A stretch of 64,000 nucleotides of DNA from Eledone cirrhosa (lineage: Eukaryota): positions 74,958,001-75,022,000 of the forward strand of contig OZ024741.1 in the NCBI GenBank assembly GCA_964016885.1, given 5' to 3'. Under the pieces are notes generated by a model. That model searched no databases, was not told the DNA's origin, and was given only the letters and a program-made list of their open reading frames with translations. Of this stretch, positions 1-64,000 are shown in pieces. The position numbers and the translations under genes were made by a program. Numbering within the stretch: position 1 is the stretch's first letter; every line of letters starts with the position of its first letter.

Positions 1-107
1 TTTTTGTTTTTTTTACACGCAGAAATGCCCTTTTGTACCGTCCTGTATTGTCCTGTACTGTCCTTAATGTCTACTTTGTGTAAACCCTTGTGGTTAATAA
101 AGAAAGC
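1..107 (+). mobile_element. 3' UTR end of a second copy of the Tx1-clade LINE (continues left of the window)
   Basis: Near-identical to ~8885-8993 (acacgcagaaatgccc...cccttgtggttaataaagaaa) and followed by (ATT)n at 108-149. Confidence 0.92.
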
Positions 108-117
108 ATTATTATTA

Positions 118-147
<30 letters not shown>

Positions 148-149
<2 letters not shown>

Positions 150-1086
150 GTTTTTTGAGTCTCAGTCATTGATGTTAGTTAACTGGAAAGTTTGTTGAAA
201 TGAATATAAAGCCACTACTTGCAGCCTCAGATATTCAGGACGTATCGGAGGGTTCTTGCTGTTCCCAGCAAGCATGCCTTTTGAAGTGTTCCAAAAAGCG
301 GGGCGGGGCCAAATTTCTGGAAACTCCTTGAGATAGTACCTAGTGTGTCTATGACAATCGGCACCACTTTGACCTCATGGCAGTTCCAAATCCTTTTTAC
401 CTCCCACTTTAAGTCCTGGTATCGGTTAATTTTCTCCCTCTCCTTCTCTTGCACTCTCGTGTCGAATGGGCAGGCCACATCCACAATCAGGCACGATCTT
501 TTTTCCTTGTCCAAAACCACCAGGTCAGGTCTATTGTGTTCCAGTTTCTTGTCCGTCTGTATCCTAAAATCCCACAGCACCTTCACATGATCGTTTTCTA
601 TCACCGACTCTGGCTTATGCTCATACCACTTCTCAGAATGTGGTAAATTGTTTACTTTGCATAGGTGCCAGTTGATCACCCTGCCCATCACATCATGTCT
701 CCAGCCTTTATAGTGAGTCTGGGCTAGGTGTTTACACTCAAATACAATGTGAGCCACAGTCTCCTCTCTCTCTCCACAGATCCTGCACAGTGGGCAAGCC
801 TCCTCCTTGTAAATATGGTGTTTCAGCCACTTCGTTTTGAGGGCCTGCTCTTGCGCAGCCATTAGCATTCTTTCTGTAGCCTTTTTAAGGTCTCCTCTTT
901 TCAACCAGTTCCATGTATGTGGATCTCTGAATTCCGTTTTCTCAAAGAATGTACTATGAAAGAATTTTTCATGAAGGCTGCTCTTTCTCCTTGTTGTTAT
1001 TTCCTCCTTGGACATCCCCTGGTCTAGTGTCCTCTCCTTCAGTACAATTCTGAGCATTGGCTCCTTACTATCAGTCACGTATTTGT
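148..1086 (-). mobile_element. 5'-truncated R4/Dong-like non-LTR retrotransposon, copy 1 (CCHC finger + restriction-like endonuclease)
   Basis: ORF 227..1078: CRICGEREETVAHIVFEC, RHD, NRPD..IVDVACP..EKINRY (PD-(D/E)xK RLE). The 3' end runs into (TAA)n on its sense strand, as known for Dong/Rex6-type elements. Confidence 0.88.
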
Positions 1087-1088
1087 AT

Positions 1089-1181
1089 TATTAACTTTGC
1101 CTTTCATCCTTACGGGGTCGATAAAATAAAGTACCAGTAATGCACTGGATAATTGCTGGCCTTGTGCCTAACGAAGAAACA
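1089..1181 (+). mobile_element. 5'-truncated SINE (family A, Meta-domain-like core) with (ATT)n tail at 1182-1213
   Basis: ttaactttgcctttcatccttacggggtcgataaaataaagtaccag...ggccttgtg...agaaacaatt matches full copies at 13834, 40242 and 60361. Confidence 0.88.
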
Positions 1182-1212
<31 letters not shown>

Positions 1213-1214
<2 letters not shown>

Positions 1215-2949
1215 GTTGTTCTTTGAGTCTCAGTCATTGATGTTAGTTAACTGGAAAGTTTGTTGAAAAGAATATCACGCCACTACCTGCAGCCTCAGAT
1301 ATTCAGGATGTATCGGAGGGTTCTTGCTGTTCCTAGCAAGCATGCTTTTGAAGCGTTCCAAAAAGGGTGGCAGGGCCAATTTTCTTTAACCATCCCTGGA
1401 AACCTTTTGAGATAGTACCTAGTGCGCCTATGACAATCGGGACCACTTTGACTTCATGGCAGTTCCAAATCCTTTTTACCTCCCACTTTAAGTCCTGGTA
1501 TCGGTTAATTTTCTCCCTCTCCTTCTCTTGCACTCTCGTGTCGAATGGGCAGGCCACATCCACAATCAGGCACGATCTTTTTTCCTTGTCCAAAACGACC
1601 AGGTCAGGTCTATTGTGTTCCAGTTTCTTGTCCGTCTGTATCCTAAAATCCCACAGCACCTTCACATGATCGTTTTCTATCACCGACTCTGGCTTATGCT
1701 CATACCACTTCTCAGAATGTGATAAATTTTTTACTTTGCATAGGTGCCAGTGGATCACCCTGCCCATCACATCATGTCTCCAGCCCTTATAGTGAGTCTG
1801 GGCTAGGTGTTTACACTCGGATACAATGTGAGCCACAGTCTCCTCTCTCTCTCCACAGATCCTGCACAGTGGGCTAGCCTCCTCCTTGTAAATATGGTGT
1901 TTCAACCACTTCGTTTTGAGGGCCTACTCTTGCGCAGCCATTAGCATTCCTTCTGTAGCCTTTTTAAGGTCTCCTCTTTTCAACCAGTTCCATGTCTGCG
2001 GATCTCTGAATTCAGTTTTCTCAAAGAAGGTACTATGAAGGGATTTTTCATGAAGGCTGTTATTTCCTCCTTGGACATCCCCTGGTCTATTGTCCTCTCC
2101 TTCAGTACAATTCTGAGCATTGGCTCCTTACTATCAGTCACGTATTTGTGTAGGTTGTTTTTCTCCATCTGAACACAGTCCTCTGTGCTGATAAGACCTC
2201 TTCCACCTTCAGATCTCCTTAAGTAGAGTCTATCGACATCACTCCTCTTGTGGAACATGCTGTAGATAGTCAATAGCTTCCTAGTCTTCCTATCCATTTC
2301 TTTTTGTTCAGCAACATTCCATCTCAGAATTCCCGCACTGTACCTAATAACAGACACAGCTCGGGAATTTACTGCACTTATGGCATTCATACTGTTCAGA
2401 TGTGACTTTAATACGCTCCTTATTCTCCGAATGTATTCAGATCTTATCAATTCATTCATTTTTTTTAACTTGATGTCATCAGCCTCCAGAACACCCAAAT
2501 ACTTGTATCCTTCTTCAGTGTCAATTTCCTTTATCATCTCACCTGTTGGTACCTGGATTCCGTTTCTTCTGCTCAATTTACCCCTCTTCATCACAAGAAC
2601 TCCACACTTACTAATACCAAATTGCATACATATATCATTGCTGAAAATACGGACAGTGTCAACAAGCTCATCCAACTCCTTCTCACTCTCCCCGAAGAGC
2701 TTAAGATCGTCCATGAAGAGGAGGTGATTGATGGTAAGCTCTCCCTTTCCCAACTTGTATCCTGCTCTCACTTTTCGCAGTATAATGGTCAGGAGCATCA
2801 GGACAAGGACAAACAACAGAGGGGACAGACTATCTCCCTGGAAGATACCTCTCTTGATCGTCACGCCTTCCAAGGATTCTCCAGCTGATGTTAACTCTGT
2901 TTTCCAGGACTTCATACTTTTGCCCAACAACTGTCTGATGCTATCTGCC

Positions 2950-2952
<3 letters not shown>
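1213..2952 (-). mobile_element. 5'-truncated R4/Dong-like non-LTR retrotransposon, copy 2 (RT C-half, CCHC, RLE; frameshifted)
   Basis: ORF 1980..2960: RGIFQGDSLSPLLF, LFMDDLKL, YKYLG. ORF 1333..1905: CCHC and RLE. Highly similar to copy 1, with (ATT)n on both flanks. Confidence 0.9.
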
Positions 2953-2981
<29 letters not shown>

Positions 2982-3196
2982 TGAATGCCATGGTTGACGG
3001 AGGCTCGGCTCTGTAAGGTATAGTAATTTTTAACCGTTAAAACAATTGTAAATTGTTTAAAACTTGAACCAAATTGTTGATAAAGACACCCTCCTCCTCG
3101 TGAGAGGGGTCTTTCTGTCCGTTATTTGGCCCTTCGGGGTTAAATAACCAGTTATTGGGGTTTTGTACCCAATATTCATTTTAAACAAAAAACAAC

Positions 3197-5275
3197 ATGG
3201 CTACGAAATAGAAATTTCATACGTCACTCCCACTCATTCCGTCTTCTTCTTCCTCAATCATCACTACAGCAGAGAGAAGATTGTCTCTCTCCCTCCCTTC
3301 TTTAAATGTGTCTCTCTCCCTCCCTTCTCTTTCGCAAGTGACGAAAGAAAAGAAAAGTCTCGTGCAAAGCGTGCAAGGTTTCTCCACGACGACGACGACA
3401 GCGACGAAACAGGTGTGCGGGAAATACGAAAACCCAGTTCATTCGTCTGACGTCAGGAATAATAGCAGTAGCAGCCGTAATAACAACAGCAACAGTGACA
3501 ATGAAAACAACAGTAGCAGCCGCAACAGCATCACCAGCAGCATAAACAACAACAGCATTAGCAGCAGCAACACCAACAACAACCACAGCAACAGCGGCGG
3601 AGGCAGTAGTCGTAGTACCTGCAGCAACAACAAAAGTACCAGCAGCTCTGACGACAACAACAACAGCAGAGAAAAACCAATCTCATTTGCAGGTATTGCG
3701 AAAAACTTGGAAACAATCCTCATAACAAATGAGGAATTAGAGGAAGCGAAGAAGATGGTGACAAAGAACGGACACCGAGCAATCTGCAAGGCAGCGAAAA
3801 ATTTTTTCGAAACCCAAGAGCACTGTACGGTCACGTACCGTACAGTAAGTACAAAATCCCGTAGGGTGGAAAGAGCCACAGAGGCCCAAATACCAAAAGC
3901 CTTGGGGTCTGTGTGGCAGCGGAAAACGCACATCACCCGAGGCAAAAAATATGCCACCGTAGACGTACTTTTTGCCACACCCCAGGAGGCAAAGGCCCAA
4001 TCAGTAGTGACCCTAAGGAGCGAGGAAATGGTGTTGGTGCCCTCCTACTGTGGGCAAAAAATTGTGAGGGTCAAACTGACCCACGTCCCCCCCGGAATGA
4101 CCCCTTCTTGGCTGGCCGCGTCTGTCCTCGTCGGAATCGAGGACAAAACAACTGTACTGCAAGTACAGAAAAAAGTAAGAGAAGATTGGGTCGGCTCCTC
4201 CATTGAGATGCTAATCCAAACCAACCAGGAGTGCATCGAAGCTATCCCGGATGTGATAGACTTCGATAACGGCACTCAACTGCCCATAAGTGTTGAGGGC
4301 AAACGCCCGAAATGCTTTCGCTGTGAATCGAAGACTCACCTCAGGGCCTTCTGCAACGAGAAGACCCTGAGAAAGGAGAAAACCCCCCTCCTTCCGAATC
4401 CGGCTCCACGGCTACCAGCAACAGGACAAGCGGCAACCAGGAACGATAGGCCCGTGGCACCCATACCCACTCCACGGAAATCAAAAACAGCAGCAGCAGT
4501 GGAAATACTAACAACAACAACAGCAATACCAAATGCAGCTGCAACAGAGACTCCAGTGCAAACATCACCAACAACAAGTGAAAGAGTGGAGCTGGTACCC
4601 CTCCCCGACCTCACAGAATCAGACATGGAGTGTGAGGTGGGAGAGGGATGGCAAAAGGTCGTAAGAAGGCACAAACGCAGAAACAGCGCATCGTCGCCTT
4701 TGAAAAGGGAGGAAAGAAATGAGAAAAGGGTAAAGTCTACTGCAAAGAGACCCACAGCAGCAACAACACCAACACCATCACCACCCACACTAGCACCACC
4801 ATCACCACCGCCAACAACACCTTTAACACCACCACCACAAGCACCAACATCGCAAACACAACAACAAAACACACACACCCAGCAACAACGACAAGAAAAT
4901 AGTAGAACCACACCCCACCCCCAGAAAAACAAATGCACGGCAATAAATACACACAACAAGAAACTAATGACTTACATAATTGAACACACAGACATTTCAC
5001 AACAGGACTACATAATACCAGCACCAATCAAAACGCCAACTAACATAAGACTGCTAAAAATAGCACAGAAACAATACACAAACACTAAAACGAAATTCCC
5101 CAACGCAGTTGGTGATTTCAGGGACCTAGGAGGAACCATCAATCGAAGAGTATACTCAGACATTCTCTTAGAAGAGCCGACGACCAGCCGAAGGGACGAT
5201 TCAACGGTCCCTTCACCAGACGATCAAGTGAAAAGGGATGTAAAAACCATCCCTCCTCTACCAAAAGTACGGTAA
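3197..5275 (+). pseudogene. Tx1 ORF1 (gag-like nucleic-acid-binding protein) with one in-frame stop at codon 5
   Basis: ATG at 3197 (aacaacATGG) is in frame with track ORF 3281..5275; TAG at 3209-3211. CX2CX4HX4C knuckle CFRCESKTHLRAFC; N/S-rich N-terminal part; P/T/Q-rich C-terminal part. Confidence 0.8.
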
Positions 5276-5310
5276 GTGGTCTTTCCCATCTTTTCCACTC
5301 TATTTTAAAC

Positions 5311-8300
5311 ATGACCTCACTCAGAATAGGCAGTATAAATGCGCGTGGCTTGGGGTCGTCATGGAAGCAGGGTCACCTGCTCAACGACCTCAGGTCACTA
5401 AACATAGATGTAGTGGCCATCAGCGAGACCAGAATCTCCGAAGCACGGGCCTTCGCACCGATCTTCGGCGGCTACGATGTGTACGCATCTCCCAGCCGTC
5501 CTGGATCGGGTGGAGGAGTTGCTGTGCTTTTTCGGAGAGGTTTGGATCTCGCCATACGGGCCATCTTCCTGGACCCAGAGGGTAAGCTGGTGGTGCTGGA
5601 CGTGACCAGCGGAGACGGGCAAGCTTTCAGGCTAGTGGCCGTCTATGCCCCGACAGGAGCAGGGCGGCCTGATTTCTTCCGGCGTCTGGAGACCTTTCTT
5701 GGAACGTCGCGCTCTTTAGTGTTAGTGGGCGACTGGAACGGGATCTTAGATGCACGCTGGGACTGTGTGGGATTAGCGGATAGGGGTGGAGGGTGCAAGA
5801 GCCTCACCAACCTGCTCAGGCGTTTTGAACTGTCTGACAGGTACCGATTGGATTTCCCGAATGTGCCAATGTGGACTTGGACAAACCGCATAGGGTCATC
5901 CAGATCATATCTAGATAGAGTATTTTGTAGGGAAATAGATAGGTCTAGCATAGGCTGTCCACAATTCAAGATAGTCAGCTACACGGACCACAAATTCGTG
6001 ACCTGTGTGCTTGACTTAGATAGGCTTCATAGACGAGGACCCGGCTACTGGAAGCTAAACGCGTCCTTACCAGCGCGCAAGGCCTACAGAGACCGGATTA
6101 GCGAACTAGTTAAGCGGGCGTTGACGGGGGCCATCGTCAACAACAAGTGGTGGTTTGCTCTGAAAAGAGCGATTAGAATAGAATCGATTAGGTTTAGTAA
6201 GGCTTTAGCAATAGAGAAAAATAGAGCAGAGGGAGAACTAGTTAGAAAATTAGACGAGGCGCTTAGCAAAGGCATTGCGACCGACGTGCTTGCGGCGAAA
6301 TTGGCCCTTGACCAATTCTTCAATGCAAAGCACGAAGGCTGCGTTGTCAGAGCTAGGGTGCGTGCTCTCAGACACGAGGGGACGAAAGCCGTTCAATGGG
6401 CCCGAGTGGCGGAGGCGCGTCGTGGCAACAAAGCCACGATCCGGTCTTTGGTGGACCACGACGGGCGCATGCTACTCGATCCCGGGCAAATGTGTGAAGC
6501 TTTTCAGCGACACTTCGCTCAGCTGTTCGGGGGCAGCGGGGGGCCGGGTAGAGGGATGGACTTTAGTGTCTACCTCGACGGACTGCCGCGGCTCTCGGCC
6601 ACTGAGGCGAAGTGTTGCGAAAAGCCGATAACAGCCGCTGAAGTACGGGAGGCAATGACTGGCTGCACAAGGGGTAAATCGCCTGGTTTGGATGGTCTGC
6701 CCTATGAACTTTACGTACAGATGCCAGACTTGTTCGGAGGCCTCTTGGCGGACGTCTACTGCAAATTGGCAACAGAACGGGAGAATTCCCAGTTCTGTGA
6801 GCCGAGGAGCGGTGGCACTGCTGAGAAAGGATCCGAACAAGGGGGATAACATAGACAATTTCCGGCCCATAACTCTGCTAAACACAGAGTTTAAGATTTT
6901 GGCCAAAGTGCTAGCAAAGAGGTTGGCGCTTGTCGTTGGTGGTCTGGTGGGAGAGGCGCAGACATGCGCCATTCCCGACAGATCCATCCACGACAACCTC
7001 CACCTCATGCGATACATCGTAGAGAGGGTAGCTAGGGAACCTGGCACGGGTGGGTCCTTGATCAATTTAGATCAGTCGAAAGCTTTCGATAGGGTCGACC
7101 ATCGTTACCTAGCGGCAGTCCTGAGGGCGGCTGGCTTTGGGCCCGTCTTCAGAGGCTGGATCGCTGCCATGCACAGCGACATCTGCTCTGTGGTGAGAGT
7201 GAACGGTCACCTGTCGGAACCGTTCAACATCATGCGCTCGGTCCGCCAAGGATGTCCCCTCTTGTCCCTCTTGTACGTATTGACTCTCGAGCCATTACTG
7301 CACAAACTGGAGACGTTGAGGGGAGTCCCGCGCGAACTAGGATGCGGAAGATCCGTGTCAGCATATGCGGACGATGTCACCGTAGTGGTGTCGAACGCCA
7401 AACACATCGAGGCGATCGGCACTACACTAAGAGAATACGAAGCGGTGACAGGAGCAATGATCAACCAGGAAAAGTCAGTGGGCCTGCAGCTCGGCACCTG
7501 GAGAGGCAGGTCCATGCCGTCCAACAGCGTCGTCGGGCGCTGGACGGACGGACCGGTTAAATTGCTAGGGGTCTGGTTCGGTCCGGACCTCCAGACGGAC
7601 AAAAACTGGGACGAGGTGACGAGCAGGGTGGCTTCTCTCACCCAGAAATGGGCGGAGAGGAAGCTATCCCTGAAAGGTCGAGCGGAGGTGGCTAACGCGT
7701 ACATCGCGTCTGTCATCTGCTACCGCCTAACCGTCGTACCTTGTCCTAAGCCTCGCCTGACTGCGCTGGAGCGTTTGCTCTTTCGCTTTTTGTGGAAGGG
7801 ACGTGCTCCGATGGTCAGGCGGTCCATCTGTTGTCAACACCCGCTACGTGGAGGGCTGGGCATGCCGTGGCTGATGATGCGCAGGCACGCGCTCAGGCTA
7901 CGACATCTCCACCTCTTCCTCGACGGTGATCAGGTGTGGTCGCCGTTTGCTAGACGCGTTTTTCCCCAGCTCGTTTCCTTGACGGAGCTGCAGTCCTGGG
8001 TCAAGCGAAGACCGAGAGGGAGCGCCTGGAGACTGGAATGTCTTCAGGCGCTCACAGCCCTCGACCAATCGGGCAATGTGATCGGTGGAAACTCCACCTC
8101 GGCGTTCTATAGAGGATTAGTGGAGGGGAAGAGCGACGACGTACTTGGGGAAACTCTAGGCGTCGACGAAAATCAACTAGCCAATCTCTTCGGAAGAACT
8201 TTCGGGCCAGGGCCTATGGGCAACTTCCAGAAATCTCTGGCCTGGCAGTGCTACCGAGGAGCCTTGCCAGTTCGGGATAAACTCTACAGGCATGGAGGTG

Positions 8301-8731
8301 CCGTCAGCCGGGCATGTCCGAGATGCGCGCAGGGCGACGAAACCGTCCTGCACGCATTCGTCCAGTGTCCGAAAATTGCTGACTTGTGGGTTTATGTCGA
8401 ACACCTGCTGTCGCGTTTAGGACGGATCCAGCTATCATCTGAGTCTATCGTGAGGATTGCCCCGCCCTCCTCCTTTAGCCGGGAAGGGCAGGCAGTTTTT
8501 ATCTGTCTGGTGGCCATGGCGAAAGAGATAGTATGGTGGACACGTTTGAAAGGGCTGAAGACGAGCACTTACCTCTTCGGTGATGCTCTGATTGACTTTT
8601 TCAAATTTCATTTGAAAAGGAAAATCAGAGTAGAGAAGGAAGTGCTCTCTTCCCAGCATTTTGTTGAAAGATGGGTGAGAGAAGCAAGAATGGCCCGAGT
8701 GAATGGGCCGACTCTGAGTATATATCTGTAA
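5311..8731 (+). pseudogene. Tx1 ORF2 (APE endonuclease, reverse transcriptase, CCHC) with one frameshift near 6765
   Basis: APE: SINARG, ISETR, GGGVA, VYAP, GDWN, YLD, TDH. RT: PGLDGLP, FRPITLLN, DQSKAFDRV, RQGCPL, YADD. C-terminal CPRC..ETVLHAFVQC. Split between track ORFs 5311..6849 and 6692..8731. Confidence 0.93.
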
Positions 8732-8991
8732 ATTAAAGGTGGAAAACTGGGAGAGGGCACTTGCCTTGGTGGTCAGGGTCATTGTGGCTTTTTACTGGGC
8801 TTTCTCCACAAATGTCCCTCCGAAGTCTCCCCCCTATTGGGGAATTTTTCATTGTTATTTTCATTGTTATTTTTGTTACATCCTCTGTTTTTGTTTTTTT
8901 ACACGCAGAAATGCCCATTTGTACCGTCCTGCATTGTCCTGCACTGTCCTTAATGTCTACTTTATGTAAACCCTTGTGGTTAATAAAGAAA

Positions 8992-9045
<54 letters not shown>

Positions 9046-9046
<1 letters not shown>

Positions 9047-10205
9047 TGGATGTAGGGTTAAGGCGCATTCTATTGTTTGTATCACAGGAGAGTTTAATTT
9101 TAGAGAGCTTACTGTGGTTGCTGAGTGATATGTGGTCCGCTAAGTTTGGGGTTGTGGAGTAAGAGATTTTAATATTATTTTTGTTAATGATCTTATGGTA
9201 CTTATGGTTGGTTGGGAAGTTTTTCTCCAAGATGCCGAAGAAGATTTTAGGTATATTAGAGGTAACGGTCTTGGAGTACGGAGGAAGATACCATGAAATA
9301 TTATGGCAGTGTCTTCTACGTGGTGCTCTGAAGTTGGCGCGGTCATTAATGCCATAATGGGTGTTATTCCTGCTGCTACCAAGACCGGGCCATTTGAACC
9401 CTCCGTCCCTATTTGCCTTATTCGTTCCTATACCGTTGAAAAAGTTAGCAGGCGTGATTCCAGACTTATTAGTAAGTGTAGGTAGCAGCCCATCCCCATT
9501 ATTGCGTCTATAAACAGGGAATATATCTAGGTTGGTTGCTTCGATTTTATTTGTGGAGTATGGTTGCTTATTATAACTGGACCTAGCTATTTTATTACTA
9601 TGGTGATATTTCTTAGAGCTATTCATGTTATCCAATCTATTTTTATTATTCCTATCGTTAGTAATGTTACTGTGTCGGGCGATTATGTTATTACGATTGT
9701 GTGAGATATTAATAAATTTAATATCCTGGATGTAAGAGATCTTATTATTATAGACTGACGCTATCAGTGCACTTTTATAGTACTCTGCAGTGCTGTTAAA
9801 TATGTCCCCATTGGCTGAAAGCCTTGAGATTCTATGAGAGACGCTCTTCACTATAGAGTTGAGGATGGAAGGAGGGTGGTTAGATGATTTATTAATGTAA
9901 GAAAGCACTTCACCAGGCTTATGGTATGGTCGGTATAGGCCTATGTCTAGTTCTAATGTTACATCTGGGAAGTTAACTATCTTATGGTTAGGGTCAATGG
10001 TTACCGAAAGGCCGTTTGTTTTAAAGAACTTGTGTATATGTTTACTAAGATTTTCAATTCTACGGGGATTGTTATTTTTTACAGTAAATAGAGCGCCATC
10101 TCTATATAAATCTCCCTGGAGTGCCGGGATTTCTTCTCTAAGTCTGTTCAGAGGTAGATGCCAACAAGGTCAGTTACCTGGGCAGAGTCACTCGACCCCA
10201 TCGTG
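9046..10205 (-). mobile_element. Penelope-like element fragment (RT C-half, thumb, Asn-rich linker)
   Basis: Minus-strand translation gives MGSSDSAQVTDLVGIYL, LYRDG (decayed YRDD), VNFPDVTL, YHKP, SNHPPSI, ISWYLPPYS, IKISYSTTPNL, typical of Penelope-type RT. Cut at the (ATT)n at 9045. Confidence 0.85.
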
Positions 10206-10429
10206 ATATCAAAGTTAAACAAAGCAAACGACACAGAACAATGAAGAAATATATTAGTTTAACGCTTGAAATAATAGGAAAAGAGTCTTAATGTTTCAGA
10301 AACTAGTCTTTCATCAGAAGATAGAATGAGAAATAAAAGATGAAATAAAAAGAATGAGAATGAGAGGAAGGAATGAGAAAAAAAAATGAGAAAAAAACAC
10401 ACGTGCGTATTCAGACATATATGTGGGTG

Positions 10430-10430
<1 letters not shown>
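10206..10430 (-). mobile_element. Short hammerhead-bearing repeat / PLE pseudo-LTR (family H1)
   Basis: Minus strand tctt-CTGATGA-aagactagtttct-GAAAC near 10283-10325; homologous to 48660-48846 and 55600-56070. Confidence 0.6.
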
Positions 10431-11705
<1,275 letters not shown>

Positions 11706-12185
11706 ATGCCTTGCGGAGGTGTGGATTACGATTATGTTTATAATTTAAAAAAAAAAAAAATGTCAGTTTTTAAAACCGGCAGTTGTCTGTGGTCTTAAAA
11801 CAAAAGGTTACGGATATACTCATATGATGAAGCCTACGAGAAGCCCTCTCGCTAAGTGGTCCACCCTACTTGGTAACTAGAAATAACAGCTGCACTTTTG
11901 CACTGTAATTCTTATTCTTTTAGTAGTACCAGTCATTCGACATCGACCAATATGTCCCTGAATACACATACTAGCAATTGGCAAATAGTGATATGTGAAG
12001 AAAAGGTTATGACGTAACAAAAACATTTACTATGAAGGTTAACATAATATATTACACCGTTATATCAAATATCAACCAAGATATAAAAAATTTAGATATG
12101 CGATAAACATAACATGTAGTGCATATACAAATAGATGGTGTTTCGGTGGTTTGGGGAGAAAAATATAATTATTCCACCGCCCCTG

Positions 12186-12320
12186 TCATATCGACATAAC
12201 TTTGATTGGTTTCGGCCAGTATTGGCACAGGCCTTGTCTAATTAAATAGCACAAACTGGCTACTTTCTTATTAAGCCTGGTATTTATTTTATTCATCTCT
12301 TTTTGCCAAACCTCCATGTT
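12186..12320 (-). mobile_element. CR1-like LINE 3' end fragment
   Basis: Reverse complement matches the 3' UTR at ~43640-43705 (gccaatactggccgaaacc..tcaaagttat). Confidence 0.6.
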
Positions 12321-12576
12321 ATATGACATAAACCCAGGCACATGCACAAACGTAAACATAGACACGAACATAAACTTCACTTCCTCTTACATACATATCT
12401 ATTGTCATCATTGTTTTACGCATATTTACCACGCTGACATGGGTTGGATGGGTTGTCACGGTTCGTGACTGTACAAGATCAGAAGGGACCAGATTTTGCA
12501 CATACATTCCATTTTTGGTGTGATTTCTCTAGTTGGATGCTCTTCGAAATGTGAAGCACCGTACAGGAACTGTCGT

Positions 12577-12738
12577 GGAACTGGCACAACCACTTTAGAA
12601 GGGGATGAGGGACAATGTATAATGGAACTGGCACAACCACTTTAGAAGGAGATGAGGGACAATGTATAATGGAACTGGCACAACCACTTTAGAAGGGGAT
12701 GAGGGACAATGTATAATGGAACCAGCACTACAACTTTA
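12577..12738 (+). repeat. 47-bp tandem repeat, 3 copies plus a partial fourth
   Basis: ggaactggcacaaccactttagaaggggatgagggacaatgtataat starts at 12577, 12624, 12671 and (partial) 12718, with no spacers. Confidence 0.95.
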
Positions 12739-13308
12739 CAAAATGTAGTGGGTATTTTTTATCATGAAACCAACGTCAGGGAGGTGATTGTGATCTCAGT
12801 AAAACAAGGGGATCGAATAATAGGAGAGGGCGTGACGGTGGAGATAGTGTGACGGGAGCACATATTTATAGCTGAGAGAGAGAGAGAGAAGCAGAAGAAG
12901 TGGGGAGATCCAGAGCAAGTCTGGCAGAGGGTGGTGTGGTTAAGAATAGACATAGGGAGGAGCGATGGCTGGAAGAACAAGGTGACAGGGGAAAAGGATT
13001 AAATGAAGGTATCACACGTAGATATATAATAATTTAGATGAGTTGATAACACAACCATAGCAAAGAATAATTAAAAGCTCAGATGTGATTTTATAGTCCT
13101 CGGCAAGTGTAATAAATCAAAATACTGTTAAATTATCGTTCTCCGCCACACCTAATTTAGTTGAATATTTGGCTTTGAATAACAATAAAAAATTAATCTT
13201 ATATAAACTAGAACATACAACTCCTCTACATAATAATAAACAATCTAACTGTTCTGCAGATTTAGATAATGAATATAACAATAGTAGTAATATTATTGTA
13301 GATAAGAA

Positions 13309-13466
13309 TTGTTTCTACTTTTAACACAAGGCAGCAATTACCCAGTACATAACTAGTTCTTTATTTTATCGACCCCGAAAGGAGAAAAGGCAAAGTAAAC
13401 CTCGACGGGATTTGAACGTAACTATGCTGGAAAGCATGGCGTCCGACCCTCTACCGATACTGCCAA
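13309..13466 (-). mobile_element. SINE family A, degenerate copy
   Basis: ttattttatcgaccccgaaagg..aaggcaaag..gggatttgaac..ctctaccgatactgccaa. Confidence 0.8.
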
Positions 13467-13833
13467 TAATAATATACGAAATAATGACGTTAATAGTTAT
13501 TGTATGCTATTGAATATTAATAACTCTTTATTGTACCAGGTTAATACATATAATAGAATTCTAAATACTAATAATCTGGTAACCAATTGTAATTGTAGGG
13601 TCCCTGATTCGTGCCTTAGAAGTAATGTAGTATATAGGTATGAGGTATTGACTTGTAATAAATCATTTAATTAGAGCAACAGTTAATGAATTAAAAACGA
13701 GGTTCTATGCGCATCTCTTTTTAGATTGAAAAATTCAAAAAAATTCTACCTCTTCAGCTAGACTAATCTGGACTTTAAAAGAGGATAACATTCAATACTC
13801 TGTTAAACGGAACATTATTAAGTCAGCAAAAAT

Positions 13834-14017
13834 GGCGGCGATTTGGCAGTATCGGTAGAGGGTTGGACGTTATGCTTTCTAGCATAGTTACGTCCTATTA
13901 CGGTCTGAGTTCAAATCCCGTCGAGGTTAACTTTGCCTTTCATCCTTACGGGGTCGATAAAATAAAGTACTAGTAATGTACTGGGTAATTGCTGGCCTTG
14001 TGCCAAAAGTAGAAACA
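13834..14017 (+). mobile_element. SINE family A, full length, with ~18-bp TSD
   Basis: A box tggcagtatcgg, B box gagttcaaatccc, Meta-like core. TSD attattaagtcagcaaaa (13814) / attattaattcatcaaaa (14018). Confidence 0.9.
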
Positions 14018-14590
14018 ATTATTAATTCATCAAAACCGTATGGCGGGGGAAGGAGTAAATATAATCTTTAATTGACTGAAGCATTTAAAATAATAACTTC
14101 TAAAATTAGTCTTATCAAATCTAGAAATGAGATAATCCTTTCTTGTCCACACAGAACCTTTTGATCTTTCTTTTGTAATATTCCTGAACGTGATTAATTA
14201 TATCTGTTTACATTCCAGTTAATTTTCTTGTTCTTAACGCATAGAATTGTCGTCTCCTAGATCCCTCACATCCTGCATCTAGACTAAAATATCTAATAAC
14301 ATTTATTTTGTTCCCCAACATAAACCTATGTATTTGAACTGAAATTATATTTCATAGTTTAATAAGTATATGTATGTGCATCTGCGTAGGTGTGTATCCG
14401 TGAATAAGTATAAGTAAGTGTGTAGGTACGTATATGTATATATAAGTGCACGTATGCGTGTATATGTATGTATATATATATATATATGCGTGTATATGGG
14501 TTTGTGTGTGTTTGTGTGTATTAGTTTATATATATACATGTATGTGGGTATAGATATATATGTATATACATAGATGGTAGTGAGTATATC

Positions 14591-14729
14591 TTCTGCTTCT
14601 TCTTCTTCTTCTTCTTCCTCCTCCTCGCCCATTTATTCCTGAGAGGGTCGTGGGGGCAGAGTCCTCAAACATTTCATCCAGTGGGTCCTGTCAGAAGCAA
14701 CCGTCTCCAACTGATCCGGCTGAATCCCC
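14591..14729 (-). mobile_element. RTE-like LINE 3' end with (GAA)n tail
   Basis: Minus strand translates GIQPDQLETVASDRTHW..CLRTL (RTE C-terminal A.DR..W motif), followed by (GAA)n. Confidence 0.55.
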
Positions 14730-14765
14730 TAAAATAAACTAAGGAGGAATTTTCCATTCATCCAG

Positions 14766-14863
<98 letters not shown>

Positions 14864-14978
14864 ACGGCTTCTACAGGACTAGAACTGTGGATACCCCCGA
14901 TTGAACCCGGGACTCACATATATATAATTTTGAATTTGAAACGCTCTGCTACCTGAACCGCCCTTAACAACAGTATTC

Positions 14979-15042
<64 letters not shown>

Positions 15043-15056
15043 ATGTGTGTGTGTGG

Positions 15057-15112
<56 letters not shown>

Positions 15113-15189
15113 TGTGTGTGTGTACTGTTAGTTTTTACTTCGATATTTGACCTGTACTAGATTACATGTACTAGACACATGAATCTGGT

Positions 15190-16500
15190 AAAAAATCTAT
15201 TAATAATAGAACACAAATCCTCCATTTGCATTAGCCCAACCCTAAGTACCTGATCTACCAAAACTCAGCCATTTCGAATAACATGAAAGTGAACATACTA
15301 ATTGTGGGTTTAATAAGAGTGATAAGGAATTTGTCCCGCATGTGCAATCCTAAAGAATTAGAGAGACACATACAACACTTCATGCACCGCTTGCAGTTCT
15401 CTGGCTACAATGAAAGAGACAAGATCAGGGTATACAAAGAAGCCAGGACCAAATGGGCAAAGATTGTAGAAAATTATGCAAATGGGATTTGCCCCATTCG
15501 CATAATTAAGAAAAAGACCAATAAAACAACTCATGGTTTGATAGAAATAAATACCAGAGTGTAATGTTCGTCAATGCAACTCCCAGAGGCAAACTAGCTT
15601 ACAGATTTAGAAGGCGTCTAGACAAACAAAAATTAAATATTAAGATAGTTGAAAGACCAGGTATTCCCATAAAAGCCCTAATTAGTAGAACATATCCGTT
15701 AAAAAATACCCTACACTGATAAGAAATGCATATCCTGCAAATTAGGCCCACAAACTAACTGCAAAACTAGGAACGTAGTATATAGCATAAGATTTACTGA
15801 GAGACAGTGTAGGAATAAGAACACAACTTACATCGATTAGACTGACTGTAGCATAAGAGAAAGGATAAATGAGTACTGGCGAGAACTCCAGGATGGGAAA
15901 AATCCATCAGTACTCCACCAACATGCTAAAATGGAACATGGGGTCACACTAGAGAACATAAAGATAAAAATTACATCCACTCACAGAAAGGACGCAATGT
16001 TCAGACAAATAACAGAGGCGACAAACATAAATGAACTCCAACAAAAATTAAACAGAGAACATGAGTGGAATAGCAACATCACAACTAGTAATTAAGGACA
16101 AAATGAAGACATACAGAGACACACAAAAACCAAACTAATAAAATCAACCAGACACACACAGATAGAACAAACAAGCATCTAGTGACAAGTACATAAACAC
16201 ATAAATGAATAAATAAACACACGCACACCCGATATAACGCATGCGCAAACCAAGTACATAGCACACAAAAACAAGATGGTGTAGGACAGAACAAAGGAGG
16301 GACACAAAATAAGAAATCAATCACTGAGGAGGTCACAGAATGTTATTGAACAAAAAAAAAACGGATATTTATAATATATTGAAGTGAAAACCAACAGGTG
16401 CGTGTGTTTTTATTGGCAGCGTGACCCTCCCAAAGTATAACAATATCTGTTTCAACACACGTTTTCAGAAATCTTGCAAAACAGATTAAAAAACGAAGTA
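15190..16500 (+). mobile_element. Degenerate Penelope-like element 3' half (thumb + GIY-YIG; resembles Naiad-type)
   Basis: LQFSGY, FVNATPRGKLA, IVERPG, CISC..NCKTRNVVYSI..TYID, LHQHAKMEH, RQITEA, LNREHEW; several stops and frameshifts. Confidence 0.75.
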
Positions 16501-16590
16501 TATATGTGTATATAAATGAATATATAAATATGTACATATGTGTATGTATATATGTATGTATACATGTATATCTCTATGTACCTATATTTG

Positions 16591-16674
<84 letters not shown>

Positions 16675-16679
<5 letters not shown>

Positions 16680-17215
16680 ATAGGGAGAAAAAGACGATTA
16701 TTAGGAAGAAAAATATTTTTTTTTCCCTTTTATTTTTTCTCTTTTTTCTGGGTTAGAAAATGTTTAAAACAAAATATTTTACTTTGTGTGAAGTGTTAAG
16801 GTATTAGTTAATTTATTTATTAATTAACAATGGCATTTATTTATTTATATATTTAATAATTGTCTATTACCGGTTTCAGCATTTTATGCACTATCAAAGG
16901 GGGGAATATGTATTGGTGTAGAATGGTGGTGTTGGACATGTTAAGGAAATGGTGAAGAAAGAATAATGTTATTTACAAACAAGGTTTTGAAGTGAAAAGA
17001 AAAAAAAAAAGGGGGTGGGGGTAATGTGGAACATGATAAGGTAATAGGAAAGAAAAAATAATATTATTTACAGGCATAGTTCTTGAAGATAAGCAGTTCA
17101 AAATGTGTTATTATAGCAAGAGTGCTTAGGTGATCCATGATGGAGGCAAATGGTAGTCTGGGGTTTGATATGATTACCCAAGCCAAAACCAACATGGGAA
17201 AACAACAACACACAG
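16675..17215 (-). mobile_element. Unclassified interspersed repeat (family U1), copy 1
   Basis: Closely similar to 34631-35140; begins at a (TA)n; minus-strand ORF end FASIMDHLSTLAIITHFELLIFKNYACK*. Confidence 0.7.
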
Positions 17216-19660
17216 GGTCACTGCCCAGGATTATGCTGAGGCTGCACGTACTGCCTCGATTAAACCTTTTTTTTAAATAGCAGAAAATATTGTAAGACAG
17301 CTGACGTGGCTTCATCAAATACAAGGCCAAAGTCAGTTACATCAACACTCGCGACCATCACAAATAAAGTATCCAGGGTGGCTACCACTGATATCCACAC
17401 AAATTCCATATCAGCAGCCACCCCAGACACCCCAAATGTCACACCAGTGCTACTACTAAATGACAGAGGCCTGGTAAAATGGACCAACATGTGTAAGATT
17501 CCCTACATAAGAAACCTAGCCACAAGCAATATGTATGACACTAACTGAAACTCACCTGACAACTAGCATTGCAGATGCTGAAATACACATAACAAAGTAT
17601 GTTGTATTTCGTACTGACAGGAGGGAGAGAACTCATGGTGGAGTTGTTTTGTACATCCGTGAAGATGTCACACCATTAGTATTGTCACATTCCAACTCGG
17701 TCTGTGACACGCTAATAGTACACTGAAAATGGTAATATGTGTCACATATCGACCACAAGATGCCCCCAGACATGAGGACAAGTTTGAAGATAGCCTCAGA
17801 AGAATTGAAGAGTCGCAACATCCTACTGCTGGGAAATTTCAACCTCCCCAAGTCTAAATGACCCGAAGGCCAGCCCCTCTCAGGAATTATGGCACCTTAA
17901 CAAAGGCAGGCAGAATCCTTGTTGGACCTTACAAACACACTCTTCATGGAACAAATGTTACTTCATCCAACAAGAAAGAGAATACACTGGATCTCTGCTT
18001 CATGAATAACACAATATAAAAGTGTACAAACAATTTTCTCAGATCATAACATAGTAGAACTGGGAATGTATATTCCGGGAAAGACTGTTACAGCCGACAG
18101 GAAGCACATGGTATCTATTTAGCTTAAATTTCCAGAAATCTATCTTGAAAAGGATTCAGGAGGAGCTCCTGAAGCAAAGCTAGACTGACAGTTCTCTATG
18201 GAAGATGTCAACATACAACTTACAGCTTGAGCAATTCATGGAAATAATACCAGACATATACTCTAAGTTTCACCCGGAAAGAAAGGCTAACAGACACACG
18301 GATATTATTCCTATAGACAGGAGACCCCTTATGAGAAGAAGAACGAAGATCTTAAACCGACTACATACACAAGTAAGGAACGAGACGAAATCCCATTTGA
18401 AGAAGGACTGATTCAAACTGAAAATGAACTTAAACTCTCCCATGAAAAAGAAAAGGCAGAAAAAGAAGCTAGGGCTACAGAAAACATAAAAATGAACCCC
18501 GAGGCCTTCATAAATTTGAAAAAGAGATCGCCTCGTTACATTACAGGATAGGGCCACTTTTCCATAAAAGTAGCTCACTGACTGCAAACCCCCAAGAGAT
18601 AAGTGAGGCACTGAATGAACAATACAGAATGTTTTCACACCTCCAATGAGTCACATGCAAATAAATAAACCAGATTAGTTCTTCAACACAACTGCATTAT
18701 ACAGAGAAATGGCAACCATTAACCACATAGATATAAATGTGAAAGATATCATCCATAGAGGAAATAAGTCCAAATTCAGCAGCTGGCCCTCATGATTACC
18801 CAGCAATCCTTCTAAAAACATGCAAGCGAACATTAGCAAAACCATTGCAGATCCTCTTTCAACGATCCCTTGCAAGTGATAAACTACCTGGAAAACTAAA
18901 AGAAGGAATAATATGTCCTAACCATAAACGAGGAAGCAGAGCAGATGCTAAAAACTAGAGACCTGTCTTCCTGACCTCACATATTAGCAAAGCCATGGCA
19001 CGAATCATCAGAAGGAAACTGATCAATTTTCTAGAAGAAAGTGATCTTCTAACTGACACCCAACATGGCTTTCGCTAGGGTAGAAGTTGTCTCACGCAGC
19101 TTTTACAGCATTATGACTGAATAATGTAGATGTGATATATCTCGACTTATATATCTCGACTTTGCGAAGGCGTTCGACAAGGTTGATCATGGAATGATAT
19201 GTCACAAACAAAGTAGCTTTCGAATAGCTGTAAAACTAGGTGAATGGCTTTATCACTTCTTAAAATAAAGAAACCAGACTGTTGCAACCAACGGAGCCCT
19301 CTCAAAGCAAACATCAATAACAAGCGGAGAAACTACGTGGTAACAGGCATGTCCTCTGTAACACCGACAGCCTCCTTTACAAGCTAGGCTGATGACACGA
19401 AAGTAGCACAGGCAATCACGAAACCGGCTGATGCTACTCTGAGAGATCTACATGGTGTGCAAGTAGATGTTTTCAAAAGACATCGCGACATTCTAATGAC
19501 CAAGATCCCGGATGAACCAGCAGGAGGCGAAGCTCAAATAAGAGTAGCAACAGCAAACTCTCTTTTGCATCAATGGCCAACCAAGGAAGGCTGGTTATAG
19601 AAAGTGTAGCTTCGGTGGTGGTGCCCCAGGAAGGCCACAGCCTCTTGTCTGGAACACGTA
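17216..19660 (+). mobile_element. Degenerate CR1-like LINE (APE + RT + C-terminus)
   Basis: LTETHL, FRTDR..GGVVLYIR, TLDL, FSDHN. RT: RPVFLTSHISK, QHGFR, YLDFAKAFDKVDH, ADDTK. C-terminal KIPDEP..NSLLHQ. Many stops and deletions. Confidence 0.85.
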
Positions 19661-19729
19661 ATAGAGTAATATATATATTAGTATATGTATATTTACTTGT
19701 ATGTATATATGTTCGTATATGTATATGTA

Positions 19730-20122
19730 TATTCCTTTCCCTGTTCTAGGCCCCGCTGCAACACCTGTCCCCACATCACCAACACCACCACCTTCCAGGG
19801 TCCCAACGGCCACTCTCTCTCTCTGTCCGGCATGCCTTCCGCTGCACCTCCTCCACCTAGTCTACGGACTTACGTCGGACAGACGGGACGTCGCCTGGCG
19901 GACCGATTCACTGAGCACCTCCGGCATATTCGGCTCGGTGGTAGTTCCCCCATCGCCCGCTACTTTGGTGCCCCTGGACATTCCGCACGCCATCTCACAG
20001 TCTGTGGCCTACTCCAATGCCACGGAACACCCGCCAATCTCCTCAGAGTTGAACAAAGAACCATCTTCATCTTACAGACCCACACTCCCCCCGGCCTGAA
20101 CTCCCCACCCTTATTCCTTTAG
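19730..20122 (+). mobile_element. PLE GIY-YIG endonuclease fragment (Neptune/Poseidon-like)
   Basis: CSRPRCNTCPHI, YVGQTGRRLADRFTEHLRHI, EQRTIFILQTHTPPGLN. Confidence 0.85.
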
Positions 20123-21420
20123 CCTTCGACCGCCCCCCTCCCCCCACACATATCCTCCACTAACACCACTAACACACCTCTCCTTTTCACCGCCCACCCC
20201 ACAACTAACAATACTAACACCTCCACTCCACCCCTCATCCGACCACCCTTCCCCAACTAACATACTAACATCCCTCCCTTCTTCTCCTCCCCCCTCCTTA
20301 TCACACGCACACACCCACCGGCACATATATACACGCGCTCACACTAAACACACACCCTACTACCACCACTAACCCTCACCCCCACACATCCATCCCACCA
20401 CCCCGCAACTAACATCACTAACACCCCCTGACCCCAAGCACACGAACACACGCACCCACTTACACCACCCACCCCACACGCAACTAACATCACTAACACC
20501 CCCAACCCCACGCACACGTACCCACACACCCTCGTACACCACCAACTCTACAGACCCTACCACCACTAACCCCCACTCACACCTGCATTCAACCCTTTCT
20601 CCACCTCCCGTATACTAACACCCACTAACACCCCCTTCATCAAACTACACACACACCAGTACACTACACTCCCTCCATCGACCCCCACACCCTTCTTTCC
20701 CCGCTCCACCCACACCCTTTCTCCACACTCACTCATCCCACTAACACCTCTACTAATACATACACACACCCTCCTCACTCCAACTTTCACACCTACCCAT
20801 CCTCGCCCCTTTACCATTCCACCCGACTGCTGCTATGCCCTCTGACCACCTCCCAGCACACACAGACACACAGCACTCCTACCCCCTTGACCACTTCCTG
20901 TTGCGCGCGCACCCCACATCTCTCCTCTTTCGACCATCTCTTCATGGAATACTCGTATGTGGAGCTTGACCGTGGAATCTACTACCACCATAGGAGTTTA
21001 CCAACATTTCAACCACATCCTCTTACGGAATCACCTATATAACTCACCCACACACACACACCCAAACAAATTTTTTTTCTCCCACACGCCACCTACGCCC
21101 ACAACACGCTTAAACCCCACACACACGTGCTTTCCACCACATATTTACACCTTCAGCCTCCGGATTCCTCTCCCCCACCCCTCTATCCACACACGCACAC
21201 ACACTCCGACCTACACCCCACCCCACACACACCTCTTCCTGAACATGCAACCCCGTTCTTCCCCCAACCCTTGCTTTCACATACACACACACACACACAC
21301 ACGTACACCTACACACACACACACCACCTTCAGCCCTCCCCTCTCGGACACCCCTTCTCCCTCTCCCCACCCGCCACCACCCCTACACGCCCCACATCCT
21401 TCCACCACCTGTTTTACCCC
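20123..21420 (+). repeat. C/A-rich low-complexity tract (G-rich on the minus strand)
   Basis: About 1.3 kb almost lacking G on the plus strand; recurring caactaacatcactaacacccc-like units. Confidence 0.85.
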
Positions 21421-21524
21421 TTTTTAATTTCATTTTATTTTGATCATGCTTTTATTTTTATTTCATTTCATTTTATTTTGATCATGCTTTATTTTTATTT
21501 TTATTTTTATTTTTAATTTCTATA

Positions 21525-22182
21525 TTCCAAGCTAGCATGGGTTAGACGGATTTATCCGATTTGAGGCAAGTTGTCCCGCTCATATAGGACTGTTTCTGGC
21601 TGGTTTTCTATGGCTGGTTGCCCTTCCTAACACCAACCACATTTACAATGTGTGCTGGGTGTTTTTGCCATGCCTCCTACATGACCACTTTACATTGTGT
21701 GCTGAGTGCTATTTGTTGTGACACATACTCAACCACAGTGTGGGCTGGATGATTTGTGATACCAACATAACTTTATAGAGTGGTGTGGGCGGAAGTAGAA
21801 GGGAAGTGTAGAGTGTGTGGGGGGGGGGGGGGGGGTATAGGGCGTGTATATTGGATTAAGAGGTGCCTACTGAGTGTAAGTTTAAATCTGTATGCAAGGG
21901 ATGGCGGGTCTTCTGTATTACTGCATAGCGCCTAAGTTCTCGATCTTGTGTCATTGTCTTAGTGATGTGCAAGGTCATCTTTTAGCACCTTGTCCCAATA
22001 CTTTCTGGGTCTTCCTACTCCGTAGCTTCCATCAATTTTGATCGCCCTGCACCTTTTTCTACAGCTGTCATTCTTCATACGTATTACATGACCATACCAA
22101 TGCAATCTCCTCTCTTGAATACTGCATCTGATCCCTCTCATGCCTAATTTCTCAGTTTAATTACACTTTGCCATTCATGTAA
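21525..22182 (-). mobile_element. RTE-like LINE 3' segment
   Basis: IQERRLHWYGHVIRM..GRPRKYW..DL..QDRELRR; 3' UTR gcaaccagccatagaaaacc..acccatgctagc. Confidence 0.85.
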
Positions 22183-23495
22183 CTGAAGAGACTTGTGGCA
22201 GGAGCAAAGCGCCAACCAGACAGAAGGTGACTTGCTGGTGGAACAGCATAGTAGATAGAGCCATTGAAGACAAAAGACAAGCATGGAAGGATTGGAAAAT
22301 GGGGGGAATAGAGACTGATACTCAGCCGCTAAAAGAGGGTCTAGACATCAGGTATACATAGCATGCAGGGAAGCTGAGAGTAGGAGGTTTGCCAATGTTC
22401 TGCGATGAGAGGATCAGATACGTGAGGTGTTCCGCATTGCAAGGCAGTGTGGCAGTGTAAATCAGGATGTCCTTGGAGATAAGTGTGTCCGAAATGATGC
22501 CGGTGCATTTAGCGTCACTGATGCTCAGAAAAAGAAGGCCTGGAAATATCATTATGAGAGACTGATGAATGTTGAGAACGAATGAGAGAAAGATAAACTA
22601 CCCCAGCAGACCCAACAGAGGGGCCAGCTATTGAGGTTGACGACTATAGGGTCAAAGAAGCAATTAAAGAAATGAAAAGTGGTAAGGCCGCTGGGCCGTC
22701 AGTGATAGTTGCTGAGATGTTGAAGGCATCAGAAGTAGGAACTAAACTAGTTACATGCATAGTCAATCAAGTTACATATGACGGAGTCTTACCCAAAGAC
22801 TGGTGCAGCAGTATACTTGTTCATTGTTACAAATGTAATGGGGATGCTCTGGAGAAGAGCAATTATTGGGACATAAAACTGATGGATCAGGTTATGAAGG
22901 TGGCAGAAAGAGTGCTAGCACAACTAATTAGAGAAAGAGTCAAATTAGATTAGATGCAGTTTGGTTTTGTGCCTGCGAAAAGTACAACAGATGCTTTCTT
23001 CTTAGTGAGACAACTATAAGAGAGGTTCTTAGAGAAGAATAAACCGCAATATTTAGTTTCTGTTGGCCTAGAGAAGGCCTTTGATAGAGTGCCCCGATTT
23101 GTCCTCTGGTGATCCCTAAGGAAATTAGGTGTAGAAGAATGGCTTGTGAGGACAGTGCAAGCTATGTACAGAGGAGCTGTTAGTACAGTGAGAGTAGGAA
23201 TGGAGTTTAGTGAGGAATTCCAAGTAGGTGTTCATCAGGGTTCGGTCCTCAGCCCAGTTTATTTATTATAACAGAAGAGTTTAAGCCATAACAGAAGAGT
23301 TTAAGACTGGTTTCTCATTGGGAACTTCTCTATGCTGACGATCTGGTACTTATAGCAGAATCAGTTGGGGAGCTAGAGAATAAATTTTGGCTGTGGAAAT
23401 AGCAGCTGGAATCAAAGGGACTGAGAGTGAACCTAGCAAAGACTAAAGTATTGATAAGTAGCAAAGATGACAAGACTCTGATTCCATCGTGGAAA
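22183..23495 (+). mobile_element. RTE-like LINE RT segment, inverted relative to the adjacent 3' segment
   Basis: MKSGKAAGPS, QFGFVP..STTDA, LEKAFDRVP, VGVHQGSVLSP, LLYADDLVL, VNLAKTK. Confidence 0.88.
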
Positions 23496-23913
23496 AGCAC
23501 ATGGTATTATTTAAAAGAAACCAATACACTTATTTTCCACCCGAAATGACATGAAAGGGTTCAGGTCAACTAGAAATAGCAGTCTAACTTCTCAACATAT
23601 TAAGCAGCTCAACTTTTCTCATCGCCTTCATTTCTGTATGCTAACGGGTGTAAGTTTAGATAGATTGATTTTCCTCACTGACGATCCAGAATCAATTATA
23701 TAACTTCACCGATATTTGGTGAAATGTATTCATATTTTTTATCAGGTATCTATATTTAAAATTTTGTTAAATTTTAATATGATACTGTAATGAGCTATGT
23801 ATTCTTACATTCTATACCTGTTGTCTCTTATTAAAGTTTGATATATTTTTTTATACGTTTATACCATTAGATATTTATGTGTATGTATATGTCATTTACT
23901 ATTTTATAATATA

Positions 23914-25023
23914 CTAGCAGTGGTACCCGGCTTTGCACGGGATAAGGTATTTTGGAATACGGGGCGCCAACAGACCTAATCGTGGAAAAACTGTATGCCT
24001 GGACAATATGTAAAGAAAATAAACCGAATACTATGACGGCTGGATAATCTTTAAGATTTTCCTCGATGAAGCAGGAAAAATGTAGGTTTTCACCTAGGGG
24101 ATCAAGAAAATGAATTTGTTTTATATGCATAATATGCCTTGAAATTTCGGGAAAATCGGCTAGACGTAATGCCTCAAAAAAGCCCTAAAAAGCTGAAAAA
24201 AATTAAGGTTTTCACCTAATGCGGGCCCTAGGCCATAAAAAGTTGGATTTTCTTTGCTCGCGGTATGAAGAAGAGACTGACTAATACATAGTTACAATTT
24301 CAAGGAAATCGGTTTGATGTAACGCCTCAAAAACCCCTAAAAAGCTGAAAAAAACGCAGGTTTTCACCTAAAAAGTTGAATTTTTTTATGTGCATAACAC
24401 TCCCTTAAACATAAGTAATACACATTAAAGTGTGTCTGTGAGTTTGAATCCCTAGAACTCGAGAAGTACCCAACCGATTCTTTTCAAACTTTACATGTGT
24501 ATTACTTATGTTTCAGGGAGTGTTATGCACATAAAATCAATTTTTTGATCCCCTAGAGCCCGCATTAGTTGAAAACCTGCGTTTTTTTCAGCTTTTTAGG
24601 TTTTTTTTGAGGCGTTACGACAGACCGATTTCCTTGAAATTGTAACTATGTATTAGTCAGTCTCTTCTTCATACCGCGAGCAAAGAAATCCAACTTTTTT
24701 ATGGCATTAGGTGAAAAACTTCATTTTTTCAGCTTTTTAGGGCTTTTTGGAGGCGCTACATCTAGCCGCTTTTCCAGAAATTTCAATGCATATTATGCAC
24801 ATAAAAAAATTCATTTTCTTGATCCCCTAGGGCCCGCATTAGGTGAAAACCTGTATTTTTCCTGCTTCATCGAGGAAAAATCTTAAAGATTACCCAGCCA
24901 TCTGAGTATTCGGTTTATTTTCTTTACATATTGTACATGCATGCAGTTTTTCTACGATTAGGTCTGTTGGCGGCCCGCGTTCCAAAATACCTTATCTCGG
25001 GCAACACCGGGTACCACTGCTAG
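23914..25023. mobile_element. Head-to-head inverted pair of non-autonomous Helitron-like copies (fold-back)
   Basis: Both outer ends are Helitron-type 3' termini (GC hairpin then CTAG-T). Arms ~23914-24425 and ~24494-25023 are inverted copies; the spacer resembles the 5' part of 53992-54890. Confidence 0.75.
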
Positions 25024-25034
25024 TAAATATATAT

Positions 25035-25330
25035 AAAGGGTAAAGACACCCTTCGGTCATGAATAACCATGGGATTTGCATCTAGAAAAAAAAAAGTTCC
25101 CCTCCGAGGCACAAGTCGCACATGCATACCAGTCTCCCCTATCCACGCTACCGATGTTGTCCCAGGGAAAGGCAAAGGCCGATATAGCTTGGCACTAGTG
25201 ATTTCATAACTCATTTCTACAGCTGAGAGAACTGAAGCAATATGAACTAAAGTGTCTTGCTTAAGAACACAATGCAAAGCCCTGTCTGAGAATCAAACTC
25301 ACAACCTCGCGATTGTAAGCCCAACGCCTT
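25035..25330 (-). mobile_element. tRNA-derived SINE (family B)
   Basis: B-box-like gagtttgattctc and gcaagacacttt core on the minus strand; second copy at ~59200-59525. Confidence 0.75.
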
Positions 25331-25365
25331 CACATATATATTATATATATATATATGTATATATG

Positions 25366-25441
<76 letters not shown>

Positions 25442-25445
<4 letters not shown>

Positions 25446-25472
25446 AGCAGCATGGGGAGCAGGGGTATATAT

Positions 25473-25534
<62 letters not shown>

Positions 25535-25563
25535 ATATACCCCTGCTCCCCATGCTGCTCTTT
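25442..25563. repeat. Near-perfect palindrome with unique outer arms and a microsatellite centre
   Basis: aaagagcagcatggggagcagggg-(TA/CA/TA/TG)-cccctgctccccatgctgctcttt. Confidence 0.9.
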
Positions 25564-26159
25564 CTCCTTCGTTCTCTATTAGCTTCCTGTTTTATAAGAC
25601 TCTAAATTCAGTCAAATCCAATTCATTTCATCTCAATCCATTGCCTGAATCAAAGAATGTAATAACCTTTAACTCTTTTAATCGTTCAAAGCCCGTTCAT
25701 ATTCAAAAACTCCCAAATGTCTTTCTTTTTTTCCTCACCTCAACTAGATCCCTATCACCAAGTGTATTCTATTTCATGTTTTCAATCACCAACAGCTTAC
25801 TGGGATATTATTGTATTCTATTTCATGTTTTCTATCAGTGAGTAGTTACGCGGCTTTCATTTCATGTTTTCTATCACCAAGTAGTTACATGGCTTCTATT
25901 TCATGTTTTCCTATTTATTCTATTTCTTGTCTCCTGTTTTTTTAAGTTCAGCTAAGATGCTAGTCAGTCGCATCACTCTTTTATCTCACCATTTCCTTCC
26001 CTCATACCCCCACACACCGCCTTAGTCTCATAGATCAATCAAACCACGATAAATCAAATATATCTTCACTCACTGTCTGTAGAAAGAACTTCCAACAATA
26101 ACTACTACCACTGCTCCAATTGCTACTATCTTTCCTATTTTTCTTGGATGTTTTTGTTT

Positions 26160-27252
26160 ATTACAGATGGACTGCAATGATGGAGCAACCCTAAATACAA
26201 ATATGAATGCACACATTCCCAGGTGACCATGTGAATCTTCTTTATTTCAGATACAGAAAGCAAACACCCAACCCTGCAAATATCCACCCTCATCTTCCTT
26301 GTTTGCCTCTGATCGGAAATGCCTAAACTTCTGAATTGGCACCATCAATGTGAGCACAATGGAAGAAAGAACAGGTGAGATTGTAGAGATGCTAGAGCTG
26401 AAGAAAATTGATGAATGCTGTCTGCAAGAGACAAGATGGAGAGAAGAGTCAGCCAGACTCATTGAACGCAAAAAAAAAAAACAGTGCAACAAATTTTTCT
26501 GGGTGGAAAATAACAGGCTGGGAGAAGTAAGTATTTTATTAGCTGAAAATTAGGTAAATAAGGTAATCTCTGTAAATAGAGTGAACAAGAGAATCATTAA
26601 ACTTAGACTAGTCCTAAATAGAACGATAGTTACAATTATATCAGCATATGCACCCAAATCTGGGTTGTCAGTTGAACTAAAAGATAGGTTTTACGAATCT
26701 CTAATGCACACTAGTACTTTAACAAATGACAGTGACTTCCTAATCCTTGCAGGGCACTTTAATGGACATATTGGACAACACTGTGATAGCTTCTACAGAG
26801 TCCATGGGGGCCATGGGTTTGGCACAAAATATAAAGAAGGTTTTAGGCTTCTAAAATTGTGCGATGCCAATGATTTATCAATATGCTACACAAACTTTAA
26901 AAAACCCCAACAACCACCTGATCACCTATAAATCTGGAGAGCATGCTAGTCAGATAGATTTTATCCTTACCAGAGGACAAGATAGAGTGACGGTTGTATA
27001 CACAAAATCCCTCCCTGGTGAGGAATGCACTTCTCAACATAACCTAGATTTCATTGTCAGAGCTAGACAAATTTGGAGACAGTGGGCAACCTGGAGGAGA
27101 AGAATATGGAAATTGAAAGAGCCCCCTGCCAGTAACAAATTCACAGGTATATTTCTTGATGCTTATGGCAGTAAGGAAGAATAAATAGAGACATTCAATA
27201 TAGAAGAGCAGTGGGAGTTACTGAAAGATAATCGACCTAAGGCAATAGATGA
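26160..27252 (+). mobile_element. RTE-like LINE, APE endonuclease region, interrupted by the LTR element
   Basis: GTINVSTM, CCLQETRW, ISAYAP, GHFNGHIG, SQIDFIL; resumes at 30979. Confidence 0.85.
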
Positions 27253-27476
27253 TGTGGTTGGAAAAAGCTACCTCACTTACCGCTTTCGTACAATCCAACT
27301 CGTTAACCGGGAGCTGCAAAACTGACGTCCACCACGTTGGCTGATCACCCTAGAGAGAGGCCGACCTGCTGGCCCTTCCGGTCGAAACCCTTCCGGCAAA
27401 GCACCCTTCCGGTCAAGCACTCTTCCGGTCGAGCACTCCCCAGCCTCCGGCCACCGCACACCACACCATACCCATA
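27253..27476 (-). repeat. 3' LTR (~224 bp); only ~30903-30973 of the 5' LTR remains
   Basis: cttccggtcgagcactccccagcctccggccaccgcacaccacaccataccc is shared with 30903-30973; PPT-like aagggggcg lies just upstream on the minus strand. Confidence 0.85.
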
Positions 27477-30400
27477 CGCCCCCTTGATCTCAAGGATCAA
27501 TTTCCCCCTCGTCCTGCTGCATATGAAAGTCTGCTGTCCAGGTTGGTGGTTTGCGACTTCTTTGCGATCCCCGCAGTGTTGGGGCGGCACTTTGGGTTTC
27601 CTCTTCCTCGGAGTCCGTTGACACAGTAATTCTACGGACATCCAGGACATGACGTGGTACTCTGTCCACGGACACATTGTTCTGGGAATTTACGGCCGTC
27701 ATTGAGGTGTGCAACGTGCATCTGGGGGCTTAACCCAGACTTCTTCGCCCACCTGCACGAATGCATTCTCTCTCCCCACTGGCCGTTGTGGTGGCGTGCA
27801 CGGGTGACGCCACTCGTATCTGAATACTGCTCTGTGTGGCACCGATTCCTCAACCTGTCCCACCCAAGGAGACATGTTGTACCAGAACACTGCCTCCATT
27901 GGTGAGATGTGGCTCCGCTACGCCATTGCTTTGATCGTCCGGTGGTGTCGCTCGACGATTCCATTTCCGCTCGGCCTGTACGCTGCTCTGAAGAAACGGT
28001 CCACCTTCCATCCATCGAACATCTCCCTCAGCGCCTCCGAGCGGAACACTGCGCTGTTGTCCATCAGCAGTTCGCCCACAGGGCCCCGCTCCAATAACAC
28101 CTCTCTCAACGTCCGCATGATTTCCTCGGCCGTTCCAGTCTTCATCTCCCTCCATATCGCCATCCGTCCCGGTCCACAGTCCACCATTGAGAGGTATGTT
28201 CCCTGGCGGTAGTGTGTTACATCCACCGGCTTTCGCTTCCAGTCGCGATCCACCGAGAGGCTTCCCGTTTCGTGCACACCCGGGGCGGGATCAATGGACT
28301 GACATCGGACGCAGCCTCTAACCACTCTTTGAACACTGTGTCTGTTAACGTGCGAGTCGATTCTCCTGGCTAGGAACAGAGTCCTATCCACTCCCATGTG
28401 GTGCATGTCATGCAACCCTTTCAGATCCGACACGGTCAACTGAGACACGGCAGCTATCTCCACTTCTACCTCCTCCGGCTTTTCCATCCAGGCTTTCTTC
28501 ACTCTGGTTAAAACTTCCGCCCTATTTTTCTCTGAGGGCACGAAAACTACGCTCAGCCTCAGGTCGAACTCGGTGGCCAGCTCTCCTAAAGTTCCCAGGC
28601 GGCGCTTTATCAGCGTCACCGCCGCCCCTCTCGTTCGCACTCTCTTCTCACTGGTGAGCACTGATCTCACCCATCCGAGTACAGTAGCCGAGTCGGTGCG
28701 TATCTCAATCGTGCGCAGTCCCCACCTCAGGGCGAGGTTCACCTCTCTCAACACCGCGTCCAGTTCGGCTACATTGATGTGGTTGCAGTCGTCCTTCTTC
28801 CTATCTCCAACGTGACACCCAGCGCTATGCTGCTGGCATCGCACCATACGGTCCCGCTCTGCGATTTGGGAACATACCAGCGTCCCCGCACTGGGTCGTC
28901 GGCCTTCACCTTCTCCATGATCTCCTGCATTATGGCCACCGTCCTCTCTCCCACTCTGTCACTCCAAGTCACCCCTCCCGCTCGTCTCTTGACCTAGCTG
29001 CATGCCGCTCGGAGCCACTCAGCAATCGGGTAGTGACCCACCAACTTTCCACACGCCGAGAAAAGCTCCCGCCTACTCATACTTGGGTCCAGTTCTGGAA
29101 CTTCATTTCCCCTCTGGAATAATAACACGCCCGTCCTGTCTCGCCGTAGCCTAAGTCCCAGCGCGGCTCCTCCCTCCAACGCTTCTGACGGCTTCGCAGC
29201 CAGTCCATACCCCTGTAAATGGCTCGTGACCTCCGCCGCCGACACTACAGACTCGTCCACTAGGATGTCGTTAATGTAGGAATTAGTGGCCCTCTTCATC
29301 TTGTCGGCCTTTCCCAGAATGGTCTTGAGGACCGCCGCCATGATCTTCGGTGCAGAGCTCAGCCCGAAACCGTGCCTGGTCAGGCAATATTGCCGGCCCT
29401 TATACCTGACCAGCTGATACTGCCAGAGCTTCTCATCTATATGTAATTATAAGTATGCTGACTTTAGATCTAGGATTGCTGAACCCCTCGTCATGCGTCT
29501 CCACTCATGCAGAGTTTCCCCACAGACATCCGTCACCTCGCCCCCCGTGTGGCATGACACGTGCTCGTTCAGCTCCCGAAAGTCCAGTACCGGCCTCACC
29601 TTGTTCTTCGTGGGTTGCGCCACCGCCACTAACAGCAATACTCCGCACTTCACCTCCTCTTTCCAGGGAAGCAGTATTCCCTCCTCAATCCATCTCTCTA
29701 CCTCTCGCTCGAACTCGCTCCTAATGTCTCCCTTCAATGTGTGTTGATAGCAGCCCACTTTGGTCTTCAGTGTTGGTGGTTCTCTCTTCCAGTACCACTC
29801 AACAACCCATCGCTGCTATCGAACACGGCCTTGAAGTCTTTGTCCTGCACAGCGTAAGCGGGGTATTTCTCCTCGTGGGCCTTCTGGTTCTCCTGTCGCG
29901 TACTCACAGCGCATACCGATGAGGCGCCGCCGAAAGACACACCGACGTTGTTCACTGTGACGCCTCCTAGACGGCCAATTGCGTCCATGCCCATAACCAC
30001 CCCGATCCCATCCACCACGTTGTCGACTACGATGGCAGAAAGCCTTATTTTCTTTCCCCGTACCGCCATCTCCACCTCGCTGCGACCTCGACATTCAATT
30101 TTCCTACCGTCGACTGCCCTTACGCTGCTCTTCCCTCTCCACCTCTGCGCCACCCGCGCGGTCACCAGTGTCCTCGTACAGCCCGTGTCCACGAGGGCTC
30201 GCTGTGGATTTCCCCTCACGAATACTTTCACCACGGGCAGCACCTCTACTCGTAAGGAGCAAAAACCGGCGCATTAGTTCCCCTTGGATCGTTTCCCTGG
30301 TCGCAGCTAGTAGCGATGTCGTCCGGTCGCTTACACCGGTAGCATATTTTTTCCGGCCTCGACTCTCAACAGTCTCTCGCCATGTGCGGGCCCTGGCACC

Positions 30401-30973
30401 TAAAACAGCGACCTCTAAATATTCGCGGGCGATCACGTGCCGTGGTTGCCTCCCTTTCACCATTTCGCAGCCAGCTGCATTGGGCTTCTGTAATTGCTAT
30501 CGCCGCGACACTCTTCTTGGCATCTTCTGCTATGATGCGGGCTTTCCCCACCAGTGCACGCATCTCTATTTCTTTGTAACCCGGGACTTGCTGCAGTTTC
30601 ACCGCTATGTCGTCTGGAAATCCATTTATGAACGCCAACCGCACCGTGCGTTCTCATTCCACCTGATATCCAGCCAACATGGCCAATCGCCGTATCTCCG
30701 CTGCGAAAATGTCAACGCGTTCACTGTTTCATCTAATTCTTGCCAGCTTAGCAAAAGCGGCTAACGGTCCCTCCGCGAACGCTTCCATCATGCGCCTCTC
30801 AATCTTTTGCGCATCCCTTTGGCTGTGTTCATCCATCTCTAGGAAGAGTGCCAACGCGTCCCTCTCGAGGTACAGTGCCATGAGGCCAGCCACATCTTTT
30901 ATCTTCCGGTCAAGCAATCTTCCGGTCGAGCACTCCCCAGCCTCCGGCCACCGCACACCACACCATACCCACA
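27253..30973 (-). mobile_element. Compact Ty3/Gypsy-order LTR retrotransposon (gag-PR-RT-RH-IN), degenerate, 5-bp TSD GATGA
   Basis: gag knuckles CFRCQGPHMARDC and CYRC; PR ALVDTG; RT RPVLDFRELN, LDLKSAYL, YINDIL; RH WCDAS, HINVAELDA; IN HH..CVRC, DVTH, MDN, NGIVER. TG..CA ends; GATGA at 27248-27252 and 30974-30978. Confidence 0.9.
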
Positions 30974-30978
30974 GATGA

Positions 30979-31480
30979 GATCTGTGCCTGGAGCAGGGTT
31001 CCATAGAGAAGGAGAGTAACTTGATGGTGGAGCAGTAAGGTAGATGAGACAATTAAGGGCAGAGACAGGCATGGAAAAAATGGAAGATTGGGGGAAGCAA
31101 GTTACAGTACCTGGAAGCAGGAGGGAAACTAGACGATAAGTATATTTTGCAAGGTGGGAAGCAAAAGATAAAAAACTTAAGCACATTTTGCAGCGTGATG
31201 ACCAGAGGCATGAGGTGTTCAGGATTGTAAGGCAGCATTTTACAGAAAATATCCACATGCATTGTAAACCAAGAAATACTAAATATTATCATAGTAGCAT
31301 TATTATCAACTGCTACAATGGTAAAGGAGATGCACTAGATAGAGGAAACTATAGAGGCATCAAGTTGATGGGCCAGGACTTGAAAGTAAAAGAAAGAGTA
31401 AGAACACAGCTGATTAGGGACTAGGTTAATCTAGATGAGATGCAGTTCAGATTTGTGCCAAGTAAATGTACAATTCATGT
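30979..31480 (+). mobile_element. Continuation of the RTE-like LINE after the LTR insertion
   Basis: KGDALDRGNYRGIKLM..QLIRD..LDEMQF; homologous to ~22240-22980. Confidence 0.8.
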
Positions 31481-31714
31481 AAAGGGGTACAGCCAGAAAA
31501 GTTAGTACTAACAATGACTATAGTGAAGAATTTAGCATGTAGGTCCACAACACACAAAAACAAGATGGTGTTGGACAAAACAAACGAGAGACACAAAGAA
31601 TCGCTGCTTTCACCCTTAACGGGATCTTCTGAAACTAAAAAAATCAATCTGTGAACGCAGAAGTAAATATTTAAAAAAACGTTGCAACCGAAGGAAGACA
31701 GGAAGACGATACTT

Positions 31715-31957
31715 TGGTTCGTGGAAACGTTCCCTGGCAAAGAACGGATAAAGTCAAAGATAATACGTCATAATTTGGAGCGGTGAAAACAATTAGACGC
31801 AAAGATAAAACCACGTTTATGGTATAAATGAAGTCGTAGACTAATATTCTATTAGGTGGTTCGTGGAGACGTTCTCTGGCAATGAACGGAAAAAACGAAG
31901 ATAATACGTCATTATGTGGAGCGGTGAGAACAATTACACGCAAAGACAAAACCACGT
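31715..31957 (+). repeat. Diverged ~100-bp direct duplication
   Basis: tggttcgtgga.acgtt...aaagataaaaccacgt at ~31715-31817 and ~31857-31957. Confidence 0.8.
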
Positions 31958-31969
31958 ATTATATATATA

Positions 31970-32210
31970 TATCTATCTATCTAAGGCGGGTAAAATTCCC
32001 GAGATCCATGGACGAGTTCTCTCCAGCGGTCTCTGTCCCTCATTATCGCTGCCATGTCCTGCGTCTCCAACAGACCAGTGTCTGTCCTTAGGGCATCAAC
32101 ATACGTTAACCTTGGTCTTCCACTTCTAGTGTGTCCATGTAGGGGCTCCCACAGGAGCACTGAGTGCAATGTCAACTCTGGATGTCGGTGAGCATGTCCA
32201 GCTAACCATA
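31970..32210 (-). mobile_element. RTE-type LINE 3' end (distinct family)
   Basis: LAGHAHRHPE..VLLWEP..GRPRLTYVD..DRDRWR; short (ATAG)n tail. Confidence 0.8.
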
Positions 32211-33046
32211 AAATATATATTCCAAAGTGTAATCATACTCTCTTGAAAAAATATTTGGCCACACACACATATTTCTTCTTTAATGCCATATCATATCCAC
32301 ACTGCCTTATATACACAAATATATATGTGTGTGTATTTATATACATATTTATTTATATAGCAAAGCTGTACGTACAAAAAAAAACAACAAAAAAAAACAA
32401 CAGTTGGGATGAACGAACAAAAGCATCCATCTTCCACTTTTGTCATTCCCTGAGCAATGCAATTTCATGAGAGAGGGCTCCAAACTTGAGTCAATAACAA
32501 ACAACTTTAGTGATGGTTCTGCAATAATTTTCTCTAAAAGGTTGTGAGGACTCTACAGTCACTTCACAGATGTAAGCTCTCTAGTTTCGGTCTTATGATA
32601 GAATGCACCCAGTACCCCTTGTAAGGTATTTCTTGATAGGTAGGGCATCCAGCCATAGAAAACATGTCAAAGAAGGGTTGAGAGAACCTTTTAGTTGTGT
32701 CAACTCTACTGCAACCTCTCTAGTGCTGTTGACATAGAAAATGCACACAGTATCTATCTATCTATATACTACTAACACTATGTGATTGTGTGCTAGTCTG
32801 TAATTTAATACAGTCAAAACGGCGCATAATGGGAAATTACTTTGAAAGGAAGTTGCCCCTGACATGTGAATACAAATGGAATAAAACTAGTTTCGCGTAA
32901 ATCGGAGCACGGTTTCCTGAGATACGTGTTTTTTTTTCCAGGTACCTTCATAAATAGAGAGAGAAAGAGATAGAGGTGGTGGTGTTGTTGTATGTGTGTA
33001 TATGTGTGTCTCAGTGACCAGTGTATGTAGGTCACATGCACCCCCT

Positions 33047-33083
<37 letters not shown>

Positions 33084-33086
33084 CAG

Positions 33087-33127
<41 letters not shown>

Positions 33128-33850
33128 GACACACGCACATATATATATATATAGGTATACACACACACACATATATGTATGGGCCTTCCAAATTAATTTT
33201 CATTTTATACATGTCTATGTATATTTTAATTATTTAAAAATTATTTTTAAGTGAATATGATTTAAAAAAATATTTTGAACGTTACGAAATGGGTCACGAG
33301 TGGTCTAGTACCCGATAAAGTGGTTGGTGTTATGAAGGACTTTCAGCCATAGAAAACTTGCCAAGCAAAGTGTTGTGAGTACTCTTCAATTGCGTCAGAC
33401 ATAACAACCTTCCAACTGTTGGTGCCTTGTTTAAATGCACCCATTACACTCTTTAAAGTCTGAGAATATATGCAAGAAAGATGCAGGCCCCCAGTCAGTT
33501 TGAGAGGTCAATAGTTCTGAAAACTAACCCTGTCTGTGATGACTCTTGCTAGCAAGGAAAACTGGTGTTAAATGATGATGGTAATAATACACTATATATG
33601 CATTATAGACACACACCAATGTAAAAGAGTTACATATGCACTATATTTACACACACTATGTGAGGAATTTATATATACACTATTTGACAGCGTTTGCAAA
33701 AACATATAGCAATTCTAAAGGTTTCCATAGCATACATTGAAGTGTTTTTTTTACTATTTACAATCATAAATTTCTTTTCTTTTTTCTTCTTGACAATTTT
33801 ACGTGACATGTACTGCGCTTAACAGCTTTCCTTTTCACATAACTACGGAT

Positions 33851-33966
<116 letters not shown>

Positions 33967-34553
33967 CAGCAGCATATACATACACACAAATATGAACATT
34001 AAGTGATATGTGCTCACATCTGATGATGCATACATACATGTATATATATATATATATATACACTCACACATATAATATATACAGATACACACATATATAT
34101 ATATACATGCGTACGAACATATGTATGAATGTGTATATATATATATATACACACATACACACACACACATAAATTAATAAAACGCAAACGTTTGCCTCTG
34201 TTAACCGAAGCAACGAAATCTAATGCAACATTTTTGGCATGTGCACTTAGTATATTTACAACGTCAAATTCAATAATAGAATTGGCTGAAAAATCCCCGT
34301 AAACTACACATTTTTACAGTAACTCAATTGTCAGCTTAACGAGTGAGGCGCTATAAAATATCCAAACATAAACCTTAACCTTTCTTTCACATCGTATTCT
34401 TCTTAGAGTAGATATGTTAAGAGTTTAAGCATATCATGAAATTAACACACAATCTCTCTCTGTACACACATATACTCTTTTCCATATTCCGTTCGATAAA
34501 CTTCAGCAATGCTGGGTCACCACCATTATAACACTGTCTCGCATGCACACACA

Positions 34554-34630
<77 letters not shown>

Positions 34631-34634
<4 letters not shown>

Positions 34635-35275
34635 ACAGGGAGAAAAAGACGATTATTAGGAAGAAAAATATTTTTTTTCTCCCTTTTTATTTCTTTCTCT
34701 CTTTTTTCTGGATTAGAAAATGATTAAAACGAAATATTTTACTTTGTGTGAAGTGTTAAGGTATTAGTTGATTTATTTATTAATTAACAATGGGATTTAT
34801 TTATTTATATATTTAATAATTGTCTATTACCGGTTTCAGCATTTTTATGCATTATCAAATGATAGTAATATGTATTGGTGTAGAATGGTGGTGGTGGACA
34901 TGTTAAAGAAATGGTGCAGAGAGAATAATGTTATTTACAAACAAGGTTTATGAAGTGAAAAGAAAAAAAAAGGGGGGGGGAGGGTAATGTGGAGCATAAA
35001 AAGTCAATGTGAAAGAAAAAATGATGTTATTTACAGGCATAGTGCTTGAAGATAAGCAGATCAAAATGTGTTAATATAGCAAGAGTGCTTAGTTGATCCA
35101 TGATGGAAGCAAATGGTGAACTGGGGTTTGATATGATTTCCCTTTTTAGAGAGTTAATATGCAGTGGGGGGTAATTCATGCTGGATGATATTTAATTTAT
35201 TTAAGAAAAAGGATTAGGTAGGGTGTAAGGGAGGTGACTCTTTAGAGAGACATAGGTATTTGTAAATGTTTGATT
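34631..35275 (-). mobile_element. Unclassified interspersed repeat (family U1), copy 2
   Basis: Matches 16675-17215 and extends further; flanked by (TG)n and (TA)n. Confidence 0.7.
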
Positions 35276-35653
35276 ATATATATATATATATATAAATATA
35301 TATATAATATATATAAATAAATACAATATCGGAGAAAGCTTTTTAGCGATACTCCGGCCAAATTCCAACTCACTCAACAACCATTAGGAAATAAGTGATT
35401 ATATTCCCAATTATGCGTTCGGGGTGCTAACTAAAAGTATTGCGTGGAAAATTGGGTGTATTATTTCATATGAGACATATCGAATATATCTCTTCCCAGA
35501 CGGACGTCTCGTTTCATTATAGGATTCCTACAATTTGGGTTAAATTATACCAATTTATGTAGGATCTTGTATACCATCAATAGATATATATTCAAGTGGG
35601 CTCCTATAATTCATCAGTGGGTGCCCCTACGGATGTGAGTTACATGGGATTTC

Positions 35654-35750
<97 letters not shown>

Positions 35751-35752
35751 TA

Positions 35753-37027
35753 TAGTGGATGGAGCGTAACTTTGGAAGCAAGTAAAAATGCTTTTAATAA
35801 CAAAACTACTAACTTTATAGCAACATATATGTATTTATACAAAAATATCTTTAGAATATAACGAATAGAGCTTATTCAAAATGACCCCCTCGTGCAACAA
35901 TAACAGCCTCTAAACTCCGTCGAAAATCTTTCACCGAAGCACGCAAAATTTCTTGTTGAATTTCTTTCCAAGCGCTCAGTAAAGATACCTTTAAATCATT
36001 GACTGTCTGATGGACTTTTGAACAGGCTTTTTCTTCAAGGATAAACCATACTGAAAAGTCCATAGGTTACAAATCAGGTGAACAAGGAGGCCACATTCCC
36101 TTTGACCAGAACCTCAGAAGATGGTCTCTGCACCAAGCTTGTGTGACATTTGTTGTATGGGAGGTGGCTCCATCCTGTTGGAAAGTCCACAGATAATCAT
36201 TGCTTAAATGATTAGTTGTAGAAGCAAGCATAAACTCCTGAATACTATTTATGTAAGATTGGGAGCTAACTTTTGTCCTTTCTTCCACAAAAATGAGAGT
36301 GGACTTCCAAGATGATGAAACAACCCCCCAGACCATAACAGAAGCTGGTTTCATTCTATGGAATACTGATGTTTTGGTCAACATTTATTACTGATGCTTT
36401 TTTTCCAATGATTCGAACACTTCTTTGGTTGTGTGTCTGCTCAACAGTGAAAATCTTTTCATCTGACCAGACAATTTATCCCGCCATACCACATTTCATT
36501 TCATTAAGCAAATTCTTGTTTCTCTCTAGCCTTTTTTGTTTTGTCTTTTCAGAAAGAGTTTATCTTTTCTGAAGGGTGAAGGAAGACATTCCAATGTCTT
36601 CATTGATGATCCTTCTCATTGCCCCAGGGCTTACTCGAACATCTTTTGCCATTTTTCTCTTGAATCTTTTCGAATTTTTTCTTATCCTTTCTCAAACGGC
36701 TTTATGAGAGTAGGAGTCCGTTTAGTTTGCGGTCTTCCACTTCTGTGTCTATCTGACAAATCTTCACAGCTTCCCAAACCATAGATCATGCAACCGAAAG
36801 TAACTTGGCAATATCCAAATCTGACCTCCTTGTGCGATGATGTTTAAGTATCCTTTCTCTATTGGATGACACATTCAAATTCTTTAAGAAATTCAAACAA
36901 AGTCCAATATGTTTACATAGATTAATGGGAAATAAACAGGAAATAAAAGAAGATTAATGATCTACTTAAAACGCTTTTAGAAATCAAATTTCAACAATTT
37001 ACTTCCGAACTTATACACCACCCTTTA
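35753..37027 (-). mobile_element. Tc1/mariner-superfamily DD37D (maT-type) transposon relic
   Basis: WSDEKIF, VMVWG, FQQDGA..WPPCSPDL*PMD with 37 residues between the 2nd and 3rd Asp; degenerate TIRs flanked by TA. Confidence 0.88.
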
Positions 37028-37689
37028 TACATATTTGCGTCTCCACTTGATTCCGGACTGAATGGATGTTTACCTATTTTACGTCCGCCCCAAAATACAG
37101 AGTCTCTCACATTCAATCTTAACAGGCTCACACAAAACTGGGCCCTGGAAAAGTGCTCGCAAAATCTCATGTGGCGTCACTGTCTCCTCACTTCCGGCAA
37201 GACCTCCCCCGAACTTGTGGCATCCTAGCCGGCAAAATTTGTTGAAGTTTGAAGAAAGCTATATTATACAATAGGGTCTCTAACACACGTTTCAGTGCAA
37301 TAACTCCACCAGCCATATTGAGAACATTTATCTGGTAAACTGCCCTTTGCGTTTTTTTGTATCGCATATTCACTTTACTGAAACGCGAATTAACCAACAT
37401 AAAATGGATATTTCTACTTCTCATATTTTGCTTCCGGAAGTTTGAGGTAAACCAACAGCTTATCAATACACAATGGTAAAACACTGTGCACAGTTGTATA
37501 AATAACACTACACATGCGTAAATAACATTATACATTGCGTGCAATTCATTCAGAAGAACATTACAAATATAATGTCGTTGATAGACACAAATATAAACGC
37601 ATAAAAGAGAGAAAAAAGAAGAAAAGACGCGGAGCAAAAACAAAAACGTCAATCAATACACCACCAAGTGCGACAATCGGCTGCACATC

Positions 37690-38050
37690 AGATAATAAGA
37701 GTTAACTAAACACTTTGAGGCAAGCCAATAGGCTCGCATCATTACCACAGGTTATGGCGTGGCTAAGTCGCTGAAACAACCAGGCACCCTCACGGGCATC
37801 ACCTGACACCTCAGTAAGGCGAGCCGCCAGTGACGACAAGAACTTTGCTGTCCGCGGCCCAACCTCACCAAACGTCTCGAATGCTATAGGCTGGGAAAAA
37901 TAATTAGTAGATAAATCCAGGTATTTCCGAATTTTATTCCGTTCGGCTACGGAATCGATGACCCCTACATTTACCGCGGCGTCCTTGATGTGGGAGGGAG
38001 CAAAAAAGTAACTGACTGTGGTCTCCCAGATGGGACACCTACCTCTAGCA
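37690..38050 (-). mobile_element. CRE-like non-LTR retrotransposon 3' fragment (RLE domain)
   Basis: IWETT..AERNKIRKY..QPIAFETFGEVG..GDAREGAWLFQRLSHAITCGN. Confidence 0.75.
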
Positions 38051-41000
38051 TATCTGTGAAAAATATCCCACTTCCTCGTAAGAATGACTACTTCAAAGAT
38101 TTAATAAAAACAAAATTAAAAAAATGACTTTCATTCTCCGTGTCAAATGGAAGGCATTTCACTTTGAAAGCAAGAGAACTAATCTAAATGACAACTGGAA
38201 CTCTAACGAGCATAACAATTTCGGATTTAAATCATACAAAAGCCCACCACATAATGAGAACCTGGAGACTTCGAACAAGACCTAATGGATCTGGTCAGTA
38301 ATATTAAGTATGACGAGTGTGGATACCACAACAAATTCCAAAGAAATCTTCGCTCAATTATGGACAAACTGAGGAAAACGGACGGTGTACTCATCTGAGC
38401 CGACAAAACTAGACATCAACACTTATAAAAAATTTATGTTTAAGGAAAACGGATAAGTCAACCATTTACGATATCAGCAAAGAAAGATTAGCAATAGTGA
38501 ATAGATTATGTATAGCTGACTGTATCGAACCATTTGAACCTAGACAGCCGACTTTACTCATAAAAGTAACTTAGAATCTAACTCTTCTATTAGATGTGTC
38601 TGCCCCTCTAAATCAGACATTGGTGATATCAGTAAAAAATATATTAGATAGAATATTAAATCAGATGAGGAATACACTATCGATTAGACTTTGGAACAAC
38701 ACCAACGAGGTAATTAACTGGTTCATTAGAATAGATGACAAACCAACATAAAAATTGATACAGTTCGGCATAGACGACTACTATTCTTCTATCTCACCAG
38801 TTCTACCCAACAAGGCCCTTACGTTCGCAATGCGTAACTCCGACTTAAATAGGGACGAAGTTAATATGATATTAACTGCAATTTACGTTATGCATATCCT
38901 CCATCTAGAGTTTGTTGACCTTCGGGGTGGAACCTATAGATACGATGCTCTTCTATTAGTTAGGAACTTCAATGGTCAACAATTAGAATGAAGAAGGAAG
39001 CTATCAGATCCTTCTTTAAACGCGTGGGTCTAAAGTTTTCTTTTGAACACAACTTAATCCTTCCATAAGAATAATGAAAATCTTACATTAGAGTACCTGC
39101 TAATGCAAATACTCTAATCACCTACGGTCTATCATCAACTCCATTGTTATTAGTATCTCCCTTAGGATCTCCAGGTTATCTGCCTCTGAAATTACATTTA
39201 ATGCACCGCTCTGGAAGGCTAGATACAATGACGGATTTGCAGAGTGGTTATTACTCAGTTTGGAAGTCCTTTAAATTCAGGACGAAAACTTCACGCACAC
39301 ATCAACGCAAGCATACACAAAGAGCAGACCTCGTGAGCAACTGTTTGTAACTCCTAACCGACGAGGCCACTAATAATATTCAAGTAGGTTCTCTAGGTAA
39401 GATAATACCTAAGGGTTCCCGTTCTAGATCCTACCTATGGTATAATCTCCCACTCAACAATCAGATTAGTCGATAAGAATTTCCCTCCCTCATATAGATA
39501 TTATAAGATCCTAAATAGTAAAACAATCCAGCTTTCCTACTCTACTACAGCAAACCTAGTAAACTTATTATTCAGTCCTGTTTATAACAGGACTAAATAA
39601 TAAATGTCTCCGTGACTGTAGTATAAACAACCCACTTGCCCCTGGACGAGTAAATAACATCTCCATTAACGGAATTAACCAGTTCTCTTCTCAACCTATA
39701 ACACAAAGCGAAGGCACTCATGCAAAATGCTAACTCGAATAGCAAACAATTAAATATTTGTCAACCAACTCACATCTCTACTACTACCTCAAACACCAGG
39801 ATGAACACAGACCCCCAATGAACATACTATTGCTGTAGACAACCCAATAAGTGCTCCTTAATGATTAAGTGTATGTTTAAGAACGTCGTGTACCAGTGTG
39901 AGATTAAATCGAATTTGGGGACGTATAAATACACAGGGGTCACATCTCATTAAAAAAAGACCATATGCATACCCACTCGTTTAAAAAAATCCAGTTTTAC
40001 TGAAGTCTACAGCAAGGAAAATCTGAGATTTGAAACGGAATAATTGGATTGGCAATATCGATAGAGAGTCAGACACAATGCTTTGAAGCATAGAGTTACG
40101 TCCCTTTATGATCTGAGTTCAAATCCCGCCGAGGTTAACTTTGCCTTTCATCCTTACGGGGTCGATAAAATAAAGTACCAGTAATGTACTGGGTAATTGC
40201 TGGCCTTGTGCCAAAAGTAGAAACAATTATCATTTTTAAGAGGCGGTGAATTGGCAGTATTGGTAGAGGGTCAGACATGCTTTCCAGCGTAGTTACGTCC
40301 CTTTACGATCTGAGTTCAAATCCCGCCGAGGTTAACTTTGCCTTTCATCCTTACGGGGTCGATAAAATAAAGTACCAGTAATACACTGGGTATTTGCTGG
40401 CCTTGTGCCAAAAGTAGAAACAATTATCATTTTTAAGATTTGCCCGTTCGTATCACCCAGAAAGACAAAAATTACGAACTTTGTGCTGCTGAAGTATTGG
40501 AAATAATTGTTTCTACTTTTTGGCACAAGGCCAGCAATTATCCCCGTGCATTACTGGTACTTTATTTTATCGACCCCGTAAGGATGAAAGGCAAAGTTGA
40601 CCTCAGCAGGATTTGAACTCAGATCATAAAGGGGCGTAACTCTATGCTGCAAAACATGGTGTCCGACGCTCTACCGATACTGCCAATCCACAGCCCTAGT
40701 ATTGGAAATAATGTCTGGTAAAAGATCTGTTAAAACTCAAGGCAGTGCAGGACTTTTAACTGCTAACATAGAATCCTAAGAACTTTCTCAAAATACCATC
40801 CTTACTAACATAGGATTCAATCCTGCATCTCTGCGTCTATTTTCACGCTAATTCCAGCATCCTTACACATCCACATTGTTTCTCCGTTATTTCTCTTTTA
40901 TCACTACAATATATATCCCATTATTTCTTCTTTCAACCTGTTAGCACTCTTTAACACTTATAACATGGCACTAGTAGCCGGCCGAAATTATTAACTTGAG

Positions 41001-41190
41001 ACACGCAATCTCCTTATAATCTTACTTTCCTTTGATCTCACCCTCTAAAATTTACATATCGCTGCCCTCTTTTCCCCTAAGATTAGAGCACATTCACATC
41101 CCTTATGATTATAACGAACTATCTTTGACTAATTACAGATTACACCCTCCACTTGTCAATTCCATTTCCTCTAATGAGTTACATATTCCA
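38051..41190 (+). mobile_element. Highly degenerate, near-full-length Penelope-like element, interrupted by three SINEs
   Basis: KNIPLP, RVKWKAF, FGFKS, ADKTR, WNNTNEVINWF, QFGIDDYYSSIS, WYNLP, IQLSYST, NVVYQCEI..YTG, ARSY..ELCAAE. Confidence 0.75.
40046..40697. mobile_element. Cluster of three family A SINEs (+ 40046-40225, + 40242-40422, - 40508-40697)
   Basis: Perfect TSDs attatcatttttaaga (40226/40423) and agtattggaaataat (40493/40698). Confidence 0.92.
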
Positions 41191-41746
41191 TTGGCTACTT
41201 AAAATTTTTTATTTCCCTATTCTTTAATTTGTACACAAGAAATGTGTATGTATATTTTAATTTTAAATTTACACGATTATTAGCTGGTAAATTTGACAAT
41301 AAGTACTTTGAAGATGTACCTGTCTGTATGCTGGATTTACTATATAAGCATGACCTAGTCCACAGAACTTCAGTTTTCCTCCAGACCTCTCTCATGAAAT
41401 GCAAAAGTACACTACACAATGCGAAATAGTGGATTATGAAGTGTAATATTTCACCTCTCATAGGCGATTGCATAATTTCATTGAAAAACGTGTTAGAGAT
41501 CCTATTGCGTAATAGTTGTTTTTTCGAATTTCAACAAATTTTGCCTAGTTTTTCACATTAAATTACTTCATGATATTCTCCTTGGAACTTATGTACCATA
41601 TTCGATAATGCATCTCATATTATCAAGATACTTATGTTATACAATTCCACCGACCATGTTGAGCACATATAACCGGTAAGTCGCCTCTTCCATTTTTTGT
41701 TTCGCATATTCGCTTTACACAAATGCGAATTAACCAACATAAAACA

Positions 41747-41819
<73 letters not shown>

Positions 41820-41874
41820 GACACATATATATATATACACACATATATATATATACACATATATATATACACAC

Positions 41875-41972
<98 letters not shown>

Positions 41973-42549
41973 TATATATATATATACAGTGGCGGACTGG
42001 CCAGGTTGTCCAATGGCAAGTGCACAGAAGCATTGCAGGGCCCACTGTAGTATTTTAGGGGCTTTCAAAAAATACCTGAAATCTAAGAGAAAGGATTAAC
42101 AATTTTTTTAAATAAATAAAACAACGAAGGAAAGCATTTGGTCCACCAATTCCACAGGGAATGACTAGAGATCAAAATATACGTTAGTGTAAATAGCTGG
42201 AATCAGTGGCTGTACATTCTACTAAATCTAAAGCTTAGTGTATTCATGCATGCAAACATACATATATAGACACAGACACACAAGCATATATATATATATA
42301 TATATATATATAATGCCAATCATTGTAAGTTTGAATCTAACTACATGCAAAAACAGATATATAGGAGTAAGGTAAGCCCAAATCATAGTAGATTCAAATA
42401 TCAGAGAGGGGGAGAAAAGAGGTAGAACAGGAATGAAACGGATTACAGGTTAAAATATAGTCTAGATAGATGAGAAACAAAACGAGGATGTAGTTTATGG
42501 AACACCCAAATTATTTAGAGGTCGAACTTGAGTAGGAGCAATAACATTA

Positions 42550-42940
42550 AGAAAGGCATGAACGACACCACAACACTTTGTTTTGAAAATTTTGAAAGTA
42601 TGTTTATAAGTATGAATTTTCATAATACTTTCGTAGTTGTCTCTGTGGCCTAGTGATAGGTACTAGAGACGGTGGAGATCATGGCCTTGGGTTCAATCCT
42701 GGTCAAGAGATGCATGTAAGCTTTTTCAGTTTTTATTTTACAACCCATAGGAAAAAACTGAAAAGGTTTATTGGAAATCCTACACCCGACCAGGATCGAA
42801 CTTCAGACGAGGATCACCAACGGCTATGATTCTTCCAACTAGGCCACCGAGACATCTACAACTGTATAATGAAAATTGATAATTATAAACCTACTTTCAA
42901 AATCATAGTTAAAAAGAAGTGGTGTCGTTCATGTCTTTCC
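42550..42940. mobile_element. Palindromic element with two convergent tRNA-like cassettes, copy 1
   Basis: Terminal IR gaaaggcatgaacgacaccac/gtggtgtcgttcatgtctttc; A box tggcctagt and B box gttc(a/g)atcc on both strands. Confidence 0.75.
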
Positions 42941-43035
42941 TAGAGCTATTAGTAATATTTAGGGTCGACTTGTCAATCTTCTGGCCCTTTGGTAACAACC
43001 TATTATTCCTATGTGTGTTTAAATGTTGAATTAAT

Positions 43036-43327
43036 TTTGAAAGTAGGTTTATAAGTATGAACTTTCATAAGGTTTTTGTAGTTTTCTCTGTGGCCTAGCG
43101 GTAGGTACTAGAGACGGTAGAGGTACTCGCCTTGAGTTCAATCCTGTTCAAGAGGTGCAGATTTTTTTACAACCACTAGAAAAAAACTGAAAAGGGTTTA
43201 CCGGGAACCCTTCTCTCGCCCAGGATCGAACTTCAGATCAGCATTATCACCGTCTGTGATTCCTCCAACTAGGCCACCGAGACAGATACAAAAGTATAAT
43301 GAAAATCGATAATTATAAACCTACTTG
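43036..43327. mobile_element. Palindromic dual-tRNA-like element, copy 2 (truncated at a CR1 fragment)
   Basis: Colinear with ~42590-42900 over both arms. Confidence 0.75.
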
Positions 43328-43708
43328 CCCAAATGATGTTAGCATCACCTTTAATGTACAGGCTTGGGCCCCGTGCTATCCGCCCACGACAAAAATCTCA
43401 CTCGCATCTCATAACAACAATACGGCACAATTATTTCACCTCAATTGGCCCCGCGTTCTTTAACATTACACCAAAACACATCAAAACAGAAACAGACCCC
43501 ATAAAGTTCAAGAAGTCTTTGGACAAATTTCTTCAAGAAATCCCAGATAAACCTCCTACACCCGGATATGCCTCCGTAAACAATAACTCTCTACTTGAGT
43601 GGGCCATGGTGCCCAAACCTGATTTGAAAGACTTCTCCAGGTGGTCCTATTAAGTTAGACATGGCCTGGGCCAATACTGGCCGAAACCTATCAAAGTTAT
43701 CGAAGTTA
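43328..43708 (+). mobile_element. CR1-like LINE 3' end
   Basis: FTSIGPAFFNITP..FKKSLDKFLQEIPDKP..NNSLLEW; short tandem tail tcaaagttatcgaagtta. Confidence 0.8.
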
Positions 43709-44028
43709 TATATATATATATATACGTACATATATGTCCTGTGTTCTTCCCTTCTATCGGTATGTTTACTTCGTTTTTTTCTTTTCTTCTTCTTCCATTT
43801 TTCTTTCTTCCTCTCTCTTCGCTATCACTTCTTTCCCTCGTGGCCTTTTGATGGATAGAAGGCCAAGGGCGCGCTACGGATCAATGTTCTGTTTTAAGCG
43901 CCGAAACATCTAAGATCCGTAGTAAACAGCTGACGAAGGGAAACTTTTCTTCTCTTGTTTACGTCCCGATTACCTTGTAACACTTCGCTTTTAGTAACCA
44001 CACAGCCTCACCTCTTTACCCCCCCCAC

Positions 44029-44133
<105 letters not shown>

Positions 44134-44884
44134 TTGTGTGTGTGTAACTTTAATAGTCAATGAATGGATGGAGCACTATATAGTTACTTTATGATATTAC
44201 ATAACATCTCTTTGTTACCTGTAGCTTTCACATGGAAAACAAGTCTTTAATTGATTTTTTCTGAAGAAGACAACTTGAACCAAACTGGAAGTCGTTTGTG
44301 TGATCAACAGGGATTTTGTACTATGAATTTTCTTTTTTATTAACGTTATTTCAAAATGATTTGGCTTCTATTTCTAACAGATCAAGTAATTATGTAAAGT
44401 AGACTTAGGTGACACTTTTCGAACTGAACAGCCATTTTAAAAAGAAATAAAATAATTCAGACTGTTAGAGCCGTATAATTTGTCATAAACAAATATATAC
44501 GATTTATATAAGAAGACCTGTGTTTAGCTAACTTTTTTCTTCCTCAATACGAAACTGCTTCAGTATTTGGGTTATAAATAGTAGCTTATGTTTTAATACA
44601 AGATTGCAGATTTAATAAAATAAAAAAATTCAAATCTTTAGAGTGATAAAGAGCCACCCAATATAGGCTAAGGAGTTGCAGGTCCTCAACTCCTGACATA
44701 GAGGCTTTTTCTTTCTGGTTTTTATTTAGTTTAAATCGAACTGATGTTAAGTTTGTACGTTGTTCTCTTTTAATATTCATTTAACCTGTTTGTTAACATA
44801 TTTCTAACGAAAGACACAGCATATGGTTTTCAAACAATTTATAAATGAAACCTTATCTCCGCTATTTTTATTTTATTTTTATCT

Positions 44885-45098
44885 AAAGACATGATGCGAG
44901 CATTAACATGGGTGATGGTGACGCTAAAGTACTGAAACTACCAGGCATCCTCACAGTCATACCTGACACTCTCACAGGTATCACTTGACACCTCAGTAAG
45001 GCGAGCCGCCAGTTATGACAAGAACTTTGCTGACAGCGGCTTAACCTCACCAAACGTCTCGAACGCCACAGGCTGAAAAAAATAATTAATAGAGACCA
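44885..45098 (-). mobile_element. CRE-like 3' fragment, copy 2
   Basis: NYFFQPVAFETFGEV..AKFLS; nucleotide match to ~37780-37910. Confidence 0.7.
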
Positions 45099-45099
45099 G

Positions 45100-46010
45100 C
45101 TGGTGGTGAACACTGCGTCCACCACTCCGCAGGAGCACCACTCGAGGACCGGTGGGAACCCAAATAAGACGCCAGGACCACGTAACGGGAGTTACAAAAA
45201 TGATGCACGAACATGTAACTGCCGTGTCCATGAGGAGTGCCCCCTGCGGGGAATGTGCCTGACTAAGGGCGTTGTCTACAGATGTGTGGTTACCACGCAC
45301 AACGATAGGCACACATACATCGGAGCTACATCCACGACTTTTAAGTCGAGGATGTACAACCACAAGAGCTCGTTCAAGGACAGGAACAAGAGACACTCCA
45401 CCAGATTGGCGGACTTAGTAAGGAGACTCAAAGACAGTGGCATAGAAATTGACCTCAGCTGAAGTATTGTACAACATGCGAATGCGTACTCGGCCGGAGA
45501 CAGGAAGTGCAAGTTATGCCTGTCCGAGGCTATGGAGATAGTCAAACTTAAGGGCGACGCAGTCAACCTCAAGTCTGAAATAATCATAGCATGCAGACAC
45601 CAACGTAAATGCACACTCTTCGCCCTAGTGATACCGGATGAAGACGTCGAAGTGATGCCAGCCGTTCAAGATTACAGCCCCTCTCCCACCACAGTAGTAA
45701 TTCTGATACATGAAGAAATTTTGATTGACAGGTGGAGAACGAAAAGAATCAAGCAGTGGGAAACCAAGAGTGGCTAGAAATACCGGTGACGTGTACAATT
45801 CCTGACCACTCATGGAATGACAACAGGATCTAAATCAACAAACGAAGGAATTCGATGTTAAAGGACAAGAGGAAAATCTGGTTCGTAGAATCGAGACGTA
45901 TCCGAGGACCACGCGATTTCAGAGTCAGGTTTGATTACCATATCGATCGAGAAACAATTGTAATATGTCCAATAAATTCCTTTCGTCGCAACACTGATTC
46001 TCTTTTTTCT

Positions 46011-46012
<2 letters not shown>
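45100..46012 (+). mobile_element. PLE 3' fragment (GIY-YIG + 3' region)
   Basis: CNCR..CPLRGMCLTKGVVYRC..YIGATSTTFKSRMYNH..CKLCLSE..LKSE..CRH. Confidence 0.88.
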
Positions 46013-46047
<35 letters not shown>

Positions 46048-46051
<4 letters not shown>

Positions 46052-47627
46052 TTTACGCATCGAGAAAGAGAAAAAAAGGGGGGATAGGTGATACATATAG
46101 TTATTTGCCAAGTAGCGTATGCCAAAGGTGCTCGATACTAGTGCCGGCAGTATTAAATATTCGAAGTGTTAATATTTAGTGGGCTAGAGAGTTAGCAGAG
46201 CGTAAGCACGTGGGAAAGTAAAAAATCGGAGAATAGACCGTTAAAAAATGTTTATTTAAAATATCACCTACGTACGTTTCGCCCAGTTGGGCTTCTCAAG
46301 GGCATAAATAATCACAAGTGTTCCTTATATTGCTCGGAAAGAGTTTTGGGGGTTAAATCCACATCAAGGTTCATTGCTCGCAAAAATATCTTGTTTTGAT
46401 TTTGCAGCAGGTCAAGGGAGGTAACTCTGGCCGGTGTTAGGGCAGTCTGTCCCGGACAAATTTTTTTTTTTTTTTTTTTTGCCGCATCCGTTTGTCTGAG
46501 GCTGGGTCTGGTATGCAAGGATTATTTTCTGGGTGTTATTTTGCAGCGCCTGCCCGCCGGGGTGTTAAGACTTGTTGCAGGGAGATCCAGTGTACTATTT
46601 CACTCTTCATCCTTAACCCATCTGAAGAAGGATATTTTTAAGCGATGTGTACAACTTATCGCTGTTTCAGCTCTGCTGTTGATGAGCTCGTGGGGTGCAG
46701 TTATGATGTGGTAGAGCTCCATGAGGCAAAGATCGCATTTCCTCTTGAAGTTGTACGGTGCAGCCCTGCCGACAATCTCCCAGTGCGTGGAGAAGCTGAT
46801 GTTTAAATTGCAACTGCCGCGACAGAGGACGCTGCCCCCTTAGAGGATACTGCTTGACTGATAGGGTTATATATAGATGCACTATTACTAGCCACAATAG
46901 CGTTAAACATTATATAGGGGCCACCTCCGGCCCGTTCAAAATTAGGTTTCGAACACATCTCCACTCTTTCACAAATAGAAAACTAAGGCACTCCACTTCG
47001 CTCGCGGACTACATCACATCACTAAAGGACTTAAACATCAGCTTCTCCACGCACTGGGAGATTGTCGGCAGGGCTGCACCGTACAACTTCAAGAGGAAAT
47101 GCGATCTTTGCCTCATGGAGCTCTACCACATCATAACTGCACCCCACGAGCTCATCAACAGCAGAGCTGAAACAGCGATAAGTTGTACACATCGCTTAAA
47201 AATATCCTTCTTCAGATGGGTTAAGGATGAAGAGTGAAATAGTACACTGGATCTCCCTGCAACAAGTCTTAACACCCCGGCGGGCAGGCGCTGCAAAATA
47301 ACACCCAGAAAATAATCCTTGCATACCAGACCCAGCCTCAGACAAACGGATGCGGCAAAAAAAAAAAAAAAAAAAATTTGTCCGGGACAGACTGCCCTAA
47401 CACCGGCCAGAGTTACCTCCCTTGACCTGCTGCAAAATCAAAACAAGATATTTTTGCGAGCAATGAACCTTGATGTGGATTTAACCCCCAAAACTCTTTC
47501 CGAGCAATATAAGGAACACTTGTGATTATTTATGCCCTTGAGAAGCCCAACTGGGCGAAACGTACGTAGGTGATATTTTAAATAAACATGTTTTAACGGT
47601 CTATTCTCCGATTTTTTACTTTCCCAC

Positions 47628-47629
<2 letters not shown>
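46048..47629. mobile_element. PLE insertion with 599-bp inverted duplication (arms 46208-46806 and 47031-47629)
   Basis: GIY-YIG on plus ~46810-47237 (CNCR..CPL..VIY..YIG..CDLC); arms almost identical; (TA)n on both flanks. Confidence 0.92.
47531..47575 (+). ncRNA. Type I hammerhead ribozyme motif, U3-A8 variant (mirror copy at 46262-46306, minus strand)
   Basis: TTGAGAA-GCCC(aact)GGGC-GAAAC-gtac-GTA; palindromic stem III; weak stem I. Confidence 0.65.
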
Positions 47630-47673
<44 letters not shown>

Positions 47674-47675
47674 TC

Positions 47676-48640
47676 ATCATCATCGTTTAATGTTCATTTT
47701 TCCATGCAAGCATGGATTAAAAGAGTTGCCCCATTGAGACAAGTATAACCATGATAACCATGATAACCATGTCTTGTTCATACAGAACTAGTTTTAACTT
47801 GTTTTCTACAGCTGCATGCCTTTCCTAACACCAACCACATTTAGAGTGGTGCTGGGTGCTTTTTGTCGTGAAACCTACCTACATGACCACTTTATAGTGT
47901 GGGCTTGGCACTTTTTGTTTCGTCATCATCATGACTACTTTACAATGTGGACTGGGGACTTGGCAGGGTAAGGATTGGGCAGGTAGATCTAGGAGCATGT
48001 GGGTGTGGCTGGAGTGTTAGTACGTGGGGAGTGAAAAAGAGGGGGGTTAGGACGTGGAGGTGTATGAAAGGGGTAGGCGGAAGGTAAGTGCATACAATAT
48101 GTATTCTTCAACCCGTGTACAAGGGAAAGCGAGTCTTCTGTATTACTGCATAGTGCGAGAAATCTCGATCCTGTGTCATTGCCTTCAACAAGTGCAATTG
48201 TGCAAGGTCAGCTTTCATCACCTCATCCCTAGTCTTCCTAGGTCTTTCTACACCATAGCTTCCATCAACTTTGAGCCACCTGCACCTTTTTATACAGCTA
48301 TCATCCTTCATACAGAGCACATGGCCATACCAATGCATTCTCCTCTTCTGCACACTGCATCTGATCACACTTATGCCTAATTTCTCTCTCAGTTCATTTA
48401 TACTTTGCTGTACATGTATATTACTATTACACCTCCATCAAAGCATGGTAGCTTCATTTCTTTCCAATCTTCGTAGGGTCCCTGCACACAGCACCCAGGC
48501 CTCACTACCATGCAACATTGTTGTTTGATACACACATCATACAGTCTGCCCTTCATTTTGTGGTTAACAGCAGTAGTAGCTCCATGAAATTTCTCCATCC
48601 CGTTCTCACTCTAGCTATAGTACTTTTGGCACAGCCACCT
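47676..48640 (-). mobile_element. RTE-like LINE 3' segment with (GAT)n tail
   Basis: KGRLYDVC, RRMHWYGHV, RPRKTR..QDRD; same family as 21525-22182. Confidence 0.85.
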
Positions 48641-48659
48641 CCATATATATATATATAAT

Positions 48660-48843
48660 ATATACACATAAGCTCTCTTACTCTTGTAATTTTTCTATAT
48701 TTTCTCTCTCTCATTCTATCTTCTGATGAAGGATCAATATCTGAAAACCTAAATCTGTTTTTCTACTATATCAAGGAAGCATTAAATAAATATATATCGT
48801 TGTATTGTATTGTTCTCTCATGTTTTTTTCCATGTTGACTTTT

Positions 48844-48846
<3 letters not shown>
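48660..48846 (+). mobile_element. Short hammerhead-bearing repeat (family H1) between (TA)n runs
   Basis: cattctatctt-CTGATGA-aggatcaatatct-GAAA. Confidence 0.6.
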
Positions 48847-48879
<33 letters not shown>

Positions 48880-48884
<5 letters not shown>

Positions 48885-50320
48885 TCATCATCATCACCGT
48901 TTTACGTCACTTTTTCCATGTTAGCATGGGCTAGACAGGATGTCCTGCTGTCGGCAATGCTAGGTCAGGTGACCATGTCATGCATACTGATTTGGGCTTG
49001 GTTTCTACAGCTGGATGCCCTTCCTGACACCAACCTCATTTACAGTGAATACATATACATATATACTTAATGTGCACGTGTGTATATGTAATGCGCCTAC
49101 TATAATCTGGTTGGCATTAAGAAGGGCATCCAGCTGTAGAAACCTTGCCTCACTTGTAATTTATGCAAGCTAAATACGGACCCTAGCTATGAAGGACAGT
49201 AACTCTGATTAAGTAAGCACATAGTCTGAATCAACCTATCCAACCCATACTAACATGAAAAATTGGAAGTAAAATGATAATTCTATTGCCATCATTTTAC
49301 ATCTTTTATCCCTGCTAGCATGGGTTGGATGGATTATCACAAACCAAGTCAGTAATTAATTGGAGCTACTGACCTCTCAGATAAACAGGGATCTACATTT
49401 CTTTTATATATGTACCTGCACACCTACAGTCAATTTCATCATAACACCAGCAATAGGGAGGATGTCATATCTTTGACACAACTAAATGGTCAGTCAATAT
49501 TTTTTTGGCAAGTTTTTATGACTGGATGCTCTTCCTATCACCAACCTTTTTACAGAGAATACTGAAAGCATTTTATTTTATCCCCATCATTAGAGAAGTT
49601 GTCCTGGCTTAACACAACTGAAGAGTCATTTCATCCCTTTTGAAGGATGGTTTCTACAGCTAGATGCCCTTCCTATCGTCAACCACCTAACGTGTACTGG
49701 GTGCATTTTTCGTAGCACCAACTCAAGGGAGGTTATTGTGACAGGACTGGAGGGTCCTCTCAACGCTTATTAGCAACACCTTTACAGAGTATAGTGTGTA
49801 CATTTTATTGTGCCACAAGAGCTAGGGAAGTTGCCAGTCATTGACTCAACTGAAGGGTACTTTCTAATCTATGTGGATGGGGGGGGGGGGGAGGGGGTAT
49901 GATAGTATGGGGTAATAGGATGGAGGAGGTCAAAAGAATAAGTATGTCATAGGTGACAAGTGAGAGGATGACAAGTATAATGCCTTGGATGTATAACGAG
50001 TGTAGTGAGGTTAAATGGGTGATGTGGGGAGAAAAAGAGGGTGAAAGTATGTCATAGCTGGATGACAAGTATGGTGGAATTTGACAGGGTGGTGAGAGAA
50101 ATTGGGAGGGGTGAGTGTTCTTGGATAGTGTGGTGGGTACTGGTACAGTGAACAGCTACTAAGGAGTTATGACTTGTGTATTGGGATTTAGATGTTGTGG
50201 GGTGTGGGGCTGCAATCCTAGATGGAGTGATGTGTGGTTGGATGTGTACAATAATGGTGAGAATAGTTATATTGCCAATATCATCATCATCATTTAACAT
50301 CCATTTTCCATGCTAGAATA
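48880..50320. mobile_element. Cluster of RTE-tail-derived short repeats
   Basis: Several copies of gggcatccagctgtagaaacc and ccaacccatgctagcatggaaaa..(GAT)n on both strands. Confidence 0.65.
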
Positions 50321-50699
50321 TATATACAGTATATATGACTAATTCTTGAGATATTATTACAGAAAAATAGGCATCAGAAATCTGTATTAAATGATTAGAT
50401 CGACTTTTATGTCTATTATTTCAAAACGACCATTATCCTTGGTTTTGTCATAATCAATAGTATATAAATTGATAATTTATTGAGTAGTTCGATCAAAATT
50501 TTGTTGAGTTTAGGTGTAATATTGGTTTATTGAAATTTCTTCATTATTTCAGCAGAAGATGCTTTGTCTTTTGTTTAATCAATACAAACTCATTAGCGTA
50601 AATGAACTCATCAGTTAATAATCTTCAACAACAGTTTCAACTATTTGAGTTGATACCAAATTGCCTGAAACCACCACCAGTTCTATAATACAAATCTGT

Positions 50700-50926
50700 T
50701 TGTTTTTACCATTTAAACCGTCCGTATTTGGTCAGATTCCTCTCACTTCTTTCTGTTCAAACTGGCCATAACTGACTGCTCATACTAATGTTAAGGTATT
50801 GTTCTCAAAATAAATAATATCAAAATCTCATAGATTCGATATTATGTGAGATAATTATGTGAGGTAAAGCCTTTACCATGAAAATACAATAGTATATACA
50901 GAGTAATGTAAATGCTAAAGGGTTAA
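50700..50926 (-). mobile_element. TTAA (piggyBac-like) MITE, degenerate at one end
   Basis: Reverse-complement homolog of 55768-55994; ends aatgctaaagggttaa. Confidence 0.75.
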
Positions 50927-50929
50927 AGT

Positions 50930-51496
50930 GTTACAATCTTTCTAATTTATAATTTCACCTTCCATTATAAATTTATGCAAGAACCTTTATGTTTCAAAAA
51001 CCAGTTTAATAAAGAGAAAGTTAGTTACATTACTAAATCCTTTCAAATTTTTAGAAATTTTCAAAATGATTTTAAAATTACAGCCAGTGTAATTTCATTA
51101 GAAAGATTGTAACAAAAAGGTTAACATGTATATATTTATTTAATAACATCATAATTTTATGCAAGAACTTTTCTTCCTCATGCTAAAGTAACATTGAGAA
51201 AGTTAATTATATTACTAAATTCCACCAAATTCTTGATTATTTTTTTTATTATTTGAAAATTATAAGCAATATCTTTCAGTGGAAATTTGGCAATGAAAAG
51301 GTTAAATTGCTTGTTTATTTGAAAACTTTCTGTTGTAATTTTATGTAAGAACATTTGTTAAATTATGAACCCCACACCAACTTAATAATGAAAAAGTTAT
51401 TTTGCTAAATTCCTCAAAAGTCTTGATAATTTTCAAAATGATTTGAAAATTATAGGCTATATCTTTCATTAGAAATATGACAATGAAAGGGTTAAT
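50930..51496 (+). repeat. Three diverged ~185-bp tandem units, each ending in aa(a/g)ggttaa
   Basis: tttatg.aagaac..aaagtta..ctaaat..aaaatta..aaggttaa recurs, ending at ~51124, ~51305 and ~51495. Confidence 0.7.
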
Positions 51497-52392
51497 TAAA
51501 TTTTCATTAGAAATCATCTTCACTGTTTTGATCAATTTTATGTCTTTCCAATTCATCAATCATTGAGTATTTAGACAAATACTTGGAATTGGAATATTCC
51601 ATCATATATTATAAGATCAGTTTAGTCCAATAATTTCAATTAGTTTCAAGAATAAATTGAACCATCATTACTTTTGGGATTTCATTTCAAGAGCATTTTC
51701 ACAACAGGAGAACAAAATGCCTGTAAAAACATTTGTTGAATCAGAATTAATGAACAATTTAATTACAGTTTTGATTGCTTCAGACAGATCAATATTCTAT
51801 CAATTGACTGTCAGTCTTCTCATAAAATTACTACAATACTATTTTTCTTCATTTCATGTTTATTTAATTTCTCCCGGAAGCATGAAGAACTTAATTCTTA
51901 ACATGCAGTAGTTATTTAGAAGAAAATATCTCAATGTCTTTGTTAATTGTATATAGTATCTTTACTATTGGGCAAATCAATGCAGTATTACAGAAAAGAT
52001 TTCATTTCTAATGTGATGTGGTCATAGGACTGTTTAGTATTTTGCAAGAATGTCTTGTTAATGTGGTTTCTGTGGTAAGGGGAATTAAGAGTTAAAATAT
52101 CTAAAGTTGTGTGTATATCTTCTTAAAATGACAAAAGTGATTTTTCAAATATATTTAGACAATGATTTACAGGTTTTTGTGTAATTCGTTTATTTTTCTT
52201 CTGGCTTTAGTCATTATAATGTGGCCACCTTAAAAAGGTTTATTTGACCATATCGACTTAGCACTTTTTTTTTTCCAGTCTTATTTTATCCATCTCTTTG
52301 TTTGTAATATCCAGTTACAGGATATAAACACAAACAGATGCACACGCACATACACACATATATATAGATATTTGTATATATATATTTGTATA

Positions 52393-53085
52393 GGCGGCGA
52401 ATTGGCAGAACCATTAATACTTCGGATAGAATGCTTTATGGTATTCATCCCATCTCATTGCACGCTCTGAGTTCAAATCCCACTGTGGTCAACTTTGCCT
52501 TTTATCCTTTCGAGGTCGATAAAAAAAAGTACCAGTCCAATACTGGGGTTGATTCTTCCTCTATAGAAAAAAATTGGTTTAAAAGTGTCCTAGACAGGCC
52601 GTATGACGGTGCCTCTATGACTCCACATGGAGCAATGGGATCTTTATCCTTATATATACATGCATCATACGTGACAGGCTTCCACACAGTTTCTGCCTAC
52701 CAAATTTCACTCAGAAGGCCTTGGTCAACCTGAGACTATACGAACAAATCTTTCCAAATATGCAGTGTGAATTAATACCAAACTTTATGGTTGCAAAGCA
52801 CACACCTTAACCACAGAGCCATTTCTGCACCTATATTGCACATTTTTGTGTTTCCTTATTTGAAATTAATGAGTTCTAGTATAGGCACAAGGCCAGTAAT
52901 TAGGGGGGAGGGAGAGTTGATTAAATCGACCCCAGTACGTTATTGGTGCTTTATTTTATCGACCCCATAAGGATAAAAGGCAAAGTTAACCTCGGCGGGA
53001 TTTAAACTCAGAAGGTGAAGGGCCATAACTTTATGCTGCAAAGCATGGTGTCTGACGCTCCACCGATTCTGCCAATCCACCGCCC
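52393..53085. mobile_element. SINE cluster (family A + 52393-52555; other SINE - ~52640-52830; family A - 52874-53085 with 15-bp TSD)
   Basis: A/B boxes and Meta-like core; TSD ttatttgaaattaat/ttatttcaaattaat. Confidence 0.8.
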
Positions 53086-53991
53086 TTATTTCAAATTAAT
53101 AAAGTGAAAAAGATACAGCTACAAACTAAAACTTGACATTACAACCTCTTCTCTTCATGTTCCAATATGAATTAAAGCTCTGGATAAGGGGAGGGAGGCA
53201 TGTAAATAGCAAGAGCATTCCAAGAAATTTCTGACAACACGGAACAATTGTTTTAATAATTGTGCAATAAACACTGAAAAAAGACAATCAATTAAAAAAA
53301 AATTTAATTAGAGGAGTGACTAAATAAAACATGAAAAATAAATAAACTAAAAAAATCTTTAAAATTGCCCTGAAATTACAAATTGAGATAATTTGTGTCA
53401 TTCCAAATGCAATTTTAACAACAGATAAAATTTACACTCTCGTACAATTTTGTAATGTAAAAATTTATTGAAAAATATTCTAAATTACTCACAGAAGCAT
53501 GTTAACATATAGCCATACTCACACACATAAGCATAGACACATACTACAATCTGTTTCTGTATTTTTATCCAGTCAGGCATTTGTTTATCCATGGGTCCTG
53601 AACTCCTGCAGTAGTTGTAATGGGCAGTTATGTCATAAAACATATATTGGGTATTTTAAACCTAGCGGAGCTCATCCTTCTCTAGATCTTAACACAACCA
53701 ATACCTTCCAGTGAAAAAGAGAGAGAAGGGGGAAAATAAAGAGAAAGTGAGAAAGAGAATTCCAGGAAGAACTGACCAAAACTTTCCACCCCTCCACCAG
53801 CACTGGACTAGTACTTTATTTATTTATTGACCTTGAAAGACAAAGTCAACCTTGGTAGGATTTGAACTCAAAGCACAAAGAGCTAGAGGTTCTCAAACTT
53901 TTTGGACCACTGACCCCTCATGGCCATGTAATACTCTCAGTGCCCCTTATTTCCAGAGAGACCTGCCTACATGCAAATTGTAAATAATATA

Positions 53992-54890
53992 TCTATATAT
54001 ATAAAACAGAGGATGTTGTCTGTCTGTCTGTCTGTGTAAATCCCTAAAACTCGAGAAGTACCCGACTGATTTTCAAACTTTACACATGCGTTACTTATAT
54101 TTTTTGAAGTGCAATGGGCTAAAAAGATTTTAACTTTTTCTTCCCTAGGCATTTTTAGTCTCCGCGCATTGCTGTGGACAAAAAAAATTTCCGATTCCAT
54201 TAATGGTTTCTAGGAAATTTACGAATTAACATTTGGCATCACATGCCATTTTCATTTTCAATATAAACGCTACTTAAACATCATAAGTAGTGTATAATAT
54301 TTTGTTAAAAGTTTGGTTTATTTAACAGAGGACACAACACTTACTTTTAAGTAGGACCATTTTCGGGGGATTGAAGAAATGAGGAGGACCTTAAAATTTT
54401 TGTCGGCACCATGTTGACGCTTCGTGCTTTCATCACGTGCAAATCTGGGCCCTGTGTACGTTGCCGTGTTATTGACACCGTAAAACTCACGTCTGTGCTA
54501 CTTCTACTAAGATCCATTTTGTTGCACCTACACCACAGTATGAACGCTTTGTGCAAGTACGCCGAACAGCGGTTGTGTTAATTCCATGGTGACCCCTTTT
54601 ATTGCACCTTTGTTGCTGTGTAAACACACTGCAACCAGTGCTGCCCAGCATTTGTGCTAATTACACTATGACCCCCTCTGTTGCAGCTGCGTTGCCACGC
54701 TGATTTTGTCATCTCAATATCTCTACTTAAATGTACCTCCCTACTTGGTTTTCACACAATTGTCTACGTCACTCTGCAATCCCTGAGAATATCGGAATTC
54801 AAAAAGTACACAGCTACATTCCTCAATTTTTGCATATGTGTGTTGCTATTTCACGTTTCCTACCCATGCAATGCCAGGTCCTGCTGCTAG
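53992..54890 (+). mobile_element. Non-autonomous Helitron
   Basis: 5' TC(tatatatataaaa) followed by (TCTG)n; 3' hairpin-like then CTAG; inserted between A and T with no TSD. Confidence 0.8.
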
Positions 54891-55336
54891 TAATAAATAA
54901 AATCATTAATTTATCTTTATGGCAAGCATGTGTGTTCAATGCACATTTTTCTAAGATGGCTGACAAACAACCACACATGAGTTTCATCCATTTTTTTTTT
55001 CCTTTTCTGTTAGGAAAATATGCAAATGAAAATCGAAATCATGACCTTCAAATTATCAAGGAAGACCAAGTAATTGCTTTTCTACAAATATAAAATAATC
55101 CACTCGGAGGGGTTGGGGAAGGCAGATGTGTGAATATTTGGCATGCAAAATAGATTGGTTGAAACCAGGACAAGTACTGGGCAAATCTACTATTGTCTAA
55201 CCAGAGTATGACATGCACGCATGTTCCAGAACATTCTAAACTCTTAACTATATCTAAATATTGAGGACATTTTGTTATTTTTGGTAGTTTTTACACCTTC
55301 GAAAGATCAGTGTTTCTCTCTCTCTCTATATATATA

Positions 55337-55374
<38 letters not shown>

Positions 55375-55511
55375 GTGTGTATGTGTGCGTATATATATGT
55401 GTGTGTGTATATGTATATGTATATGTGTGTGTGTAATTATATATGTGTGTGGGTGTATATATATATATGTGTTAGTGTATATATATGTGTGTGTGTGTGT
55501 GTATATATACA

Positions 55512-55574
<63 letters not shown>

Positions 55575-55599
55575 ATGTATATATATATATAATTCACTT

Positions 55600-56070
55600 A
55601 CTCATCTTCTTGTGTTCTCATTTCAATGGTTGAGAAAGACATAACATTTTCTTGTTTGTCTTTCTCTGTTTTATCTCTCCATAACAATCCTCTCTTCTTG
55701 CTGCATTTTCCATTCTGATGAAAGACTAGCATGTGAAACATCAACACTCTTTTATAACTTTTTTTAACCCTTTAACATTTACATTATTCTATTATTCTAG
55801 ATATACTATTGTATTTTCACAGTAAAGTCTTTATCTTACATAATTATCTCACGTAATATCAGATTCATGAGATTTTGATATTATTTATTCAAGAACAATA
55901 CTTTAACGTTGGTATGAGTGGCCAGTTATGACCGGTTTGAACAGAAGATGTGAGAGAATTCTGGCCGGATATGGCCGGTTTGAATGCTAAAGGGTTAAAT
56001 GTTAAACTGATATCCCATTATTGTAATGTGTTGTTCTCTGGTACTGTTTTTCCCTTCTTTTGACTATGTA
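55600..56070 (+). mobile_element. Family H1 hammerhead-bearing repeat split by a MITE
   Basis: CTGATGA-aagactagcatgt-GAAAC at ~55715-55739; similarity to the 10206-10430 copy resumes after 55998. Confidence 0.6.
55768..55994 (+). mobile_element. piggyBac-like MITE with TTAA TSD
   Basis: TTAA-ccctttaacatt...aatgctaaaggg-TTAA. Confidence 0.85.
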
Positions 56071-56491
56071 TGTTTGCATATTGTGAACACAGGCATGGCT
56101 GAGTAACTAAGAAGTTCGCTTTGCAAGCATGGGTGCCAGGTTGCATCTCATTACATGACATCTTGTGTATCATTTACCATAGCCTTGGGTCAACTCAAGC
56201 CTTGTAGATGAAATTGGGTTGATGTAAACTGTTTGGAAGCCCATCAGATAGATTGTGACTAGAATTCAAAATTTCAGGTTTGTCACATATTGTGTCACAT
56301 TTATTTAGCTTGTAAATTACATTAATGAAACACATGTTTGTGGAAAACTCAGTTGCATAGCTGCATGTTATTAATTAATTTATTTAAAACAGGGAAACAC
56401 AGGCACATACACACAAAAATGTGCAACATGGATATAGACATTGTTCTAGGTTCAGTCTTACTGTGACACCTTGGGCAAGTATCTACTTATA

Positions 56492-56560
<69 letters not shown>

Positions 56561-56569
<9 letters not shown>

Positions 56570-57180
56570 GTAGCGAAGCAAGCGGTTATTAAACAATTCT
56601 CTAAATAAATTAAAAATCGATTTAAATAATCACCTGTTCCATTGCTGTTACCGACGGTTTCATCATTCCAAAAGATTGGAAATCCAGAGAATTTCCAATG
56701 GAAAGAAATGAATCTTCAGACAGCCTATTTCCACACCATAAGGTTGCAAGCCTCATAGTAAGTAAATATTTTGCTCCCTGCCTAACGCATGCGGTCAAGC
56801 TGTTAAAATGACACACACGCAAAATCAGGTCGCTGATAATAGCTGTATATTATAAACATGTTGATATTGCCACTAAAATTAGCAGCATTATTCAACGTTT
56901 TGTTCTCTACATAAGGAGAAAAATTATAGAAGTGGATGAATACCTCAACAGGTACAATGTACTTGTAGAAATATTCAAGTTGTTTATAATACATGTGGTT
57001 CAATGGTACTAATTCGAGATGCCAGAACAATATAAAAAGTAGCGAAGCAAGCGGTTATTAAACAATTCTCTAAATAAATTAAAAAACGATTTAAATAATC
57101 ACCTGTTCCATTGCTGTTACCGACCGTTTTATCATTCCAAAAGATTGGAAATCCAGAGAATTTCCAATGGAAAGAAATGA
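56561..57180 (-). mobile_element. Non-coding terminally redundant hammerhead element (retrozyme-like), 469-nt period
   Basis: ~150-bp direct repeats at 56561-56711 and 57030-57180; (TA)n on both flanks; no recognisable ORF. Confidence 0.75.
56644..56724 (-). ncRNA. Type I hammerhead ribozyme with canonical core
   Basis: gctgt-CTGAAGA-long stem II (tcatt..ttggaaat/atttccaa..aatga)-GAAAC-cgtcg-GTA-acagc; perfect 5-bp stem I. Confidence 0.8.
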
Positions 57181-57194
57181 TATATATATATATA

Positions 57195-57890
57195 TTTCGT
57201 TTCTGAATTTGTTTAGCAAGATTCTTTATCTGAAAATGTGTGTTGAAACCGATATTGTTATACTTTGGGAGGGTCATATTGCCAATAAGAAACACACGCA
57301 CCAGTTGCTTTCACTCCAATTTATTATAAATTAAATTTATAAATTTAAGAATTTATAAATTTCCGGTTGGTTGGTTGGTTCCATAACCGGATGGTTGTTC
57401 ATATATTGTCAAAGTTCTTTCGTCACACATTCTGTGACCTCTTCAGTGACTGGGGATTCTTTTCTTTGTTTTTGTGCCTCTCCTTTGTTCTGTTTTACGC
57501 CATCTTGTTTTTGTGTGTGGAGCATGCTTAGTTTGCACATGTGTTACATTGGGGTGTCTGTGTGTGTTTATATTTGTTTATTTATTTGTTTATTTACATG
57601 TTACTGGTTGGTTGGTTGTTCTGTGTGTGTGTGTGTTTTCATTTTGTCCTTAATTGTAAGTTGTGATGTTGCTATTCCATTCATGTTTTCTATTTAATTT
57701 TGGTTGGAGTTCATTTATGTGTATTGCCTCTGTGATTTGTCTAAACATTGATTCTATTTTTATTTCTATGTTCTCTAATTTGCCCTTATGTTCTATTTTA
57801 AATAGAACATAAGGGCAAATTAGAGAACATAGAAATAAAAATAGGTGCGTGTGTTTCTTATTGGCAACATGACCCTCCCAAAGCATAACA

Positions 57891-57895
<5 letters not shown>
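57195..57895 (-). mobile_element. 5'-truncated copy of the 15190-16500 PLE family with fold-back hairpin and inverted terminal piece
   Basis: MFRQITEAIHINELQPKLNRKHEW; palindrome 57754-57844; 57843-57890 is an inverted copy of ~57255-57303. Confidence 0.8.
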
Positions 57896-57931
<36 letters not shown>

Positions 57932-58195
57932 TGTGTGTATATATATATATGTATATATATATATATGTGTGTGTGTGTGTATATATATATATATGTGTGT
58001 GCGTGTGTATATATATATATGTGTGTATATATATGTGTGTGTGTGTGTGTATAAATGTGTGTGTGTGTGTGTGCATGTGTATATATGAAGTTGACCAATA
58101 ATTTGTAAATGAAATTTGGTAGTTAGAAGTTCAAATTATTAACCAGCTAAATGATCATCATCAAGACTGATGGAAGATCCATTATTATTATATTA

Positions 58196-58819
58196 CTAGC
58201 CAAATTACCTGCACGTTGCTGCGTTTCACACATTTTTTTTGTAAGAAAATGATGATTGATTTTAAATCAGTGATATAATTTATGGAGAAAAAATAAAGGG
58301 AAAATGTTTAAAAAGTAGAGGCATTAACTGATAATTTTTGTTGTCATAATTCTAGTGATGTTTTGCCATAGATAAAATGTTTAAATTAGCCAAATTTTAC
58401 TATAAAAGAGAGGTGCCTTTTTTGTTGATTTACGTTTAATTAATAGAAAAACCTTGTGATAATAGAGGTTCCAATACTCAAGTTATGGGCTTCCCAAATT
58501 TTCACTATAGGGGGTTTAGCCCCCATTAGGGTGTCTTAATATTATTGAAATTTGCTGAAAGTTTGTGAATAGGCATCATATCTTGTCATTTACCTATGGT
58601 TTAAATTTCATATAACTCGAAGGGAAAACTTTTCAGCGGGGTCAAGCGGGGTTTGTGCTCCCGAGAATCTCTTTGATTAAAATGAAATATACTTATCCAA
58701 GTACCCTGGGCAATGTAGTTTCAGAATATATATGTTTATAGGGGTCTATCTCCAAAGCCATAGGAGGAGTTTGTGAAGAAACAAATAAACAGACAGGAAC
58801 TACAACTTTATATTATAAG
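58196..58819 (-). mobile_element. Non-autonomous Helitron-like element
   Basis: Minus-strand 3' end gcagcaacgtgcagg..ggCTAG-T; 5' end cttataatataaag followed by ctgtctgttt. Confidence 0.6.
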
Positions 58820-59199
58820 CTAAAATGATTGTTACACATTTATTGTCGAGTTATTAAAAGTTAACTTTGCAATCATGATGTCCCACATTCACTCTTACTC
58901 CAGGGCATTTTGGGAAACTCTTTGGAAGCCTGTTGAATGGATTGTACCTATAATTCAATGGTATGTCATGTCACATATCATGTCACACTAATACATTATC
59001 ATCATCTTTCCATACTGGCATCTATTGAATGGGTCATTACAATCTGAGACTAGATGGGTCAGAGAACTACAAATTCTTCATATGTTCCATATTTTTGCTG
59101 GTTTCTATGGTTAGATGCCCTTTCTAATATTACACAGTTTATATAGTATACTGACTCAGCCTGAAAATTATGTCATGTGTCTGGGGAATATTTAACCTA

Positions 59200-59525
59200 A
59201 CAGACTCCTTCAGTCATGGCTGACCATGGATTTGTGCCTGGAAAGTTCCTTTCCAAATTACAACCTTGGACAAGATGTTTTGAAGAAAACCAACTGTTAC
59301 ACATGCATACCAGAATTCCTTCACTAAGCCACTGATGTTGTCCAAGGGAAAGGCAAATGCCAATACAGCTTGGCACCACTGTTGCTGCAACTACTTTTTT
59401 CCAGCTGAGTGCACAGGAGCAATGTGAAATGAAGTGTCTTGCTCAACGATGCAATGTGTCGCTCAGTCCAGGAATCAAACTCATAGTCTTAGGATCATGA
59501 GCACAACACCGTAACCACTTGGTCA
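59200..59525 (-). mobile_element. tRNA-derived SINE (family B), copy 2
   Basis: Colinear with 25035-25330. Confidence 0.75.
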
Positions 59526-60360
59526 CATATATCACAATCACTTACACGATAGTTTAGCAAGTGGGTTGGTCCTATTGATCAATCAGCATAAAACCAGTGG
59601 AGGATTCATCATTATCCCACAGAGAAACTTGATGGTTTCTGGAAAATTCTAACAGTTTCATGGCTTCATTAAGAAAATATTGTAGCTTCAGTCTTTAAAG
59701 TCCCTAGTAGGGTGGGGTGGGATAGAGAAGAGGGATTAACAAAATGTCTTCCTTAATATACCTTGCTCACCTGACTCCCACCTTATCATGACATGTACAT
59801 ATGTATTCATGCTATTATCTACTTAGTCATAATTACACCTTGAAATACCCACGCATTTATGTGTACCTGTATGTGTGTGTGTGTATGCATATGTATGTGT
59901 GTGTCTGTATATGTGCAACTCTGTGTCTGTCAGTCAGTGTCTGTGTATATGATGGTGTGAATATGTTTGTGTGCCTATGTGTAGCTTTCAGTATATTTAT
60001 GAGTGATGACGAGGAGTGAGAAGCAGACTTAGACAAATGCAGAAGTACAAATACCACCACCACAGCTACTACTAATATTACTTACTTGATGCTCCACTAC
60101 CACTACCACTACTACTGCTATTACTATTTACCTGACGCCCCCACCATCACCACCACCACCAGGTAATGCCAAACTGACATACATCACATCATGTATTTCA
60201 AAAGATATCATGCAGCTGGTGTGTCTCATGGCAGTAAACAACTGAGTCATCTGAAAACATAATAGTAATAATAGTGATAATAAGAATTATGATAATAATA
60301 ATAATAACGATAATAACAATTATGATGATAATAATAATAATTGTTGATAATAATAATAAT

Positions 60361-60548
60361 TGTTTCTACTTTTGGCACAAGGCCAGCAATTTCCCAGAGC
60401 ATTACTGGTACTTTATTTTATCGACCCCGTAAAGATGAAAGGCAAAGTTAACCTCGGCGGGAATTGAACTCATAATGGCAAGGGCCGTAACTCTATACGT
60501 CAAAGCATGGCATCCGACCCTCTACCGATACTGCCAATCCACCGCCCT
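60361..60548 (-). mobile_element. Full-length family A SINE inside an (AAT)n tract
   Basis: tgataataataataat on both flanks. Confidence 0.9.
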
Positions 60549-60921
60549 TGATAATAATAATAATAATGATTAATCATGTTTCTGTGCTGGTTTCTGTGTA
60601 AGAGCATGCATGATAACAGCTATGGGCTGATGCCTGACTCCAGGATGTAATGTAATTGCAAAGCCAAGGTAAACAATTGTAAATACTAGAAAAGTAGCAA
60701 ATAATGATTTCTTACTGAGGTGCAAGGCCATATAATTTGGGATCTTGGTAGAGCTAGTTCTGTATGGTGTGGGGATTCAAGGATTTGGGGGAAGTGATGG
60801 TGAGAAAATTGCTAATTATATAAATGCCAGAACTTGTAAAAGTGTGTGTGGAAGCCAATATATTGGTTCTGGGTTTCAAAGAAATGAGGATAAGCCTATA
60901 AATACCTAATGGGTTACTTAT

Positions 60922-62020
60922 TTAACCCATTCATGGCTGCATCTTTAAGGAAATACACATTATTCAATTAATTAATGAATTTTTTTGCCGGATTTACAAA
61001 AATTATTTTATCACGAAGGCTACCAGATTAGCAGAATCGATAAAGTATCAAACTAATGCTAAACAGTGTTCTGGCTCTTTACATTCTCAGTTCAAATCCT
61101 GCCATGGTCAACTTTTCCTTTCATCCTTCTGGAGTTGATAAAATGAAGTCCCAGTTAAGTACTGGGGTTAATATAATTAGCTTTCCCCTCCACACAAATT
61201 ACTGACCTTCAGCATAAGTTAGAAATTGTTAATTATTTCATTACTAAGACAGTAATATGACATGGTTCTTACATAAAATTATGTTGGAAGATTTTGGTTT
61301 AAATAGAACACTCTAAAATGGGTGATTTCTTTCATAGAACCAGAGCTGGTTTGAGCAGGGTTGATGTCATAAGGGTTAAAAAATAAAGGAAACAAATTGA
61401 TCATCAGATTGGACCAAAGAAACTGTTTCCATTGGCCTTTCAAATGCAGATACTATCTGCCACTTGCACCTCCTGGCAGAAGCATCACTGTTTTCTAGGT
61501 GTGAGAACAAGAAGGATTTCAACTCAGAACATATAAAGTTGGATCAGATACCACAAAGAATCAGATCTGACACTAAAATTTCTGCCAATCCTCTGTCTCT
61601 GGACGTTTTTTATCAATACTTTTTTTATCGACCCTTCAAAGGACAAATGGCAAAGTTGATCTCATTAGGATTTGAACACAGTGCATTAGGAGACAGAACA
61701 AATGCTGAGCCATTTACTCCAATGCTCTAACAATTGCTAAATTCACATGTCTCATAAATTTTGAGTTATACTGCTTTACCATCACCCTCAAGCCCTGAAA
61801 GTATTCTTGTTGTGTCTTGCAATGTTTCTTTTTGAGACAGCCCTACTGATAAGACGGTTTTGATTGGTACAATTGTTAGAACAACAGAAAAATGCCCTGC
61901 AGCATTTGTTCCCTGCTCTTTGTGTTCAGAATTCTTTAATTTTATGATCTGTCAACAAAGTCAACTTTGCTTTTCAATTTATCAGGGTCAGTAAATGAAG
62001 AACCAGCCAAATACTAGATT
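60922..62020. mobile_element. Old TTAA-bounded element (~60922-61379) with a nested SINE, plus two degenerate family A-like SINEs
   Basis: ttaaccc..gggttaa ends; gttcaaatcc..ctttcatccttc..gataaaatgaagt cores near 61090, 61620 (minus strand) and 61960. Confidence 0.55.
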
Positions 62021-63289
62021 AATTTTTCTTTCTTGTCCTGTATCTGTCTGTCACTCTTTCTTTCCTTCTCACTCCCCTCTTCCCCTCTCTTTCCAACTCT
62101 CTCTTTCACCCTCGCTCTTTCTCTTTTCCCCTCTCTCTTCTCTTTCCCCACCTCTCTCTTTATCTCTCCAACCCTCTCTCTGAGAATTGATTATTGTTTC
62201 AAGTATAGCTCATGTTCAGTTCCAATGTATCAATGTATGGATTATCTCTGGGTACTTTGGTTTCTATACATAACAATGATTTTATTCCCATTGGTGGCTT
62301 ATGTCCTGTCACATATTTCTCTTAATGTTTAAAAGACTGTTTAGAATAAAACTATTCCAAGAAAAAAATATAAATATGTTTCAAATTAATTTAAACTGTT
62401 TTCACTTTCACTTAATCCTGTGTTCTTATTTAATATGCATAAACTCTTTCAAGTATTGCTTTTAGTGAATTGCAATATTCAAATGTGTAGATTACTACTG
62501 AGTACTCTGGTTTTCACACATTATAAAAATGATGCTGGTTCCACTGGTGGTTTTTCTCCTAATGTTCCAGCTTCTACTAATTTTTAAAAGTCTTTTAAAA
62601 AGTATTAAAATCAAAAATAGATAAAATGTTATATTCAATAATAGTTTCAAATGAATTTAAACTTTTTTCACATTTTAGTCATGTATTCCTATCAAATATA
62701 GTATGAATTAGCCATATGGTATTTACATAATTGAGTGATGAAGTATATTATTCATATTAAGTATGTATCTGATGGAGAGTGCATTAGATTCCAAAATTGG
62801 ATAAATATTCTGGGAAAAAAATAATTTCTTTCTTAGTTAGCTTCATAATCACATAGTTTTGGGTTCATTCCCATTCCCATTGGCAAGTTCTTATGAATAA
62901 AATGTGGTTGATAAAAACTAAAGTCGACGTAAAATGATGATGATGATGATGATGATGAAGATGATGATGATGATGATATATATATATATGAGACCGGTGG
63001 ACAGAAATACATGGAGCAGGACACTAAGGAGCACTGTCAGGCAGGAACCACCCCTACTTAGGGATTAATTGTGTCCTGCATAATCAAAAACTGGATGATG
63101 ATGATATATATATATATATATATATACATTATGAAGAGAGAAGAAACATTTAGATATAATTAGTAATAAAATGTATCATACCATATATATATATATAACG
63201 AAGGAAATGTGGTAAGGAACCAGGTGGACCATAACGCACCAAAGTACTCAATACTTAGGGTAGTAGAGTGGGTAATAGGAACGAGTAGG

Positions 63290-63385
63290 ACCCCGACGGC
63301 TGAGCTCAAGCCGTTTCGACGGCTAGTTCTGGACTAAATGAAAATTTTTATCTTGGTATATGAATAGCCGAGCTTCTCAGGGGGT
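63290..63385 (-). ncRNA. Type I hammerhead-like motif with extended stem II, in a probable PLE 3' end (~63197-64000)
   Basis: acccc-CTGAGAA-g..cggcta/tagccg..c-GAAAC-ggct(tgagctc)agcc-GTC-ggggt; all three stems pair. Confidence 0.7.
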
Positions 63386-64000
63386 AATTCCATATATGGT
63401 AAAAGTGATTGTCACAAGGATTGGTCAAAAGTTTGTTGTAGAGACACATAATTCTATCATGGCAATTTGTGGAAGGAAGGGGTAGCTGAACCTGCCATTA
63501 GGAGAAAGAGGGAGAGGGGGTGGAGGAAACCCAGTCGTGCGTTGATAGTGCCAACTACAGCAGGGCAGGAGGTCAAGGAAGTATACTAGGGAGGGGGAGG
63601 GGGAGGAAGTCGAAACAATAAGTAAAACAATATGGGGTAAATATATAGAAAAATACCGAGAATGTTAAAAAAACAATTAAATATAGAAAAAAACAATTTC
63701 TGGTTACTATAACCTAAGGACAGCTATCAAGTCTATCACTGGTACTGCTAGACTAAAGAAAGGTTTACTAGGTGGGACGGAATTATAATGAGACCCTTTT
63801 AAGAGGTAGTAGTAATCAACCGAGTATATCTTACGGTGACGGGTCAACAAGTGGGGGGCCAAAATACTAAAGAAACTACCACAAAATAATAATTCAGAGT
63901 CCCGAGACTAATACGAAATAATGGTTTCTACCCTAGGCTCAAGGCCAGCAACCACCCAGTGCAAAAAATAAACTAATACGAAATAATAATTCAGAATCCC

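Follow-up and report, generated by a model that had tools for sequence, protein, structure and literature searches.

Tx1-type and Dong-type LINEs and a tRNA-type SINE nested within one AAT/ATT repeat of Eledone cirrhosa

The stretch of Eledone cirrhosa DNA analysed here, hereafter the window (64,000 nt; GCA_964016885.1, contig OZ024741.1, positions 74,958,001 to 75,022,000 of the forward strand), opens in an array of eight elements that is a nest of retrotransposon insertions within one AAT/ATT repeat. We regard it as probable that a Tx1-type LINE and a SINE, inserting in ATT polarity, and a Dong-type LINE, inserting in the opposite one, have grown this nest through repeated target-primed insertions, each duplicating its landing site. 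The observations behind this explanation are the anatomy and polarity of the array, the genome-wide bias of element flanks, target duplications, the spread in age of the eight elements and a 3' hairpin common to the SINE and Tx1; the nicks of both endonucleases, recognition of the hairpin by the Tx1 ORF2 protein and completion of cDNA on a resident copy are steps that we infer. Each part of the system has precedent.

The array covers 11 kb and its left end lies 2 kb outside the window, at about -2037 (L001:7963), so that two Dong fragments, one further SINE and the remainder of a 5'-truncated Tx1 stand to the left of position 1. The 3' end of this Tx1 (1..105, +; 946 bp in total, beginning at -841 in L001, 91% identical to the full copy) is joined tail to tail, through an (ATT)n tract (108..152, +), to the 3' end of a 5'-truncated Dong/R4-type LINE (151..1086, -; 94% identical to the natural full-length copy L267), which retains the CCHC and restriction-like endonuclease (RLE) region with CxxC..H..C and RPD..D..K..Y motifs in its ORF. 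A head-to-head joint of ATTATT with no tract (1087..1092, +) leads to the 3' half of a tRNA-type SINE (1091..1181, +), whose 3' hairpin has its stem at 1157-1160/1166-1169 and a CTTGT loop at 1161-1165. Then follow an (ATT)n tract between SINE and Dong 3' ends (1182..1220, +), a second 5'-truncated Dong with partial RT, CCHC and RLE (1219..2950, -; RVT_1 E 1.8e-10; 95.5% identical to L267), an (ATT)n tract between the Dong truncation and a Tx1 5' end (2950..2982, +), a young full-length Tx1 of 6011 bp (2983..8993, +), only 0.4% from the nearest among 45 other sampled copies, and, after its 3' end, the (ATT)17 tract that forms the right border of the array (8994..9045, +). This Tx1 has an ORF1 with a CCHC knuckle (3197..5275, +; stop codon at 3209-3211 in the window copy) and an ORF2 with APE endonuclease, RT and CCHC (5311..8731, +; Exo_endo_phos E 8.5e-15, RVT_1 E 6.2e-27; frameshifted near 6763 in the window copy), and its 3' hairpin, followed by AATAAA (8969..8987, +; stem 8969-8972/8978-8981), has the CTTGT loop in common with the SINE. 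Pfam searches of the window elements returned APE, RT and zf-RVT for Tx1 and RT and zf-RVT for Dong, and median identity of the array elements to sampled relatives ran from 88% to 99%. The order and polarity given in a first-pass annotation are thus confirmed with coordinates; its claim that every junction is ATT repeat fails at the head-to-head joints, since the Dong/SINE joint in the window is 6 nt long and shares two of these with the SINE sequence, and the upstream Dong/SINE joint, left of the window, is without ATT.

Both outer flanks belong to one Penelope-like ORF, which the array interrupts inside its Asn-rich linker: the right part (9046..10169, -) has no Pfam match, and the left part (L001:7654-7962) has a GIY-YIG match of E 0.029, below the Pfam cut-off. 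Penelope relatives have both parts joined through an Asn/Ser-rich linker in 19 of 29 loci and carry native AAT runs at the array site, and SINE or Tx1 ends, read by eye, lie in the same linker in five of the seven closest relatives. These Asn codons may have seeded new targets, much as a SINE landing at a short ATTAT would.

Exact 21-mers of the Tx1 3' end number 7988 genome-wide. The family is a very young one: 10 of 40 sampled copies keep both ORFs open, so that how it selects targets, whether it recruits the SINE and how its 5' junctions form are accessible to direct tests. In the natural intact copy L260, Exo_endo_phos, RVT_1 and zf-RVT all score above the Pfam cut-off and catalytic motifs are present, while ORF1 (692 aa, knuckle CX2CX4HX4C) has no Pfam family above cut-off; a CCHC zinc knuckle is carried by the ORF1s of the Tx1 clade. 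The Xenopus TX1 149 kDa protein gave a pairwise match of E 7.6e-61 (28% over 980 aa).

Genome-wide, Tx1A 5' ends stand directly after (ATT)3 (ATTATTATT) in 1564 of 1635 cases. A second 5' type, TxB, with a different 5' UTR/ORF1 and an ORF2 95% alike, has ATT ahead of 35 of 35 starts. Most of our samples derive from contig C1, within its first 130 Mb. Among 87 sampled Tx1 copies, 13 with unresolved 5' ends were left out, and 31 of the other 74 were full-length. The first-pass annotation held ATT to be more than a tail, a view that mostly non-ATT 5' flanks would contradict; (ATT)≥3 was found at 44 of the 74 resolved 5' flanks and at 30 of the 31 full-length ones, though at only 14 of 43 truncated ones. 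Such a repeat ends within 6 nt of 0.01% and 0.14% of 73,660 background positions on the two strands. The 29 truncated junctions lacking it comprise 3 TTC, 1 ACT, 3 short ATTAT, 5 Dong-fused, 2 internal duplications and 15 others, most of them unexplained. At the 3' side, 164 ends in all fetched loci read into ATT, 4 into AAT and 23 into neither, in loci that had been fetched around these same elements.

ATT in these flanks far exceeds the criterion for a target-specific LINE given in the text of PMC4494074, the same repeat in >20% of flanks. Microsatellite LINEs of the Tx1 clade include Kibi on (TC)n, Koshi on (TTC)n and crocodilian families on (TTCC)n/(TTTC)n (PMC4494074; PMC3812793), and, as described there, they resemble the present Tx1 in having two ORFs, an APE endonuclease and the microsatellite at both flanks. 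Unlike Kibi and Koshi, the present family has an ATT target, thousands of copies, a target shared with Dong and a SINE partner with a common tail; the likeness drawn here is one of structure. A literature search found no ATT-targeting Tx1, although the figure 3 labels of PMC4494074 and Repbase entries may contain one. ATT would be an addition to the targets of the Tx1 clade. The use of ATT microsatellites as markers and the annotation of repeats in this animal group are affected too.

We suggest that a nick made by the Tx1 APE domain in the AAT strand, immediately ahead of ATTAT, leaves an end with which the AUU terminus of the RNA would pair, a step that would favour long tracts. A different account, to which we assign a small chance, is that a short ATTAT suffices for the enzyme and that long tracts are mostly made by the elements, through a slipped AUU tail and an AUU leader on full-length RNA, making (ATT)n more product than target. 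The nearly fixed ATT|G phase of full-length junctions (116 of 117 end in ATT) is compatible with such a leader as well, and the account also draws on the scarcity of tracts at truncated copies, the short sites of the SINE and the single terminal ATT of Tx1 copies at ACT or TTC repeats (L020, L109, L011). However, 5' tracts range from 2 to 33 units (only two in L262) and have imperfections that differ between loci and recur nearby; the tract is enriched 200-fold or more even at truncated copies, for which a leader is impossible; and the AAT runs of Penelope relatives are native to the array site. Between this account and targeting of the repeat the difference is one of degree.

On the opposite polarity, 101 of 109 Dong 3' ends in the loci fetched around these elements read into AAT, none into ATT and 8 into neither; 5' flanks are AAT in 12 of 23 truncated copies by a strict rule (16 of 23 by eye) and in 7 of 7 full-length copies by eye. 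Exact Dong 25-mers number 2942 genome-wide. The genome-wide flanks therefore agree with the earlier proposal of an APE-type Tx1 and an RLE-type Dong in one repeat with opposite polarity, the Dong RLE presumably nicking the other strand. The natural copies L267 and L283 have a single ORF with RT, CCHC and PD..D..K RLE (RVT_1 in Pfam), in which no N-terminal zinc finger was seen by eye or by Pfam and no Myb family by Pfam; a search of one 5' end for an HDV-like ribozyme gave no Rfam match at E≤1. The best solved relatives of the protein are R2 proteins (E 1e-20), and no name among the 120 homologs listed contains R4 or Dong. In insects, molluscs and cnidarians, known Dong elements, members of the R4 clade, have (TAA)n as their target (PMC7998251; PMC3812793); the present ones share with those accounts the single ORF with RT, CCHC and RLE, the reading into (AAT)n and AAT at 5' junctions, and differ in comprising at least two families, in which a tail-to-tail arrangement with Tx1 is common (29 of 87 sampled Tx1 3' ends, a sample count rather than a genome-wide one). 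There is nothing new in the Dong element itself; the interest lies in two naturally paired endonucleases of unrelated type, APE and RLE, that would read one repeat from opposite strands. A parallel in the literature, SART and TRAS, two LINE families lying in opposite directions on (TTAGG)n of Bombyx (PMC7265360), joins two APE-type R1-clade elements confined to telomeres, whereas here an APE and an RLE element meet on dispersed microsatellites.

The SINE had been counted as a third microsatellite-targeting family, a claim that we abandon. From 30 SINE-anchored loci we excluded 13 tandem-head arrays, and (ATT)≥3 lies upstream of only 2 of the 19 copies in the remaining 17. Duplications of at least 11 bp (11-27 bp) flank 16 of the 19, and 14 of these 16 begin at ATTA within one base; the SINE inserts at short ATTAT sites and is not microsatellite-bound. 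Exact 24-mers of it number 60,604 genome-wide, and a full natural copy has A- and B-box-like motifs at 12 and 77 of its 184 nt, with no tRNA match in Rfam.

Across 27 nt, none of 20,000 background 27-mers scores as high against the Tx1C tail as any of the three SINE tails, while the match to the youngest Tx1A tail is weaker (equalled by 17-393 of 20,000), so that the shared tail is strongest with older Tx1 subfamilies. The hairpin common to the SINE and Tx1 has 90.9% of cells paired and a two-sided change in three of four pairs, reached by 0 of 500 shuffles, in an alignment of only 4 pairs and of 11 mutually related rows picked with a motif filter. Because of this covarying 3' hairpin and the ATTAT sites with duplications, Tx1 likely mobilises the SINE, judging from sequence comparison; its ORF2 protein would recognise the CUUGU-loop hairpin and thereby copy SINE RNA also. 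We doubt that the SINE is instead moved by another LINE, such as an RTE, CR1 or L2 family, with Tx1 and Dong acting as proposed and the 27-nt tail being convergence or a relic. The shared tail is indeed short and fits older subfamilies best, the 3' ends compared were those of Tx1 and Dong, and SINE sites lie at tracts much less often than those of Tx1; but the SINE has the polarity of Tx1, its ATTAT start and an overlapping duplication length, the loop is conserved and stem changes are compensatory, and neither Dong 3' end resembles the tail (scores from -3 to 5).

Mobilisation by Tx1 would name the likely partner of a SINE of >60,000 copies, with a shared tail that is rare in the L1/Tx1 group. 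SINEU is likely mobilised by a Tx1/L1-clade LINE, Tx1-Mar (PMC4494074), and of the 58 pairs in a stringent survey no more than three have a SINE whose tail is of the L1 clade (PMC3472496). As set out in these sources, such pairs share with the present SINE a stem-loop with conserved loop and compensatory stems and sequential tandem insertions around the duplication; the present SINE differs in its tRNA-type head, its copy number and the 27-nt length of its shared tail.

That insertion regenerates the target is upheld by target left on both sides of copies, in the SINE duplications and in echoed spacers. For Tx1, duplications containing non-ATT letters were seen in L098 (16 bp), L111 (15 bp) and L020 (11 bp); imperfect flanks had a non-trivial echo in only 3 of 24 cases, four more script matches being trivial. 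Target copying becomes visible in tandem arrays: there, imperfect spacers (24-200 nt) that precede a copy are found again after it.

Neighbouring Tx1 copies in such arrays are identical over at least the first 0.8 kb in 7 of 22 pairs, the shared part reaching as far as 3.8 kb from the 5' end, while 14 of 22 show their first difference within ~360 columns, as unrelated copies do. At least 800 identical 5' columns occurred in 0 of 1012 non-neighbour pairs of a first set and in 8 of 162 of a replicate set (9 of 10 pairs used, L325 containing no full copy), so that L334/L335 could be no more than a pair of very young copies. The 5'-identical neighbours suggest that new cDNAs were finished on a resident neighbour: a Tx1 inserting just upstream of a resident one would sometimes complete its cDNA on the latter's 5' part, copying the spacer and yielding a full-length chimera. 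Unequal crossing-over is rejected as the origin of those 5'-identical pairs in which no Tx1 precedes the upstream copy and the 3' parts are not shared. In the contigs of public runs, which stop short of spanning the junction, no empty site was seen.

The broader contention that the arrays arose mainly from DNA-level events (tandem duplication, unequal crossing-over, tract-started gene conversion) or are partly assembly artefacts, insertion preference being minor, strikes us as very improbable. One of the 22 pairs, L332/L333, is identical throughout; of 13 pairs, 4 are closer to each other than the 5th percentile of background distances (p=0.003); and conversion could produce 5'-polar identity. 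Yet the eight elements of the array are unlike in family, truncation point and age, most neighbour pairs differ as early as unrelated copies, the shared 3' parts predicted by unequal crossing-over are not seen, and single dispersed copies show the same ATT flanks. Of the self-growing arrays in the first-pass annotation, the part that stands is that insertions leave target on both sides; growth also appears to include local templating between neighbours, and it includes at least one whole duplication.

Completion of the cDNA on a neighbour has parallels in templated or chimeric L1 insertions, where cDNA pairs with nearby DNA (22 tumour cases, typically <250 bp; bioRxiv 10.1101/2024.08.27.596794), and in the homology-guided 5' junctions of R2 (PMC3774820); in these cases as reported, too, cDNA is resolved on homologous DNA near the target and a segment is duplicated. 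Compared with the L1 cases, the present Tx1, if the reading holds, would take as much as 3.8 kb of the neighbour's 5' part, in as many as a third of the tandem pairs sampled, and such chimeras bear on how LINE 5' ends get joined. More tentatively, and with somewhat less than even confidence, we picture the arrays as workshops that arise from self-targeting: as a Tx1 enters the ATT tract ahead of a resident Tx1, its truncated cDNA could be completed on the 5' end of the latter, so that a full-length chimera results and the spacer is copied. With the hairpin-recruited SINE seeding ATTAT and Dong on the other strand, the arrays would form a three-party self-feeding niche. If true, chimera completion would account for many full-length copies, for long duplications and for one ORF2 occurring with different 5' UTR/ORF1 cassettes.

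The array and the genome-wide system to which it belongs are real, and their parts are of known kinds. In the window, four ATT tracts (108-149, 1182-1214, 2953-2982 and 8994-9045, from the sequence and Tandem Repeats Finder) enclose two minus-strand RT/CCHC/RLE fragments, one SINE half and one plus-strand 6-kb LINE with APE, RT and zinc-binding domains, as the first-pass annotation had described. Judged from 30 kb of DNA adjoining the window (G000:C2:74958001-75022000; genome size 3.0 Gb), the left border of the array lies outside the window, at about -2037; the upstream part consists, from left to right, of a tract, a Dong piece of 203 bp (-), a tract, a Dong piece of 744 bp (-), a SINE (+), (ATT)5 and a Tx1 piece of 946 bp (+), followed by the window's elements. 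The earlier statement that every junction is ATT fails upstream, where the 744-bp Dong/SINE joint is without ATT.

Compared with sampled relatives, the eight elements show, from left to right, median identities of 94.0, 90.2, 88.3, 92.9, 95.0, 93.3, 95.8 and 99.0%, and the four Dong pieces, 86-96% identical to one another, each have a different truncation point. This identity spread and the differing truncation points fit successive insertions over time, the oldest probably left of the middle, and argue against a single duplication. Immediately right of the array lies a minus-strand ORF (9046-10169), and to its left a GIY-YIG-like stretch (E 0.029, below the cut-off). Of 29 related loci, 19 show the left and right parts connected, in this order, mostly via an Asn/Ser-rich linker of ~300 bp, which indicates that the array probably sits inside a Penelope-like element whose Asn codons would provide AAT runs. 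Read by eye, the linker of 5/7 closest relatives also carries SINE or Tx1 ends; the window's copy has lost most of the linker.

The 3' 21-mer of Tx1 occurs 7988 times in the genome and the 5' 22-mer 1635 times. APE-domain protein identity was 100% in all 150 matches scored, and both ORFs are open in 10 of 40 sampled copies; the window copy has an early ORF1 stop and an ORF2 frameshift. ORF2 matches Xenopus TX1 (E 7.6e-61). A second type, TxB, has its ORF2 in common with the first (95%), together with a different 5' UTR and a diverged ORF1. The copy at locus L282 (minus strand, 215-6090), compared with window 2983-8993, is alike over ORF2 and the 3' end (95%), with 55% in the ORF1 core and different 5' UTRs.

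Genome-wide, ATTATTATT directly precedes 1564 of the 1635 Tx1 5' ends. The possibility that ATT is only a tail, with mostly non-ATT 5' flanks, was considered in a set of 87 distinct copies, anchored by their 3' ends on contig C1 (5' end not resolved in 13): at least three ATT units stand at the 5' junction of 30/31 full-length and 14/43 apparently truncated copies, against a background of at most 0.14%. Thus, the preference for ATT is real, strong in full-length copies and partial in truncated ones. The other 29 truncated junctions comprise TTC (3), ACT (1), short ATTAT (3), Dong fusions (5), internal duplications (2) and others (15), and follow-up accounted for only a few of them. The ATT/G phase is fixed at full-length starts (116/117), which leaves room for a short ATT leader borne by the Tx1 RNA. 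Some Tx1 copies (L020, L027, L029, L109, L129) adjoin (ACT)n or (TTC)n instead, which may reflect loose specificity or the use of compound repeats, and CCCTAA telomere-like units adjoin the 5' junction of a truncated copy in L103. Microsatellite targets given for Tx1 in PMC4494074 are TC, TTC, TTCC and TTTC.

Regeneration of the target on insertion, as proposed earlier, found support in short Tx1 duplications with non-ATT letters (3/24 imperfect flanks) and in spacers echoed within tandem arrays. GTT(ATT)5 recurs at four junctions of one tandem array, (ATT)3CCCTT(ATT)15 and (ATT)3T(ATT)8 each recur on both sides of a Tx1 copy, a 40-nt SINE fragment recurs around three Tx1 copies in tandem, and a truncated Tx1 piece stands on both sides of one copy (on the 5' side, judged from its last 90 nt only). 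Adjacent Tx1 pairs were picked from match lists by spacing (13 in a first set, 9 in a replicate, which added an echoed GCT(ATT)7). In the first set, 5/13 pairs show no difference over the first 829-3812 columns at the 5' end and diverge after that, a length reached by 0/1012 other pairs (maximum 654 columns); private changes are fewer in the upstream copy in 6/7 pairs examined. In the replicate, one pair is identical throughout, one over 3764 columns and six look independent, one young copy equals a 4%-diverged neighbour over 557 columns, and 8/162 background pairs also reach 800 identical columns. Our reading is that a new cDNA would be primed in the upstream tract and completed on the 5' part of the resident neighbour, akin to templated L1 insertions (bioRxiv 10.1101/2024.08.27.596794). 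The same 5' identity may come from gene conversion started in the tract, or from assembly polishing. In tandem arrays of L304-L343, full-length neighbours can be 5'-identical for up to 3.8 kb and then diverge, with the spacer echoed around the upstream copy (examples: G000:C1:114785800-114811200, C1:94641500-94654600 and C1:63980900-63994000).

Tx1 and Dong use the repeat in opposite polarity, in agreement with the first-pass annotation: in the loci fetched around these elements, Tx1 3' ends run into ATT in 164 cases, AAT in 4 and neither in 23, and Dong 3' ends into AAT in 101, ATT in 0 and neither in 8. The Dong 3' 25-mer occurs 2942 times, and by script 29/30 sampled 3' ends run into at least three AAT units. 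An AAT 5' flank was found for 12/23 truncated Dong copies by a strict rule (16/23 by eye) and, read by eye, for 7/7 full-length ones; only 1/7 of the latter scored by script because its reference lacks the first bases. (TAA)n is the established Dong target (PMC7998251, PMC3812793), and SART and TRAS likewise use one repeat in opposite directions (PMC7265360). A second Dong-like family, DongX, behaves similarly; its copy at L283:3580-7555 has a 1071-aa open frame and an AAT tail, and DongX often lies tail to tail with Tx1. Sixteen head-to-head joints link 5'-truncated Dong to 5'-truncated Tx1 or SINE, and most of them lack a tract and overlap little; ATT-less ones are at L001:8972, L131/L160, L163, L148, L121 and L289. 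As a first guess, they may result from R2-like 5'-junction deletions (PMC3774820); they could also stem from deletions that came later, or from priming at two places at once.

The SINE head 24-mer occurs 60,604 times. Around 19 copies in 17 non-array loci, duplications of 11-27 bp were found in 16, 14 of them beginning at ATTA within one base, and only 2/19 have at least three ATT units upstream; the suggestion that the SINE shares the (ATT)n target was not upheld. Scored against the Tx1C end (an older subfamily), the last 27 nt of the SINE are equalled by 0/20,000 background 27-mers, and against the end of Tx1A, the youngest type, by 17-393/20,000; the same scoring gave no similarity to Dong ends. 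SINE and Tx1 ends all have a 4-bp stem, a CTTGT loop and compensating stem changes; the hairpin is 90.9% paired, with 0/500 shuffles as good and all slid controls exceeded, in rows that are related and motif-selected. Hairpins of this kind are a hallmark of stringent SINE/LINE pairs, and few such pairs are known from the L1 group (PMC3472496, PMC3747384). From the common tail and covarying hairpin we infer that the SINE is probably mobilised by Tx1. In Octopus vulgaris, Dong-R4 and L1-Tx1 were recently active (PMC13282606, whose accessible text lacks the words 'target' and 'nested'), and neither an ATT-type Tx1 nor a Tx1 partner of an octopus SINE appears in the accessible parts of PMC4640811, PMC4758252 and PMC4824008. 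Neither the ATT target nor the Tx1/SINE partnership was found in the literature searched, which covered passages of papers and took in Kojima and Fujiwara 2004 and Ohshima and Okada 1994 through citations only.

In L181-L193 (G000:C1, 1.67 and 1.767 Mb), the 45-bp SINE head stands in tandem before the body, and many of the head matches listed are 45 bp apart. A SINE with a 17-bp duplication lies at window 60291-60570 in an imperfect AAT-rich tract, the sole cluster of at least four ATT units past 10.3 kb in the window. In the DNA adjoining the window, L001:1700-3980 (+) holds a further decayed RT/RLE-type LINE without blastn match to the Dong reference, and a roughly 420-bp tandem repeat (L001:4716-5140 and 5133-5580), possibly a DNA transposon, has an end that also adjoins a Tx1 break in L298. 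A perfect 599-bp inverted repeat (window 46208-46806 and 47031-47629, 224-bp spacer) could be either a young foldback element or an assembly feature.
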